Part shown: positions 1-64,000 of the stretch, piece by piece | Position numbering within the stretch: position 1 is the stretch's first letter | How the letters are laid out: each line of letters opens with the position of its first letter | DNA from: Octopus sinensis | Taxonomy: Eukaryota | DNA length: 64,000 nucleotides | Direction: 5' to 3' | Assembly: GCF_006345805.1 (NCBI RefSeq) | Contig: NC_042999.1 | Coordinates: forward strand, 50,902,001-50,966,000 | The notes under the pieces: generated by a model | The model's input: only the letters and a program-made list of their open reading frames with translations | Told to the model about the DNA's origin: nothing | Databases searched by the model: none | Position numbers and translations under genes: made by a program

Positions 1-136
1 TGTCCATCACTTTCACTCACAAGGTACTGGTTGGTCCAGGACTATTCTAGAAGACATTTGCCAAATTGCTGCACAGTGGATCAGGTCCTTAAACTACTTA
101 GTCGCGAAACAAATTTGTTAACCACACAGCCATGCT
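1..136 (-). mobile_element. Degenerate 5' half of family A tRNA/CORE-like SINE
   Basis: Reverse complement reads GCATGGCTGTGTGGTTAA...GCAATTTGGCAAATGTCTTCTAGAATAGTCC, matching the head of better copies (e.g. 47385). Confidence 0.6.
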
Positions 137-712
137 ATGCCTACAAATATCCGAATATGTAAAAATTTTAAGAACAGTAAAAACATGGGCAAGAGAGGGG
201 TTTTTTTGTGTTAAAAGAAGCAGATAGGAGATAGAAAAATAAGAGAAGCTGCTGGAAATAAAGACACCTGGATTCTGTAGAAAACAAAAGGAAGATTATG
301 CAAAGTTGGAGGCAACCAAATTAGAAGAGAAACCAAAATTTCTGTTTACTAAGTGTTTGAAGATCAGATAAATATGTTTGCTTTCTTAATGATATTTATC
401 TTCATTTTTCAATCAATCAAATGAAATTTTTTAATGAAGAGCTATATCTGAACTATATCTGTATAACAAAAAAAATTATAATGTGGAATAAATCATTTTG
501 CTGTGAGGAAAAAGATAAGTCTATTATTTCACAGAGAATCCTTAATCTCTCTCATTCTCCCTCAGATAGAGAGTACTATCTAAAACCCTAAGGCCTCACT
601 TTCTCATGCTACTATAATTTGTCTCATTTTGGGAACTATTTAACTACTGCTTTCTGATGCTAACCATAATTGGTTTACTTAGATTTGCTTGCTCAGATTT
701 GACTATTTCATA

Positions 713-1380
713 CATCATCATCATCATCGTTTAACGTCTGTTTTCTGTGCTAGCACGGGTTGGACAGTTTGACCGGGGTCTGAGAAGCCAGGGGGCTGCA
801 CCAGGTTCCAGTCTGATCTGGCAGTGTTTCTACAGCTGGATGCCCTTCCTAACGCCAACGACTCCATGAGCGTAGTGGGTGCTTTTTACGTGCCTCCGGT
901 ACAGGTGCCAGGGGAGGCTGGCAGTGGTCACGATTGGTTGGTGCTTTTTACATGCCACCAGCACAGAAGCCAGTCAAGGTGGCGGTGGCATCAGCCACGT
1001 TCGAATGGTGCTTTTTACGTGCCACCGGCATAGGTATCACAACAACAACTTCCATTTGATATTTATTTTGATGCTGATGTACTTGACTCAATAGGTCTCC
1101 TCAAGCATAGCAGGTCATGTGCCACCAGCACAGAAGCCATTCAAGGCGGCGCTGGCATCAGCCACGTTCAGATGGTGCTTTTTACGTGCTGCTGGCACAG
1201 GTATTGTTACTACAATTTCCATTTGATATTTATTTTGATGTTGATGTACTTGACTCAATAGGTCTCCTCAAGCACAGCAGGTCACCTTATGATCCAAGGT
1301 AAGCACAGCAGGTTGTCCTGCAATCCAAGGTACTTTGGATGGGCTGGGGCTATGTGAAACTGGTGCAGGAAGCAGCCCGG
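713..1380 (-). mobile_element. RTE-type LINE 3' end (ORF end + hairpin-repeat 3' UTR + (GAT)n tail), with internal 167-bp tandem reiteration
   Basis: (CAT)n then TTTAACGTC...GGATGCCCTTCCTAACGCCAAC (reverse complement of the GGAAGGGCATCC RTE-type tail), followed by repeated GTGCCACCGGCAC units. ATAGGTCTCCTCAAGC occurs at 1091 and 1258. Confidence 0.8.
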
Positions 1381-1475
1381 GTTACATATGTTATATAAAT
1401 AAGTTATTGTAATCTGTGCCACAATCTTCATCATATAAAGACATTATGCAAATACAGCACAATGTGTGGTGTGGA

Positions 1476-1511
<36 letters not shown>

Positions 1512-1519
1512 TACACTAT

Positions 1520-1810
1520 CTATAAAGCTTCATCTATTCCATATTTGGTGGTCAATGTAGAAGCTAGGGATAGATGAGTGGTTGGTTAGAGCTGTACAAG
1601 CCATGTATAGGGATGCCATATTTAAGGTGAAGGTTAGCAATGAGTATCGCAATGAATTTAAGGTACAAGTAGGGGTTCACCAAGGATCAGTCTTCAGCCC
1701 ACGCTTGATCATCATAGTTCTCCAGGCAACAGCAGAGGAATTTAAAGGCAGACTGCTCCTAGGAGTTCCTCCATGTTGGTAACCTTGTTCTTATAGCTGA
1801 ATCACTATGA
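1520..1810 (+). mobile_element. RTE-clade LINE reverse transcriptase fragment (decayed)
   Basis: Translation KLGIDEWLVRAVQAMYRDA...VQVGVHQGSVFSPRLIIIVLQA then, after a frameshift, EFLHVGNLVLIAES. This corresponds to the RTE RT motifs GVHQGSVLSPLLF and (E)LLYADDLVLIAES. Confidence 0.9.
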
Positions 1811-1970
1811 TATATACTAGTGCAGACATGTAAGATAATTTATTATACACTAAACTAAAACATTTTTATATATTTTTATATACAGTTCTATATTTAAGAG
1901 ATGAGGAATTATGTGCAATAGTTACATTATTTACATTTGACGGATATTTGTCCTCATCTTGTTTGTTGTT

Positions 1971-2016
1971 AACACAATGTTTCGGCCGGTATACCCTCCA
2001 GCCTTCATCAGGTGTC
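1971..2016 (-). ncRNA. Minimal type-I hammerhead ribozyme motif
   Basis: GACAC-CUGAUGA-A-GGCUGG(AGGGUAUA)CCGGCC-GAA-ACAU-U-GUGUU. Stems I and II pair; the stem III palindrome ACGU has decayed to ACAU. Confidence 0.65.
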
Positions 2017-2074
2017 TTGGGGAAATTTCGAAAAATACCTTACGAATGAGAACCCAGATTCGAAATTTCCCCAA

Positions 2075-2120
2075 GACACCTGATGAAGGCTGGAGAGTAT
2101 ACCAGCTGAACCATTGTGTT
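2075..2120 (+). ncRNA. Minimal type-I hammerhead ribozyme motif (mutated core)
   Basis: GACAC-CUGAUGA-A-GGCUGG(AGAGUAUA)CCAGCU-GAAC-CAU-U-GUGUU; GAAA has changed to GAAC. Confidence 0.55.
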
Positions 2121-2287
2121 AACAACAAACAAGATGAGGATAAATATCTGTCAAATGTAAATAATGTATATTTTTACATGATGTTGGATGTGAAACAATC
2201 AGTATCCTATGGAAATCAAATGGTGAAAAAAATTATTCATCTCATACCTTCTGACTTTCTTTATGTATGTGTATTTGTGTGTGTGTG

Positions 2288-2319
2288 AGTATATATATAT
2301 AATATATATATATATATAT

Positions 2320-2353
<34 letters not shown>

Positions 2354-2359
2354 TGTATG

Positions 2360-2395
<36 letters not shown>

Positions 2396-2440
2396 TATGT
2401 ATGTATGTATGTATGTATATATATATATATATATATATAT
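2288..2440. repeat. (TA)n/(TATG)n compound microsatellite
   Basis: Direct reading. Confidence 0.95.
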
Positions 2441-2902
2441 TTGGTAAAATAGAAAGATGAATAATCTTGTTGCAGATTAATCAAAAGTTTAACCGATACC
2501 TTGGTAGCAAAAATCACAGCAGAAGAAAGCACGGTTGGAGATAAAACCATTTGGTGTTGCAACCGTGCGTTGGTGCGGATAATTGAATTTTAATATTATT
2601 AGTGAATTGAAGAAATGGAGCCTCCTCGTTCAAATTGCTTTACTGCGCCTCTGTTCTGTTTTGTTCTGCCAACGGAATTCCTATTTTTTTCCTGAAGAGA
2701 AAGCCACAATATGGTATCCTTATTTAATCAAAATTTGGAAAATTGTGGCTTTTGAAACATGTGTAGAATGCAATAAAATGAATTCTGTTCAATCTTCGTT
2801 CAACTCCATTTCTTCAATTCACTAATAATATTATATATATATATATATATATGTATGTATACATATATATATATGTATGTATATATATATATATATATAT
2901 AT

Positions 2903-3284
2903 ACTCTTTTACTCTTTTACTTGTTTCAGTCATTTGACTGTGGCCATGCTGGAGCACCGCCTTTAGTCAAGCAAATCGACCCCAGGACTTATTCTTTGTA
3001 AGCCCAGTACTTATTCTATCAGTCTCTTTTTGCCGAACCGCTAAGTGACGGGGACGTAAACACACCAGCATCGGTTGTCAAGCAAGGCTAGGGGGACAAA
3101 CACACACACACATATATATATACATATATACGACAGGCTTCTTTCAGTTTCCGTCTACCAAATCCACTCACAAGGCATTGGTCGGCCCGGGGCTATAGTA
3201 GAAGACACTTGCCCAAGATGCCACGCTGTGGGACTGAACCCGGAACCATGTGGTTAATTAGCAAGCTACTTACCACACAGCCAC
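2903..3284 (-). mobile_element. Family A SINE, near full length
   Basis: Reverse complement: GTGGCTGTGTGGTAAG head, CTTGGGCAAGTGTCTTCTAC CORE-like block, internal (TA/TG)n, and tail GGCGGTGCTCCAGCATGGCC...GACTGAAACAAGTAAAAGAG. Confidence 0.9.
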
Positions 3285-3531
<247 letters not shown>

Positions 3532-4643
3532 ATTGCATGTCTTTGCTTATCTGTATATATACATGTACGTACTAATCCATAGTTGGATGGATTAACAATG
3601 AATGGATTTTAGGAACCAAAACCATTTGGGGTTTCATAGAGAAAGCAGCTTTTGTTGAGAAGTATATCTAGCTTCTAATAACATACACCATCATTATATT
3701 CACAAATAAATCAATTGCTGAGCCAATTTGATTTTGAATTTCATGCTATATATTAATCTGCAAAAATAAGCATTTAGGGTATTTTGTAAGACTATCAAAG
3801 GTTTATTTATTGGCAAGTACAGTCTAATTTTTGATAAAGTTGTAAGCCTTGTATGTATATGGAATTTGCATGACATACGTATATGTATATGTATGTGTAT
3901 GTATATAAATATATATATATATACATACTCACATACATTAATATGTGCACATATATGCAAACAGGCATACATACACATACGTATATGCATATATATGCAT
4001 ACATGCACATTCATATATATATAGATACATACATCCAAACATGCATACTGAGATATACATACGTGTATATAGCATTTTTTCTGATGGGCGAATAATTGAA
4101 GAGATGGCGGTGTGGATTTCCACCTCAGCATCAGAAACTCAGAGTTTTATCATGGCTACCGAATAATTGTCATATATTACATTTACAGATAAATTTCTCT
4201 AGTTACATAATATCAAGATCTCTTTCATTCTTTTGTTGTTTTACTATTTTTATCAATATATATATACATATATTTTTTTAATATAAGGAAATCAATATCG
4301 AATTTTTCACAAAGATATACCCATATGAAAGACTTTATGTATTAAATATATATATATATATATAATATATATATATATATAAATAAATATCAAAAATATA
4401 AAAATGATGTATAAAATAAATTTGAAAGTTTAAAAGTTTTGAATTAAGTTTTTAAGCATCTTACGATCGTTTCGTAAAAAGGGTTGTCCCTATAATGAAG
4501 TCCTACATTGATAAGCACTTATAGAGAACCCTTCTGCTCTTCAGAGATATAAAATATGAATATTGAATAATGTATGGAATGATATTTTTTCTTAAAGTTT
4601 GAATTAAAATTGTAAAATGGTGTTTGTGGAAGATGTTGTAATA

Positions 4644-4693
<50 letters not shown>

Positions 4694-4780
4694 TATATAT
4701 TTATACATATACATAAATACATATTATATATATATGCATGAGTATACACACTCACAGACACACATATATATATACACATA

Positions 4781-4815
<35 letters not shown>

Positions 4816-5080
4816 TGTTGCTATATATATATATTGTTAAACAGTTGTATGTCCAAATTTAGCCAAATGCGTTTTTTCAATATTTATTTTTGCTTGCAAC
4901 AGCCAGGTCTTTTGGTCAAACTATCATATCTCCAGCTGCTTCAGATGCCAAGATATGAAAAATAGTCAAATGTAGTACAATGGTTTTGCTGTGGAATGGT
5001 GAAACTATTTTTTCGTTTTCTGAAAAAGCAATGTTTTGGACTTACGACACTTTTGTGTAATAGCACCGATATATATATCT

Positions 5081-6000
5081 TAAAGGGTACCCAAAAGAAA
5101 CTGGAATTTTGCAATATTATTTTATTCAGCCAGTTTTACATGTTTACATTTTATCACCTTGAAAGTATTCTCCATTTGAAGCAATGCATCAGTCCAGATG
5201 CATTTTCCACCATTCAAAGCAGTCCTGGAACTCTTGCAGTGAAGCCTTCTAATGCCTCCATTGTTTTTTCTTCTCCTCTTCCACATCTGCTAAACGTTTT
5301 TCTTTAACCATTTCGATACTGTATTTATTTTGAGATGCTCTGTGTTTCTTTCTGTTATTTCAGCCAGGTCGGTAACAAAAAGTTTAAAGACATTTTTCAT
5401 TCAGGGTAACAAAAAAAGTCACAGGAAGCAAGAACAACTTCAAACAGTTCGTTCATTTCACAACACACATTCAGTCATGACTGCTTTTGATCTTCCACAA
5501 GCAAGCGAAGCACAAATTTTGCTGCAACTTTTTCCATTTAGAATTCCTTGCTCAAAATTCATTGGCAGGAGCTCCAGAACACACCAGTCATATCACAAAT
5601 TGATTAGTTTTTTTACAATAGTTCTCCACGATCAGTTCATATACTTTTGTGATGTTTTCATTTGTTCGGGGGAATTGATGGCCACCCTGAACGAGGTTAG
5701 TCTTCAAGTGACAAGCGACCATTCCTAAAGCATGGAAACCACTCATAAACATGTGTTTTGCTTATGGCAGTGTACTTGTAAGTTGTTTCAAGCATGACAA
5801 TTGTTTTGGCTGCTGTCTGCCTCAGCGAAAAATAGAATTTCATGGAAGCATGTTGTTCCTTTCACAAACAAGGGAAAAGCACTACAAAACAAAGGCAAAC
5901 TGTGTGGTATGTACAATTTGAATTAATGACAGTGGTCAGCAGGCTGATGCTTGAACTCCCACAGAGAACGTTTCTGGTTACTTTTCGGTACCTCCTTGTG
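5081..6000 (-). mobile_element. Mariner-family DNA transposon, internally deleted and decayed
   Basis: TIRs AAGGGTACCCAAAAGAAACTGGAA and (reverse complement) GAGGTACCGAAAAGTAACCAGAA. Minus-strand translation EQHASMKFYFSLRQTAAKTIVML...KTHVYEWFPCFRNGRLSLED*PRSGWPS...KVAAKFVLRLL, then LASCDFFLLP and CIASNGEYFQGD. The catalytic core between these blocks is missing. Confidence 0.9.
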
Positions 6001-6184
6001 CATATATATATATGTACATACATATAAATATATATACATATATATCATCATCATCATCATCATCATTTAACGTCCGCTTTCCATGCGCTGAGCTGATGAA
6101 TCTGGTGAGCTGATGAATCCCCGGAACTTTCCATGAGATCCTCGGAACTTTCCAGGAAATTTCCGGCCAATTTTCCAGGATAAA

Positions 6185-6987
6185 CCAGTCCACAGGGAAT
6201 TTCAATCCCAGAGCCTAAGTCTGTGAGGGACCTGGGTATCGACATGAGTGATGATACCTCTTTCCAAGTGCACATTACCAGAATGGCGACAAAGTGCAGA
6301 CGACTGGGGTGGATCCTAAGAACATTCAGAACCAGAGATAAGGAAACCATGATGGTCCTCTGGCGGACATTCGTCCTCACTCGGGTGGATTACTGCTCAC
6401 AGCTATGGTCACCCACCAGTGTAAAATTAACAGCAGACCTTGAAGCAATCCAGAGAAGATTCACAAAGAAGATCATCTCTTTGCAACAGCTCAGCTACTG
6501 GGAAAGGTTGAAACAGCTAAGACTCTACTCCCTGGAGAGAAGATGGTAGAGGTATGCAGTAATATATGTCTGGAAGATCCTGGCAGGAATTGTGCCAAAT
6601 TTTGGCATTGTAAGCTACACCAATGCTAGAACGGGACGACACTGCATAGTGCCAAAAATCCCAGCAATGCCATCACGCTTCAGGACCAGCTTCTGCAAGA
6701 GCCTGGGTTTCAAGGGCCCACAGCTTTTTAATATTCTCCCAAAGAGTCTGAGGAACTTGCACAAAGTAGATGTAGCGGTTTTTAAATCAAAGCTGGACAT
6801 CTTCCTGTCAAGAGTCCCAGATGAACCTACCTCACGGCAAGAGGTGCAAATGAGAGTAGCTGTATCAAACTCCATTCTTCACCAAGTGCCACATATTAGA
6901 CGAGGTCCGTCGTAATAACAGTGTAGCACAAAACGGCGGTGCATCAGCATGGCCACAGCTCTGAGCTGAAACTAGAAAAAAAAAAAA
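6185..6987 (+). mobile_element. CR1-group LINE, 5'-truncated (RT C-terminal region + 3' end + poly-A)
   Basis: VRDLGIDMSDD...GWILRTFRTRD...RVDYCSQLWSP...LEAIQRRFTK...SYWERLKQLRLYSLERRW*RYAVIYVWKIL...FKGPQLFNILP...FKSKLDIFLSRVPDEP. One premature stop; A-tail at 6975-6987. Confidence 0.9.
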
Positions 6988-7380
6988 TATATATATATAT
7001 ATATACATACATACATATATATATGTATATATCTATATATATATACATACATATATATATATACATACATAGATATATATATATATATGCATACATATAT
7101 ACATATATATACTACATTCATTGGTAGATAAATAATTTCTTCATTTGTAAAATATGGCTACCATTGGTTTCATGTTAAGAAGAGCCAGAATATATCCAAG
7201 TATCTTAACAATTTCTCAAACCGATCACATGGAGATAGATGTTTGCCTCCATTTTGGAAAACAATCTCATTTCGTTGACAGGATTTCTCGTAAATTTACA
7301 TAAGCGAAACAATGAAACAATCAAGGACTGCTACTCTAGAAGGCATTTTTGGGAGTTTGTCTCTCTTGGATTTGTCTTTT

Positions 7381-7488
7381 CGATAGAATAAGTACTAAGC
7401 TACAAAGAATAAGTCCTGGGGTCAATTAGTTCGACTAAAGGCAGTGCTCCAGCATGGCCACAATCAAATGACTGAAACAAGTAAAAGA

Positions 7489-7490
<2 letters not shown>
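7381..7490 (+). mobile_element. Family A SINE 3' fragment
   Basis: GATAGAATAAGTACT...GGCAGTGCTCCAGCATGGCC...GACTGAAACAAGTAAAAGAG. Confidence 0.85.
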
Positions 7491-7539
<49 letters not shown>

Positions 7540-7754
7540 TATTTTAGCCATAATTTGCTGCCACCCTGCTGTCTATGTGGGCAGGCCATTGGTTGCTTTT
7601 TCATTTGAGGTGTGCTCCTGTAACCTTGTATCCTTTTGACCTCCAAAGTATTCTTATTGGATGACCTTTGACTACTCATGTGTTTCTCCACCCCTTGACA
7701 GGTTTTGTTCTTTTGTCCCATAGGGTGTCCAACAAACACCCACCTCATCAAGAA

Positions 7755-7982
7755 TTGGTTGTCAAGTGATGGTTGGGGGACAAACACAGACACAACGACG
7801 TAAATATATATATACATATATGATGGACTTCTTTCAGTTTCCGCCTACTAAATCAACTCACAGAGCTTTGGTTATCCCAAGGCTATAGTAGGAGACACTT
7901 GCCTACAGTAACACACAGTGGAACTAAACCTGAACCAAGTGGTTGGGAAGCAAGCTTCTTACCACACAGCTATGCCTGCGCC
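7755..7982 (-). mobile_element. Family A SINE 5' half
   Basis: Reverse complement of head and CORE-like block with internal microsatellite. Confidence 0.75.
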
Positions 7983-8702
7983 TATGGTAACCAAATCATT
8001 CATAAATAAAAATTGATATAACAAGTGCCAGACTGATATAAGTAAATGTGGTCAATATAATCTAATTGTCTATAATCCTTAAAGACACTGCTCTAGTATG
8101 ACCATGACCCAATGACAGAAATCAGTAAAAGAACTGAAGAATATCTATAGTTTATAAATATAAATATAAATACGCAAATTAGCTGATATGCACATGCTAA
8201 TGTCTCCGAGGTAATATATAATAATAGATACAATTAATTTGTTCCATGATAGAAAGAAAAAAACAAAACAAACATTATTCAGTTCCAATACAAAATCTAT
8301 ATGATATTTAGATATGAGGGGAATGTAAAAGCATGTATTACAAAATATTTTAAATAAAAGACACGCAAGTTTTATGTTAGGTCTTCCAAATATCGACAGT
8401 CAACATGCAATAGGAACCTCAATGCAAATAATGAAGATGATACAGTTTGTTCTAATGCAAATACTGCTCGTAAAAGGTCATAGCAAGCAGCATCATATAT
8501 CATCACCATTACGATGTAATCAATGAATGTCTTGCGATTACATTAGAGTTCCATTTTTCTTTTTATATCATTTTCTTTGCTGTTTTCTGCTTGGTATTTT
8601 TTTATACATTTACATATGTATTGTACTGCCTTGTGGTATATGTATGAAATATAACGCATTCTTCAGTTAATTTTTGTTACAACATTGTTTTCAGGGAATT
8701 AT

Positions 8703-8719
8703 CCTTATTATTATTATTA

Positions 8720-8753
<34 letters not shown>

Positions 8754-8792
8754 CATTATTATAATTATTATTGTTATTATTATTATTATTAT
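8703..8792. repeat. (ATT)n microsatellite
   Basis: Direct reading. Confidence 0.95.
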
Positions 8793-9455
8793 GTTTGAAA
8801 TATTAATTAAGTAGCACGCGCTCCTAGAGTTTAATTCTTTAAGCATTCACACATTTAGCCAAAAACATAAATAAGTATCAAAAATAGAAAACAATACAAA
8901 AAAAAAGAAAGCCTTTCAGAGAGTTTCACTTTCGAAGTCATGACTAATTCTTCTATCAAATTATTTATACAAATTCAAAAAATCAAAATAAATATACAAT
9001 TATCTACATTCAATGCTTGTCTTCTTATGTTTGAATCTACATGCATGAACATACACATACATACACACATACATACACATACATATAGGTTTAAGTATAT
9101 GTAGTTTCGTTTTATTATGCAGTGCTGTTGCACATCTGCAGATAGATTTTATACTATTTGTATGTACTTCAGGACAAGTGATTTAAATTTGCTTACTGGG
9201 ATATGTGGTGCAGTGCTGTACTCAAGACGACCTGCACACTACAACAGAATTGACATCACGCAAAAAGCATTACTGTGGGTGCTGATGCCACATAAAAAGC
9301 ACTGGTGATGCTGCCATGTAAAATGCACAGAGTTTGGTACCACCTAGAACACTATGTAAAATGGTTAACATTAGAAAGGGCTACATTAGAAAGGGCTACA
9401 AACTACAGTAGCATCCACCCTTAGGGGTTAGCCATATTCAAATGGCAATATATAT

Positions 9456-9456
<1 letters not shown>

Positions 9457-9546
<90 letters not shown>

Positions 9547-9547
9547 T
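9457..9547. repeat. (AGAT)n microsatellite
   Basis: Direct reading. Confidence 0.95.
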
Positions 9548-10071
9548 ACATACATATGTATGTCTATATATATTCATACACGTTCAACAGAAACTGTAGT
9601 CATATTTTCAGGAATATTTTGTCATGAGAAAATATCTTAAACACTGAGACGTACAATATCTTACGTTTCATACCAGAACTAGACACTTACAAAGGTTAAA
9701 AGATTTCTTTCTTTTTTTTTAAAGATTAGCTGAAGTAAACCTGAGTTATTAACTAATGTTCCACACATTCCACACATAAATAAACGTTTTGTTTTATTGA
9801 CATAAAAATAGATCCCTTTAAATACACATGTTCCAATAAAAGAAAGTGAAAATGATAGTAATTTGCTGAAGTCAATCGTCCAACCAGATATTCATGGCTT
9901 TTAGCAAGAGTTGCTTACTGGTGAACACTGTATTGATCAAAAGTAAATTACATCACTCAGCATAAAAATGATGCCTTTGGGATTCACTTGGAATTCCAAT
10001 TTATATAGATAGAATATACCATAGTAAAAATTACTGGGTCTGAGGATAAAAATTACAGTGATATGAAGAAT

Positions 10072-10235
10072 AGGTGCAGGAGTGGCTGTGTGGCAAGTAG
10101 CTTGTTTACCAACCACATGGTTCCAGGTTCAGTCCCGCTGTGTGGCACCTTGGGCAGGTGTCTTTTACTAAAGCCTCAGTAAGAACAAAGCCTTGTGAGT
10201 GGATTTGGTAGATGGAAACTGTAAGAAGCCCATCG

Positions 10236-10266
<31 letters not shown>

Positions 10267-10460
10267 GTGTGTGTGTTTGTGTGTCTGTGTTTGTCCCCCA
10301 ACATCGCTTGACAACCAATGCTGGTGCGTGGAGAGGGGAGGCTGGTATGCATGGGCGACTACTGGTCTTCCATAAACAACCTCGCCTGGACTTGTGCCTT
10401 GGAGGGAACTCTCCAGGTGCAAACCTATAGTCATTCATGACCAAAGGGAGTTTTAGAATT
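10072..10460 (+). mobile_element. Chimeric SINE: family A 5' part fused to family D 3' part
   Basis: A sequence runs to ACAACCAATGCTGGTG (10326), then continues as CGTGGAGAGGGGAGGCTGG...CATGACCAAAGGG, as in the D copies at 22690 and 39369. Confidence 0.8.
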
Positions 10461-10936
10461 AGGGGCAAAAAGTTAGGTTAATTTTCTTTGATGTTTTATC
10501 TAAATTAGCAGACATAATCTTAAACACGAAAAACAATGGTAGTATTACAAATAAAGAAATGGTTATTTTATAAAGAATTCTGATATAAAAACTTAATAAA
10601 AACATCAAATACATAAATATATAACCAGTAAATAGAAATTTTTGTGTAAGTCCAATGAAAATAAAGTGTATTAAATTGAATTGAAAATCCAGACTATATC
10701 TTATATATTCAATTTCTTACTGAATTCTACTAATACTTCTCAATCTATTTAACTTCTCCGAGGAGTTTCCTTTTGTCAGAATGTGAGTGCAATGAATTAC
10801 ATTTCAAGTCTACTTGAGTAAATTTTCTGACCCACTTTGCAACAAATAGAATTTTCATTATGTGAAACACATTGCAGAAGTACATTAAATGAAAACGCAG
10901 CTTCAGCATGTACTTCACAACAATTTTCTCATTCTT

Positions 10937-11255
10937 TCATCATCATCATCATCATAATCATCGTTGTCATCATCATCATCATCATCATCATCGTCATCAT
11001 CGTCATCGTCATCGTCATCATCATCTTCATTGTCATCATCATCATCATCGTCATCGTCATCATCGTCGTCGTCATCATCATCTTCATTGTCATCATCATC
11101 ATCATCATTGTCATCATCATCATCATCATTGTCATCATCGTCGTCGTCGTCGTCGTCATCATCATCGTCGTCGTTGTCATCGTTGTCATCATCATCATCG
11201 TCGTCGGCATCATCATCATCATCATCATTGTCGTCATCATCATTGTCATCATCAT
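10937..11255. repeat. ~320-bp (CAT/CGT/TGT)n trinucleotide tract, the expanded tail of the adjacent RTE-type element
   Basis: Direct reading; contiguous with TTTAATGTCTGTTTCCCATACCAGCATGGG. Confidence 0.9.
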
Positions 11256-11620
11256 TTAATGTCTGTTTCCCATACCAGCATGGGTTGGACAGCTTGACAG
11301 GAACTGATAAAGCCAGGGGCCTCACAAGGTGCCATATTCTGTTTTGGCTTGGTTTCTAGGCTGGATGCCCTTCCTGATGCCAACCACTCCACATAGTTTA
11401 CTGGGTGCTTTTTAAGTGGCACCAACACCAGTGCTTTTTATTTAACACCATCACCCACACCAATTCTTTTTAAATGGCACCTTGATTTTAGGATCACAAT
11501 TCTGCTGTGGTGGTCATGTCTTCTCGAGTACAGCAGTACACCACATTTCTTGGTCCTCTGTCATCTCCTTCATAAGGTTCAGTGTTTTATTGAGTTATTT
11601 TCCAAATATTGAAAAGCATT
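11256..11620 (-). mobile_element. RTE-type LINE 3' end, degenerate
   Basis: GGATGCCCTTCCTGATGCCAACC, GGTGCTTTTTAAGTGGCACC units and an ORF-end remnant CTTCTCGAGTACAGCA. Confidence 0.75.
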
Positions 11621-11659
11621 TCCAATGATAATTTTGGTTTAATAGTCATAAGGCAATAT

Positions 11660-11943
11660 TACTCTTTACTCTTTTAATTGTTTCAGTCATTTGACTGTGG
11701 CCATGCTGGAGCACCACCTTTAGTCGAGCAAATCGACCCCGGGACTTATTCTTTGTAAGCCTAGTACTTATTCTATCAGTCTCTTTTGCCGAACCGCTAA
11801 GTGACGGGGACATAAACACATCAGACTTTGGTTGGCCTGAGGCTATAGAAGAAGGCACTTGTCCAAGGTGCCACACAGTGGGGCTGAACCCGGAACCATG
11901 TGGTTGGTAAGCAAGCTACTTACCACACAACCACTCCTGCACC
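11660..11943 (-). mobile_element. Family A SINE lacking the central microsatellite module
   Basis: 3' tail and head are both present but joined directly near 11820-11826. Confidence 0.8.
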
Positions 11944-12699
11944 TTACCTTCTAAAAACGAAAAAGAAATATTAAAAAGGGATTTTTTTACTGCAACAGCT
12001 CTAAGAAATATTTATATGACATCTAATCAAAAACCAGGGTGTGTATTATGTTTTGTTTTGTCTTTTTTCCACACACAGTTCACCCACTTGTAGAATGTAT
12101 TATGTCTAAGAATGTATATTCAGTTACAGCTGATTTATAGATAATCCATATGATTTTCTCTATATTTTAACTACAGAGCAGTAGAAGCTATTATTCATTG
12201 ATTTTTAAATGTGCTGCATATACTGAAGCTATATATATATATTTAGTCCCTATCCCCTGCTCTAGATGGGATGTGTAGCTGTGTGCACAATTGTTATCTG
12301 AAAAATATAAGTAAGCACAAATATGGTTATGTGGTTAAGAAGTTTACTTTACAAAGCACAGGGCTTTGGATTCAGTCCCACAGTGTAGCCCCTTTGGCAA
12401 GTGTCCTCTACTGTGGCTCACTGAGAAGACTATTACCTTGTGTGTGAATCCGATAGACAGAAACTGTGCAGAAGGTGTTGTGTACATACATATATACATA
12501 CATATATGCATGCATATATACATACATGCACAAATGCATGCATGCTTACCTACATAAATACATGTATGTATGTATCTATGTATGCATATTTAGATATGTT
12601 TACATATAAATGTGTGTGTGTGTGTAGATAGATAGATATATAGGTAGGAGTACATATGTGTGTGTGTGGATGCATCTGTATGTGTCTGTATGTGGATGC

Positions 12700-12900
12700 A
12701 CAATGGCCTAGTAGTTAGGGCAGCAGACTTACGGTCGGAAGATAGTGGTTTCAATTCCCAAACCGGACGTTGTGTGTGCTTATTGAGCGAAAATACCTAA
12801 AAGCTCCACGAGGCTCTGGCAGAGGGTAGTGGTGACCCCTGTTGTATTCTTTCGCCACAACTTTCTTTCACTCTCTCATCCTGTTTCTTGAGTAACTCCA
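12700..12900 (+). mobile_element. Family C tRNA-derived SINE, 5' part
   Basis: ATGGCCTAGTAGTTAGGGCAGCAGAC...AAGCTCCACGAGGCTCTGGCAG...CCACAACTTTCT; matches 40951-41333. Confidence 0.75.
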
Positions 12901-13384
12901 CAAACACACCCACAGACAAAATTTCCCACAAGCACATATATATATAAATATATATATATATGGTGGGGGACATGTGTTTTAGTGGTTAGGCTGTTGTACT
13001 CATGATCATAAGATTGTAGTTTTGATTCCTAAACCAAGCAGTCCATTGTATTCTAGATCAAAACTTCATTTCACGTTGCACCTGCCTACTCAGCTGGTAA
13101 AAATAGGTTTCCCTTCAATGGACTGGCATTCCAACTAAGAGCTAATATATACACCACAGAATCTGAGAAAATTATCTTATGAGCCAATACGCATAGTGAT
13201 TTTTCTTAGAACTAAAATATCTAAACCAGATATAATTCTTATATTTTTAACTCTTTTGGTACAAATCCACCTGAAGCCACCACTGGTTCTTTGATATAAA
13301 CCTCTGATTTTAAAGCAATCCAGGTCAAAAGCTTCCACCAAAATTTCAGGTTAATTTATGTTCCAAACACAGTTTAATAATTCT

Positions 13385-13535
13385 TTCTACTATAGGCACA
13401 AGGCCTGAAATTTTGTGGGAAGGTGCTAGTCAATTACATCGACCCCAGTGCATAAGTGGTATTTATTTCATTAACTCCAAATAGCTGAAAGGCAAAGTCA
13501 ACCTCAGCAGAATTTGAACTCAGAACATAAGGATG
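13385..13535 (-). mobile_element. Family B (Meta-domain-like) SINE fragment
   Basis: GAAAGGCAAAGTCAACCTCAGCAGAATTTGAACTCAGAAC is the reverse complement of the B core. Confidence 0.75.
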
Positions 13536-13739
13536 GATGACATCCTTAAGTGTAGAGTTAGACACTTCTAAAAAAGATGGAATTGTCATGAGTAGAATGA
13601 GAGCCAAGAGAATGAATGCAAGACGTTGTCAAATATATAACAAAAAGTATGACGATGCTTATATTAGACATTCAGCAGTAATAACAAAGAATCCATTAAT
13701 TCATACACTGATATCGAAATATGCAGATTTATCATGTTA

Positions 13740-14235
13740 TTGTTGCTGTTCCTGCTCAGCCCCAGGTCAGCCATGGTTAAGCAGAGATCTGTAATCAAAG
13801 ACATTCCAGTAGTAGCCACCCCATCAATTTTTATAAATTACACAGCATCCAGAATTATATTATCTAATGTATACTTTTATATGATTGTAGGGTACGATTT
13901 AGGGTGGGTGTCCAGTTGCTAGTTTTAGCCAGCTTTAATACAATGTATAAGGTCCCCTAATAGCTTTATGACCCATCCATGCTGACAATTTCACTATGGT
14001 CAGCATGAGACATCTTATCCTTCTGTGTTGTTTAATCCCAATTCAATTCAATTTAAGCAAGAGACGTTCTAACAATGACCATCCCATCTGTTTTTCTTCA
14101 CGGTACATAGTATTTAGGATCATATTATCTAATGTCCCCTGTAATGTTCCTTATATAACCTTTCTTTTCTAAAGACAGCAGGCTAAGATTTAAAGATTTG
14201 GGTGCTGTTTCTAGCAGGCCGAGAAACCATGTTAA
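13740..14235. mobile_element. Two degenerate copies of an unclassified interspersed repeat (also near 29490 and 60090)
   Basis: Shared blocks CAGCCCCAGGTCAG / ATTATCTAATGT / GCTATTTCTAGCAG. Confidence 0.5.
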
Positions 14236-15026
14236 ATGTATAACCAATACACTAGTAGTTAGAGGGATTAATAATGCTTATTAAATGGATTATTGATACC
14301 TATCTGTATGGAATATGAGTCAGAAACGATTTCATGGTTCCAGATAAATGGCTAAATAGATGTAGAAGATGTTGCAGCTTAGCACAGGGACACAAATTTG
14401 GAAGGAAGTAATTTAGCTTACCATTATGGAACCCTGTACTTCAATGATACTTATTTTAACAATGCAAGGTTAAGGTGACCCTACAGGATTCAAACTCAGA
14501 ATTTAAAGTGACATACCTAATACCATAAGGCATTTATTTTGTTGAACACTACTAGTTGTGTCAAACTACTGACTGACTAGCATAAATAAAAATATTAATT
14601 AGCTTCAGAGATTTGTCTAAAACTGGTTGTCAACAACTGACAAATACAAAAGGCAAAGAAAAAACATCTAGAATAATGTAACTTACAATGAAAAGAAATT
14701 TCAAATAATAAAAAAAAACATATTAATCTTCCTTTTGTAAATTTCAAAAAAAATTTCTTTTCTTAACAGTAGCAATAGTAAATTATATTCTTAATTCCTT
14801 CCTGATGAGAAAAATGGTTTTCAAAATTGAGTTTTTGTATTCATGAAAAAAGAAAACCTCTTTGTTTTGTGTTTTTTATTCACTTACATAATAAATATAT
14901 ATAAATATGAATATATATAAATATAGATATATATGAATATAAATATATATGAATATAAATATATATGAATATAATATATATATATATATATTATATATAT
15001 ATATATATATACATACATACATATAT

Positions 15027-15070
<44 letters not shown>

Positions 15071-15736
15071 GTGTTTGTATTATTTCATCTTCTATTTATT
15101 TATTTTATCTGTTTATTTATTTTACATTTCTTTCATCACTAACAAGATATTTCCATTTAAAGAAATAGTCCATTTTACTTTGAAATCAAAAAAAGATTCT
15201 CCGGATTGATTTCCTATAAGACATCAATGATTTATTACAAAAATGCCAACTGCAAGGACAATAAGAGAAAAGAAGAAAAAAAGAAAGAAAAAAGAAAAAA
15301 AAATTAAAAACAAAAACAAGGAAATAACTTATTTTAGTATAGCTAAGCTGACAAAACGTTGAATAGTGAATCTGAAATCACAGATGTCAATGTGGCCTGC
15401 CTATTGAAATATGGAAATTAGAAAGAGTATTGTCAACATGAGTTGGCTGGTGGGCTGGCAGGTTGAGAGATATTAGAAAAAGGCATGGACACACATGTGG
15501 CCTGAGATGAAATATTGGATGTAAGAATAGAGATAGGAGCTTGCCAATATGATAGTGGAAATAAGAGAGTTATTGGAAAGGAAAATAAATCAATAAAAGA
15601 ACAAAAATGTCAAGTAACTTTAAAGGAAGAATTGATATAATTGACATTTCTAGGGATAGAATTGCAATATAAAGTAAGCAGGTTAATCAAGTCATGATAA
15701 TGTTTTTCTTATCTTCTTACTTATTAACTGTATCAG

Positions 15737-15807
15737 AAATAATGAATACAATCATCAGTAATGTAGCAAGTGGATTTGGTTACATCAATGTACTGAGTAT
15801 TTCTTTG
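15737..15807 (+). CDS. Candidate internal exon, unknown gene
   Basis: Pyrimidine tract ...TTCTTACTTATTAACTGTATCAG acceptor and TTG|GTAACT donor. Only one frame is open: (E)IMNTIISNVASGFGYINVLSISL. No homology recognised. Confidence 0.2.
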
Positions 15808-16063
15808 GTAACTACTCTGTGATACATTGGAATCACACCATTTTGAAATAAGCATCTTTGCTTGAATAAATACAGCATAGGGCAATGACAAGGGGCAAAG
15901 TAATATCCCATTAACTTGTTCTAGCAGTTTCATCATGATAGATAGTTTCAATTTAATTCATATCAAATTTACTGAGAGGAGACTCTTTAGTCTCACTGAG
16001 AAAAAGTTAACCTCAACAGAGCTGGTGCCAGGATAAAATGTACCTAGTACATTTTTTAAGATT

Positions 16064-16345
16064 GTGGAGGCACATGGCCTAGTGGTTAGAGCAGCAGTCT
16101 TGTGGTCGAGGGATTGTGGGTTCGAATCTCAGACCGGGCGATGTGCGTTTTTATGAGCGAAACACCTATGCTCCACGCAGCTCTGGCAGCAGGTAATGGC
16201 GAACTTCTGCTGACTCTTTCACCACAACTTTCTCTCACTCTCTCCTCCAGCATCTTGCAGCTCACCTGCAATGGACCGGTGTCCCATCCAGGTAGGGAAT
16301 CTATACGCCAAGGAAACCAGAAAATTGGCCCTATGGGCCAGGCAT
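16064..16345 (+). mobile_element. tRNA-derived SINE, family C head with a different 3' module
   Basis: GGAGGCACATGGCCTAGTGGTTAGAGC head, B-box GGTTCGAATC, and 3' part CTGCAATGGACCGGTGTCCCATCCAGG...GGCTTGAGAAGGAAC. Confidence 0.8.
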
Positions 16346-17444
16346 GGCTTGAGAAGGAACAAACAATATTCTTTAAGATTGGAATTTTGTATCATAGAAC
16401 CAAAAGCTATCTCAAGTGGATTGCTAACAAAAGAGTTAATGCATAGTAACCCCAAAGGCAGTCATAAAATTATAAGATATTACAAAGTTTCTATTTCTAT
16501 TTGAATTATTGTTCAGAGGTTATTAATGTACCATGTGTAGTTTGGTTTTACAGTAGGTACACTACATGCCTGTATGCTGTAAAACTGTTATTAAAAGGGT
16601 TGGTGACAGAAAGCGCACTTGGCTATAGAATATTGCCTAAGGAAAATTATCCAATTTATGGTTGCATGGAAAACAGATATGATAATGATACAAATTTTTC
16701 ATGAATCCATATTTTTGAAAAGCCGTTTTTATGACTTTTTGCAATCCATATTGCTGTTTTTTGCTGTTATCTAATTTTAATTAATACTTGAATGAAAATT
16801 AAGCATACATTAATGGGTTAAGCTAGTGTTTAAAATATGTGCCAGCTAAAGACACCAACAACTCAGGGACTCATCTAGGGCTTCATATGCTGAGGGGTGC
16901 CATGTCATATGCTTAGGATTTTCAAAATAGAAAAGGAAAATATGAAAATAATAAATAAAACATAAACACCACCACCTTGCACCTTGGATGCCTTTTACTG
17001 AGTCTACTCTGTTGCATGCATTTGGGATGAGTCTCCAGTATAAAGATACCTTCCTCCTGCCCTAAAACTATTCTCTAAGGTCCTGTAAAGGGTCATGAGC
17101 ACTGCATTCCCTCTTGACTAAAAGACAGAAAAATTAAAACTACTTCATTCTTATATGTACAGATTTTTTATTCTTTGCAAGAATTAAAAAAAATTAAACT
17201 TATAAAGGCACCAAAATTCAATTTGCCAGCAATCCTGTGAGTCAGTCCTGTTTAAAATATAACTAAAGGTTCCTTCAGCCATGGCTGTATGATACAAAAA
17301 TTTGCTTGTTAACCACATGGTTTCTGGTTCAGTCCCACTGTACACAACTTAAGCAAGTGTCTTCTACTACAGTTCCAGGCTGGCCAAAACCTTAAGATTG
17401 GATTTGACAGAAACTGGAAAAAAAAAAACTCTGAAAAATTCTTT

Positions 17445-17735
17445 GTCTTGCAAGTTACTTGGTGACCCTGCCAGTGCTGGTTTTTATGTAAAAAGCATCC
17501 AGTCCACACTGTGAAGTGGTTGGCAGTTGGAAGGGCATCTAGCTGTAAAAACCATGTCAAAACTGACCTTGTAAAAAGCACTGTACACTCTGTGTGATGG
17601 TTGGTGTTAGGAAGGGCATCCAGCCATAAAAACCATGCCAGAACAGACACAGAAGCCTAGTGTAGTCTTCTACCTGGCCAGCTCCTATCAAACTGTCCAA
17701 CCCATGCCAGCATGGAAGATGATTATGATGATGAT
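17445..17735 (+). mobile_element. RTE-type 3' end with internal tandem duplication
   Basis: AAAAAGCA...GGTTGG...GGAAGGGCATC...AAACCATG occurs twice before CCAACCCATGCCAGCATGGAAG(ATG)n. Confidence 0.75.
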
Positions 17736-17756
17736 GGTGTGTGTGTGTGTTTTATA

Positions 17757-18080
17757 CTGTTGAGTAGTATATCCTTGGTTAAGGCATATGACCAGTCAAA
17801 AAGTTACTATTGGTTTCAATTCTATTGCTCTTAGCAATATAGATGACTCATCAGACCTGCTGGCAACTCACCATTCTCTCTTAGAAAAAGGTTTTTTTCC
17901 ATTTTGGTTTTTATCATCACCACCAAATTGACCAAGGCTGTATATTTACTTCCATCAGTAATGAGATTATGTACTTCTCAGCAGCAGTCACCTACATTGC
18001 CAAGTGCAATAGTAGACATGAAACTAATGGTAGCTTTCTGACTGGTCATATGTCATATCCAAAGATATACTACTTCAACT
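17757..18080. mobile_element. MITE with long (~85-bp) imperfect terminal inverted repeats
   Basis: Left GTAGTATATCCTTGGTTAAGGCATATGACCAGTCAAAAAGTTACTATTGGTTTCA versus reverse complement of right GTAGTATATCTTTGGATATGACATATGACCAGTCAGAAAGCTACCATTAGTTTCA. Confidence 0.8.
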
Positions 18081-18138
18081 ACATAAACTATATCAGCTCA
18101 AAATGTATTTTAGACTGTGATTGATGATATGATATAAT

Positions 18139-18189
<51 letters not shown>

Positions 18190-18195
<6 letters not shown>

Positions 18196-18220
18196 GAGAG
18201 AGAGAGGGAGACAGACAGAC

Positions 18221-18256
<36 letters not shown>

Positions 18257-19119
18257 ACATGTATGCATTTGTATTTGTGTATTTGTTTACATTGATGCCT
18301 CTAAATATCATGAACAACAAGCAGTGATGTTGTAGTCATTTCTTCTATTGACAAATCATTTGCTGGTTTTGCATCTTTGAAGATGTGTGAAATAAGAGAT
18401 TCTTTACTTGAAAAACCGGTACAGATTAGTGGCAGGAAGGCCATCTGGCTGCAAAATAATTTCTCAAAAACATGTCTGTCAAACCCTTGCTGACATGGAA
18501 AGATAAATGGAGGCAAAAACAATGGTTTGAATAGAAATATAAGCATATTAAAACAAGAGATTTTGTATTATAGATCAGAGCCAACTTTAGCCCAATGGCT
18601 GTCTTAATAGTAATTTAAATACAATATATTGGGGCCCCTACAACTACAACATTCACAAATTAGTATTGAGTCTCAAGACCATTGAGTCTCAAGACCATTG
18701 TCTCAAGACCTCAGGTAACTCGTCTGATTGCTTATGTCTTGATACAGTACTGCTTCAGGCAGGTTGGTATCAAACAGGTTAAATGAGAGAAAAAATGTTA
18801 GTTCCTTCTTTCCGTATCAAATTAGAACAAATATTGACATGTTTATAAAGATTTTCCTTCCTACATAAAATTGAATATTTGTGTAAACTTTGATTTATCT
18901 AACTAGAATATTGATTCATTTATTTTTCTTAAATCAGTAATATAATTTCATAAAAACCATTTCATGTAACTAAATAAATCAGATAAATTTGTTTTAGTAC
19001 ATGCATGAGTGTGTGAAGTGGTGTGCCAGTGTGTGAGTGGCATGTGTTTGTATGCATGTATATGTGCATTTGTGTAATATAGGTGAGTTTTATGCACCCA
19101 TGTGCATGCAGTCACACAG

Positions 19120-19184
<65 letters not shown>

Positions 19185-20097
19185 GAGAGAGAGAGGGAGA
19201 CAGACAGACAGATATATATATATATATATATATGGACATGTATGCATTTGTATTTGTGTATTTGTTTACATTGATGCCTCTAAATATCATGAACAACAAG
19301 CAATGATGTTGTAGTCATTTCTTCTATTGACAAATCATTTGCTGGTTTTGCATCTTTGAAGATGTGTGAAATAAGAGATTCTTTACTTGAAAAACCGGTA
19401 CAGATTAGTGGCAGGAAGGCCATCTGGCTGCAAAATAATTTCTCAAAAACATGTCTGTCAAACCCTTGCTGACATGGAAAGATAAATGGAGGCAAAAACA
19501 ATGGTTTGAATAGAAATATAAGCATATTAAAACAAGAGATTTTGTATTATAGATCAGAGCCAACTTTAGCCCAATGGCTGTCTTAATAGTAATTTAAATA
19601 CAATATATTGGGGCCCCTACAACTACAACATTCACAAATTAGTATTGAGTCTCAAGACCATTGAGTCTCAAGACCATTGTCTCAAGACCTCAGGTAACTC
19701 GTCTGATTGCTTATGTCTTGATACAGTACTGCTTCAGGCAGGTTGGTATCAAACAGGTTAAATGAGAGAAAAAATGTTAGTTCCTTCTTTCCGTATCAAA
19801 TTAGAACAAATATTGACATGTTTATAAAGATTTTCCTTCCTACATAAAATTGAATATTTGTGTAAACTTTGATTTATCTAACTAGAATATTGATTCATTT
19901 ATTTTTCTTAAATCAGTAATATAATTTCATAAAAACCATTTCATGTAACTAAATAAATCAGATAAATTTGTTTTAGTACATGCATGAGTGTGTGAAGTGG
20001 TGTGCCAGTGTGTGAGTGGCATGTGTTTGTATGCATGTATATGTGCATTTGTGTAATATAGGTGAGTTTTATGCACCCATGTGCATGCAGTCACACA

Positions 20098-20150
<53 letters not shown>
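18190..20150. repeat. Near-identical ~979-bp tandem duplication bounded by microsatellites
   Basis: GGACATGTATG at 18255 and 19234. Identical ORFs 18301-18546 and 19280-19525. I noticed one substitution (GCAGTG/GCAATG). Confidence 0.95.
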
Positions 20151-20160
<10 letters not shown>

Positions 20161-20180
20161 TTATATATATTTAGACTTAC

Positions 20181-20226
20181 TCAGAAATTCGTGTAGCACA
20201 CAACCCAGAGTCAGTTAGTCTAATTT
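20181..20226 (-). CDS. Candidate internal exon (minus strand), unknown gene
   Basis: Reverse complement: GATATTTTTGCCACACAG acceptor and TGA|GTAAGT donor. Single open frame (E)IRLTDSGLCATRIS. Confidence 0.18.
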
Positions 20227-21171
20227 CTGTGTGGCAAAAATATCAAAGCCTCCAAGTAATATAGGAAATATAATCAACCGAAACTAAACATCAACATGAA
20301 AATATTTAAATATTGATTGTATGGCAACATCACAGGAGAAACATATATAGTGATATACCTTGTATGATGTATTTATAACTGCATATCAACATGCCAGAAT
20401 GTATGTGCTGTGTGCATGCATGTGTGTGTGTGTTTAGTGTATGTGTGCTGAGTGTTGTGTGTATGTGTGTGTGCTAAAGTGTTTATATGCAATACACAAA
20501 CATTTGCATGCGTTTATGAAATTATATATTCTTCTGCTCTCCTTGCAGATGTATGCAACACGAATTTCGCACATTCATGATCAAATTTGAAAAGAATAAA
20601 AATAATGTAAAAATGATTGAAAAGAAAAAACAAATGTGATAGTAGAAAAAGATGCAATGAAGGAAAATCTATAAAAAAATATAGCAACAACAGTAGTTGG
20701 TTTCCAATCTGGAGCACCAAGCCAAAAAAGATTAAGCAAAAAACAAGAAGTCAAAATGAAAGTAGAAAAATATTGAACAAAAATAAAAGAGTATACAGAA
20801 AACTATATTGGAGTCCTTGAAATACAAACTTATAGAAGATACCAACCATTCTGTCTAGATTTATCTAATATGTTTGACGCATATGCTATGCTTTGTTTGT
20901 CAGATGGAGCTTATGTGACAACCAATGTTTATGTGATATAGAGGGTGAGAATTTTCGGAGCTAGATTTCTGACTGGAAATTTGACTTGAGATACACAGCT
21001 TTGCTACAGGGACAACATTGTCATCTTAAAGCCAGATATATTCTTACACGACTCAATATGTCTGAAAATAGATGCTACTGCCAATAGAGATTCAGCTATG
21101 ACTGAAAAGGTGATCCAGGTGTAAAATATTCAGAAACTATACAAATTTTTTAAACTGCTTGAATAAGCGCA

Positions 21172-21328
21172 GGAGTGGCTGTGTGGTAAGTAGCTTACTT
21201 ACAAACCACATGGTTCTGGGTTCAGTCCCACTGTGTGGCACCTTGGGCAAGTGTCTTCTGCTATAGCCTCGGGTTGATCAAAGTCTTGTGAGTGGATTTG
21301 GTAGATGGAAACTGAAAGAAGCCTATCG

Positions 21329-21391
<63 letters not shown>

Positions 21392-21622
21392 GTGTGTGTG
21401 TGTGTATATGTTTGTGTGTCTGTGTTTGTCTGCCCAACATCACTTGACAAACGATGCTGGTGTGTTTACATCCCTGTAACTTAGCAGTTCGGCAAAAGAG
21501 ACCAATAGAATAAGTACTAGGCTTAACAAAAAAATAACTACTAGGGTTGATTCATCTGCCTAAAAATTCTTCAAAGTGGTGTCCCAGAATGGATGCAGTC
21601 TAATAACTAATAGAATAAAAGA
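21172..21622 (+). mobile_element. Family A SINE, full length
   Basis: GGAGTGGCTGTGTGGTAAG head through a degenerate tail. Confidence 0.85.
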
Positions 21623-21767
21623 AAAATAATGACTGTGGTTAAGAAGTTTATACAAGGCCTCACATTGCATCATCAATGACTCATTTTAAGGATTCTTTCT
21701 AGCAATGGCTCTGCTCATATAGGAAAAAGCAGCTACTATACTATGCATGAATGTATGTATGTATGTA

Positions 21768-22169
21768 TACTCTTTTACTTGTTTCAATCATTTGACTGCA
21801 GCCATGCTGGAGCACCGCCTATAATCGAGCAACTCGACCCCAGGACTTATTCTTTTGTAAGCCTAGTACTTAATCTATCGGTCTCTTTTGCCGAACCACT
21901 AAGTAACGAGGACATAAACTCACCAGCATCGGTTGTCAAGCAATGCTAGGGGGACAAACACAAACACACAAACACACACACGCATATATATATATATACA
22001 TATATACGACGGGCTTCTTACAGTTTCCGTCTACCAAATTCACTCAACAAGGCTTTGGTTGGTCCGAGGCTATAGTAGAAGACACTTGCCCAAGGTGCCA
22101 CACAGTGGGACTGAACCCGGAACCATATGGTTGTTAAACAAGCTACTTACCACACAGCCACTCCTGCGC
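21768..22169 (-). mobile_element. Family A SINE, full length
   Basis: TACTCTTTTACTTGTTTCA ... ACCACACAGCCACTCCTGC. Confidence 0.9.
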
Positions 22170-22208
22170 TTATATGTATGTACATATATATATATGTATG
22201 TATGTACA

Positions 22209-22620
22209 TGGAGGCACACTGGCCCAGTGGTTAGGGCAGCGGACTTGCAGTCGTAGTCCATGAGGCTCCGGCAGGGGGGGAGGTGAACCCTGCTGTACTC
22301 TTTCACCACAACTTTCTCTCACTCTTTCTTCCTGTTTCTGTTGTACCTGTATTTTAAAGGACCAGCCTTGTCACGCTCTGTGTCATGCTCATCATCATCA
22401 TTGTTCGACTGTGGTCGAGACAATGGAATTTACCATGCTACGCCAGACTTCACGGTCCATCATAGCATTATGGAGGTCCTGTTGCTGGATCCCCGAAAAC
22501 TACGTTAAGGGTACACACGTCTGTGGAATACTCAGCCACTTGCAAATTAATTTCAGGAGCAGACTGTTCCGTTGATTGGATCAACTGGAACCCTCGTCGT
22601 CGTAACCGACGGAGTGCCAC
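22209..22620 (+). mobile_element. Family C SINE interrupted by an RTE insertion
   Basis: Head GGAGGCACACTGGCCCAGTGGTTAGGGC, tail GTCGTCGTAACCGACGGAGTGCC, and foreign sequence at 22390-22487. Confidence 0.85.
22390..22487 (-). mobile_element. Short 5'-truncated RTE (BovB-like C-terminus) nested in the SINE
   Basis: Reverse complement translates QQDLHNAMMDREVWRSMVNSIVSTTVEQ* followed by (TGA)n. MDRExWR is a typical RTE ORF end. Confidence 0.75.
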
Positions 22621-22689
22621 ATGCCATGTATACATATATATATATATACATATATATATACATATATATATATATATATGTGTGTGTGT

Positions 22690-23011
22690 GAAGGCACATG
22701 GCTCAGTGGTTAGAGCATCGAGCTTACGATCTTGAGGTTGTGAACTCAAATCCCAGACCAGGCTGTGTGTTGTATTCTTGAACAAGACACTTTATTTCAC
22801 GTTGGTCCAGTTAACTCAGCTGTAGAAATGTGTTGCAATGCCACAGGTGCCAAACTGTATCAGCCTTGGATAACACTGGTGGCGTGGAGAGGGGAGGCTG
22901 GTATGCATGGGCGACTGCTGGTCTTCCATAAACAACCTTGCCCAGACTTGTGCCTGGGAGGGTAACTTTCTAGGTGCAATCCCATGGTCAATAATGACCA
23001 AAGGGGGTCTC
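22690..23011 (+). mobile_element. Family D tRNA-derived SINE, near full length
   Basis: GAAGGCACATGGCTCAGTGGTTAGAGC (A box) ... CTTGAACAAGACACTTTATTTCAC ... CAAAGGGGGTCTC. Confidence 0.85.
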
Positions 23012-23012
23012 A

Positions 23013-23048
<36 letters not shown>

Positions 23049-23056
23049 GATATATA

Positions 23057-23464
23057 GGAGTGGCTGTGTGGTAAGTAGCTTGTTTGCCAACCACATGGTT
23101 CCGGGTTCAATCCTAATGCGTGGCACCGTGGGCAAGTGCCTTCTACTCTAGCCACAGGCTGACCAAAGTATTGTGAGTGGATTTGGTAGAAGGAAACAGA
23201 AAGAAGCCCGTCGTATATATGTATATATATATATGTGTGCGTGTGTGTTTGTGTGTCTGTGTTTGGCCCCCTAGCATTGCTTGACAACCGATGCTGGTGT
23301 GTTTATGTCCCCGTCACTTAGCGGTTCAGTAAAAGAGACCGATAGAATAAGTACTGGGCTTATAAAGAATAAGTCCCGGGGTCGAGTTGCTCAACTAAAG
23401 GCGGTGCTCCAGCATGGCCGCAGTGAAATGACTGAAACAAGTAAAAGAGTAAAGGAGTAAAAGA
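23057..23464 (+). mobile_element. Family A SINE, full length
   Basis: Head, CORE-like block, microsatellite and tail all present. Confidence 0.9.
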
Positions 23465-23567
23465 ATATGTACACACACACACACATACACGCATGCATAT
23501 GTATATGTATACATGAACTTTTATGTTCATCACCATTTAGGTGATGGTAATACTATATTTACATATA

Positions 23568-23795
23568 GGTGGTGAGCTGGCAGAATCATTAGCCTGCTGG
23601 GCAAGATGCTTAGCAGAATTTCATCCATCTTTACATCTTCCTGATTTCAAATTCTACCGAGGTTGTGTTTGCCTTTCATCTTTTCGGGGTCAATAAAATA
23701 AACACCAGTTGAGGACTGGGGTCAGTGTAATTGACTTACACCTTTCCCCCAATCTTGCTGACCGTGTGCCAAAATTTGAAGCCAGTATTATATTA
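23568..23795 (+). mobile_element. Family B (Meta-domain-like) SINE
   Basis: GGTGGTGAGCTGGCAGAATCATTAGC head; TTTGCCTTTCATCTTTTCGGGGTCAATAAAATAA resembles the MetaSINE core. Confidence 0.85.
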
Positions 23796-24914
23796 GCATC
23801 ACCCATAAACACTACATCTTGTAATTCAACAGTTTTGACATTTTCAACATGTAGCGAGTAGTGAAATAAAAACACATGTATTCAATGCTCTAATGACTGT
23901 GCCAATTAATGACTGTGTCAAAATTAATTGAATACAGTGTATTTCATTAAAACATACAATCAAAATGAATTGAAACAATATATTATTTATTAGAAAAATG
24001 GTAAAAATTAACTAAAACGGTGTATTTCATTTGAAAAAATGTCATCAAAGGGTTAAATATGTCTTCATTTAGTCTCATAATAAATGTTATTGCTAAATGT
24101 TTTAAATGATGCCTTTACAAAATAATTGCCATTCAGTAACTCAAAAATCTTTAAATATCAAATAACTCACGGTGAGTCTTTAAGTTTATCAAGAAGAAGA
24201 ATAAAATACAAGTTAGACAATTATTACTTGCATTCTATCATTGCACTAATACAGCAGGAATCTATGGCAATAAATGGCTGCTGTACATATAATTCTCAAA
24301 CAGACATTAACATTAATGGTTTTTCTTTTTTTTTTCTTTTTGTTTTGTTTTAAGCTTGTTTTTTGGGGGTTTTTTTCGATACTATGACAACAGGAATGAA
24401 ATTATTTTAATGGTTAAAATATATATGTTTTACCAGTTTCCTTATCGGAATTTGTAAAAGTACTTTGGCTTTCGTTTTTTGATGTTTTTCTTGCTGTTTA
24501 GCATTTTTCAGTGGTCATGAGACGGGAAGGATCCAAACTAGTATAGCAGAACTGGCTCAGCTAATTAAGATGTTTACCTGATTTATTGCAGATGATATAC
24601 CTTTACATTCACCATGCCTTAGCTACCTCAGCATGATAATATAATCATAGCTGGCAAAAATGATAGACTGATAATAGCATACAAGCAAAGAATGGTGATA
24701 TTTGACACCTGGATCTCCTTTTCCTTCATAGCTGAATTTCTATTTTGTCACAGCTACATTGATAAACTCTTATTTTCCTATCTCACCTAGTTATTAGCAG
24801 CTTGACTGACAGGTTTGTTTAGATTATCCTATTGAGATATAATAGACTAAAACATGTCCATGGTTTTCCCTTGCATGCAAAAAGTAAAATCACACTTCCA
24901 TTTCTCTATGCATG

Positions 24915-25310
24915 TACTCTTTTACTTGTTTCAGTCATTTCGCTGCAGCCATGCTAGAGCACCACCTTTAGTCCAGCAAATTGACCCCAGGACTTATTCT
25001 TTGTAAGCCTAGTACTTATTCTATCGGTCTCTTTTGCCGAACTGCTAAGTTATGGGGATGTAAACACACCAGCATTGGTTATCAAGCGATGCTGGGGGTA
25101 CAAACACAGACACACAAACATATACACACACATACATATATATGCATATATACGATGGGCTTCTTTCAGTTTCCATCTACCAAATCCACTCACAAGGCTT
25201 TGGTCGACCCAAGGCTATAGTAGAAGACACTTGCCCAAGGTGCCACACAGTGGGACTGAACTCGGAACTATGTGGTTGGTAAGAAAGCTACTTACCACAC
25301 AGCTAGTCCT
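24915..25310 (-). mobile_element. Family A SINE, full length (followed by further degenerate A copies to ~25830)
   Basis: Reverse complement of head, core and tail. Confidence 0.85.
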
Positions 25311-27242
25311 TGAAGGGTTTTAGTAGGACAAATCAACCCTAGTACTAATTTTGTTTTTGTTTTTTGGGTCCTTTTGCTAAACTGCTAAGTTACAGGGATG
25401 TAAATACACCAACATTGTGTGTCAAGTAATGGTGGGAGAGAAACACAGACTCAAAGATATATACACACACACACACATTTATGTATATATATAATGGGCT
25501 TCTTTCAGTTTCTGCCTACTAAATCCATCAAGACTTTAGTCAGCCTAAGCCATGCAGCAGGACTGAGCTTGGAACCATGTGCTTGGGAAGCAAACATCTT
25601 ATGATACAGCCATACCCATGCCCTGTATATTGATATTTGTACATGTCTGTATTTGTCTCTCATTGCTTGACAGCCAATGTTGGTTTATTTACCTCCCCAT
25701 AACTTAGCAGCTCAGCAAAAAGAGACTAAGAGCATAAATGCCATACTTAGAATAAGTACTAAAAACTATTTCACTGACTAAACACTTCAAAGTAGTGCTC
25801 CAGCATGGCTCAGTCCAATCACTGAAGTTAGTAAAAGAATAAAAATAAAAAGCAGAAAATGAATACAAAATTTTTAAATATGAATAGTTCACAATGGGGA
25901 ATTTTGTATCTCAGAATTAGGGATGGTCTCAGGTAGTTTAAAATCAAAAGTGTTTTTAAAAAATTTATAATTCTTTATCCCATGTGCTTATGTATCAGAA
26001 ATAGTAATATTTAACTGGTTGGCTTTATATGGACTTTCTCTGCATGAGGAAAGGAAGTTGTAATATTGCTATCATTCCCAAAGGTTTTATTTAGCAATAT
26101 AAAAGAAATAGTTACTAGAAGGATTTTTAAAGAGAGAATGGAAAAAATAAAATGTAAAAGTTTATGAAGGGAGATACAAAGGGGAGAGAACCGCTTTCAT
26201 CTAAGGATATTGATGAAACAAAACCATTATCTCTCCTTTCATTTGTGAGCAAGATTTTGTCTAATACTAACTCTTTAAAATATATAAATCTATAACAAAT
26301 AGGTACATTTCTAACATACAGTGTATGGTTTAGGCAGAGGTGGGAAAGGAGAAGGAAGATGATTAAGGGAAAAAAATAGTGACAAAAACTGAAATAATAA
26401 GCATACATAAAGTAAAGCAAATTTTCTCAATTTTTATTGTAAATATTTTCTAAGATGTTACTTGTTATGCCTGGAATGGCCATGTGTTAATGCAACTAAC
26501 TTGTATTGTAGTTATTCATGAAGTAATCTTTCACAACTACGGCATACTCGTACCTCATTGACCCTACAAAATCTAATAATGTGTCAAAGAGTACTTGAAC
26601 ACGACTTTCATATTTATTCTGAAGCAAGAATAACAATGATATTTGCATTTATTTATTGTTTGTTGATTATTTCTTGCTTGTTATTCTTCAAATGCAGATA
26701 TAAATTCAAAATAAGTTGTTGTTTTATATTTGTTAGTATTATTATTTTAATTTTTTTTTAATTTTGTTTTTTTTTTGTTTTTTTAAGGGAAGGGAAGAAA
26801 ATGTACAATACAGTAGTAAACAGGAGAAAGAAAAATGAACAGAAAGAGCGACTGAAGTGGAAGAGAAATAAAGGTAAGGATATAGCATAAAAGATAACTT
26901 CAGATTTATTACAGATAAAAATAGAGGGGAAGAAAAAAGAAAGATCAATTTATTGAAAGAGAAGTGTGAAAATGTAAAGAAAAATCAAAGAATAAAGAAA
27001 TGGAATGAAAATAATAGGAATGATAAAATTAAAAAAAAAAAAGAAGTTTTTTTTTAAAACAAAGAAGACAACTGCCACTACAAACTATCATTTGAGCCAC
27101 CGCAATCAGAAAGTGGAGAGAGATTGAAAACATGAACCACTCACTAGTATTATGGATTATGTATAGAGAGAGATAAAATCCTCAAGGGATCGCTGAGAAA
27201 GGAAAATAGAAAATATCTTAGTTATACAATCAATACCACTTG

Positions 27243-27340
27243 AAAGATCTCAACCACCACTACCATCAATACTACTACTACTACCACCACAACCACTACT
27301 ACCATTACCCCACTACCACAACCACCACTACCACTGCCAA
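27243..27340. repeat. (CCA/CTA)n trinucleotide tract
   Basis: Direct reading. Confidence 0.9.
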
Positions 27341-28562
27341 CTACATTAACAGTGAAGTCTTTACTAAACACCTCCTTGTATCAGGCAATCTCCTTTTTGC
27401 CTTATTACAATATAGCCAGGCCTCCTTCAAGCAAGAATACATGCTTAAGCTAAGATTAACTTCAGTTTTCTTTTGTGAATGTAATCCCTATTGGAAATAG
27501 AATTTTTCCAAAACAAACAAGTTGAATTCTGAGAAAAGAATTATGTAAAGGATAGAAAAAAGTTGCAAAAAAATTATAAAAAGAATAATAATAATGATAA
27601 TAAATAAAACAGAGAAGAAAAAGAGCAGAACAATTCGTAAGCAATGAAATAGTTTCTCTAATGTTATTATTTTTATTTTATATCAAACAAAATAGAAGAA
27701 AGAAGTAGATTTTTTTAATAGCATGCTCTGTAGAATAGGAGCATATTTTTAAATGATAAGTGAATATTTATTGTTAATTTATAAAGGTTAGTGGAAATAA
27801 CTGAAATGAATTAATTATGCATATTTGTGAAAATCTTTTTAGAATCAAGACTTTAGTTCTTGGTTATTCGATTTGAGAATAGGCAACGTAAACTAACCAA
27901 TGAAAATAAAAGTAAAAGAAATTAAGAAAAATATTAAAATGTCAAAGTAATAAAAATTGAATTAGAATTTTTTTTTTTTTTTGAATATTCAGAATATTGT
28001 CTAGCTGAATATTTTAGAAGAGAAGACTTTTCTCAGTAGAATGTGAGAATGTTTGAAAATAATATTCTTCTTCTCTCTTATCTCAATAAGAAGAGGTGAA
28101 GTGTGTCACTGACAGAGCTGAAAAATGCTGAGATTTTTTTGTTATCATCATCATAATCATCTTTTAATCTATCGTCATTTCTTTCATGTTTAAATGGATC
28201 AGACAGATCAACAAAGTCATGCAGTGTGTTGTGTCATTGAGGAAGGCATTTTATTTCATGTTGCTCCAGTCCACTCACTTGGCAAAAATGAGTAGTACCT
28301 GTAATTCAAAGGACCGGCCTTCTCACATGCTGTATCACTCTGGATTTCCCTGAGAACTTATGTTATGGGTACACAGATCTATTGAGTGCTCTGTCACTTG
28401 CACGTTAATTTCCAGATCAACTGCAACTCTTATCATTGCAATTGACAAAGTGCCAGTTTATATCATCATCATCATCATCATTTAACATCTGCTTTCCATG
28501 TGTGTGAGTGTGCGTGCATGCGTGCGTGCATGCGTGCGTGCATGCGTGCGTGCCTGCGTGTG

Positions 28563-28710
28563 TCTGGGTTCTTATTCCTAAGGTATTTTTCAAAATTTCC
28601 CCAAGACACTTGATGAAGGCTGGAGGGGTTATCAGCCGAAACGTGTTAGCAACAAACAAGATGAGGATAAATATCCGTCAAATGTAAATAGTGTAAATAA
28701 TGTAAAATAA
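28563..28710 (+). mobile_element. One arm plus spacer of the 1923-2168 Penelope-like element, with hammerhead motif
   Basis: TCTGGGTTCTTATTCCTAAGGTATTTTTCAAAATTTCCCCAAGACAC-TTGATGA-AGGCTG...CAGCC-GAAACGT...GATGAGGATAAATATCCGTCAAATG. Confidence 0.85.
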
Positions 28711-28817
28711 TATCCTTTTTATCAAAATCTTAGTATGGTTACAACTGTCTGATGAATGGTAACATGAAACTTATAGTAACAGATTGTGAAAATTTTTTTA
28801 GGCTTTAATGAAAGTAT

Positions 28818-28893
<76 letters not shown>

Positions 28894-28979
28894 TTATACA
28901 TTCAAAATGTGACCGCGTGTGTACTGTTGGCGATTTTTTTTCCTCTGTCTTCCCTTCTCTGGATCTTTCCTTCTCCTAT

Positions 28980-29014
28980 GTTTCCGACGAAGAGCTCCAC
29001 TCGAAACGTTAAAC
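28980..29014 (+). ncRNA. Minimal hammerhead motif (second family) inside a repeat spanning ~28905-29115
   Basis: GUUU-CCGACGA-A-GAG(CUCCA)CUC-GAA-ACGU-U-AAAC. Stems I and II pair; the ACGU palindrome is intact. Confidence 0.55.
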
Positions 29015-29118
29015 CCTCCTTCTTTCCTTCTTTCCTGAGCATCCAATAATACTATATTTGTTCCACGTCCTCGCGTTGTTGTGTTTTTTTGTGCTTTCAT
29101 GTTTGGATTAACTGTATA

Positions 29119-29149
<31 letters not shown>

Positions 29150-29150
<1 letters not shown>

Positions 29151-29395
29151 CCAGGCTTTAAATAAAAAGTAAGTGCTGAGTTCACCTGTGCTAGTGCCAC
29201 ATAAAAAGCACTGAGTCCACATTGCAGGGTGGTTGGTGTTAGGAAGGGAATCCAACCACAAAAACCCTGCCAAAACAGACACAGTAGCCTCGGGTAGTCT
29301 TCTACCTGGCTGGCTCCTGTCAACTGTCCTACCCATGCATGCATGGAAGATGGATGTTAAACAATGATGGCAATGATGATGATGAGGAGGATGAT
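29150..29395 (+). mobile_element. RTE-type 3' end
   Basis: GTGCCACATAAAAAGCAC...GTTAGGAAGGGAATCC...CATGGAAGATGGATGTTAAAC(GAT)n. Confidence 0.75.
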
Positions 29396-29699
29396 ATATA
29401 TTCAAGTATATATCCAAGTAAATTAAAAGCAAGCAGTGTAGTATGTTTTATTTGAAAGCACATTGTAGCTCATGAAAATTCGGTCAGCTGTTATTTATTT
29501 CTATAGTAACCTTGATCCGGCTGACCAATGATAGAAAATATTGCAGCCTATTTTTTCTTTATAATTGGTAGGATGTCATTTGAGCAAGATGTGTCTGTTA
29601 TTTTAAATAGGTCAAGTGATGGCAAAGAAACTACCTTGTTAAAACTGTTCTATATTTTTGAGTTGAGGAATTATTTACATTATTTACATTATTTACATC

Positions 29700-29900
29700 C
29701 ATGAGTGTAGTGGGTGCTTTTTACGTGCCACCCACACAGGTGCCAGATGGGGCTGGCAAACGGCCACAGACGGATGGTGCTTTTTACGTGCCACCGGCAC
29801 GGGGGCCAGGCGGGGCTGGCAATGGCCACGATCGGATGGTGCTTTTTATGTGCCACCGGCACGGGGGCCAGGCGAGGCTGGCAACGGCCACGAACGGATG
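29700..29900 (-). mobile_element. RTE-type 3' UTR hairpin-repeat block (three ~57-nt units)
   Basis: GGTGCTTTTTACGTGCCACC repeated three times with CCAGG...CTGGC. Confidence 0.85.
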
Positions 29901-29904
29901 TTTA

Positions 29905-30100
29905 TGTGTCTTTGTTTGTCCTCCAACATTGCTTGAGAACCGATGCTGGTGTGTTTGCATCCCCATAACTTAGCGGTTCAGCAAAAGAGACCGATAGAAT
30001 AAGTACTAGGCTTACAAAGAATAAGTCCTGGGGTCGATTTGCTCGACTAAAGGCGGTGCTCCAGCATGGCCGCAGTCAAATGACTGAAACAAGTAAAAGA
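29905..30100 (+). mobile_element. Family A SINE 3' half
   Basis: ACCGATGCTGGTG...GACTGAAACAAGTAAAAGAG. Confidence 0.9.
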
Positions 30101-32214
30101 GCAATACTCCATGTTATTTACTTCATTTCAGTTAGCTACAGAGAAGAGGAAGATTACAAGCAATAAATGTCATGAAATTGCCATCTTAAGACTGTAAAAA
30201 TTAAATCCAAACAGTCTATGTGAACTCCAGCAGATTGTGAAAAGATTAACTTGAATACAAACTGCTGTTATATCTACTGTGTGATTTGAGCTAGCTTAAT
30301 ACTATGTGTAGCATAACTAGATTTAGCTAATTGATGCTGACTTTCAAATAAAGACAATAATTGTGGAGATGATGCTGGGGAAAAATGCTAATAATTGATG
30401 GAGTTAATCTGTTTGTTTCTATATATAATATACCAATTAAGAATAATTTTTCTTTACCTTAATTATTATTCTGAAAGTATTTTAAAGTTTGTTTCTTTAT
30501 TAACTTTCAGTCAGTTGAAGTGTTTAACAATTCAGTTTCCAAGAATTGGATCAGAGTACACATAGTAACACACACATACATGCATACACTCACATACATG
30601 CAAACACACACACACAACAAATACACACACATGCACCACACAAGTATTTATTTAACTCACCAACTTTTTGCAAGAACAAGGAAATAATTCACACATTATA
30701 GAGAAAAAGAACAATTTCAAAAAGCAGGAGACAAATCAGCATGTATTATTGGTTTACATACTAGAGATATAAAGTCTCTTTAATCAAATCTGTTCAAAAA
30801 TAAAATGAAACTAAGGTATCCATGGTTTTTAGTACAAAATTCTAATTAAACATATCCTGTCTTATTTTTCAATCACTGCTTTATAATTGAAGCAAAAGAA
30901 CAAAGTCACCATGATACTTCAACAGTGAGGAGCATATCAACAATATGGGAAAATACATTTTCTTTGTGATTAATGTAATTAACATAGAAAATAATTACTT
31001 CATAATGCCCATCACTTTACAGAGTGTACTGGGTACTTTTTATGTGGCACCAGCACCAGTGGGGTTGCCAAGTAACTTACAAGACAAAGACCCTGCTGGG
31101 AGATGGAGTGGTATTGAGTGAGATGGCTTTGTGCCAGTTGAGAGGTTAAAGTATATGCTTCAATGTTATGACATAACATTAAAATACCTGTAGTAGTAGC
31201 ATCAGTAAAGAGTAACACTGGAAATTTCATAAGCTGTAAATAATAATTTCTGACATATAAACAAGGCCAGAAATTTAGGGGAAAGAGAAGATTCATGATT
31301 GGTATCTTTATTTTATTGAACCCAGAAGGATGAAATGCCAAACTAATCATGGCAGGATTTGACCTAAGAGCTAGGAAAAATATTGCAATGCATTTTTTCC
31401 AATGGTGTAATGATTCTATTAGTCCAACATCTTATATGTTCAGCAAATAATGGTTTCAAATTTTGACACAAGGCCAGCAATTTAGGGGGAGGGGTAAGTC
31501 TATTACATCAACCCCAGTGCTCAACTGATACTTACTTTATTGACCATGAAAGGATGGAAGGCAAAGTTGACTCTCATACAGGCATGCAGCCAAGATTTTT
31601 AGAGGAGAACATTGGATGTAGAAAATGACCAACGAGGAACTCTAATGTTATCTACCCCAACTGACCAATCAGATAGCAGTAAACAGTTGCAACTTGCTGA
31701 ACACTGTTTGAGACATCTAGAGTTGTAAAGTAGCAGGAAAACTCTAAAACAGCCAGCCTTAGCTGAATATGTAACTTTGGTTATAGTCATTGGATCTAAT
31801 TTTTACAATATCGAGCTTGCTGTCACTGCCAAAACAGTAATTTTAACAGAAATAGCGATCTGCCCCAATTGACAATCAGATAGCGGAAAAACAGTTGCAG
31901 TTTATTCAGCTAAAATTCTTTAAGGCAGTGCCCCAGCATGGCCACAGTCTAATGACTGAAAGAAGTAAAAGTCAAAAGACTATGTACCGTATGGTATTTC
32001 TTCCAGGACAGTAACTATTATTACTACTACGCACACACACACAAACACACACATATATACATATATATCCAACTTCAAAACCATTATAGAAATAGTAACA
32101 TTAGCTGAGAGCTTAGCTATAAACATACTAATGCTAATAAGTTAGTTTCATTAGTATTGTATTTTCCAAAATGTCATTTCCCCTTCAAACAGTTGTTCAT
32201 CAATAATATTTTAG

Positions 32215-32277
32215 AATTTGTGTAACATGTTATTTGCCAACACAAAAATTGCCATCAGAGGTCAATGCCAAAATTGG
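32215..32277 (+). CDS. Candidate 63-nt frame-preserving exon, unknown gene
   Basis: ...AATATTTTAG acceptor and TGG|GTGAGA donor. Two frames are open: NLCNMLFANTKIAIRGQCQNW or ICVTCYLPTQKLPSEVNAKI. Confidence 0.2.
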
Positions 32278-32671
32278 GTGAGAAAGAGAATTTGTTTTCG
32301 TTTATAGAATAATATTGGTTGTCTTTTTTTAAAAAACAAATAAATATTATAACTCTAACCTTATTTTCTTTTGGCAACTGGTCAGGTGTTTCGTTTATGG
32401 AGTTAATTGCCATTTACAAGGAATGGTTTAATAAGGAGAAAAAACAAGATGTTCAAAATTTATAGGAAGTGTATTTCTCACCTTCTACATAACAGATGTT
32501 ACTGAACTGAACTAACAGAAACTATTACATGATTGGTTGACCAACAAGAAATAGCAACTAAGTTCTCCTCAACCCATATCCTATGATTTGAAAAAAAAAA
32601 GGAAGCTTCATTGAATAATGTAGTCTTTCCCCTCTCTTGACTCCAACTAGCATTATCTATTTGGAGTTGAA

Positions 32672-32853
32672 GGTGGTGAGCTGGCAGAATCGCTAGCATG
32701 CAGAGGAAAATGCTTAGCAACATTTTATCCATCCTCACATCCTGAGTTCAAATTCTGCCACGGTCAACTTTGCCTTTCATCCATGCAAGATTGATTAAAT
32801 AAGTACCAGTTGAACACTGAGGTTGATGTAATCCCACAAACTTGATGGCCTTG
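32672..32853 (+). mobile_element. Family B SINE
   Basis: GGTGGTGAGCTGGCAGAATCGCTAGC ... GGTCAACTTTGCCTTTCATCC. Confidence 0.85.
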
Positions 32854-33085
32854 TCTAGGCCAGTCGGTTGGCAAATGCAGTACTTCTTAGAGGGACGGGT
32901 GGAGCGATAACAGGCCTGTGATGCGCTTAGATGTCCGGGGCCACATGCACACTACACTGGAGGTATCAGCAGGCGTGTCTCCCCCAGCCCAAGAGAGTCA
33001 GAAAACCTCTGAACCACCTCCCGTGATAGGAATTGGGGCCTGGAACCAACCTACCTGGAGTTGGGCTTTGTTTCAAGAATTCGCC
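32854..33085 (+). pseudogene. Decayed 18S rRNA gene fragment (3' region)
   Basis: CTTCTTAGAGGGAC (32883) and ATAACAGGCCTGTGATGCGCTTAGATGTCCGGGGC match the conserved eukaryotic 18S ATAACAGGTCTGTGATGCCCTTAGATGT. CTACACTG and CGTGATAGGAATTGGGG follow in the correct order. The helix between the first two blocks is partly deleted. Confidence 0.85.
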
Positions 33086-33420
33086 TTGGGCTGGCCAAAG
33101 TGCCTTGGACTGACCAAAGCCTTATGAGTGAAAGAAGCCTGCTATATGAGTGTGTGATGGGGGAGAGGTGTGTAAACATGTCATGTGTGTGTGTCTTTAC
33201 ATCTGTGTTTGTCCCCCAACCACTGTTTGACAATTAGTGTTGGTGTGTTTAGGACCCTGTAACTTAATGGTTCAGCAAAAGAGGCCAGCCAATAGAATAA
33301 GTACCAGCAAAAGAGGCCAATAGAGCAAGTACTGATGTTGATTCATTTGTCTAAAAACATTCTTCAAGATAGTGCCCCAGCATGGCCACGGACTAATAAG
33401 TGAAACAAGTAAATGATGAA
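33085..33420 (+). mobile_element. Family A SINE, head-less
   Basis: GACCAAAGCCTTATGAGTG...GTGCCCCAGCATGGCCAC...GAAACAAGTAAA. Confidence 0.75.
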
Positions 33421-34028
33421 AGACAAAAAGATAAGAGATGAAATTCAAATTTAGAAGAAAAATCTTCAGTATAACATGTTTGAAAAAACCCCCCCCAAAA
33501 AAAACAGCTCTCTATTTATATGCACACATAAGTTCAACCTCATGATTGTAAGCTCGACGCTCTAACCACTGAGCCATGCACCTTCACATATGTACATACA
33601 TAGTACAGAAGCATATGAACAATCAGCTCACTGTAATGTCCTCTATCAAAAAACTGTCATCCATGTAACCAATATAGATATTTACACACACACACACACA
33701 CACACATGTAAGAAAGCAATTGACTGTATTTTGTTATGGAGAAAATCTGTGTGTGTGCACGAATGTGTGTATGTGTGTGTGTGTGTGTCATTACACACAC
33801 ACACACTGTGGCCATGAAGGGGTATTGGATTGAGGAATATTATTTGAACGAAATTATCCCAGTAATTATTCTAAAGTTTGAAGCCTAATACTTGTTCATA
33901 CGGTCTCTTTTGCCAAACTGGAAAGTTATGGGGATATAAACACACCATCACCAGCTGTCAATCTGTAGCTAGGAAAAAGCACAAATAAAGACACACACGC
34001 ACGCACGCACACACACACACACACACAC

Positions 34029-34066
<38 letters not shown>

Positions 34067-34090
34067 TACATACATACATACATACATACT

Positions 34091-34466
34091 GGAGTGGCTG
34101 TGTGGTAAGTAGCCTGCTTACCAACCACAAGGTTCCGGGTTCAGTCCCACTGCATGACACCTTGAGCAAGTGTCTTCTACTATAGTGTCGGGCCATCCAA
34201 AGCCTTGTGAGTGGATTTGGTAGACGAAAACTGAAAGAAGCCCATTGTGTGTGTGTGTGTGTGTCAGTGTTTGTCTCCCCCAACATCTCTTGACAACCGA
34301 TGCTGGTGTGTTTATGTCCCCGTAACTTAGAGGTTCGGCAAAAAGAGGCCAATAGAATAAGTACTAGGCGTACAAAGAATAAGTCCTGGGGTCGATTTGC
34401 TTGGCTAAAAGGTGGTGCTCCAGCATGGCCACTGTCAAATGACTGAAACAAGTAAAGACTAAAAGA
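34091..34466 (+). mobile_element. Family A SINE, full length
   Basis: GGAGTGGCTGTGTGGTAAG ... GACTGAAACAAGTAAAGA. Confidence 0.9.
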
Positions 34467-35057
34467 ATACATATGAAAGGCTTCTTTCAGTTTCCCATCT
34501 ACCAAATCCACTCACAAGGTTTTGGTCAGCCCAAAGTTATAATAGAAGACACAAGGTGCCATACTGACTGAACCCAGAACCATCTGATTGGGAAGTAAAC
34601 TTCTAACCACAGAGCCTGTATATAACTTTTTAAAGTTACTGCCACAGACTTTCTATAGAATTTAAAGCCAGCGCTGGAAATTACACTGTTTCATATATGA
34701 ACACATCTTCATAAAGAATGTGAATGACGATAAAAACAATAGGTAATGCGTGTATACATATATTTCAGGAATTCTGCTCCTTCTTCAGCACAACATGCAA
34801 CCCATTAACTATCCATGAACACATTGCTTGAATAGCCACTAAATTTAGTGGTGTAACACAATTGGAAATACCAGTTTTAGATGTTAAACTCACTCCTGGC
34901 AACTTGTATGTACCATATGTGTATACACCCTTAACTTATTTTTCTCTCTTTGATCACATTGTTTGCATAGCATATTCGTGATGGAAATGTCATAACTTTA
35001 AGAGAAAGCTCTAATTTCTATTGAAAATTTGTAGAGATGATTTATGCTAACACCTCG

Positions 35058-35164
35058 CATGGCACCTTGGGCAAGTGTCTTCTACTATAGCCTCGGGCCG
35101 ACCACAGCCATGTGAGTGGATTTGGTAGATGGAAACCAAAAGAAGCCCATCGTATATATGTATG

Positions 35165-35197
<33 letters not shown>

Positions 35198-35410
35198 GTG
35201 TGTATATGTTTGTGTGTCTGTGTTTGTCACCCCAACATCGCTTGACAACTGATGCTGGTGTGTTTACGTCCCCATAACTTAGTGGTTCAGCAAAAAGAAC
35301 GATAGAATAAGTAACTAGGCTTACAAAGAATAAGTCCTGGGGACGATTTGCTCGACTAAAGGTGGTGCTTCACCATGGCCACAGTCAAATGACTGAAACA
35401 AGTAAAAGAG
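35058..35410 (+). mobile_element. Family A SINE, 5'-truncated
   Basis: Begins at GGCACCTTGGGCAAGTG; tail intact. Confidence 0.85.
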
Positions 35411-37161
35411 TATATGTTGGTGTGTACCCTTGTTTTAATACCATTTGATGACTATAAACAATCACTGCCATACAAGCAATGATGTTCGCTTCCAGTTTTC
35501 CACGAAGAACACACCTAGCAATGTGTGTTATTACCTTACTTGGAAACAAGTGAAGGTTGGTGACAGAAAAGGCATCCATCAGTAAAAACACTGCATCTAC
35601 AAATTCCATTGAAACATGATGATGATGATGACGATAATGATGATAATGACAATGAGAAATACCTTGAAGCTAGCATTTCCAGCATAACTTCAGCCACAAT
35701 CGCTCTAGCCAACTAAAGAGCTTGCCTATGTAGTTTGTTAAAACTCAAAATCACGATCTTGTGATCATTGATCTTGTGAAATTGAATCCTAAAAACAATC
35801 TCATTTTTATTTCATAATCACTGCAATTACCATCATCAGCATCTATTTTGTTTCCTTTTTCTATGATTGCATCAAGTAGTTTTAAAAATTATATTCCTTT
35901 GAGTTTTTTTTTTTTTTCTTCTCTTGTTTATACATTTATTTATTCATTTTTCTTCTCTGCCAATCCATTCTTTAGTACAGGTCATCTCACTGCAGATAAT
36001 TTTTCTTGTCTAGGTTTGCTCTCAAAACAATTTAATAATATTTTTTTTTAAATAAATGTTTATATGTTTATATAAATAAACTTTTTGAATTATTTCAATC
36101 ATACAAATTACCTTGTGAAAAAAAAAAAAATGAAAATATTGTTTGTTTTGTTTTCTCAAAAAAATCTCTGTGATATTGAAATTGTGTGCATTTTGAAGAA
36201 TATATTGATTTGGTTCAATGATTATGGTAGATGGCAGACACAGGAATTAAAATTACTGAAATGTTGCAGGGAAAATATATATATATGTATACATATTTCT
36301 GAGTGTTCATTGACATCAGGTTATATTTCTGAATTGATGCAAATCAATGTTATTTTGAATCTAAATTACTTCCAAAAGTATTTTAAAAGAAGTTTTACAC
36401 TTAAAGAATGTAAAAATTAGAAGTGTTTTTTAAAGTGATAAAATTTAAAAAGTTGAAATGAAGATTCAAATAATTTATAGATTAAAATAGAAATATATAA
36501 ATAATATAAATAATATTTTGAATAAGGTTTCTGATTAGAACCAAAAAAACAAAACATCCCTATCAGTAATTATTAATGCTATTTTCAATAGCTGATTTTT
36601 GCCAAAAATTTTAGCTATATTTTCTTTTAATCAATAAGAAAACTCAAATTCTGTCCCATTTGGTATTTCCTTATCAGTTACCAGTTGTTGTTAATCAAGA
36701 AGTTGTATGGTATATTTAGTATCTTGTTGCAAAAGTAATAATTCACAAATTATCTACAAATATATGTGTGTATATGTTGAGTATCTTTTATGTTTTAATT
36801 AGTATTTAGTAAAGTTCATAGAAGAGTAAGGAGTGAAGAATTTAATGTCATGGAGCTCTGATTCTTTGTATGTTACTGAGGAAAAGAGACAGAAAGGGAT
36901 TATCCCTTGGATTGTGGACAAATAAAATTGTACTTTGTAGTATGTGAGATATTTTATCCTGAATTCAAATCTTACCATGATCAGCTTCACTTTCCATTGT
37001 CACAGGGTCAAGGAAATAAGTACTACTTAAGTATTCAGGTTACTCTAATTTATTGTAGCCTACCTCAAAAACTGATTTGTGGTAGTCTTGTGTCCATATT
37101 AAAAATTCTCGTTACTTTGAGTAAAACATAATTGTGCTGTTTTAACCAGAGTATAATGGTG

Positions 37162-37164
<3 letters not shown>

Positions 37165-37204
<40 letters not shown>

Positions 37205-37745
37205 CCATCATTTAATGTTCGCTTTCCATGCTAGCATAGGTTGGATGATTTGACTGAGGACTGGCGAACCAGATGGCTGTACCAGGCTCCAATCTGATCT
37301 GGCAGAGATTCTACAGCTGGATGCCCTTCCTAACGCCAACAACTCCGAGAGTGTAGTGGGTGCTTTTACGTGCCACTCAGGCGATACTGGCAACGGCCAT
37401 GCTCAAATGATGAAGAGCCAGTCCAGTGGAACTGGTAATGACCTCGCTCTAATGTATTTTTCACACACCAGTAAGGCAACGCTGGTAACGATCACGCTTG
37501 AATGGTGCTTTTTACGTGCCACCGGCATGGAAGCCAGTTAGCTGCTTTGGCAACAATCATGCTCAGACAGTGCTCTTAGCACGGATGTCAGTCATTGAAC
37601 TTGATTTTGATTTCACTTGACTCAAGCAGAGTTTAGTGTCCAATGAAGGAAAGGTATGCATAAATGGGCTGGTTACACCCCTTGCATAGGCCATGAGGTT
37701 ATGGTCTCACTTGGCTTGCCGGGTCTTTTCAAGCACAGCATATTT
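37165..37745 (-). mobile_element. RTE-type LINE 3' end including the ORF C-terminus
   Basis: Reverse complement begins AAATATGCTGTGCTTGAAAAGACCCGGCAAGCCAAGTGA = KYAVLEKTRQAK*, then the 3' UTR hairpin units, GGAAGGGCATCC and a (GAT)n tail. Confidence 0.85.
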
Positions 37746-38240
37746 TGAGAAAAAAGCATCTTATGTCATTTTGAGCTAAGTATCATTGTATTATTCTAAG
37801 CTGAGTATCCTTTTATCATTTTGAGCTAAGCATTATTATGCCATTTTAAGATGAGCGTATTATGTTATTTTGGGCTGAGAATCACTGAGCTATTTTGAAT
37901 TGAGCATCTCCATGCTATTTTGCACTGAACAACATTGTGCTGTTTTGAGCTGAGCATTGATTGTGCTGTTTTGAGCCGAGCATTGATTCTGCTGTTTTGA
38001 GCTGAGCATAAATTGTACCATTTTGAGCTCAGCACATATTGTGCTATTTTGAGCTGAACATAAAGTGCACCATTTTGAGCTGAGTATCAATTATATTATT
38101 TTGAACTAAGCATAAATTGTGCCATTTTGAACTCAGTATCATCAATTATATTTTGAACTAAGTATAAATTATGCCATATTGAGCTGAGCATCAATTGTAT
38201 CATTTTGAGCTGAGCATCCTTGTGTCATTTTTAGTTGAGT
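37741..38240. repeat. Diverged ~25-bp minisatellite, roughly 20 units
   Basis: Conserved core ATTTTGAGCTGAGCAT followed by a variable ~9-11 nt (e.g. AAATTGTGCC, TGATTGTGCTG). Confidence 0.9.
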
Positions 38241-39311
38241 ATTCTCATGACATTTTCAATCTACTGGAATTCTTTTATGTTGTTCCCATTATCTATAAAA
38301 CTCTAAATCCTACAACTCAAAATTCTCTCCACTCCACACACACTATAATGAGATACTCTGAGTCTAATTTAGAAACTATCCTGAGAAAATGGAATCATTT
38401 TAGTACGCATAAACAGCAAAAGTACTTTATGGAGAAATGTGCAAATTCTAACAACATTTCCTTATTTCCAGCATCCGTATAATATTTCACAACTACCACA
38501 GAACAAATTATCGACAATCAATGACCTGTGAATTACGAGTTTAAATGCAAATTATTCTCACTTGTCATATACTGAGATTAATCAGATTAATTAAGATTAA
38601 ATCTGTGAGCTGTTAAATAAGAGATAAAACCTGAATTTCTCTTCGGTAACTTCTTAAGAGCAAAGATTTAATACCTTACCAAATGAACTTTGAAATTTTC
38701 ATACATTTTGCAGAATGGCATCAAGTGTTGTATGAAGAACAGGTTTTTCAGGAAATCTTGCACAAAATTTTTCAGTGAATGATTTTAGGAACACACACAC
38801 ACACACATATGCACATTCAATTTATTTGTTCCAAAAAGATCTGGATATTAGTTTCTTTAAGAGGTATAACACTTCGTTGAGTTGTTAGAGCATCAAATGA
38901 AAAGCTGTGCAGTGTCTTTCCTGGTGCTTGACATCCTGAGTTCAAATCCTGTGAAGGTCAAGTTTGCCTTTCATTCCTTCAGTCTCAGTAAATATAGTAG
39001 CAATCTCAGGTGGAGGGTCGGCTGGCAGAAATGTTAAAAGTATTGAGAAGGATTCCTTGTCATATTTCATCTTTTATCCTTTACTTTGTTTCAGTCGTCG
39101 GACTGTGGCTATTATGGGGCACCACCTTGAAGAATTTTGGTTGAATGAATTGACCCTAGTACCCATTTTTTTAAAGCTTGATACTTATTCAATCAGTCTC
39201 TTTTGTCAAACTGCTAAGTTACTGGGATGTAAACACACCAACACTGGTTGTCAAGCAGTGGAGGGGGACAAACACAGACACAAAGACACACATACATATA
39301 TATACATATAT

Positions 39312-39368
<57 letters not shown>

Positions 39369-39370
<2 letters not shown>

Positions 39371-39694
39371 AGGTGCATGGCTCAGTGGTTAGAGCGTCGA
39401 GCTTATGATCGTGAGGTTGTGAGCTCGAATCCCTGACCAGGCTATGTGTTGTGTTCTTGAGCAAGATACTTTATTTCACGTTGGTCCTGTTCACTCAGCT
39501 GTAGAAATGAGTTGCAACTTCACAGGTGCCAAGCTGTATTGGCCTTTGCTTTTCCCTTGGATAACACTGGTGGCATGGAGAGGGGAGGCCGGTACACATG
39601 GGTGACTGCTGGTCTTCCATAATCAACCTTGCACCTGGGAGGGTAACTTTCTAGGTGCAATACCATGGTCAGTGTCATGACCAAAGGGGGTCTC
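39369..39694 (+). mobile_element. Family D SINE, full length
   Basis: GAAGGTGCATGGCTCAGTGGTTAGAGCG ... CATGACCAAAGGGGGTCTC. Confidence 0.9.
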
Positions 39695-39716
39695 AAATAT
39701 ATATACATATATAATG

Positions 39717-40091
39717 GTATTAATAAAATAGATGGAAAAAAAAGATTTTATTTAGCACGACACATGTTTGGGTCTTTTCGGGTATATAAATAAATAAAGA
39801 AAATAAAAAGTCTCACTAAAGATTCGGTTTTATGTTATTGCCAAATGTCCATCAACTTTGGAAATGAGTAAAAAACAGAATTTTCACGTTCATATTTGAA
39901 TTTTTCACGTTTCAACTTTTCTGTTTTTTACTAATTCCCAAAGTTGATGGACATTTGGCGATAACGTAAAACCGAATCGCTAGTGAGACTTTTTAGTTTT
40001 TATTTATTTATGTACCCGAAGAGACCTAGAATAGGTTGAAACATGTGTTGCACTAATAACAATCTATATTTTTCCATCTATTATATTAATA
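39717..40091. mobile_element. Penelope-like inverted-repeat element (~165-bp arms) with hammerhead motif
   Basis: 39717-39880 is the reverse complement of 39919-40091. The right arm carries GUAC-CCGAAGA-GACCU(AGAAU)AGGUU-GAA-ACAUGUGU-U (40012-40053); the left arm lost part of stem II but keeps the GUC triplet. Confidence 0.8.
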
Positions 40092-40178
40092 CTGTTACCT
40101 CAACCACCACTATGAAGTTCCTGCAATCTACAGATAATAACAGGTAATCAAAACAGTGCTGGTGCTTTACTCATCATC

Positions 40179-40589
40179 CTTTTACTCTTTTACTTGTTTC
40201 AGTCATTTGACTGCAGCCATGCTGGAGCACCACCTTTAATCGAGCAAATCGACCCTGGGACTTATTCTTTGTAAGCCCAGTACTTATTCTATCGGTCTCT
40301 TTTGCCGAACCGCTAAGTGATGGGGACGTAAACACACCAGCATCGGTTGTCAAGCAATGCTAGGAGGACAAACACAGACATACAAACACACACAAACATA
40401 CACATACATATATATATGCATATATACGACAGGCTTCTTTCAGTTTCTGTCTACCAAATCCACTCACAAGGCATTGGTCGGCCCAGGGCTATAGCAGAAG
40501 ACACTTGCCCAAGATGTAACGTAGTGGGACTGAACCCAGAACCATGTGGTTGGTTAGCAAGCTACTTATCACACAGCCACTCCTGTGCC
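40179..40589 (-). mobile_element. Family A SINE, full length
   Basis: Reverse complement of head, core and tail. Confidence 0.9.
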
Positions 40590-40950
40590 TATCCACTTAT
40601 ACTTTTTGTATAATTTCTCCATTATATATGTATATATATATATATATATATCGTATATACACACAATGGGCTTCTTTCAGTTTCCACCTACCAAAACCAC
40701 TCGCAAAGGCTTTGTCAGCCCAAGGCTATACAAGATACTTTCCCAAGATGTTGTTTAGTGGGACTGAACTTGGAACCATGTGGTTGGGAAGCAAGCTTCT
40801 TACTGCACATCCACACCTGCACTTTATGTATAATTTTGTATAAAGTATAAATATAAAAAATATATTTTATGTAGTTCAAATATTATCCATTATAAAACTC
40901 AAGTTGTGAAGAGTTAAGGGCAAAACTCAGAATAGACATATATTGTATAT

Positions 40951-41333
40951 GGAAGCACTCCGTCGGTTACGACGACGAGGGTTCCGATTGATCCGAATCA
41001 ACGGAACAGCCTGCTCGTGAAATTAACGTGTAAGTGGCTGAGCACTCCACAGACACATGTACCCTTAACGTAGTTCTCGGGGATATTCAGAGTGACACAC
41101 AGAGTGACAAGGCCAGCCCTTTGAAATACAGGTACAACAGAAACAGGAAGTAAGAGTGAGAGAAAGTTGTGGTGAAAGAGTACAGCAGGGATCACCACCA
41201 TCCCCTGCCGGAGCCTCGTGAAGCTTTAGGTGTTTTCGCTCAATAAACACTCACAACGCCCGGTCTGGGAATCGAAACCGCGATCCTATGACCGCGAGTT
41301 TGCTGCCCTAACCACTGGGCCATTGCGCCTCCA
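40951..41333 (-). mobile_element. Family C SINE, full length, with 11-bp target-site duplication
   Basis: ATATTGTATAT at 40940-40950 and 41335-41345. Reverse complement head GGAGGCGCAATGGCCCAGTGGTTAGGGC has B-box GGTTTCGATTCC; CpGs retained. Confidence 0.92.
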
Positions 41334-41619
41334 CATATTGTATATACACATACACATTTGTGCATGTGTGTGTGTTAGTAAAGATGTCCTATAAATCAGT
41401 GTGTCATGTGAAACCAACAAAAATAATATGGAGTTAAGCTTGGCTGAGTGGTTAAGAAGTTCGCTTCACAACCAACAGGTTCAGGTTCAATATTACTGCA
41501 TTGCACCATGGGCTACAGTCTTATACTATAGCCCCAGGTTAGTGAATTTAGTAGATGGAAACTGTACAGAAGCCTGTCATAAATACATGTGTGTGTGTGT
41601 CTCATTGATCAGCAACTAA

Positions 41620-42240
41620 TATTCAAGCTGACAAAATCATTAGCACATCAGACAAAACACTTAATGGTATTTCAGCCATCTCTATGTTCTGAGTTCAAAT
41701 TCTGCCAAGGTCAACTTTGCCTTTCATCCTTTCAGCGTCAATAAAATAAGTACCAGCTGAGTACTGGGATTGATGTAATCAACCATCCCCATTCCTCAAA
41801 ATTTCAGGCCCTTGTGCCTTTAGTAGAAAGGATTATTTTGGAAAGGGGCAAACAAGTTAGCTTAACAGCACATCATTTATCTTTACATTCTGAGTTCAAA
41901 TTCTACTGAGATTGCCTTTACCTTTCATCATTTTGGGATTAATAAATTAAGTACCAGTTGCATAATGGAGTCGATGTAATTGACTAGACCCTCCGACAAA
42001 TCTTAGACCTTGTTGAATGGTGAGCAAATTGGTTGAATCATTAGCACACCAGACAAAATGCTTAGTGGCATTTCATCTGCCTTCAAATTCTGAATTCAAA
42101 TTCCATCAAGGTCAACTTTGCTGTTCATCTTTCAGGGATCAATAAAATAAGTTTCCAGTCAAGTACTGGAGTCAATGAAATCGACTTCTCCTTCCCCTCA
42201 AAAACTGCTGGCCTTGTGTCAAAATTTTAAGCCATTATTA
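41620..42240 (+). mobile_element. Three head-to-tail family B SINEs
   Basis: TTCTGAGTTCAAATT...TTTGCCTTTCATC block recurs near 41686, 41889 and 42088. Confidence 0.8.
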
Positions 42241-42944
42241 CTTTTAAAATGGCAAATAGCATTTGTCTCACAAAACAAATTTTTATTAAATTTTATTAGA
42301 AGACACCCTATCTCATGGAATTCCTGAATCTTTTTTGACAGAACCCTAACATTCCACTTAATCTATTTTGAGAAACACCAGACTAGGAGACCAATTTTTC
42401 TAATGCCATTTAATGCATCATTCTAATGCAATTACGAAATTCAGTGGAATAGAGCCCCAGAATAGTTAAATTTTATCAGATAAAATTGCTTAAGTATCAT
42501 GATATCACAGATTATTTGAATAATATTTTAGAAATTTTATATTTATAAATTTTACTACATCATTCAAATATCAGATTGAAGATATTAGATTCTAAAAAGA
42601 TACCAATATTCAATTCCCTACATGTTAAGCCATTTTTTAATTACTTTTTATCTTTATTTTTACAGTTTTACAAGAGATTCGATTTTCTAGAAAATTAGCA
42701 GATTTATATAAATTCTCAAAACAAATGGGTGAAGTATGTTGGGATCAATTGTGAGATATCAGATAAAATGTCTTGTAGATTTTCATTTTGTTCTTTTACA
42801 CTGGGTTCAAATTCTGTCTGCATTGACCTTGCCTCTCATATTTCTGAGGTTGATAAAATATGTACCAATCAAGAATTGGAGGGAGTCAATATATAACCTA
42901 CTGTGTAATCTAAGTGGCAATACTGCAGCATAACTACAGTCCAA

Positions 42945-43138
42945 TACTCTTTTACTTGTTTCAGTCATTTGACTGTGGCCATGCTGGAGCACCGCCTTTA
43001 GTCGAGCAAATCGACCCCAGGAATTATTCTATGTAAGCCTAGTATTTATTCTATCGGTCTCTTTTGCTGAACCGCTCAGTTAGGGGGATGTAAACATATC
43101 AGCATCGTTTGTCAAGCCATGTTGGGGGGACAAACACA

Positions 43139-43192
<54 letters not shown>

Positions 43193-43439
43193 CGACGGGC
43201 TTCTTTCAGTTTCTGTCTACCAAATCCACTCACAAGGCTTTGGTCAGCCCAAGGCTATAGTAGAAGACACATAAATACACAATGGGCATGTTTCAGTTTC
43301 TGCCTACCAAATCCACTCACAAGGCTTTGGTTAGCCCAAGGCTATAGTAGAAAACACTTGCCCAAGATGCCACTCAGTGGGAGTGAACCCAGGGCCATGT
43401 GGTTGGGAAGCAAACTTCTTACCACACAGCCACACCTGC
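42945..43439 (-). mobile_element. Family A SINE with a duplicated internal segment
   Basis: TTTCAGTTTCTG.CTACCAAATCCACTCACAAGGCTTTGG...GGCTATAGTAGAA.ACAC occurs twice (~43203 and ~43290). Confidence 0.85.
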
Positions 43440-44364
43440 TCCTTTTATATTAAATTAATATAAAGCTAGGTTTGTGTGTCACATAGCTAGCTAGAGGTAA
43501 TGGCCTCTTGGAGCTAATCAACATTCGTCCTATATTTCTGGACTTCATATTAGCTTGGCAATAACTATTAATAATATGAAGCTATTAATGTTATGTAACA
43601 AATTGTCTTGTATACATGGGCACACATTTTTCTTATCATATACAGTGAGTAAACTGGGTAAATAAACTAGTAAAAAGTAGAGTGTAAATATAGAGGAAAA
43701 TAGCTAAGAAACACTGATTCAAAGTTAGAACCAAATATTGCTTAGGCTTGCTGGGTTTTAAAAGACCACAGATCTTCAATATATTCCTGAAAAATATAAA
43801 GGGATCTACATGAAGTACAGTCAACGGCAACACATTCAAACAATATTTAATCATGCGACTACCTAAGAATTTGAGTGATTCTGCATTTCGGCAAGAAATG
43901 CATATAACATACATATGACAATAGAATATCAAACCCATTTATTTACTAAATACAACCAAGAAAAAGAAAGCTGTTGCAACATTGATAACAGTACCCAAGA
44001 TTGGTTACAGCTTTCAGGCTAAAACTAGATAAAAAAAAAAAAAAAGAAGAAAAAGAATGTTTGCTCTAAAATATTCTACTTTCAGAAATAAAGTGAACAT
44101 TTTTGCTCCTTATTTAAGTTTTATCACATACCTTGAAACGAAACCTCATTTGTGTACATTTTTATACAGCAAAACCATAAAGTAAACTAACAAGAAAAAA
44201 TAGGTCCATAACTGTCAAAATTCCACGAGAGCTTATTCTAGAGTAAAACAAAAAAAAAATCGATATTAATCATAAGAAGTGAAAGAAATGATAACACAAT
44301 AGACGAGAATATCAAAGAACTTAAATAACATAAACCTATACAATAAATGTAACCTTAACATAAG

Positions 44365-44407
<43 letters not shown>

Positions 44408-44707
44408 TATGCGTATATGTAAATACATATATATTATATGTATTATATATATATCTTTATGTAGGATCGATCCATCAGCCTATTTGTTAGTTGTGACAAT
44501 GTAGCTGATGGACAGACAGATGTGTAGGTAAATGGATGGATGATGAGATACACTCACACATACACACACACATATATGCACACACAAACACCAGCACACA
44601 TACACACCTGCAAATATGACTGAACACAATGGAAAGGACAAAAGCTAAACAAGACTAGCAATGTACAGAAATCACTCCACATTTGTATAAGATATGGCAA
44701 CATACAG

Positions 44708-44780
44708 TTGTAGTAGTGGTGGTGGTTGTAGCAGTAGTAGTAGTAGTAGTAGTAGTAGCAGCAGTAGCAGTGATTGTGGT
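44708..44780. repeat. (TAG/TGG/CAG)n trinucleotide tract
   Basis: Direct reading. Confidence 0.9.
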
Positions 44781-45999
44781 GGTGTACAGTACTTTGATTT
44801 TCTTGGTTGGTTTTTTTTTTTTTTACTTTGTTTTGTTTTTGTTTTTGTTTTTTTTGTTCTTTTGCCTTTTGTAAGATAGTCGTCTCTCAGAAAGACCAGA
44901 CAGAGCTCATAACCAAATGTAAATCAATGTGGAAGGTACGACTAGATGACGTTAACGTGGTTAATCTTCAATTTGAATTGTTACATGCTCTTGCATGGTC
45001 TAGGGAATTTCTTGCAGTATGTCGGAATGTGCTTTTACTCAAATGGATTGAGACAGAAAGTGAGATAAAACTGACTCTAGTAGAGACAGACAGGTTGATA
45101 CAGGCAGAGAAAGGTTATAGTCGTGTTGGGGCAGTATCGTCAGGAAGTTCTTCACAATTTTCCGTCATGTTAGTAGCGTCAGCATTGTCATCAATGTTTT
45201 ATACCACAAGGCATATACTATACCATATTGATACAACGGTATGGTGCACAAGATATGTAATATGATAACAAGATAACATGATAACTTGATAACATGAAAC
45301 AAAAATATGTATTGGAACTAGAACAAGCAGATTTAGTTGCAGGGAAAATTAAGTCATAATAAGACTGTGTGGGTAGAATGTTTGGCCAGGAATCATAATT
45401 GTTTTGAATGCCAAAGTATTTATTAATCAGATCAATTGCGGTTGGCAAAGAAGAATCGAAATGGATTCCAAGAAATAGATCAATCTTACTTAGCTTACAA
45501 CTGTTATTAGTTCTCCAATAACAGCAACATATTTGCAGAAATAGCACAATGCTGGATTAAATGTTGTTCAGATACATGGTTTTGTTTTGTTCTTTTACAT
45601 TTGTAGTTCAAATCCCAATGGATTCAGTTCGTTTTTGCCTTTCATCTTTCAAGTGTCAATGCAATAAGTACCAGATATTTTATCTGTCAGTTCAATGAAA
45701 TATTGAAGAAGTGTTTTGAGAAATTGATCAAAATTCATGGCATAACTGTGTGGCAGGTGTAGGCATGGCTGTGTGATGAAGAAAACTGATTCAAATCCAT
45801 ACATTTCAAGTTCAATCTCATGCATGGTACATTCCACAAATATTTTCTACTCTAACTAGTTATTTGCCTAGTGAGCAAATGTAATAGGTAGAAACTATGT
45901 GAAACCTTCTTGCAGAAATGTGAAAGGAAGACAGAGAGAGAGTGTGTGTATACATACAAATACATAAAAGGAAGCTGCATGTATAATACATAATTTAGA

Positions 46000-46325
46000 A
46001 GCAGTACTACGGATGTACCAGCACACACGAGATTGAGACATGGCCGACTTCATGCACTTCTCATGAGGAATTCCGGAAGGAACTTCGTGAGATCAATGCT
46101 GAGATACTGAGTGTCAGTCACTACCATACAAGAAGTGTCATTTATTTCCAATCTTCTGTGAAAACATGTCTGACCACAATGAACTATTACCTTACAGCGA
46201 AAGAAGTGAGGCTGATGACAAGTTGGGTATCCGATAATACAAAAACTGTCTCAACAAACTCCATCCAGCCTATGCATGGAAAAGAGGACATTAAAACAAT
46301 GATGATCATGATCATGGTCATGATG
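46000..46325 (+). mobile_element. Degenerate RTE-tail-type repeat variant (also near 18300, 19280 and 35460)
   Basis: TATTACCTTA...GAAGTGAGGCTGATGACAAG...TCAACAAACTCCATC...CATGGAAAAGAGGACATTAAAAC(ATG)n aligns with 35490-35640. Confidence 0.6.
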
Positions 46326-46436
46326 GAGAAGAAAAAGAACCAGTAACAGTCACATGAAGAGAGTGCAATTTTTGCAATAGGCAATCAAGAATCCCAGGAC
46401 TCTAAGCATTGAACCACATCAGCAAAAATAGCCAAA

Positions 46437-46839
46437 TCTCTATATATATATAAAGCTGAAATTGTCTGTGTATGGCAGGTTTGGTAGCCTTCAACTAACA
46501 CTATCTCCTCCGAGACCCTGCGGTGCAAGTTAACCAAAATTGAGAGTATGATAGAAGAAGGCTTGCTCTTCATTCCGTAGAAGAAAAAAATTCAAATTGG
46601 ACCATGTTAATACCAAAAATTATTTACATCAAAAAGGTGCTTTTTTCTATGAAAATCCCTATTTTTTACGATTTTTTTTTACTGCTGTGTCGCCATTTTT
46701 CGGTGTATTTCAACCAGAAAAATGTTCCCTTAAAGAGAATAACAAGCTACAAAATGCAAAATTTTTACTTTTCAAAAATTCCAATTCTAAAGGGGTTGAA
46801 AAGAAAACAAGCCTGAGCAATGCTGGGCTATACTGCTAG
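46437..46839 (+). mobile_element. Non-autonomous Helitron
   Basis: A|TC 5' end (TCTCTATATATATAAAG), 3' hairpin CCTGAGCAATGCTGGG, then CTAG|T. Confidence 0.85.
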
Positions 46840-47384
46840 TTGATGATAAATGAAAGTTAAGAGCAAAATATAAGCAAACAGAGTTGATATGTTATAGTGT
46901 AAGGAAACAAAATGGCTATCAATGTTACAAGCAGGAAACCGTTTGTTAGGATAAAAGAATTAAACAAAGATATCGCAGTAAGATATAAAAAAAAAAATTA
47001 ATAGAAGATTTTGCAGTGAGTAGATGAAACACTGGATTTCAGCACAAAAAAATTTTGGATTCCCATGAGAGATGTATTTTCTGAAATCTCTGAAAAGGGT
47101 ACTTTTAAAATTTTTTAAATAGAATTTGTCACAACTAATTAATGTTTGCCTGGATCTCAAATATAAGGGGAAAAAAATGCAGAAATTCTCCCTCTTTCTC
47201 TCTCCCCGTTGTCTCTCCATTTCCTTCCTCCCCCCTCCCACACACACACTGCATTGAATAGGAAATAGGTCTGACTGTCTTAAATCTTAATATTGAAGGA
47301 GTCCAACAACATCAAGCTCATTATGTATGTGTTACATTAATTCCATTTGAAAAATTAAGTGAACAAAATTTATTTTTTTATTCA

Positions 47385-47796
47385 GGAGTGGCTGTATGGT
47401 AAGTAGCTTGCTAACTAACCACATGGTTCCGGGTTCAGTCCCACTGTGTGGCATCTTGGGCAAGTGTCTTCTGCTATAGCCCCGGACTGACCAATGCCTT
47501 GTGAGTGGATTCGGTAGACGGAAACTGAAAGAAGCCTGTCATATATATGTATATATATATGTGTGTTGTGTGTGTGTGTGTTTGTATGTCTCTGTTTGTC
47601 CCCCTAGCATTGCTTGACAACTGATGTTGGTGTGTTTACATCCCCGTCACTTAGCGGTTCGGCAAAAGAGACCGATAGAATAACTACTGGGCTTACAAAG
47701 AATAAGTCCCGGGGTCGATTTGCTCGACTAAAGGCGGTGCTCCAGCATGGCCACAGTCAAATGACTGAAACAAATAAAAGAAAAGTAAAAGAAAAG
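47385..47796 (+). mobile_element. Family A SINE, full length
   Basis: GGAGTGGCTGTATGGTAAG ... GACTGAAACAAATAAAAGAAAAG. Confidence 0.9.
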
Positions 47797-48227
47797 TCAA
47801 GTTATAAACATTTTTCTTTGGCATATCTACAATATATCTATACAAAGATGCATGCCTAGCTGTGTCATTAAAAAGTTTTTTTCTTTTCCCCAATAATACT
47901 GTTTCAAGCTTCAGTTCAGTCCCACTATGGGGCACCTTAGACATGTGTCTTCTACTTAACCTTGAACCGACTGAAGCTTTGTAAGGAACTTTGGTAGGCA
48001 GGAACTGAAAGAAACCCATCATAAGCACTCAGTACACTCTGTAAAGTAGTTGGAATTAAGAAGGACATCCAGCTGTGGAATCCATGACAAAACACTAAGG
48101 GTGCAGCCCTTGTCCTTGCCAGCTCCTATCAAACTGTCCAACCCATGCCAACATGGAAAATAGATGTTAAATGATGACAATGATGATAATGATAATATAT
48201 ATATATATATAAACATATATATATATA

Positions 48228-48281
<54 letters not shown>

Positions 48282-48319
48282 AATGATGATATATATATAT
48301 ATATATATAAATCTTATGT

Positions 48320-48630
48320 GTGAGGACACATAGCTTAGTATGGTTAGGGTGTTGCTCTCATGCTCATGAGATCATGGGTTCAATTCCTGAACTGGAAGTT
48401 GTATTGTGTGCTTGAACACTACACTTCATCTCATGTTGCTCTGCGATCACTTTGGTATTTAATATGTGGCATACACTGCACCTGCACAGGTAATCTCAAT
48501 TTGAGTGAAGGAGAGAATGAGCTTACAAGCATCATTAACATTTGATCACTATAAATATATCATCTGTGTCACTGTTCAACAAGAAAGTGCAGAACCCCCT
48601 CATCTATCATTTAGTGATGGGACAGTCCAC
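48320..48630 (+). mobile_element. Degenerate tRNA-derived SINE of a further family
   Basis: Head GAGGACACATAGCTTAGTATGGTTAGGG...GGGTTCAATTCC and CORE-like CTTGAACACTACACTTCATCTCATGTTGCTC; 3' part differs from D. Confidence 0.55.
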
Positions 48631-48645
48631 AGTGTAATATATATA

Positions 48646-48684
<39 letters not shown>

Positions 48685-48686
<2 letters not shown>

Positions 48687-48840
48687 CGGGAAAGTTTAAG
48701 AAAATAAACAAAAGACGGGGGCAGGTGGAGTACAAACAAACAAATGTATTAGTATAGCGCTCAGGAATAGAAATAGAAAAAGTCTTTTACGTTTCGAGCC
48801 TACGCTCTTCCACAGAGAGATACACAGAAAAAAACAATAT
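48685..48840 (-). mobile_element. Penelope-like repeat with hammerhead-like motif (third family)
   Basis: Reverse complement: UCUCU-CUGUGGA-A-GAGC(GUAG)GCUC-GAA-ACGU-A-AAAGA. Confidence 0.65.
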
Positions 48841-49874
48841 ATATATATACATTATATTATATAATTATGATGTATAATTATATAATATGTATAATACATA
48901 ATAGAATTATATAATATATATATCATATATATAAATATAATAAAGGGTAGGGGTAAAGGGTAGCACATATATATATATAACAGCTATCTCTGATGAGTGG
49001 AGGGTTAGATACTCGGATTGTTACCTAACACTTCATTGAACCCCAAGCATGAAACCAATTAGCAACATCAGCTGCAATGGATATATAATACTATGCACTT
49101 CAGATATTAATAATATAATATATAATGTGTGTGTGAGGGTGTGTGTATGTGCGAGCGCGTGTGTGTGTGCATGTAGTTGTGTGCATTTTCATATTAGAAT
49201 TGAAAAAATGAGCAATCAGTATTTCAGTTGTTGTAACAAATAAATAAGCTACAATGTTTCCTTATTGATAAAATAATATAAATGATGCAGCATAATGTCT
49301 TGTCAATAAGACAGACCTATCTCTTATGTTGTGTAACTTCAAAATGTTTGGAAACCACTGATACAGTCTGACGCCTATAATGTCTCGTTGTTTTGAATTT
49401 AAATATGAAAGCCATTTGTTTCTTGTGAATCCCCAAACACAGAGCTATGGTAAAGACGTCTCAGATATTGATTGGAGAGAGGAGAGGAAAATAGAGCATT
49501 GATTGAACCTAATTTCATTTACTGCTGACTCTCATGTTCATTGCCTGCACAATAAGCAATGAATGCTGGAGATTACACCAGTTTAGGAGGCAATTAACAG
49601 TTGAAAAGCATCACCCTTCTTGACTGGAGGTACTAGCTTATCACAAGGTTGGCCCATGGAAGAATTAGAGCAGAGTCTTGCAAATGAATATGTTGTCAGA
49701 TATAGGCACAACATGGCTTTGTGATTAAGAAGCTTATTTTGCAACCATATGGTTTGGGGTTCAGTTCCATTGTGTGACACCAAGGGCAAGTGCCTCCTAT
49801 AATCCTAGGGTGACCAATACCTTATGAGTGAATTTGGCACATGAAACTTGTATGTAAGACCATCATGTGTGTGT

Positions 49875-50260
<386 letters not shown>

Positions 50261-50269
50261 GCCATTATG

Positions 50270-50448
50270 GACTGCTGAAATCTACAAGTTTTATTCATTT
50301 TCTCCCTGTTTATTTTCTCCTATTCCTTTCTGTTGAAGAACGTAGGCTTGAAACATAAAAGACTTTACCATTTTTCCCAAGTGTCAAACTAATACACTTG
50401 TTTGTTGTTCATACACCTGTCTTTGTCTTTTGCTTTTCTATAAATTTC

Positions 50449-50452
<4 letters not shown>
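50270..50452 (+). mobile_element. Second copy of the 48685 hammerhead-like repeat
   Basis: CUUU-CUGUUGA-A-GAAC(GUAG)GCUU-GAAACAU-A-AAAGAC; downstream TAATACACTTGTTTGTTG also shared. Confidence 0.65.
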
Positions 50453-50497
<45 letters not shown>

Positions 50498-50504
<7 letters not shown>

Positions 50505-52390
50505 CACATAAAAAGTAGTCAGTACCGCTTGTGGTACCAGTGCCGGTGGCACACAAGAATCCATCCGAACATGGCCGTAGTCAGTACCGCATCACTGGCC
50601 ATCGTGCTGTGGGCACATAACAAACACCATCCGGTCATGGCCGTTCGCCAGCCTCATCTAGCACCTGTGTCGGTGGCACATAAAAACACCATCCGAAGAC
50701 CCGGCAAGACTAGTCAGGCCATAAACCATGGCCCCTACCTGGGACGTAGTCAGTCCACCTGTGCATACCTTCCTCCTTGTGATACTTGTGAAGGCCTGTT
50801 GAGGCAAGTGAAAATCAAAATCAAAATCAAAATCAAAACAAATCAAAATAGATGAACATCAATGGAATTTGTATCTTTGTGGTACCAGTGCCGGTGGCAC
50901 ACAAGAGAAAACCATCCGAAAGTGGCCGTAGCCAGTACCGCATCGACTGGCCTCCGTGCTGTGGGCACATCCGAAAGTGGCCGTAGCCAGTACCGCATCG
51001 ACTGGCCTCCGTGCTGTGGGCACATGACAAACACCATCCGATCGTGGCCGTTCGCCAGCCTCATCTAGCACCTGTGTCGGTGGCACATAAAAACACCATC
51101 CGAAGACCCGGCAAGACTAGTCAGGCCATAACCCATGGCCCCTACCTGGGACGTAGTCAGTCCACCTGTGCATACCTTCCTTCTTGTGACACTTGTGAAG
51201 ACCTGTTGAGGCAAGTGAAAATCAAAAATCAAAATCAAAATCAAAACAAATCAAAATAGATGAACATCAATGGAATCTGTATCTTTGTGGTACCAATGCC
51301 GGTGGCACACATGAGAACCATCCGAACGTGGCTGTAGCCAGTTCCGCATCGACCGGCCTCCGTGCTGTGGGCACGTAACAAACACCATCCGATCATGGCC
51401 GTTCGCCAGCCTCATCTGGCACCTGTGTCGGTGGCACATAAAAACACCTTCTGAAGACCCGGCAAGACTAGTCAGTCCACCTGTGCATACCTTCCTTCTT
51501 GTGACACTTGTGAAGACCGGTTGAGGCAAGTGAAAATCAAATCAAATCAAATCAAATCAAATCAAAATCAAAATAGACAAAATAGATGAACATCAATGGA
51601 ATTTGTATCTTGTGGTACCAGTGCCTGTGGCACACAAGAATCCATCAGTGCTGTAGTCAGTGCGGTGGGCACATGACAAACACCATCCGATCGTGGCCGT
51701 TCGCCAGCCTCATCTAGCACCTGTGTCGGTGGTGGCACATAAAAACACCATCCGAAGACCCGGCAAGACTAGTCAGGCCATAACCCATGGCCCCTACCTG
51801 GGACGTAGTCAGTCCACCTGTGCATACCTTCCTTCTTGTGACACTTGTGAAGACCTGTTGAGGCAAGTGAAAATCAATTCAAAACAAATCAAAATAGATG
51901 AACATCAATGGAATTTGTATCTTTGTGGTACCAGTGCCGGTGGCACGTGGCACACAATAAAACCATCCGAACGTGGCTGTAGCCAGTACCGCATTGACTG
52001 GCCTCCGTGCTGTGGGCACGTAACAAGCACCATCCGATCGTGGCCGTTTGCCAGCCTCATCTGGCACCTGTGTCGGTGGCACATAAAAACACCATCCGAG
52101 CGTGGCCGTCTGCCAGCCTCGTCTGGCACCTGTGTCGGTGGCACATAAAAAACACCATCCGAGCGTGGCCGTTTGCCAGCCTCGTCTGGCACCTGTGTCG
52201 GTGGCACATAAAATCACCCACTACACTCTCGGAGTGGTTGGCGTTAGGAAGGGCATCCAGCTGTAGAAACACTGCCAGATCTGACTGGACTGGTGCAGCT
52301 TTCGGGCTCCCCAGACCCCAGTTGAACCGTCCAACCCATGCTAGCATGGAAAGCGGACGTTAAATGATGATGATGATGATGATGATGATA
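50498..52390 (+). mobile_element. Concatemer of an RTE-type 3' UTR (one truncated plus four macro-units) ending in one normal tail
   Basis: GAAGACCCGGCAAG (ORF-end sequence) at 50695, 51102, 51453 and 51754. Each unit has (AAATC)n and GTGCCGGTGGCAC hairpin units. There is a single terminal GGAAGGGCATCC...(GAT)n. Confidence 0.9.
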
Positions 52391-52496
52391 TATATATATA
52401 TAAACATACAGAGAGAGAGAGATTAAATAGATATATATATACACACACATACATATATATGTATGTATGAATATATATAATAATAATATAAATATA

Positions 52497-52880
52497 CTAG
52501 CAGTATCGCCCGGCGTTGCTCGGGTTTGTAAGGGAAATAACTATAAAGCATTTTTAGATAGTTATAGCCAAAATATAGCAAAAAAAATGGGAAAAAAATG
52601 ATGGTAAATTTTTTTGAGAGTTAAAAAGGTGGAGTTGCGTCCCCTAGACAGTCTGTGATTTGTGTTTCTGATTCTCGACCACATGTCGAATTCATCGATT
52701 TTTTTCAGAACTGGGGGAACTTTTCAAAATTTTCGCTGCGTTAGTTTTGAATTATGACATTGGGCTATGTGTGTGTCAAGTTTCATCAGAATCGGTTGAA
52801 AGCCGTGGTCAGAGTGAGGGTACAACCAAACAGACACACAGAAACACACACAGACAAACTGCCGTTTATATAGAGAGAGA
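52497..52880 (-). mobile_element. Non-autonomous Helitron
   Basis: Reverse complement: A|TCTCTCTCTATATAAAC ... CCCGAGCAACGCCGGG hairpin + CGATACTGCTAG|T. Confidence 0.88.
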
Positions 52881-53150
52881 TGCTTATATATATATATACA
52901 TACATATATATACATACCTACATATATATGTATATATATGCATATATGGGTACAGGACATCAGAAAAACGTTGAACACAATGAGAAACGAAAACATAAAA
53001 ATGAAAGCATAGAAAACGAACTTTTATTTGAACAACGAAAAAAACAGAGAAACAAGACATGCAACATAAAGAATATTCCCCTTCATCAGTTGTCCCTGTT
53101 TCATCTACTCCGCATTCAACCAATGCTCTCTCTCTCTATATATATATATA

Positions 53151-53547
53151 CTAGCAGTATCGCCCAGCGTTGCTCGGGTTTGTAAGGGAAATAACTATAT
53201 AAGCATTTTTAGAGAGTTATAGCCAAAAAATAGGAAAAAAATGCATTAAAAATGGAAAAAAAATTAAGGTAAATTTCTTTTTAAATCGTTGACACATCGT
53301 AGATATTTTTAGAGAGTTACTTCCCTTACATAATAGCAAATAAAATGCATTAAAATGGAAAAATATGATGGTAAATTTTTTTAAATCGTAGACTCATCGT
53401 AGACGCGCGCTAATACCCAGAAGGGCTCGATATGAATCACGACTATAAGATACCCGGTTTTGGTTACACTGCACCGCAAAATGTGGGAGTCGTTACGAAT
53501 CTAAATCGTAGGAGACAGACACACAACTTCACTCTTATATATAAAGA
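53151..53547 (-). mobile_element. Non-autonomous Helitron (same 3' end, different 5' part)
   Basis: Reverse complement: A|TCTTTATATATAAGAG ... CCCGAGCAACGCTGGG + CTAG|T. Confidence 0.88.
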
Positions 53548-53658
53548 TATAAGTCACGTAGTTATATACACATACTTTGTTATATACACATTCTTAAAAG
53601 AAAATGTTATTTGAATACAACATTTATAAAGAATAAAATATTTTTTGGTTTTTCTTAA

Positions 53659-54060
53659 CCCTTTCGTTACTATATTTCTGACCAAATTACACCCCTTATG
53701 TGTTTCAATTAATTTCTAACGTAATCATAAATTTAGTCTGGTTTCATTAAACAACTATAACTTTTTATTTATCAATATTTTAATCTGATTTTTGGAAGAT
53801 AATTTAATGAAATATTCTCAACCAATTCTACACTATAATTTTTGTCACAAAGTGACTCTAATTGCAGGTAGATACAGGTAAATTCAACAATATATAAAAT
53901 TATTAAAATTTTGTTCAAACATTGCTATAGAAAATGGGTTATTAGCTAATATTCAATTGGGTATACAACAAAATTTTAAGATAGAATTTGTTATTCTGGG
54001 TAACTTTCTGATACCCATAATAATATTTATGGCAAAATAGGCCTTAATTTAATTTAAGGT
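53659..54060 (+). mobile_element. piggyBac-like MITE, left end only
   Basis: TTAA|CCCTTTCGTTAC start; no matching right end found. Confidence 0.45.
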
Positions 54061-54586
54061 TGTGGGAAATAACAAACTATCCTTTCTTTTGCTCATAGGC
54101 TCATTCGAAAAAGTAAAAAGAAATAGTTTAAGGCTTTATACTCTTCTGGGAAAGTCTGTGGCTTGGTGCAGTTTCTTCAGAAAAATCACCGAAAGAAACA
54201 GTTTTTAAATTTTCACTCCATTCAGGTACCAATTCATTTTCTTAATCGCTGTCGGATTCACTGTTTTCACTTTAATAGCTGCAAACTTGCAAAGACAAAG
54301 GAGGAGAAGGGTGATAGCCTCAGTGAAACAGTCGCTCCCTTTGTGTGTGTGTGTTTGCGTGTGGTGTATCCCACATTAAGAAAAACATTTGACATATACA
54401 CCAGAATGTGAGTTTTCTCTAAATTTTGCTTAATTGGGGTTGAAATTTTAAAAACCGGACCTGGCATGACCCGATGCATTCTACTCTTAAAAATGCTAGG
54501 TAAATTGTAATTGAAGAAATCCTATATTGTAGATTTCTATAAGTTACAAAGGGAGGCAGATAAAATCTGCCTTTTATAATAAGAGA
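54060..54586 (-). mobile_element. Helitron-like element, 5' end only
   Basis: Reverse complement starts A|TCTCTTATTATAAAAGGCAG, like the other Helitron 5' ends; no CTAG/hairpin 3' end seen. Confidence 0.5.
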
Positions 54587-54590
54587 TATA

Positions 54591-54797
54591 GGTGGTGAGC
54601 TGGCAGAATCATTAGCGTGTCGGGTGAAATGCTTAGCAGTATTTCATCTGCCGTTACATTCTGAGTTCAAATTCCACCGAGGTCAACTTTGCCTTTTATC
54701 CTTTTGGAGTCGATTAAATAAATACCAGTCGATGTAATCGACTTAATCCCTTTGTTTGTCCCCTCCATGTTTAGCCCCCTGTGAGCAATAAAGAAAT
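54591..54797 (+). mobile_element. Family B SINE
   Basis: GGTGGTGAGCTGGCAGAATCATTAGCG ... CCCCCTGTGAGCAATAAAGAAAT. Confidence 0.88.
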
Positions 54798-55001
54798 ATA
54801 TATGTGTGTGTCTTTGTGTTTACATTTGTTTCTCCACACTCATCTGACATTGGTTTATTTACATCCCCATAAGCTAGCAGTTCATCAAAAGAGACCAATA
54901 GAACAAGTTCCTGAATTAAAAATAAGAATTAGACTTTATTCATTTGACTAAACCCTTCAATGCAGTGCTACTTTTTGTTGCCTCTTATTTACAGCTAACT
55001 C

Positions 55002-55421
55002 TCTTTTACTCTTTTACTTGTTTCATTCATTTGACTGCGGCCATGCTGGAGCACCTCCTTTAGTCAAGCAAATCAACCCCAGGACTTATTCTTTGTAAGC
55101 CTAGTACTAATTCTATTGGTCTCTTTTGCTGAACTGCTAAGTTACAGGGGCATAAACACATCAGCATCGGTTGTCGAGCGATGTTGGGTGGAAGACAAAC
55201 ATAGACACACAAACAACACACACATATACATATATATGTGTGTATATATATATATATACGATGAGTTTCTTTCAGTTTCCATCTACCAAATCCACTCACA
55301 AGGCTTTGGTCACCCCGAGGCTATAGTAGAAGACACTTGCCCAAGGTGCCACGCAGTGGGACTGAACCTGGAACCATGTGGTTGGTAAGCAAGCTACTTA
55401 CCACACAGCCACTACTGTGCC
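55002..55421 (-). mobile_element. Family A SINE, full length
   Basis: Reverse complement of head, core and tail. Confidence 0.9.
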
Positions 55422-55752
55422 TAAGTGGACTGAGCCATTAAAAGTAAAGGAAGTTAACCAGTCAATTGCACTATACTAAGTTATGATATACTTAATCTGT
55501 AGCCTGGATTAACACCACCATTTATAGGAACAGGCATGGCTTTATATCTAAAAAGTTCATGTCACAACCATGTATTGCTGGGTTCAATCCTACTGAGCAG
55601 CACTTTGAGTGTCTTTTACTGAAGTACTGAACCAAACAACCAAACAAATGCAAGAAGCATATCATATGTGTGTGTGTGCATGCATACGTGCATGTGTGAA
55701 TGTTGATATTCAACACTTGTCACCACTTGGGTGAAGCAATGCTACATTCTTA

Positions 55753-56043
55753 TGGCCGTTGCCAGCGCCGCCTTGACTGACTTCCGTGACGGTGGCACGT
55801 AAAAAGCACCAACCAATCGTGGCCGTTGCCAGCCTCGCCTGGCACCTGTGCTGGTGGCATGTAAAAAGCACCCACTACACTTACAGAGTGGTTGGCGTTA
55901 GGAAGGGCATCCAGCCGTAGAAACATTGCCAGATCAGACTGGAGCCCGGTGCAGCCTCCTGGCTTCCCAGACCCCGGTCAAACCGTCCAACCCATGCTAG
56001 CATAGAAAACGGATGTTAAACGATGATGATGATGATGACGACG
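55753..56043 (+). mobile_element. RTE-type 3' end with two hairpin units
   Basis: GGCACGTAAAAAGCACC x2, GGAAGGGCATCC, (GAT)n(GAC)n tail. Confidence 0.88.
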
Positions 56044-56484
56044 ACGCCCCGCTGCTGCCGCCACCGCCAACGACGACAGCAGGTCACTTTCAGGCAGCAA
56101 AATGGCAGAATCGTTAGCAGATTTCCATCTGTCTTTACATTCTGAGTTCAAATTCCACAAAGGTCAACTTTGCCTTTCATCTTTTCCAGGTCAATAAAAT
56201 AAGTTACCAATTGAGCACCCAGGCCAATATAATCAACTAGCCCTCTCCCCCAAACTTCAAGGTTTTGTGCCTATTCGATTATGACAGGTCACTCTGCACC
56301 CTCAAAAAACTAGTAAAAATAACCCTTAAATAATTAATAGTTGTTAACAAGGAGATAGTCCAGTATTAAAATTCTGATTCATAGAACTCTTTATCCAAAA
56401 TTATGCCAGAATGAAAAATGGGTGTTAAATGTATGAATGAATTTGACTCTTTGGAACCTTTAGTAGAGTCCTCTATTGTAAGCA

Positions 56485-56619
56485 TTCAGATGAGTGAACT
56501 GGAGCCACATGAAATAAAGTGTCTCACTCAAGAACACAACATGCAACCCAGTCCGGGATTCGAACTCACAACCTCACAATCATAAGTTCGATACTCTAAC
56601 CACTGAGCCATGCACCGTC
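56485..56619 (-). mobile_element. Family D SINE 5' part
   Basis: Reverse complement: TGCATGGCTCAGTGGTTAGAG...GAGTTCGAATCCCGG. Confidence 0.8.
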
Positions 56620-57127
56620 ACACACACACACATATAACCATGGTGTGGCTATGTGGTTCAGAATTTTGATTCCCAACCACATTGTTTTGGATTTAGTCCC
56701 ACTGTGTGGCACCATAGGCAAATGTCTTCAACTATAACCCTGGGCTGACCAATGCCTTGTGAATGAATTGAGTAGACAGAAACTGTGTATCAAGGCCCAT
56801 TGTATAAATGTGCGTGTATGTGTGTATCTTTGTGTTTGTTTTTGACCACCCCTTGGCTTGACAAGTGTTGGTTTGTTTTCTTCCCCATAACTAAACAGTT
56901 CAGCAAAAGCAACCAATGAATTAAGTACCAAACTTAAATAAATACTTGGGTTGATTCATTTAACTAAAACACTTTAAGGTGGCTCCCTAGCATAGCCACA
57001 GTCAAATGACTGAAACAAATAAAACAAAAAATAAAGGTATTCTCCTCCCTGTTTTGTTGTTACACCTCATTTCATCATAATCTCTTTACCATATTTTTTC
57101 CTGTGATTTTTTTTTATTCATCTTATA

Positions 57128-57380
57128 GAAGAGCGACATCAGTCATTTAAAAGCTTACAAAAACCGTGAAATTCACTTTTAATTTATTTTATGATGTGCC
57201 AAAATTTTCATCTCACAACTACGATCTAGTCACTCACACAATCTCACCACTTATATAGTGGAACTGTGTCAGTGACCGAGTCACAGTTGTGCAAATAAAA
57301 TGTTTTTGATCTCTCCTGTAGCAAATGTAAAGTGAATTTAACAGCTTTTGTGAGGTTTTAAATGATTAAAATGTCTCTTC
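57128..57380. mobile_element. MITE (253 bp), ~57-bp TIRs, TA target-site duplication
   Basis: TA|GAAGAGCGACATCAGTCATTTAAAAGCTTACAAAAACCGTGAAATTCACTT ... AAGTGAATTTAACAGCTTTTGTGAGGTTTTAAATGATTAAAATGTCTCTTC|TA. Confidence 0.85.
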
Positions 57381-57456
57381 TACAATAAAATTGTTTCAGT
57401 TTCAAAATTTGGTCTCAGATCAATATATTTACTAGACTAGACAAGTACAACTATGA

Positions 57457-57506
<50 letters not shown>

Positions 57507-57508
<2 letters not shown>

Positions 57509-57983
57509 GGCGTAGGAGTGGCTGTGTATAGGTGTAGGAGTGGCTGTGTATAGGTGTAGGAGTGGCTGTGTATAGGTGTAGGAGTGGCTGTGTGGTAAGT
57601 AGCTTGCTTACCAACCACATGGTTCTGGGTTCAGTCCCACTGCGTGGCACATTGGGCAAGGGTCTTCTACTATAGCCTTGGGCCAACCAAAGCCTTGTGA
57701 GTGGATTTGGTAGACGGAAACTGAAAGAAGCCTGTCATATATATGTATATATATGTATGTGTGTGTGTGTATATGTTTGTGTGTCTGTGTTTATCCCCCC
57801 CCCCAAACATGGCTTGTCAACTGATGCTGTTGTGTTTACGTCCCTGTAACTTAGCGGTTCAGTAAAAGAGACCAATAGAATAAGTACTAGGCTTCAAAAG
57901 AATAAGTCTTGGGGTCGATTTGCTCGACTAAAGGCGGTGCTCCAGCATGGCCACAGTCAAATGATTGAAACAAGTAAAAGAGA
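57507..57983 (+). mobile_element. Family A SINE with 4x tandem 22-bp 5' end
   Basis: GGAGTGGCTG at 57515, 57537, 57559 and 57581. Confidence 0.92.
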
Positions 57984-58366
57984 TATATTTTCGCTTTCTA
58001 ATTTCTTGGAGTGGAATTTGAACTCAGAACATAAAGACAGACAAAATGCCACTAATCATTTTGGCCAGCTCACTGCCTTAAAATTTGTAGATATTGCACC
58101 CTAAACATTAGGAACACTAATCGAATTAACAACTCATGTAAAGCATTTAGATATTTATCATAAGGAAAGTGTTATTATTTTATCTTTCTTCTTTTACTTG
58201 TAGCCATTTTGGGGGCATCACCTTCAAGAATTTTTAGTTGAATGAATCAACCTCAATACTAATTTTTTAAAGCCTGGTATATATTCTGTTGATCACATTT
58301 GCCAAACCACTAAGTTATGGGGACCGGTTGTCAAGCAGTGGTAGAGAGAAACACAGCTACAAAGAT

Positions 58367-58398
<32 letters not shown>

Positions 58399-59431
58399 GT
58401 ATAACTTCAGCAAAATTTAGATTCAGATGAATATAGTACTTAAGTTAAAGGCACCAGAATTTTATATGGTATTATCCATATAAATCAAATGGGGTGATTA
58501 TAATCAAAATAAGCAACAAAGATATCCAAGGTAGAATAGTACAATTGTTTCATGCTACTTCATTTTATTAAACACTGTAAGTATTACATCAGTTTTAAAA
58601 TGTCGAGCAATCTTCAGCCACATATAGAATTTTTCAATTAAACTGACAATGGATATATATATACAATGGGCTTCTTTCAGTTTCCATCTACCAAGTCCAC
58701 TCACAAGGCTTTTGTGAGCCCAAGGATATAGTGAAAGACACTAACTCAAGGTTCCACGCAATGGGACTGAACCCAAAACCATTTGGTTAAAAAGCATGCT
58801 TCTTACCACACAGCCATACCTGCACTTTTTGTGAAACTTTATAAATTTTGATTCTATGACATCAAATAAGAAGAGACATTTAATCACGATATATGAAAGT
58901 TATAAAAAATATATAAAAGAGAAAATAAAATATATTAAAATGAAAGTTTGATATTTTCAATAATTATCTGTCCAACTAAAAATAAGCCACTAGTTTGAAA
59001 AAGTAGTAAAAATTTTCAAATAAAATTCAGATATATAAATATCAGGTAGTAGAAATGATCACAAAAGCAAATGGAAACACACAGTATAGAGAGGTCACTT
59101 ATTTTGCTAGCATGCAATGTGAATATTAGAACAATGTGAGATAATGAAGTTGCCAAAATTCCATAGTCCAAACGAAGAAGAGTAGCAAAATATCTTCCAA
59201 GACAGAAAAGCATTTTACTAACTGAAACATTTTCACCTCTGCCACAACAGTGAATGATAATGTTATTTACAGAATAATGCTTAAAACCATAGATATTTTT
59301 ACACCAGGCAAAACGCTTAGTTCAAATTCCACAGAGATCAACTTTGCCTTTCATCCTTTTGGGGTCAATAAATTAAGTGCCAATGAAACAATGGGGCTGA
59401 TGTATTCGACAAGTCCCCTCTACCAAAATTT

Positions 59432-59720
59432 CGAGCGTGATCGTTACCAACGTCGCCTTACTGTTCCAGTGGCATGTGTAAGAAGATTCGAGTGAGGTCT
59501 TTGCCAGTACCACCTGACTGGCCCCCATGCTGGTGGCACGTAAAAAGAACCCACTACACTCTCGGAGTGGTTGGCATTAGGAAGGGCATCTAGCTGTAGA
59601 AACTCTGCCAGATCAAGATTGGAGCCTGGTGCAGCCATCTGGTTCGCCAACCCTCAGTCAAAATCGTCCAACCCATGCTAGCATGGAAAGCAGATGTTAA
59701 ACAATGGTGATGATGATGAT
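59432..59720 (+). mobile_element. RTE-type 3' end
   Basis: GGTGGCACGTAAAAAGAACCCACTACACTCTCGGAGTGG...GGAAGGGCATC...(GAT)n. Confidence 0.85.
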
Positions 59721-59755
59721 GTGCCTTTAGTAGAAAGGTTTATTGTAATTATTAT

Positions 59756-59965
59756 GGTGGCGAGCTGAAAGAATCGCCACTGCACCAGACAAAATGCTAA
59801 GTAGCATTTCATCTGTCTTTACATTCTGAGTTCAAATTCTGCAAAGGTCGACTTTGCCTTTCATCCTTTTGGGGTTGATAAATTAAGTATCAGTTGACTA
59901 GTGGGGTTGATTTAATCAACTTAACTGCCCCCTAAAAATTTCAGGTTTTGTGCCTATAGAGAAAA
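59756..59965 (+). mobile_element. Family B SINE
   Basis: GGTGGCGAGCTG ... GGTCGACTTTGCCTTTCATCCTTTTGGGGTTGATAAATTAAG. Confidence 0.85.
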
Positions 59966-60496
59966 CATCCCAGTAATGACCATTTTGACTTGTTTTGTTT
60001 TGTGCAGGTATCATGTATCTAATACTACATGATCCAATGTATTCCTAAAAAATATTTTAAAGGTAATTATTATTTAAGGCTGATGTTGATGTTGTTACTG
60101 CTGTTGTTCAGCCTCAGATTGACCCTGATTGCATCCCAGCAATGCAATGACATAACTATCTTTTTTTTTTTTCCAGATATACAATTTGATCCAATGTATT
60201 CCTGTATAACATTTTTATGATAATATTAATTGAAGGAAAATATGGCTATTTCTAGCAGATCTAGTAACCATGTACAAGCTCCTTCATTGACTCATACTAT
60301 GACAGCCAGTAATTACAGCTGGCGTTGAATAATCAAAATTGTTTTGCTGGCATTTTTGCTTTGTATCATCCTAATATCATCTCATGTCAAGAACAAATAT
60401 CACCTAAATTTACAATATCTTTAGATTAGCACTTTGCGGGTGACAAATATTTCACATATTTTTTCTCATTTTATGTTATTCTGTTCCACATCCTAG

Positions 60497-60565
60497 AAAT
60501 ATAATTGAAACCACTCATTCATCTTGGCACCACAGACCATTAAGCTACTCATCCATTTCTAGAAG
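60497..60565 (+). CDS. Candidate 69-nt frame-preserving exon, unknown gene
   Basis: Long pyrimidine tract TTTTTTCTCATTTTATGTTATTCTGTTCCACATCCTAG and AAG|GTAGGT donor. Only one frame is open: NIIETTHSSWHHRPLSYSSISR. Lies in repeat-free sequence. Confidence 0.3.
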
Positions 60566-61951
60566 GTAGGTGTGTGTGTGTGTGTGTGAGTGTGTTTGTT
60601 TGTCATTATTTTCTGTTATCAGGTAATATGGATAAGAACAGAGCAAACATCAGTGATAGGATATAAACTAATAAATCTAGAGCAGAAAGGCTAAGACATA
60701 ATCCATTCAAGTGTTGAGATTTCTCAATCAATAAGCAAACTGCTGATATCATAAATGACTGATGGATTCTAAAATAGTATTAAGTGCTCTCTCCAAGCTC
60801 TCGTTTCTAAAACACCGAGAAAGTTTCACTTTAAGAAGTTACATAATTCACATCCCAATAGGATATTGAATGTTTCTCTTTGTTCATTTTAGTTATAGAT
60901 TCGTCTGTTATCAGCAAGTTTTATTGAAATGTATTCTTTGTTTGTCTGACTGTGATATAATTGCTCCCTTGGGTTGGCTGAAAGTCAATATGGTTATCTG
61001 GTGTTAATGAAACCCATTCTGGGAATTTCACCACATGGAAAAGTAATGGAATATTTAATAACTTTGACAAGAAAATAGGTGTGAACATTACTGTCCTCTG
61101 AAACGAGTGATTTTGCTGTTAAAATGATAAAAAGGTGTCAGATGAGCTAAGCAAGCTGCTGAAAAATCACGGAATAAAATAATCGATCTATCGAGAAAGC
61201 ATTCAACATATGAGTTTAGTAATTTGAAATTCAGTGTGTACCAGCCCCAAAGGAAACTTTTGTAGTCATTGATAAAAGCTAGTCTTAATGTGAGAGGACT
61301 GAAACAAACATAATGCATCAGTGTTAAAAATCTCTTAATCTTTTTCTTATGTTCTACAAGTTAAAGCTGTAAACTTCTGCAAGTCTTCATACCTATGCTT
61401 GCTGAAGCAGTTTTTATATGTTGAGCAACATAAGATGTTTATGACAGGATTTAAGTACAAAAACTTAATGAAAACCAAATAGATGGTGAACTGGCAAGAG
61501 TCATTAGAGTGTTGGATAGATTGCCTCTTGGTATATGTATTTATACTAATCCTCTGTGTCTGATTTCAAATCCTACTGAGGCCAAATTTACCTTTATTAT
61601 TTTCTATATAATAAAGACAATGGATTAATGAAACAGTTAGAGGGTTGGGAAAGATGTCTTGTGGTGTCTGTTGCAGCTCTTTATATTTTGTCAGCAATGA
61701 TTACAATGGTGCTAGTGCCAAACTGCATCAGCCTAAGTCAGAAGACTTTTCTTTAAATAAATACCAATGGTCTGGAGTAGGGACACTTACATATGCATGG
61801 GCAACTGCCAGTCTTCTTCAAAATATCTTGCCCAGACCTGCTACATACATGTATAGATATATGATCAACCTTGACCAACAGAACTCCACTGCAATGGTGA
61901 ACACCAGTAAGAACCCATGCCAGCATGGAAAACAGACATTAAAGGATGATG

Positions 61952-62009
<58 letters not shown>

Positions 62010-62079
62010 GAGAGAGAAAGAGGGGGAGAGGGGGAGAGAGAAAGATGTATCATCATCATCATCACCATTTAGATGATAA

Positions 62080-62311
62080 AGGCAGCGAGCTGGCAGAAAC
62101 GTTAGTACGCTGGGCGAAATGCGTAGCCGTATTTCGTCTGTCGTTATGTTCTGAGTTCAAATTCCGCCGAGGTTGACTTTGCCTTTCATCCTTTCGGGGT
62201 CGATAAATAAAGTACCAGTTTCCCACTGGGGTCGATGTAATCGACTTAATCCGTTTGTCTGTTCTTGTTTGTCCCCTTTATGTTTAGCCCCTTGTGGGCA
62301 GTAAAGAAATA
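62080..62311 (+). mobile_element. Family B SINE, young (CpG-rich) copy
   Basis: GGCAGCGAGCTGGCAGAAACGTTAGTACGC...CCGCCGAGGTTGACTTTGCCTTTCATCCTTTCGGGGTCGATAAATAAAGTACCAG...AGTAAAGAAAT. Confidence 0.92.
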
Positions 62312-62637
62312 CATTTAGTGTCTGTATTCCAAGCTGGCAAGAGTTGTATACTTTGACAAGCCTGAAGACTGCATTGGTCTCTAATGTCTAGTTTGGTAAG
62401 GTTTCTAAGGATGGATGCCCTTCCTAACACTAACCACTTCACAGAGCATACTGGGTGAATTTTTCAATACATCAGCACTAATGAGGACAAAAAGTGACTC
62501 TCCTGAGGGCCAAGAACATGTGTCTTATTGTAGAGAAGATACAAGGGTACCCCAGCAGGAAAGGGAAATAGGATGGTGGGAGATCTGGTCTTGGAACTAA
62601 ACACAATACCATATGGTCAGGCAAGCAAGCTTCTTAA

Positions 62638-62850
62638 CCCTTTACCATTTAAACCACTCAAGTATTCTACCTATTTGATGTTGGAATTGGCTAGATCTGG
62701 CCTCTACCTTACAACGCCATTCTAATTCTAAAAAAGAAAAAACAATCACATCATTGAAATCTTAAAGCTAGAAGATAATGTATGATTAATTCAAAACAAT
62801 GTGAATAGATGAGCATTACATTTGACAGAAAGAATCTGATCGCTAAAGGG
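62638..62850. mobile_element. piggyBac-like MITE with TTAA target-site duplication
   Basis: TTAA|CCCTTTA ... TAAAGGG|TTAA. Confidence 0.85.
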
Positions 62851-63058
62851 TTAAACAAAACCCATCCTAATTATGAAAATGTGTGTAAAACTATAGCACT
62901 TGAAAATATTTAACAAATAGAAAATTCAAAAAGACAAATCTAATCATCTGTAAACCTCCTAACTATGCAAGTAAACAATACATTTAAACTTCTAATTACA
63001 AAAAGCCACAAAATAATTTATTAACTTTCTGTTAATGCTTCTTCAATAGAAAGGCACA

Positions 63059-63470
63059 GGAGTGACTGCATGGTAAATAGCCTGCTTACCAACCACATGG
63101 TTCTAGGTTCAGTCCCACTGCATGGCACCTTGGGCAAGTGTCTTCTACTAAAGCCTCAGGCTGACCAAAGCCTTGTGAGTGAATTTGGTAGACGGAAAGT
63201 GAAAGAAGCTTGTCATATATATGTATATGTATATATATATGTGCGTGTGTATGTGTTTATGTGTCTGTGCTTGTCCCCCTCCCCCAACATCGCTTGACAA
63301 CCGATGCTGGTGTGTTTACGTCCCCGTAACTTAGCGGTTCAGCAAAAGAGACTGATAGAATAAATACTAGGCTTACAAAAGAATAAGTCCTGGGGTCGAT
63401 TTGCTCGACTAAAGGCGGTGCTCCAGCATGGCCGCAGTCAAATGACTGAAACAAGTAAAAGAGTGAAAGA
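63059..63470 (+). mobile_element. Family A SINE, full length
   Basis: GGAGTGACTGCATGGTAAA ... GACTGAAACAAGTAAAAGAG. Confidence 0.9.
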
Positions 63471-64000
63471 GAACTTGGAACATAAAAGCACAGGTTTGTA
63501 TTGTGAACATTGAGTTTGTAAACAAACCCCAGTGACTCTCAGAAAACACAGAATCAAAGACAAAGTATCCAGTTTTTCTTGTTTTGTTTTTTTGTTTTGT
63601 TTTTTTTGTTTTGTTTTTTGATACCACAAGATAGTTGTTTTTTACTTTGATCCTGTGTGTCAAGAGTAGTTTGAATTTGTTAAATTAATCTTCTTCAGAA
63701 AAATAAATTTTTGTATTTCTTTTACTTTTACCTGTTTCAGTCATTAGATCGCAGCCATGCTGGAGCAATGCCTTGAAGGATTTCAGTCAAATGAATCAAT
63801 GCCAGTACTTATTTCTTTAAGCCTGGTACTTATTCAATTGGTTCCTTTTGCTAAACTGCTAAGTTACAAGGATATAAAAGTACCAACACAAACTGTCAAG
63901 CAATGGTGGAAAACAAACACACACACACAAACACAAACACACACACACAAACACACACACACACAAACACACACACACACGCACACACAGGTTTGACAAA

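What the first reader, a model, noticed from the sequence alone, without database searches (positions are those of the whole stretch)
50498..52390. Higher-order concatemer of an RTE 3' UTR with one shared junction: possible rolling-circle or template-jumping retrotransposition
Seen: the segment from the RTE ORF end (GAAGACCCGGCAAG, identifiable as EKTRQ from the intact copy at 37.7 kb) through (AAATC)n and several hairpin units to CACCATCC is repeated at 50695, 51102, 51453 and 51754 (spacings 407/351/301 bp). A truncated unit precedes them, and there is only one terminal tail. Three junctions read CACCATCC|GAAGAC and the fourth is the same breakpoint with substitutions; units differ by internal deletions. 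Inference: a single jump or circularisation was then copied repeatedly. Candidate routes are reverse transcription around a circular RNA (conceptually like retrozymes, but here with no ribozyme I can identify) or later unequal crossover.
Basis: partly seen in the sequence, partly recalled or inferred. Interest (0 to 1): 0.75.

Follow-up and report, generated by a model that had tools for sequence, protein, structure and literature searches.

The report
Self-concatenated short retroposon array
One insertion of a very common short retroposon (octopus-like genome) carries its front part 4.5 times in tandem, every copy joined at the same point; this is an ordinary transposon-to-tandem-repeat case, with one notable detail: each repeat starts at the element's own 5' end.

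Summary
Window 50499-52389 holds a truncated unit plus four units (407/351/301/344 bp). They share one junction, CACCATCC|GAAGACCCGG: three exact, one with two substitutions. One tail domain and one (ATG)n follow.

Two parts of the interpretation fail. The 37.7-kb copy is not an intact RTE. It is a ~560-bp element with no ORF upstream, inserted in a minisatellite, and its homology to the array starts at AAGACCCGGCAAG. So the unit's left end is the recurrent 5' terminus of a short non-autonomous retroposon, not a shown ORF end. No ribozyme or hammerhead core is present, so the retrozyme or circular-RNA route has no support.

Units differ by 4-8%, with excess CpG transitions. A 210-column substitution-free block spans the junction at a two-unit offset (P = 0.0004). 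One derived base is shared by non-adjacent units. A perfect 55-bp duplication lies inside U1. These point to stepwise DNA-level exchange, not one burst.

Best reading: one founding head-to-internal junction, probably a reverse-transcriptase template jump, then amplification by unequal exchange. A second family copy (700-1385) has its own 167-bp duplication with a different junction.

No genome-wide census was possible. This is a new member of a known kind; interest is low to moderate.

The parts
50452..50498 (.). (TA)23.5 tract abutting the left end of the array; probable target site
   Evidence: TA runs of 10 bp or more cover only 2.8% of the window.
50499..50694 (+). U0: left-truncated, rearranged unit (modules H1-H2-H3 only) ending in CACCATCC
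50695..51101 (+). U1, 407 bp: head, (AAATC)n, H1, H2 (with a perfect 55-bp tandem duplication at 50913-51025), H3
51102..51452 (+). U2, 351 bp; its 3' end carries the two substitutions (CACCTTCT)
51453..51753 (+). U3, 301 bp: 36-bp deletion between TAGTCAG repeats, deletion in H2, longer (AAATC)n, 3-bp GGT insertion
51754..52097 (+). U4, 344 bp: the last full unit, which continues into the unrepeated 3' part
52098..52214 (+). Modules H4 and H5 (about 63 and 54 nt), present once, not part of the higher-order unit
52215..52363 (+). Single 3' tail domain (CACCCACTACAC...GTTAAATG). It is shared with about 12 other copies in the window.
52364..52389 (+). (ATG)8.7 terminal simple repeat
52388..52402 (.). 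(AT)n directly after the tail: right-hand part of the TA target
37164..37727 (-). Independent monomeric copy of a related subfamily. Its 5' end coincides with the array's unit start within 0-2 nt. It is inserted in a minisatellite.
708..1385 (-). Third head-bearing copy (divergent subfamily) with its own 167-bp internal tandem duplication (1283-1117 and 1116-~950, 10% diverged) and a different junction, GGCACA(TGAC)CTGC

Best explanation
The 1.9-kb segment is a single insertion, into a (TA)n tract, of an abundant short non-autonomous retroposon. The element consists of a ~190-nt head including (AAATC)n, then ~62-nt tandem modules, a ~150-nt tail domain and (ATG)n. It is mobilised LINE-style. 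Its front part (head plus modules H1-H3) is present 4.5 times. Every internal junction joins the end of module H3 (...CACCATCCGAA) to the element's own 5' terminus (GACCCGGCAAG...), with 0-2 nt of overlap. I infer one founding 'head-to-internal' junction made by the retrotransposition machinery. Most likely the reverse transcriptase reached the 5' end of one element RNA and continued on an internal module of a second RNA, that is, a template jump. This happened either during this insertion or in a progenitor copy. The unit was then multiplied and partly homogenised at DNA level by unequal exchange and gene conversion, including a two-unit (652-bp) register event. Small slippage events followed (55-bp duplication, microsatellite changes, deletions between short repeats). 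Shown: the anatomy, the single junction, the coincidence with a 5' terminus, the non-star unit relationships and the absence of ribozymes. Inferred: the template jump and the DNA-level amplification.
For: Single shared junction, absent elsewhere in the window. The local alignment of a unit with the independent 37.7-kb copy starts exactly at AAGACCCGGCAAG. That copy has unrelated minisatellite DNA on both sides, so the unit's left end is a recurrent element terminus. The c1k copy starts AACCCGGGC at the equivalent position. All other copies are 5'-truncated at varied points and end in (ATG)n, the LINE-type insertion pattern. Units differ by 4-8%, with 19 of 27 changes being transitions and 7 of 27 CpG transitions, which indicates decay in place. 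Divergence is not uniform. Aligning U1U2 with U3U4 gives 26 substitutions in 622 columns but a 210-column clean block across the junction (51016-51239 against 51665-51877), with permutation P = 0.0004. A 147-bp exact repeat lies at offset 652. H3 of U1 and U3 are identical, while other H3 pairs differ at 3-5 sites. A derived non-CpG G>A change (alignment column 387) is shared by U0, U1 and U3 but not by U2, U4, H4 or H5. A perfect 55-bp duplication inside U1 shows recent local slippage. Non-LTR reverse transcriptases are documented to jump from a finished cDNA to further RNA molecules and to give head-to-tail repeats in cells (PMC11371274). Template switching is the accepted route for module exchange in mollusc SINEs (PMC4758252).
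Against: The 5'-terminus argument rests on one clean independent copy plus one weak one; no further heads exist in the window. The left-most unit is truncated and abuts (TA)n directly. So at least 1.5 units, and possibly the whole array, were already present at insertion, which would move amplification to the RNA or master-copy level. The clean-block statistic assumes uniform mutability. A more conservative test (0 differences in H3 against a mean of ~4.2) gives only P~0.015. Documented template jumps land on the 3' end of the acceptor RNA, not on an internal site. No genome-wide count of the junction could be made.
Confidence: 0.42

Rival explanations
1. The whole multimer was made at RNA level. 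Either serial template jumps occurred within one target-primed reverse transcription event (for example onto element RNAs that end at ...CACCATCCGAA), or the locus is an ordinary 5'-truncated copy of a master element that already carries the multimer. Differences between units were then inherited from the templates rather than acquired here.
For: The left-most unit is truncated in LINE fashion and abuts (TA)n, while (AT)n follows the tail. The array therefore looks like one insertion with its original ends. Unit starts equal the RNA 5' terminus. Serial template jumping and head-to-tail products are documented for R2 proteins (PMC11371274). Another family member (c1k) also carries an internal duplication, so duplicated subfamilies may exist.
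Against: Four identical internal acceptor sites need a special RNA species for which there is no evidence. The clean 210-column block spanning a junction and the perfect 55-bp duplication are more simply explained by local DNA events. The CpG-biased differences look like decay in place. No second locus with the junction was found in 64 kb.
Confidence: 0.25
2. Purely DNA-level origin. A microhomology-mediated tandem duplication (replication slippage or template switching at a fork) arose within a monomeric insertion and was then expanded by unequal crossover. The match between the breakpoint and the element's 5' end is a coincidence.
For: The junction has only 0-2 nt of microhomology. The family has intrinsic ~62-nt tandem modules, which favour misalignment. 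c1k shows a comparable duplication with breakpoints that are internal on both sides and a 4-nt microhomology. There is recent 55-bp slippage in U1.
Against: The left breakpoint falls within 0-2 nt of an independently observed element terminus. The chance is about 1-3% if breakpoints are random within the head. A further deletion would be needed to truncate U0 while leaving (TA)n adjacent.
Confidence: 0.15
3. Nested insertion followed by collapse. A full-length copy inserted into an older 5'-truncated copy just after module H3. Recombination between the two adjacent H4-H5-tail segments then removed the new tail, leaving head-to-H3. Unequal exchange amplified the unit.
For: It explains why the junction uses a true 5' terminus. 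The family is very dense, with about 13 copies in 64 kb, so nesting is likely. Insertion-driven tandem formation is documented in Drosophila (PMC5932611).
Against: No tail, (ATG)n or target-site duplication remains at any junction. The GC-rich module is unlike the TA-rich sites this family usually occupies. More steps are needed.
Confidence: 0.12
4. Rolling-circle reverse transcription of a circular RNA (retrozyme-like), or rolling-circle replication of an extrachromosomal DNA circle followed by reintegration.
For: Identical junctions in head-to-tail units are what a circle would give. Tandem retrozymes exist in molluscs (PMC7229834).
Against: No ribozyme family matched at E<=10 on either strand and there is no CUGANGA...GAAA core in the units. 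The array ends in modules, a tail and (ATG)n that lie outside the unit, so a linear template is needed as well. Units are not uniform, and their relationships are hierarchical or mosaic. The insertion looks like an ordinary LINE-type event in a TA tract.
Confidence: 0.03
5. Assembly artefact: the repeat was mis-expanded by the assembler.
For: Tandem repeats are prone to assembly error, and no reads are available here.
Against: Units differ by 4-8% and by several unit-specific indels. That is not what spurious expansion of a single unit gives.
Confidence: 0.03

Closest known systems
Transposon-derived tandem arrays or nascent satellites (McGurk & Barbash 2018, PMC5932611; review PMC6947457)
   Same: Head-to-tail units of a transposable element with one inherited junction, then expansion and homogenisation by unequal exchange. 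The element has intrinsic repeats that offer a substrate.
   Different: Non-LTR tandems in Drosophila are mostly 'tail-to-internal', meaning an intact 3' end joined to a truncated 5' end by double insertion. Here the junction is 'internal-to-head': no tail or target site lies between units, and the 5' end is complete.
End-to-end template jumping by non-LTR reverse transcriptases (R2; PMC11371274)
   Same: cDNA synthesis continues from the 5' end of one RNA onto another RNA and gives head-to-tail concatemers. Little or no homology is needed.
   Different: Documented jumps land on the 3' end of the acceptor. Here the acceptor point is ~290 nt upstream of the element's 3' end. The enzyme concerned is unknown and no test was possible.
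Dimeric or multimeric and modular SINEs built by template switching (PMC4758252; dimeric SINE PMC13023118)
   Same: A short non-autonomous retroposon whose parts are rearranged or duplicated, presumably by template switching of the LINE reverse transcriptase. It has a simple-repeat tail and variable modules.
   Different: No pol III-type head was detected. It is not known whether the multimer is a propagating family or a single locus.
Metazoan retrozymes (PMC7229834)
   Same: Short tandem units of a non-autonomous retroelement in an invertebrate genome.
   Different: The defining hammerhead ribozyme is absent. The array has a LINE-type tail and simple-repeat end outside the repeated unit.
VNTR regions inside composite retroposons (e.g. 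human SVA; from my own knowledge)
   Same: An internal tandem region of a retroposon whose copy number changes by slippage or unequal exchange.
   Different: Here the repeated unit includes the element's own 5' terminus and a microsatellite, and is 300-400 bp rather than 35-50 bp.

Membership tests
3' UTR of an RTE-clade LINE | Contiguity with an RTE ORF (endonuclease plus reverse transcriptase) upstream of the segment | tested here: not met
   No ORF lies upstream of any of the three head-bearing copies. c37k is bounded by minisatellite DNA. Window ORFs of 130 aa or more are all low-complexity or repeat read-throughs.
3' UTR of an RTE-clade LINE | 3' end made of a short simple repeat instead of poly(A) | tested here: met
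   (ATG)n ends the array and most copies. Microsatellites are described as common in RTE elements (PMC9115989).
3' UTR of an RTE-clade LINE | The partner LINE shares this tail domain | not testable with these tools
   No octopus-type LINE sequences could be reached: protein searches returned nothing and no DNA hits were found in any collection.
LINE-mobilised non-autonomous retroposon (SINE in the broad sense) | Defined 5' terminus, short length, LINE-type tail, dispersed 5'-truncated copies | tested here: met
   c37k and the array units start at the same nucleotide within 0-2 nt. The monomer is ~560-680 bp. About 13 dispersed copies are truncated at varied points. The terminus rests on few copies.
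SINE in the strict sense | Head derived from tRNA, 5S, 7SL or snRNA with a pol III promoter | tested here: not met
   ARAGORN found nothing in the window. Rfam at E<=10 gave no small-RNA match in the array.
Retrozyme / circular-RNA retroelement | Self-cleaving ribozyme (hammerhead) in each unit | tested here: not met
   No ribozyme family matched at E<=10 on either strand. No CUGANGA...GAAA core was found.
Retrozyme / circular-RNA retroelement | Unit-length circular RNA | not testable with these tools
   No RNA data are available.
Transposon-derived tandem array evolving by unequal exchange | Head-to-tail units sharing one junction | tested here: met
Transposon-derived tandem array evolving by unequal exchange | Non-star, mosaic similarity among units (higher-order register, conversion tracts) | tested here: met
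   A 210-column clean block at a two-unit offset, P = 0.0004. A derived base is shared by non-adjacent units. Mutability differences between regions weaken the test.
Transposon-derived tandem array evolving by unequal exchange | Copy-number polymorphism between haplotypes or individuals | not testable with these tools
   Only one sequence of the locus is available.
Double-insertion tandem (McGurk & Barbash) | [quoted passage not shown] | tested here: not met
   Junctions read H3|head with no tail, (ATG)n or flank between them.
End-to-end template-jump concatemer | The junction joins the 5' end of one template to the 3' end of the next | tested here: inconclusive
   The 5' end condition is met. 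The acceptor is internal to the canonical element, unless 3'-truncated RNAs exist, which could not be tested.

The most novel reading that the evidence does not exclude
The array records serial template jumping in vivo by a LINE reverse transcriptase. After finishing one element RNA, the enzyme repeatedly resumed on a defined internal module of further element RNAs (or on a ribozyme-free circular or 3'-processed RNA species). A retroposon would then turn into a tandem array in a single retrotransposition event, or the result would be a new, propagating multimeric retroposon family. This would be a direct RNA-level route from retroposon to satellite DNA in cephalopods.
Probability: 0.15. Interest if true: 0.6.

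Novelty: new member of a known kind. Interest (0 to 1): 0.3.

Why it matters
Tandem arrays derived from transposons are thought to seed new satellite DNA, and how the first dimer forms is the least understood step. Here the repeat boundary coincides with the element's own 5' end, which points to the retrotransposition machinery as the maker of that first junction. If a genome-wide census showed the same junction at many loci, the family would be a natural example of a self-concatenating retroposon. If the junction is unique, the locus is an ordinary local minisatellite inside a transposon.

Tried and rejected
1. Ribozymes: an Rfam scan of 50200-52700 at E<=10 gave only (TA)n-driven microRNA-like noise, and no hammerhead core was found. 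The retrozyme reading was rejected.
2. RNA structure: the monomer RNA folds no better than shuffled sequence, and the modules show only tiny stems without covariation. There is no evidence for a structure that brings the two breakpoints together.
3. Coding: ORFs of 141-167 aa run across the junction, but they have no homologues, no Pfam match and no record as called genes.
4. Junction census outside the window: the metagenome scan gave 25 loci, all chance 18-22-nt matches. Viral contigs and GTDB genomes gave nothing for the junction, head or tail. These collections do not hold the source genome, so absence there is uninformative.
5. Reaching an RTE partner through an RT-like fragment at 1561-1779: the protein search found nothing and Pfam found nothing.
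6. Further heads in the window: nhmmer found none beyond the array, c37k and c1k.
7. tRNA-type head: none. The bacterial promoter/terminator scan is irrelevant here.
8. Double insertion with a retained tail: rejected from the junction sequence.
9. Star-like single burst followed by independent decay: rejected because of the shared derived base and the clean block.

Full report
OBSERVATION. The 23-mer GAAGACCCGGCAAGACTAGTCAG occurs exactly at 50695, 51102, 51453 and 51754, giving spacings of 407/351/301. The junction 18-mer CACCATCCGAAGACCCGG occurs exactly at 50687, 51094 and 51746, and with two substitutions at 51445. It occurs nowhere else in the 64 kb, and none is expected by chance. A truncated unit (U0, 50499-50694) precedes four full units: U1 50695-51101, U2 51102-51452, U3 51453-51753 and U4 51754-52097. 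After U4 come two further ~62-nt modules (H4 and H5, 52098-52214), one tail domain (52215-52363) and (ATG)8.7. Units differ by indels. U3 has a 36-bp deletion between two TAGTCAG repeats and a deletion in H2. U1 has a perfect 55-bp tandem duplication. The (AAATC)n length varies.

WHAT THE ELEMENT IS. The tail domain recurs about 13 times in the window on both strands. It is usually 5'-truncated at different points and ends in (ATG)n, which is the LINE-type insertion pattern. The body upstream of the tail is a variable number of ~62-nt tandem modules with consensus G..CGTGGCCGTTGCCAGCCTCG.CTGGCACC.GTGCCGGTGGCACATAAAAAGCACCATCC. These 'hairpins' are only 3-6-bp stems with almost no covariation. 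A monomer RNA folds no better than shuffled sequence (z = +0.93). The interspersed repeats look like those of an octopus; this rests on my own recognition of the SINEs, not on a test.

THE 37.7-KB COPY. It is not an intact RTE. No ORF of 100 aa or more lies there on the relevant strand. The proposed EKTRQ frame meets a stop 12 codons upstream. The copy (37164-37727, minus strand) is a ~560-bp monomer. Its local alignment with an array unit begins exactly at AAGACCCGGCAAG. Upstream of that point, and again downstream of its (ATG)n, lies the same ~25-30-bp 'gctcaaaat' minisatellite, so the copy is a discrete insertion with a defined 5' end. A third head-bearing copy (708-1385, minus strand, divergent subfamily) starts AACCCGGGC at the equivalent distance from the conserved head core. 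nhmmer finds no further heads. No tRNA-like or other small-RNA head was detected. The family is therefore best described as a short, LINE-dependent, non-autonomous retroposon. Whether its partner belongs to the RTE clade could not be tested; only the simple-repeat tail fits (PMC9115989).

THE JUNCTION. Read with this knowledge, each junction is [module H3 ...CACCATCCGAA][GACCCGGCAAG... element 5' terminus]. The AA is assignable to either side, because modules H1 and H2 continue ...CCATCCGAA. The array is thus a 'head-to-internal' concatemer. Four complete 5' ends are each attached ~290 nt upstream of where a normal element would end, and no tail, (ATG)n or target sequence lies between units. 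If breakpoints were random, the chance that the right-hand one falls within about 2 nt of an independently observed terminus is roughly 1-3%.

RELATIONSHIPS AMONG UNITS. Pairwise substitution differences are 5-8% for the full units. Of 27 biallelic sites, 19 are transitions and 7 are CpG transitions, against ~8% of positions lying in CpG. This is typical of decay in place. The pattern is not star-like. A non-CpG G>A change (alignment column 387) is shared by U0, U1 and U3, while U2, U4, H4, H5 and other family copies keep G. U0 and U3 share several further variants. Aligning U1U2 with U3U4 gives 26 substitutions in 622 columns (4.2%). However, a 210-column block without any substitution spans the junction (51016-51239 against 51665-51877). 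Permutation gives P = 0.0004 under uniform mutability. The longest exact repeat is 147 bp at offset 652. H3 of U1 and U3 are identical, whereas other H3 pairs differ at 3-5 sites; taken alone that gives about P = 0.015. Together with the perfect 55-bp duplication, these features indicate several separate DNA-level events, including exchange in a two-unit register. They do not fit one burst of identical units followed by independent decay.

FLANKS. The array's left end abuts (TA)23.5 and its (ATG)n is followed by (AT)n. TA runs cover 2.8% of the window, and about half of the family's copies have (TA)n directly after their tail. The array therefore looks like one insertion in a TA tract with its original ends. 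Because the left-most unit is truncated, at least one junction probably existed when the insertion was made. That places the founding junction in the retrotransposition event or in a progenitor copy. A later deletion with one end in the unstable TA tract cannot be excluded.

CIRCLES AND RIBOZYMES. Rfam at E<=10 on both strands gives no ribozyme of any class. There is no hammerhead core. A circle consisting of the unit alone could not supply H4, H5, the tail or (ATG)n.

A SECOND CASE. The copy at 708-1385 has its own 167-bp tandem duplication, 10% diverged. Its junction is different, with breakpoints internal on both sides and a 4-nt microhomology (TGAC). So two of three head-bearing copies in 64 kb carry higher-order duplications. 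The region is duplication-prone, and only the array uses the 5' terminus as a breakpoint.

OUTSIDE THE WINDOW. None of the collections I could search holds the source genome. The 25 metagenome matches to the junction are chance 18-22-mers. Junction, head and tail patterns are absent from viral and prokaryotic genome collections. Protein-based routes returned nothing.

MECHANISM. I favour one founding head-to-internal junction made when the reverse transcriptase reached the 5' end of one RNA and resumed on an internal module of another. Non-LTR enzymes do jump between templates and give head-to-tail products (PMC11371274). Template switching is the accepted source of modular SINE rearrangements in molluscs (PMC4758252). 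DNA-level unequal exchange and conversion would then have amplified the unit (confidence ~0.42). The rivals are an entirely RNA-level multimer or a multimeric master copy (~0.25), a purely DNA-level origin with a coincidental breakpoint (~0.15), nested insertion followed by collapse of the duplicated 3' part (~0.12), and rolling circle or assembly artefact (~0.03 each).

COMPARISON AND VERDICT. The locus belongs to the known class of transposon-derived tandem arrays (PMC5932611). It differs from the usual non-LTR 'tail-to-internal' tandems because its junction is internal-to-head. It is not a retrozyme (PMC7229834), since the defining ribozyme is absent. Interest is low to moderate. It would rise if the junction proves to be dispersed across the genome.

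Noticed in passing
window 708-1385 (-): A divergent copy of the same retroposon superfamily carries an independent 167-bp internal tandem duplication (units 1283-1117 and 1116-~950, 10% diverged). Its junction is GGCACA(TGAC)CTGC, different from the array's.
   Followed up: yes
window 18139-20127: Two tandem copies of a ~990-bp segment at 98.8% identity (megablast self-comparison). Identical 88-aa stop-free stretches lie at 18304-18567 and 19283-19546.
   Followed up: no
window ~37740-38270 and 37100-37160: A minisatellite of ~25-30-bp 'gctcagctcaaaatggcacaat' units. The 37.7-kb retroposon copy sits inside it, and the repeat continues on the other side of the insertion.
   Followed up: partly
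window, e.g. 2902-3324, 21768-22205, 23016-23459, 40179-40596, 55000-55422, 57568-57987, 63049-63472: A ~410-bp SINE-like repeat is present in at least 12 copies at 80-92% identity, on both strands. It is far more uniform in length than the family studied here.
   Followed up: no
window 1923-2168 and 39785-40014: Two long near-perfect inverted repeats: 110-nt arms at 95% complementarity, and 96-nt arms at 85%. They are MITE-like or foldback structures.
   Followed up: partly
3' flanks of copies at ~6040, 28460, 29385, 48197, 52389, 61956: In about half of the family's copies, (TA)n or TA-rich sequence follows the terminal (ATG)n directly. This is either a target preference or a microsatellite born at the tail.
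   Followed up: partly
window 10840-11260: The tail of the copy at ~11231-11434 (-) runs into a ~400-bp imperfect GAT/GAC trinucleotide tract, giving long poly-Asp, poly-Ile and poly-Ser ORFs.
   Followed up: no
window 49887-50255: A compound microsatellite, (TTCG)13-(GTGG)30-(GATA)53, lies just upstream of the array, separated from it by ~200 bp and the (TA)n tract.
   Followed up: no
window 1561-1779 (+) and 6184-6912 (+): Stop-free stretches that look by eye like a reverse-transcriptase fragment (…GVHQGSVFSP…) and the C-terminal part of a LINE ORF. Neither reached a Pfam hit, and the protein search with the first found nothing. They are not linked to the array family's tails.
   Followed up: partly
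window 29703-29909 (-): A copy with three 62-nt modules whose tail is cut off after CACCCACTACACTCATGGA and replaced by (TGTAAATAA)n-like sequence. It is a 3'-truncated or rearranged family member.
   Followed up: no
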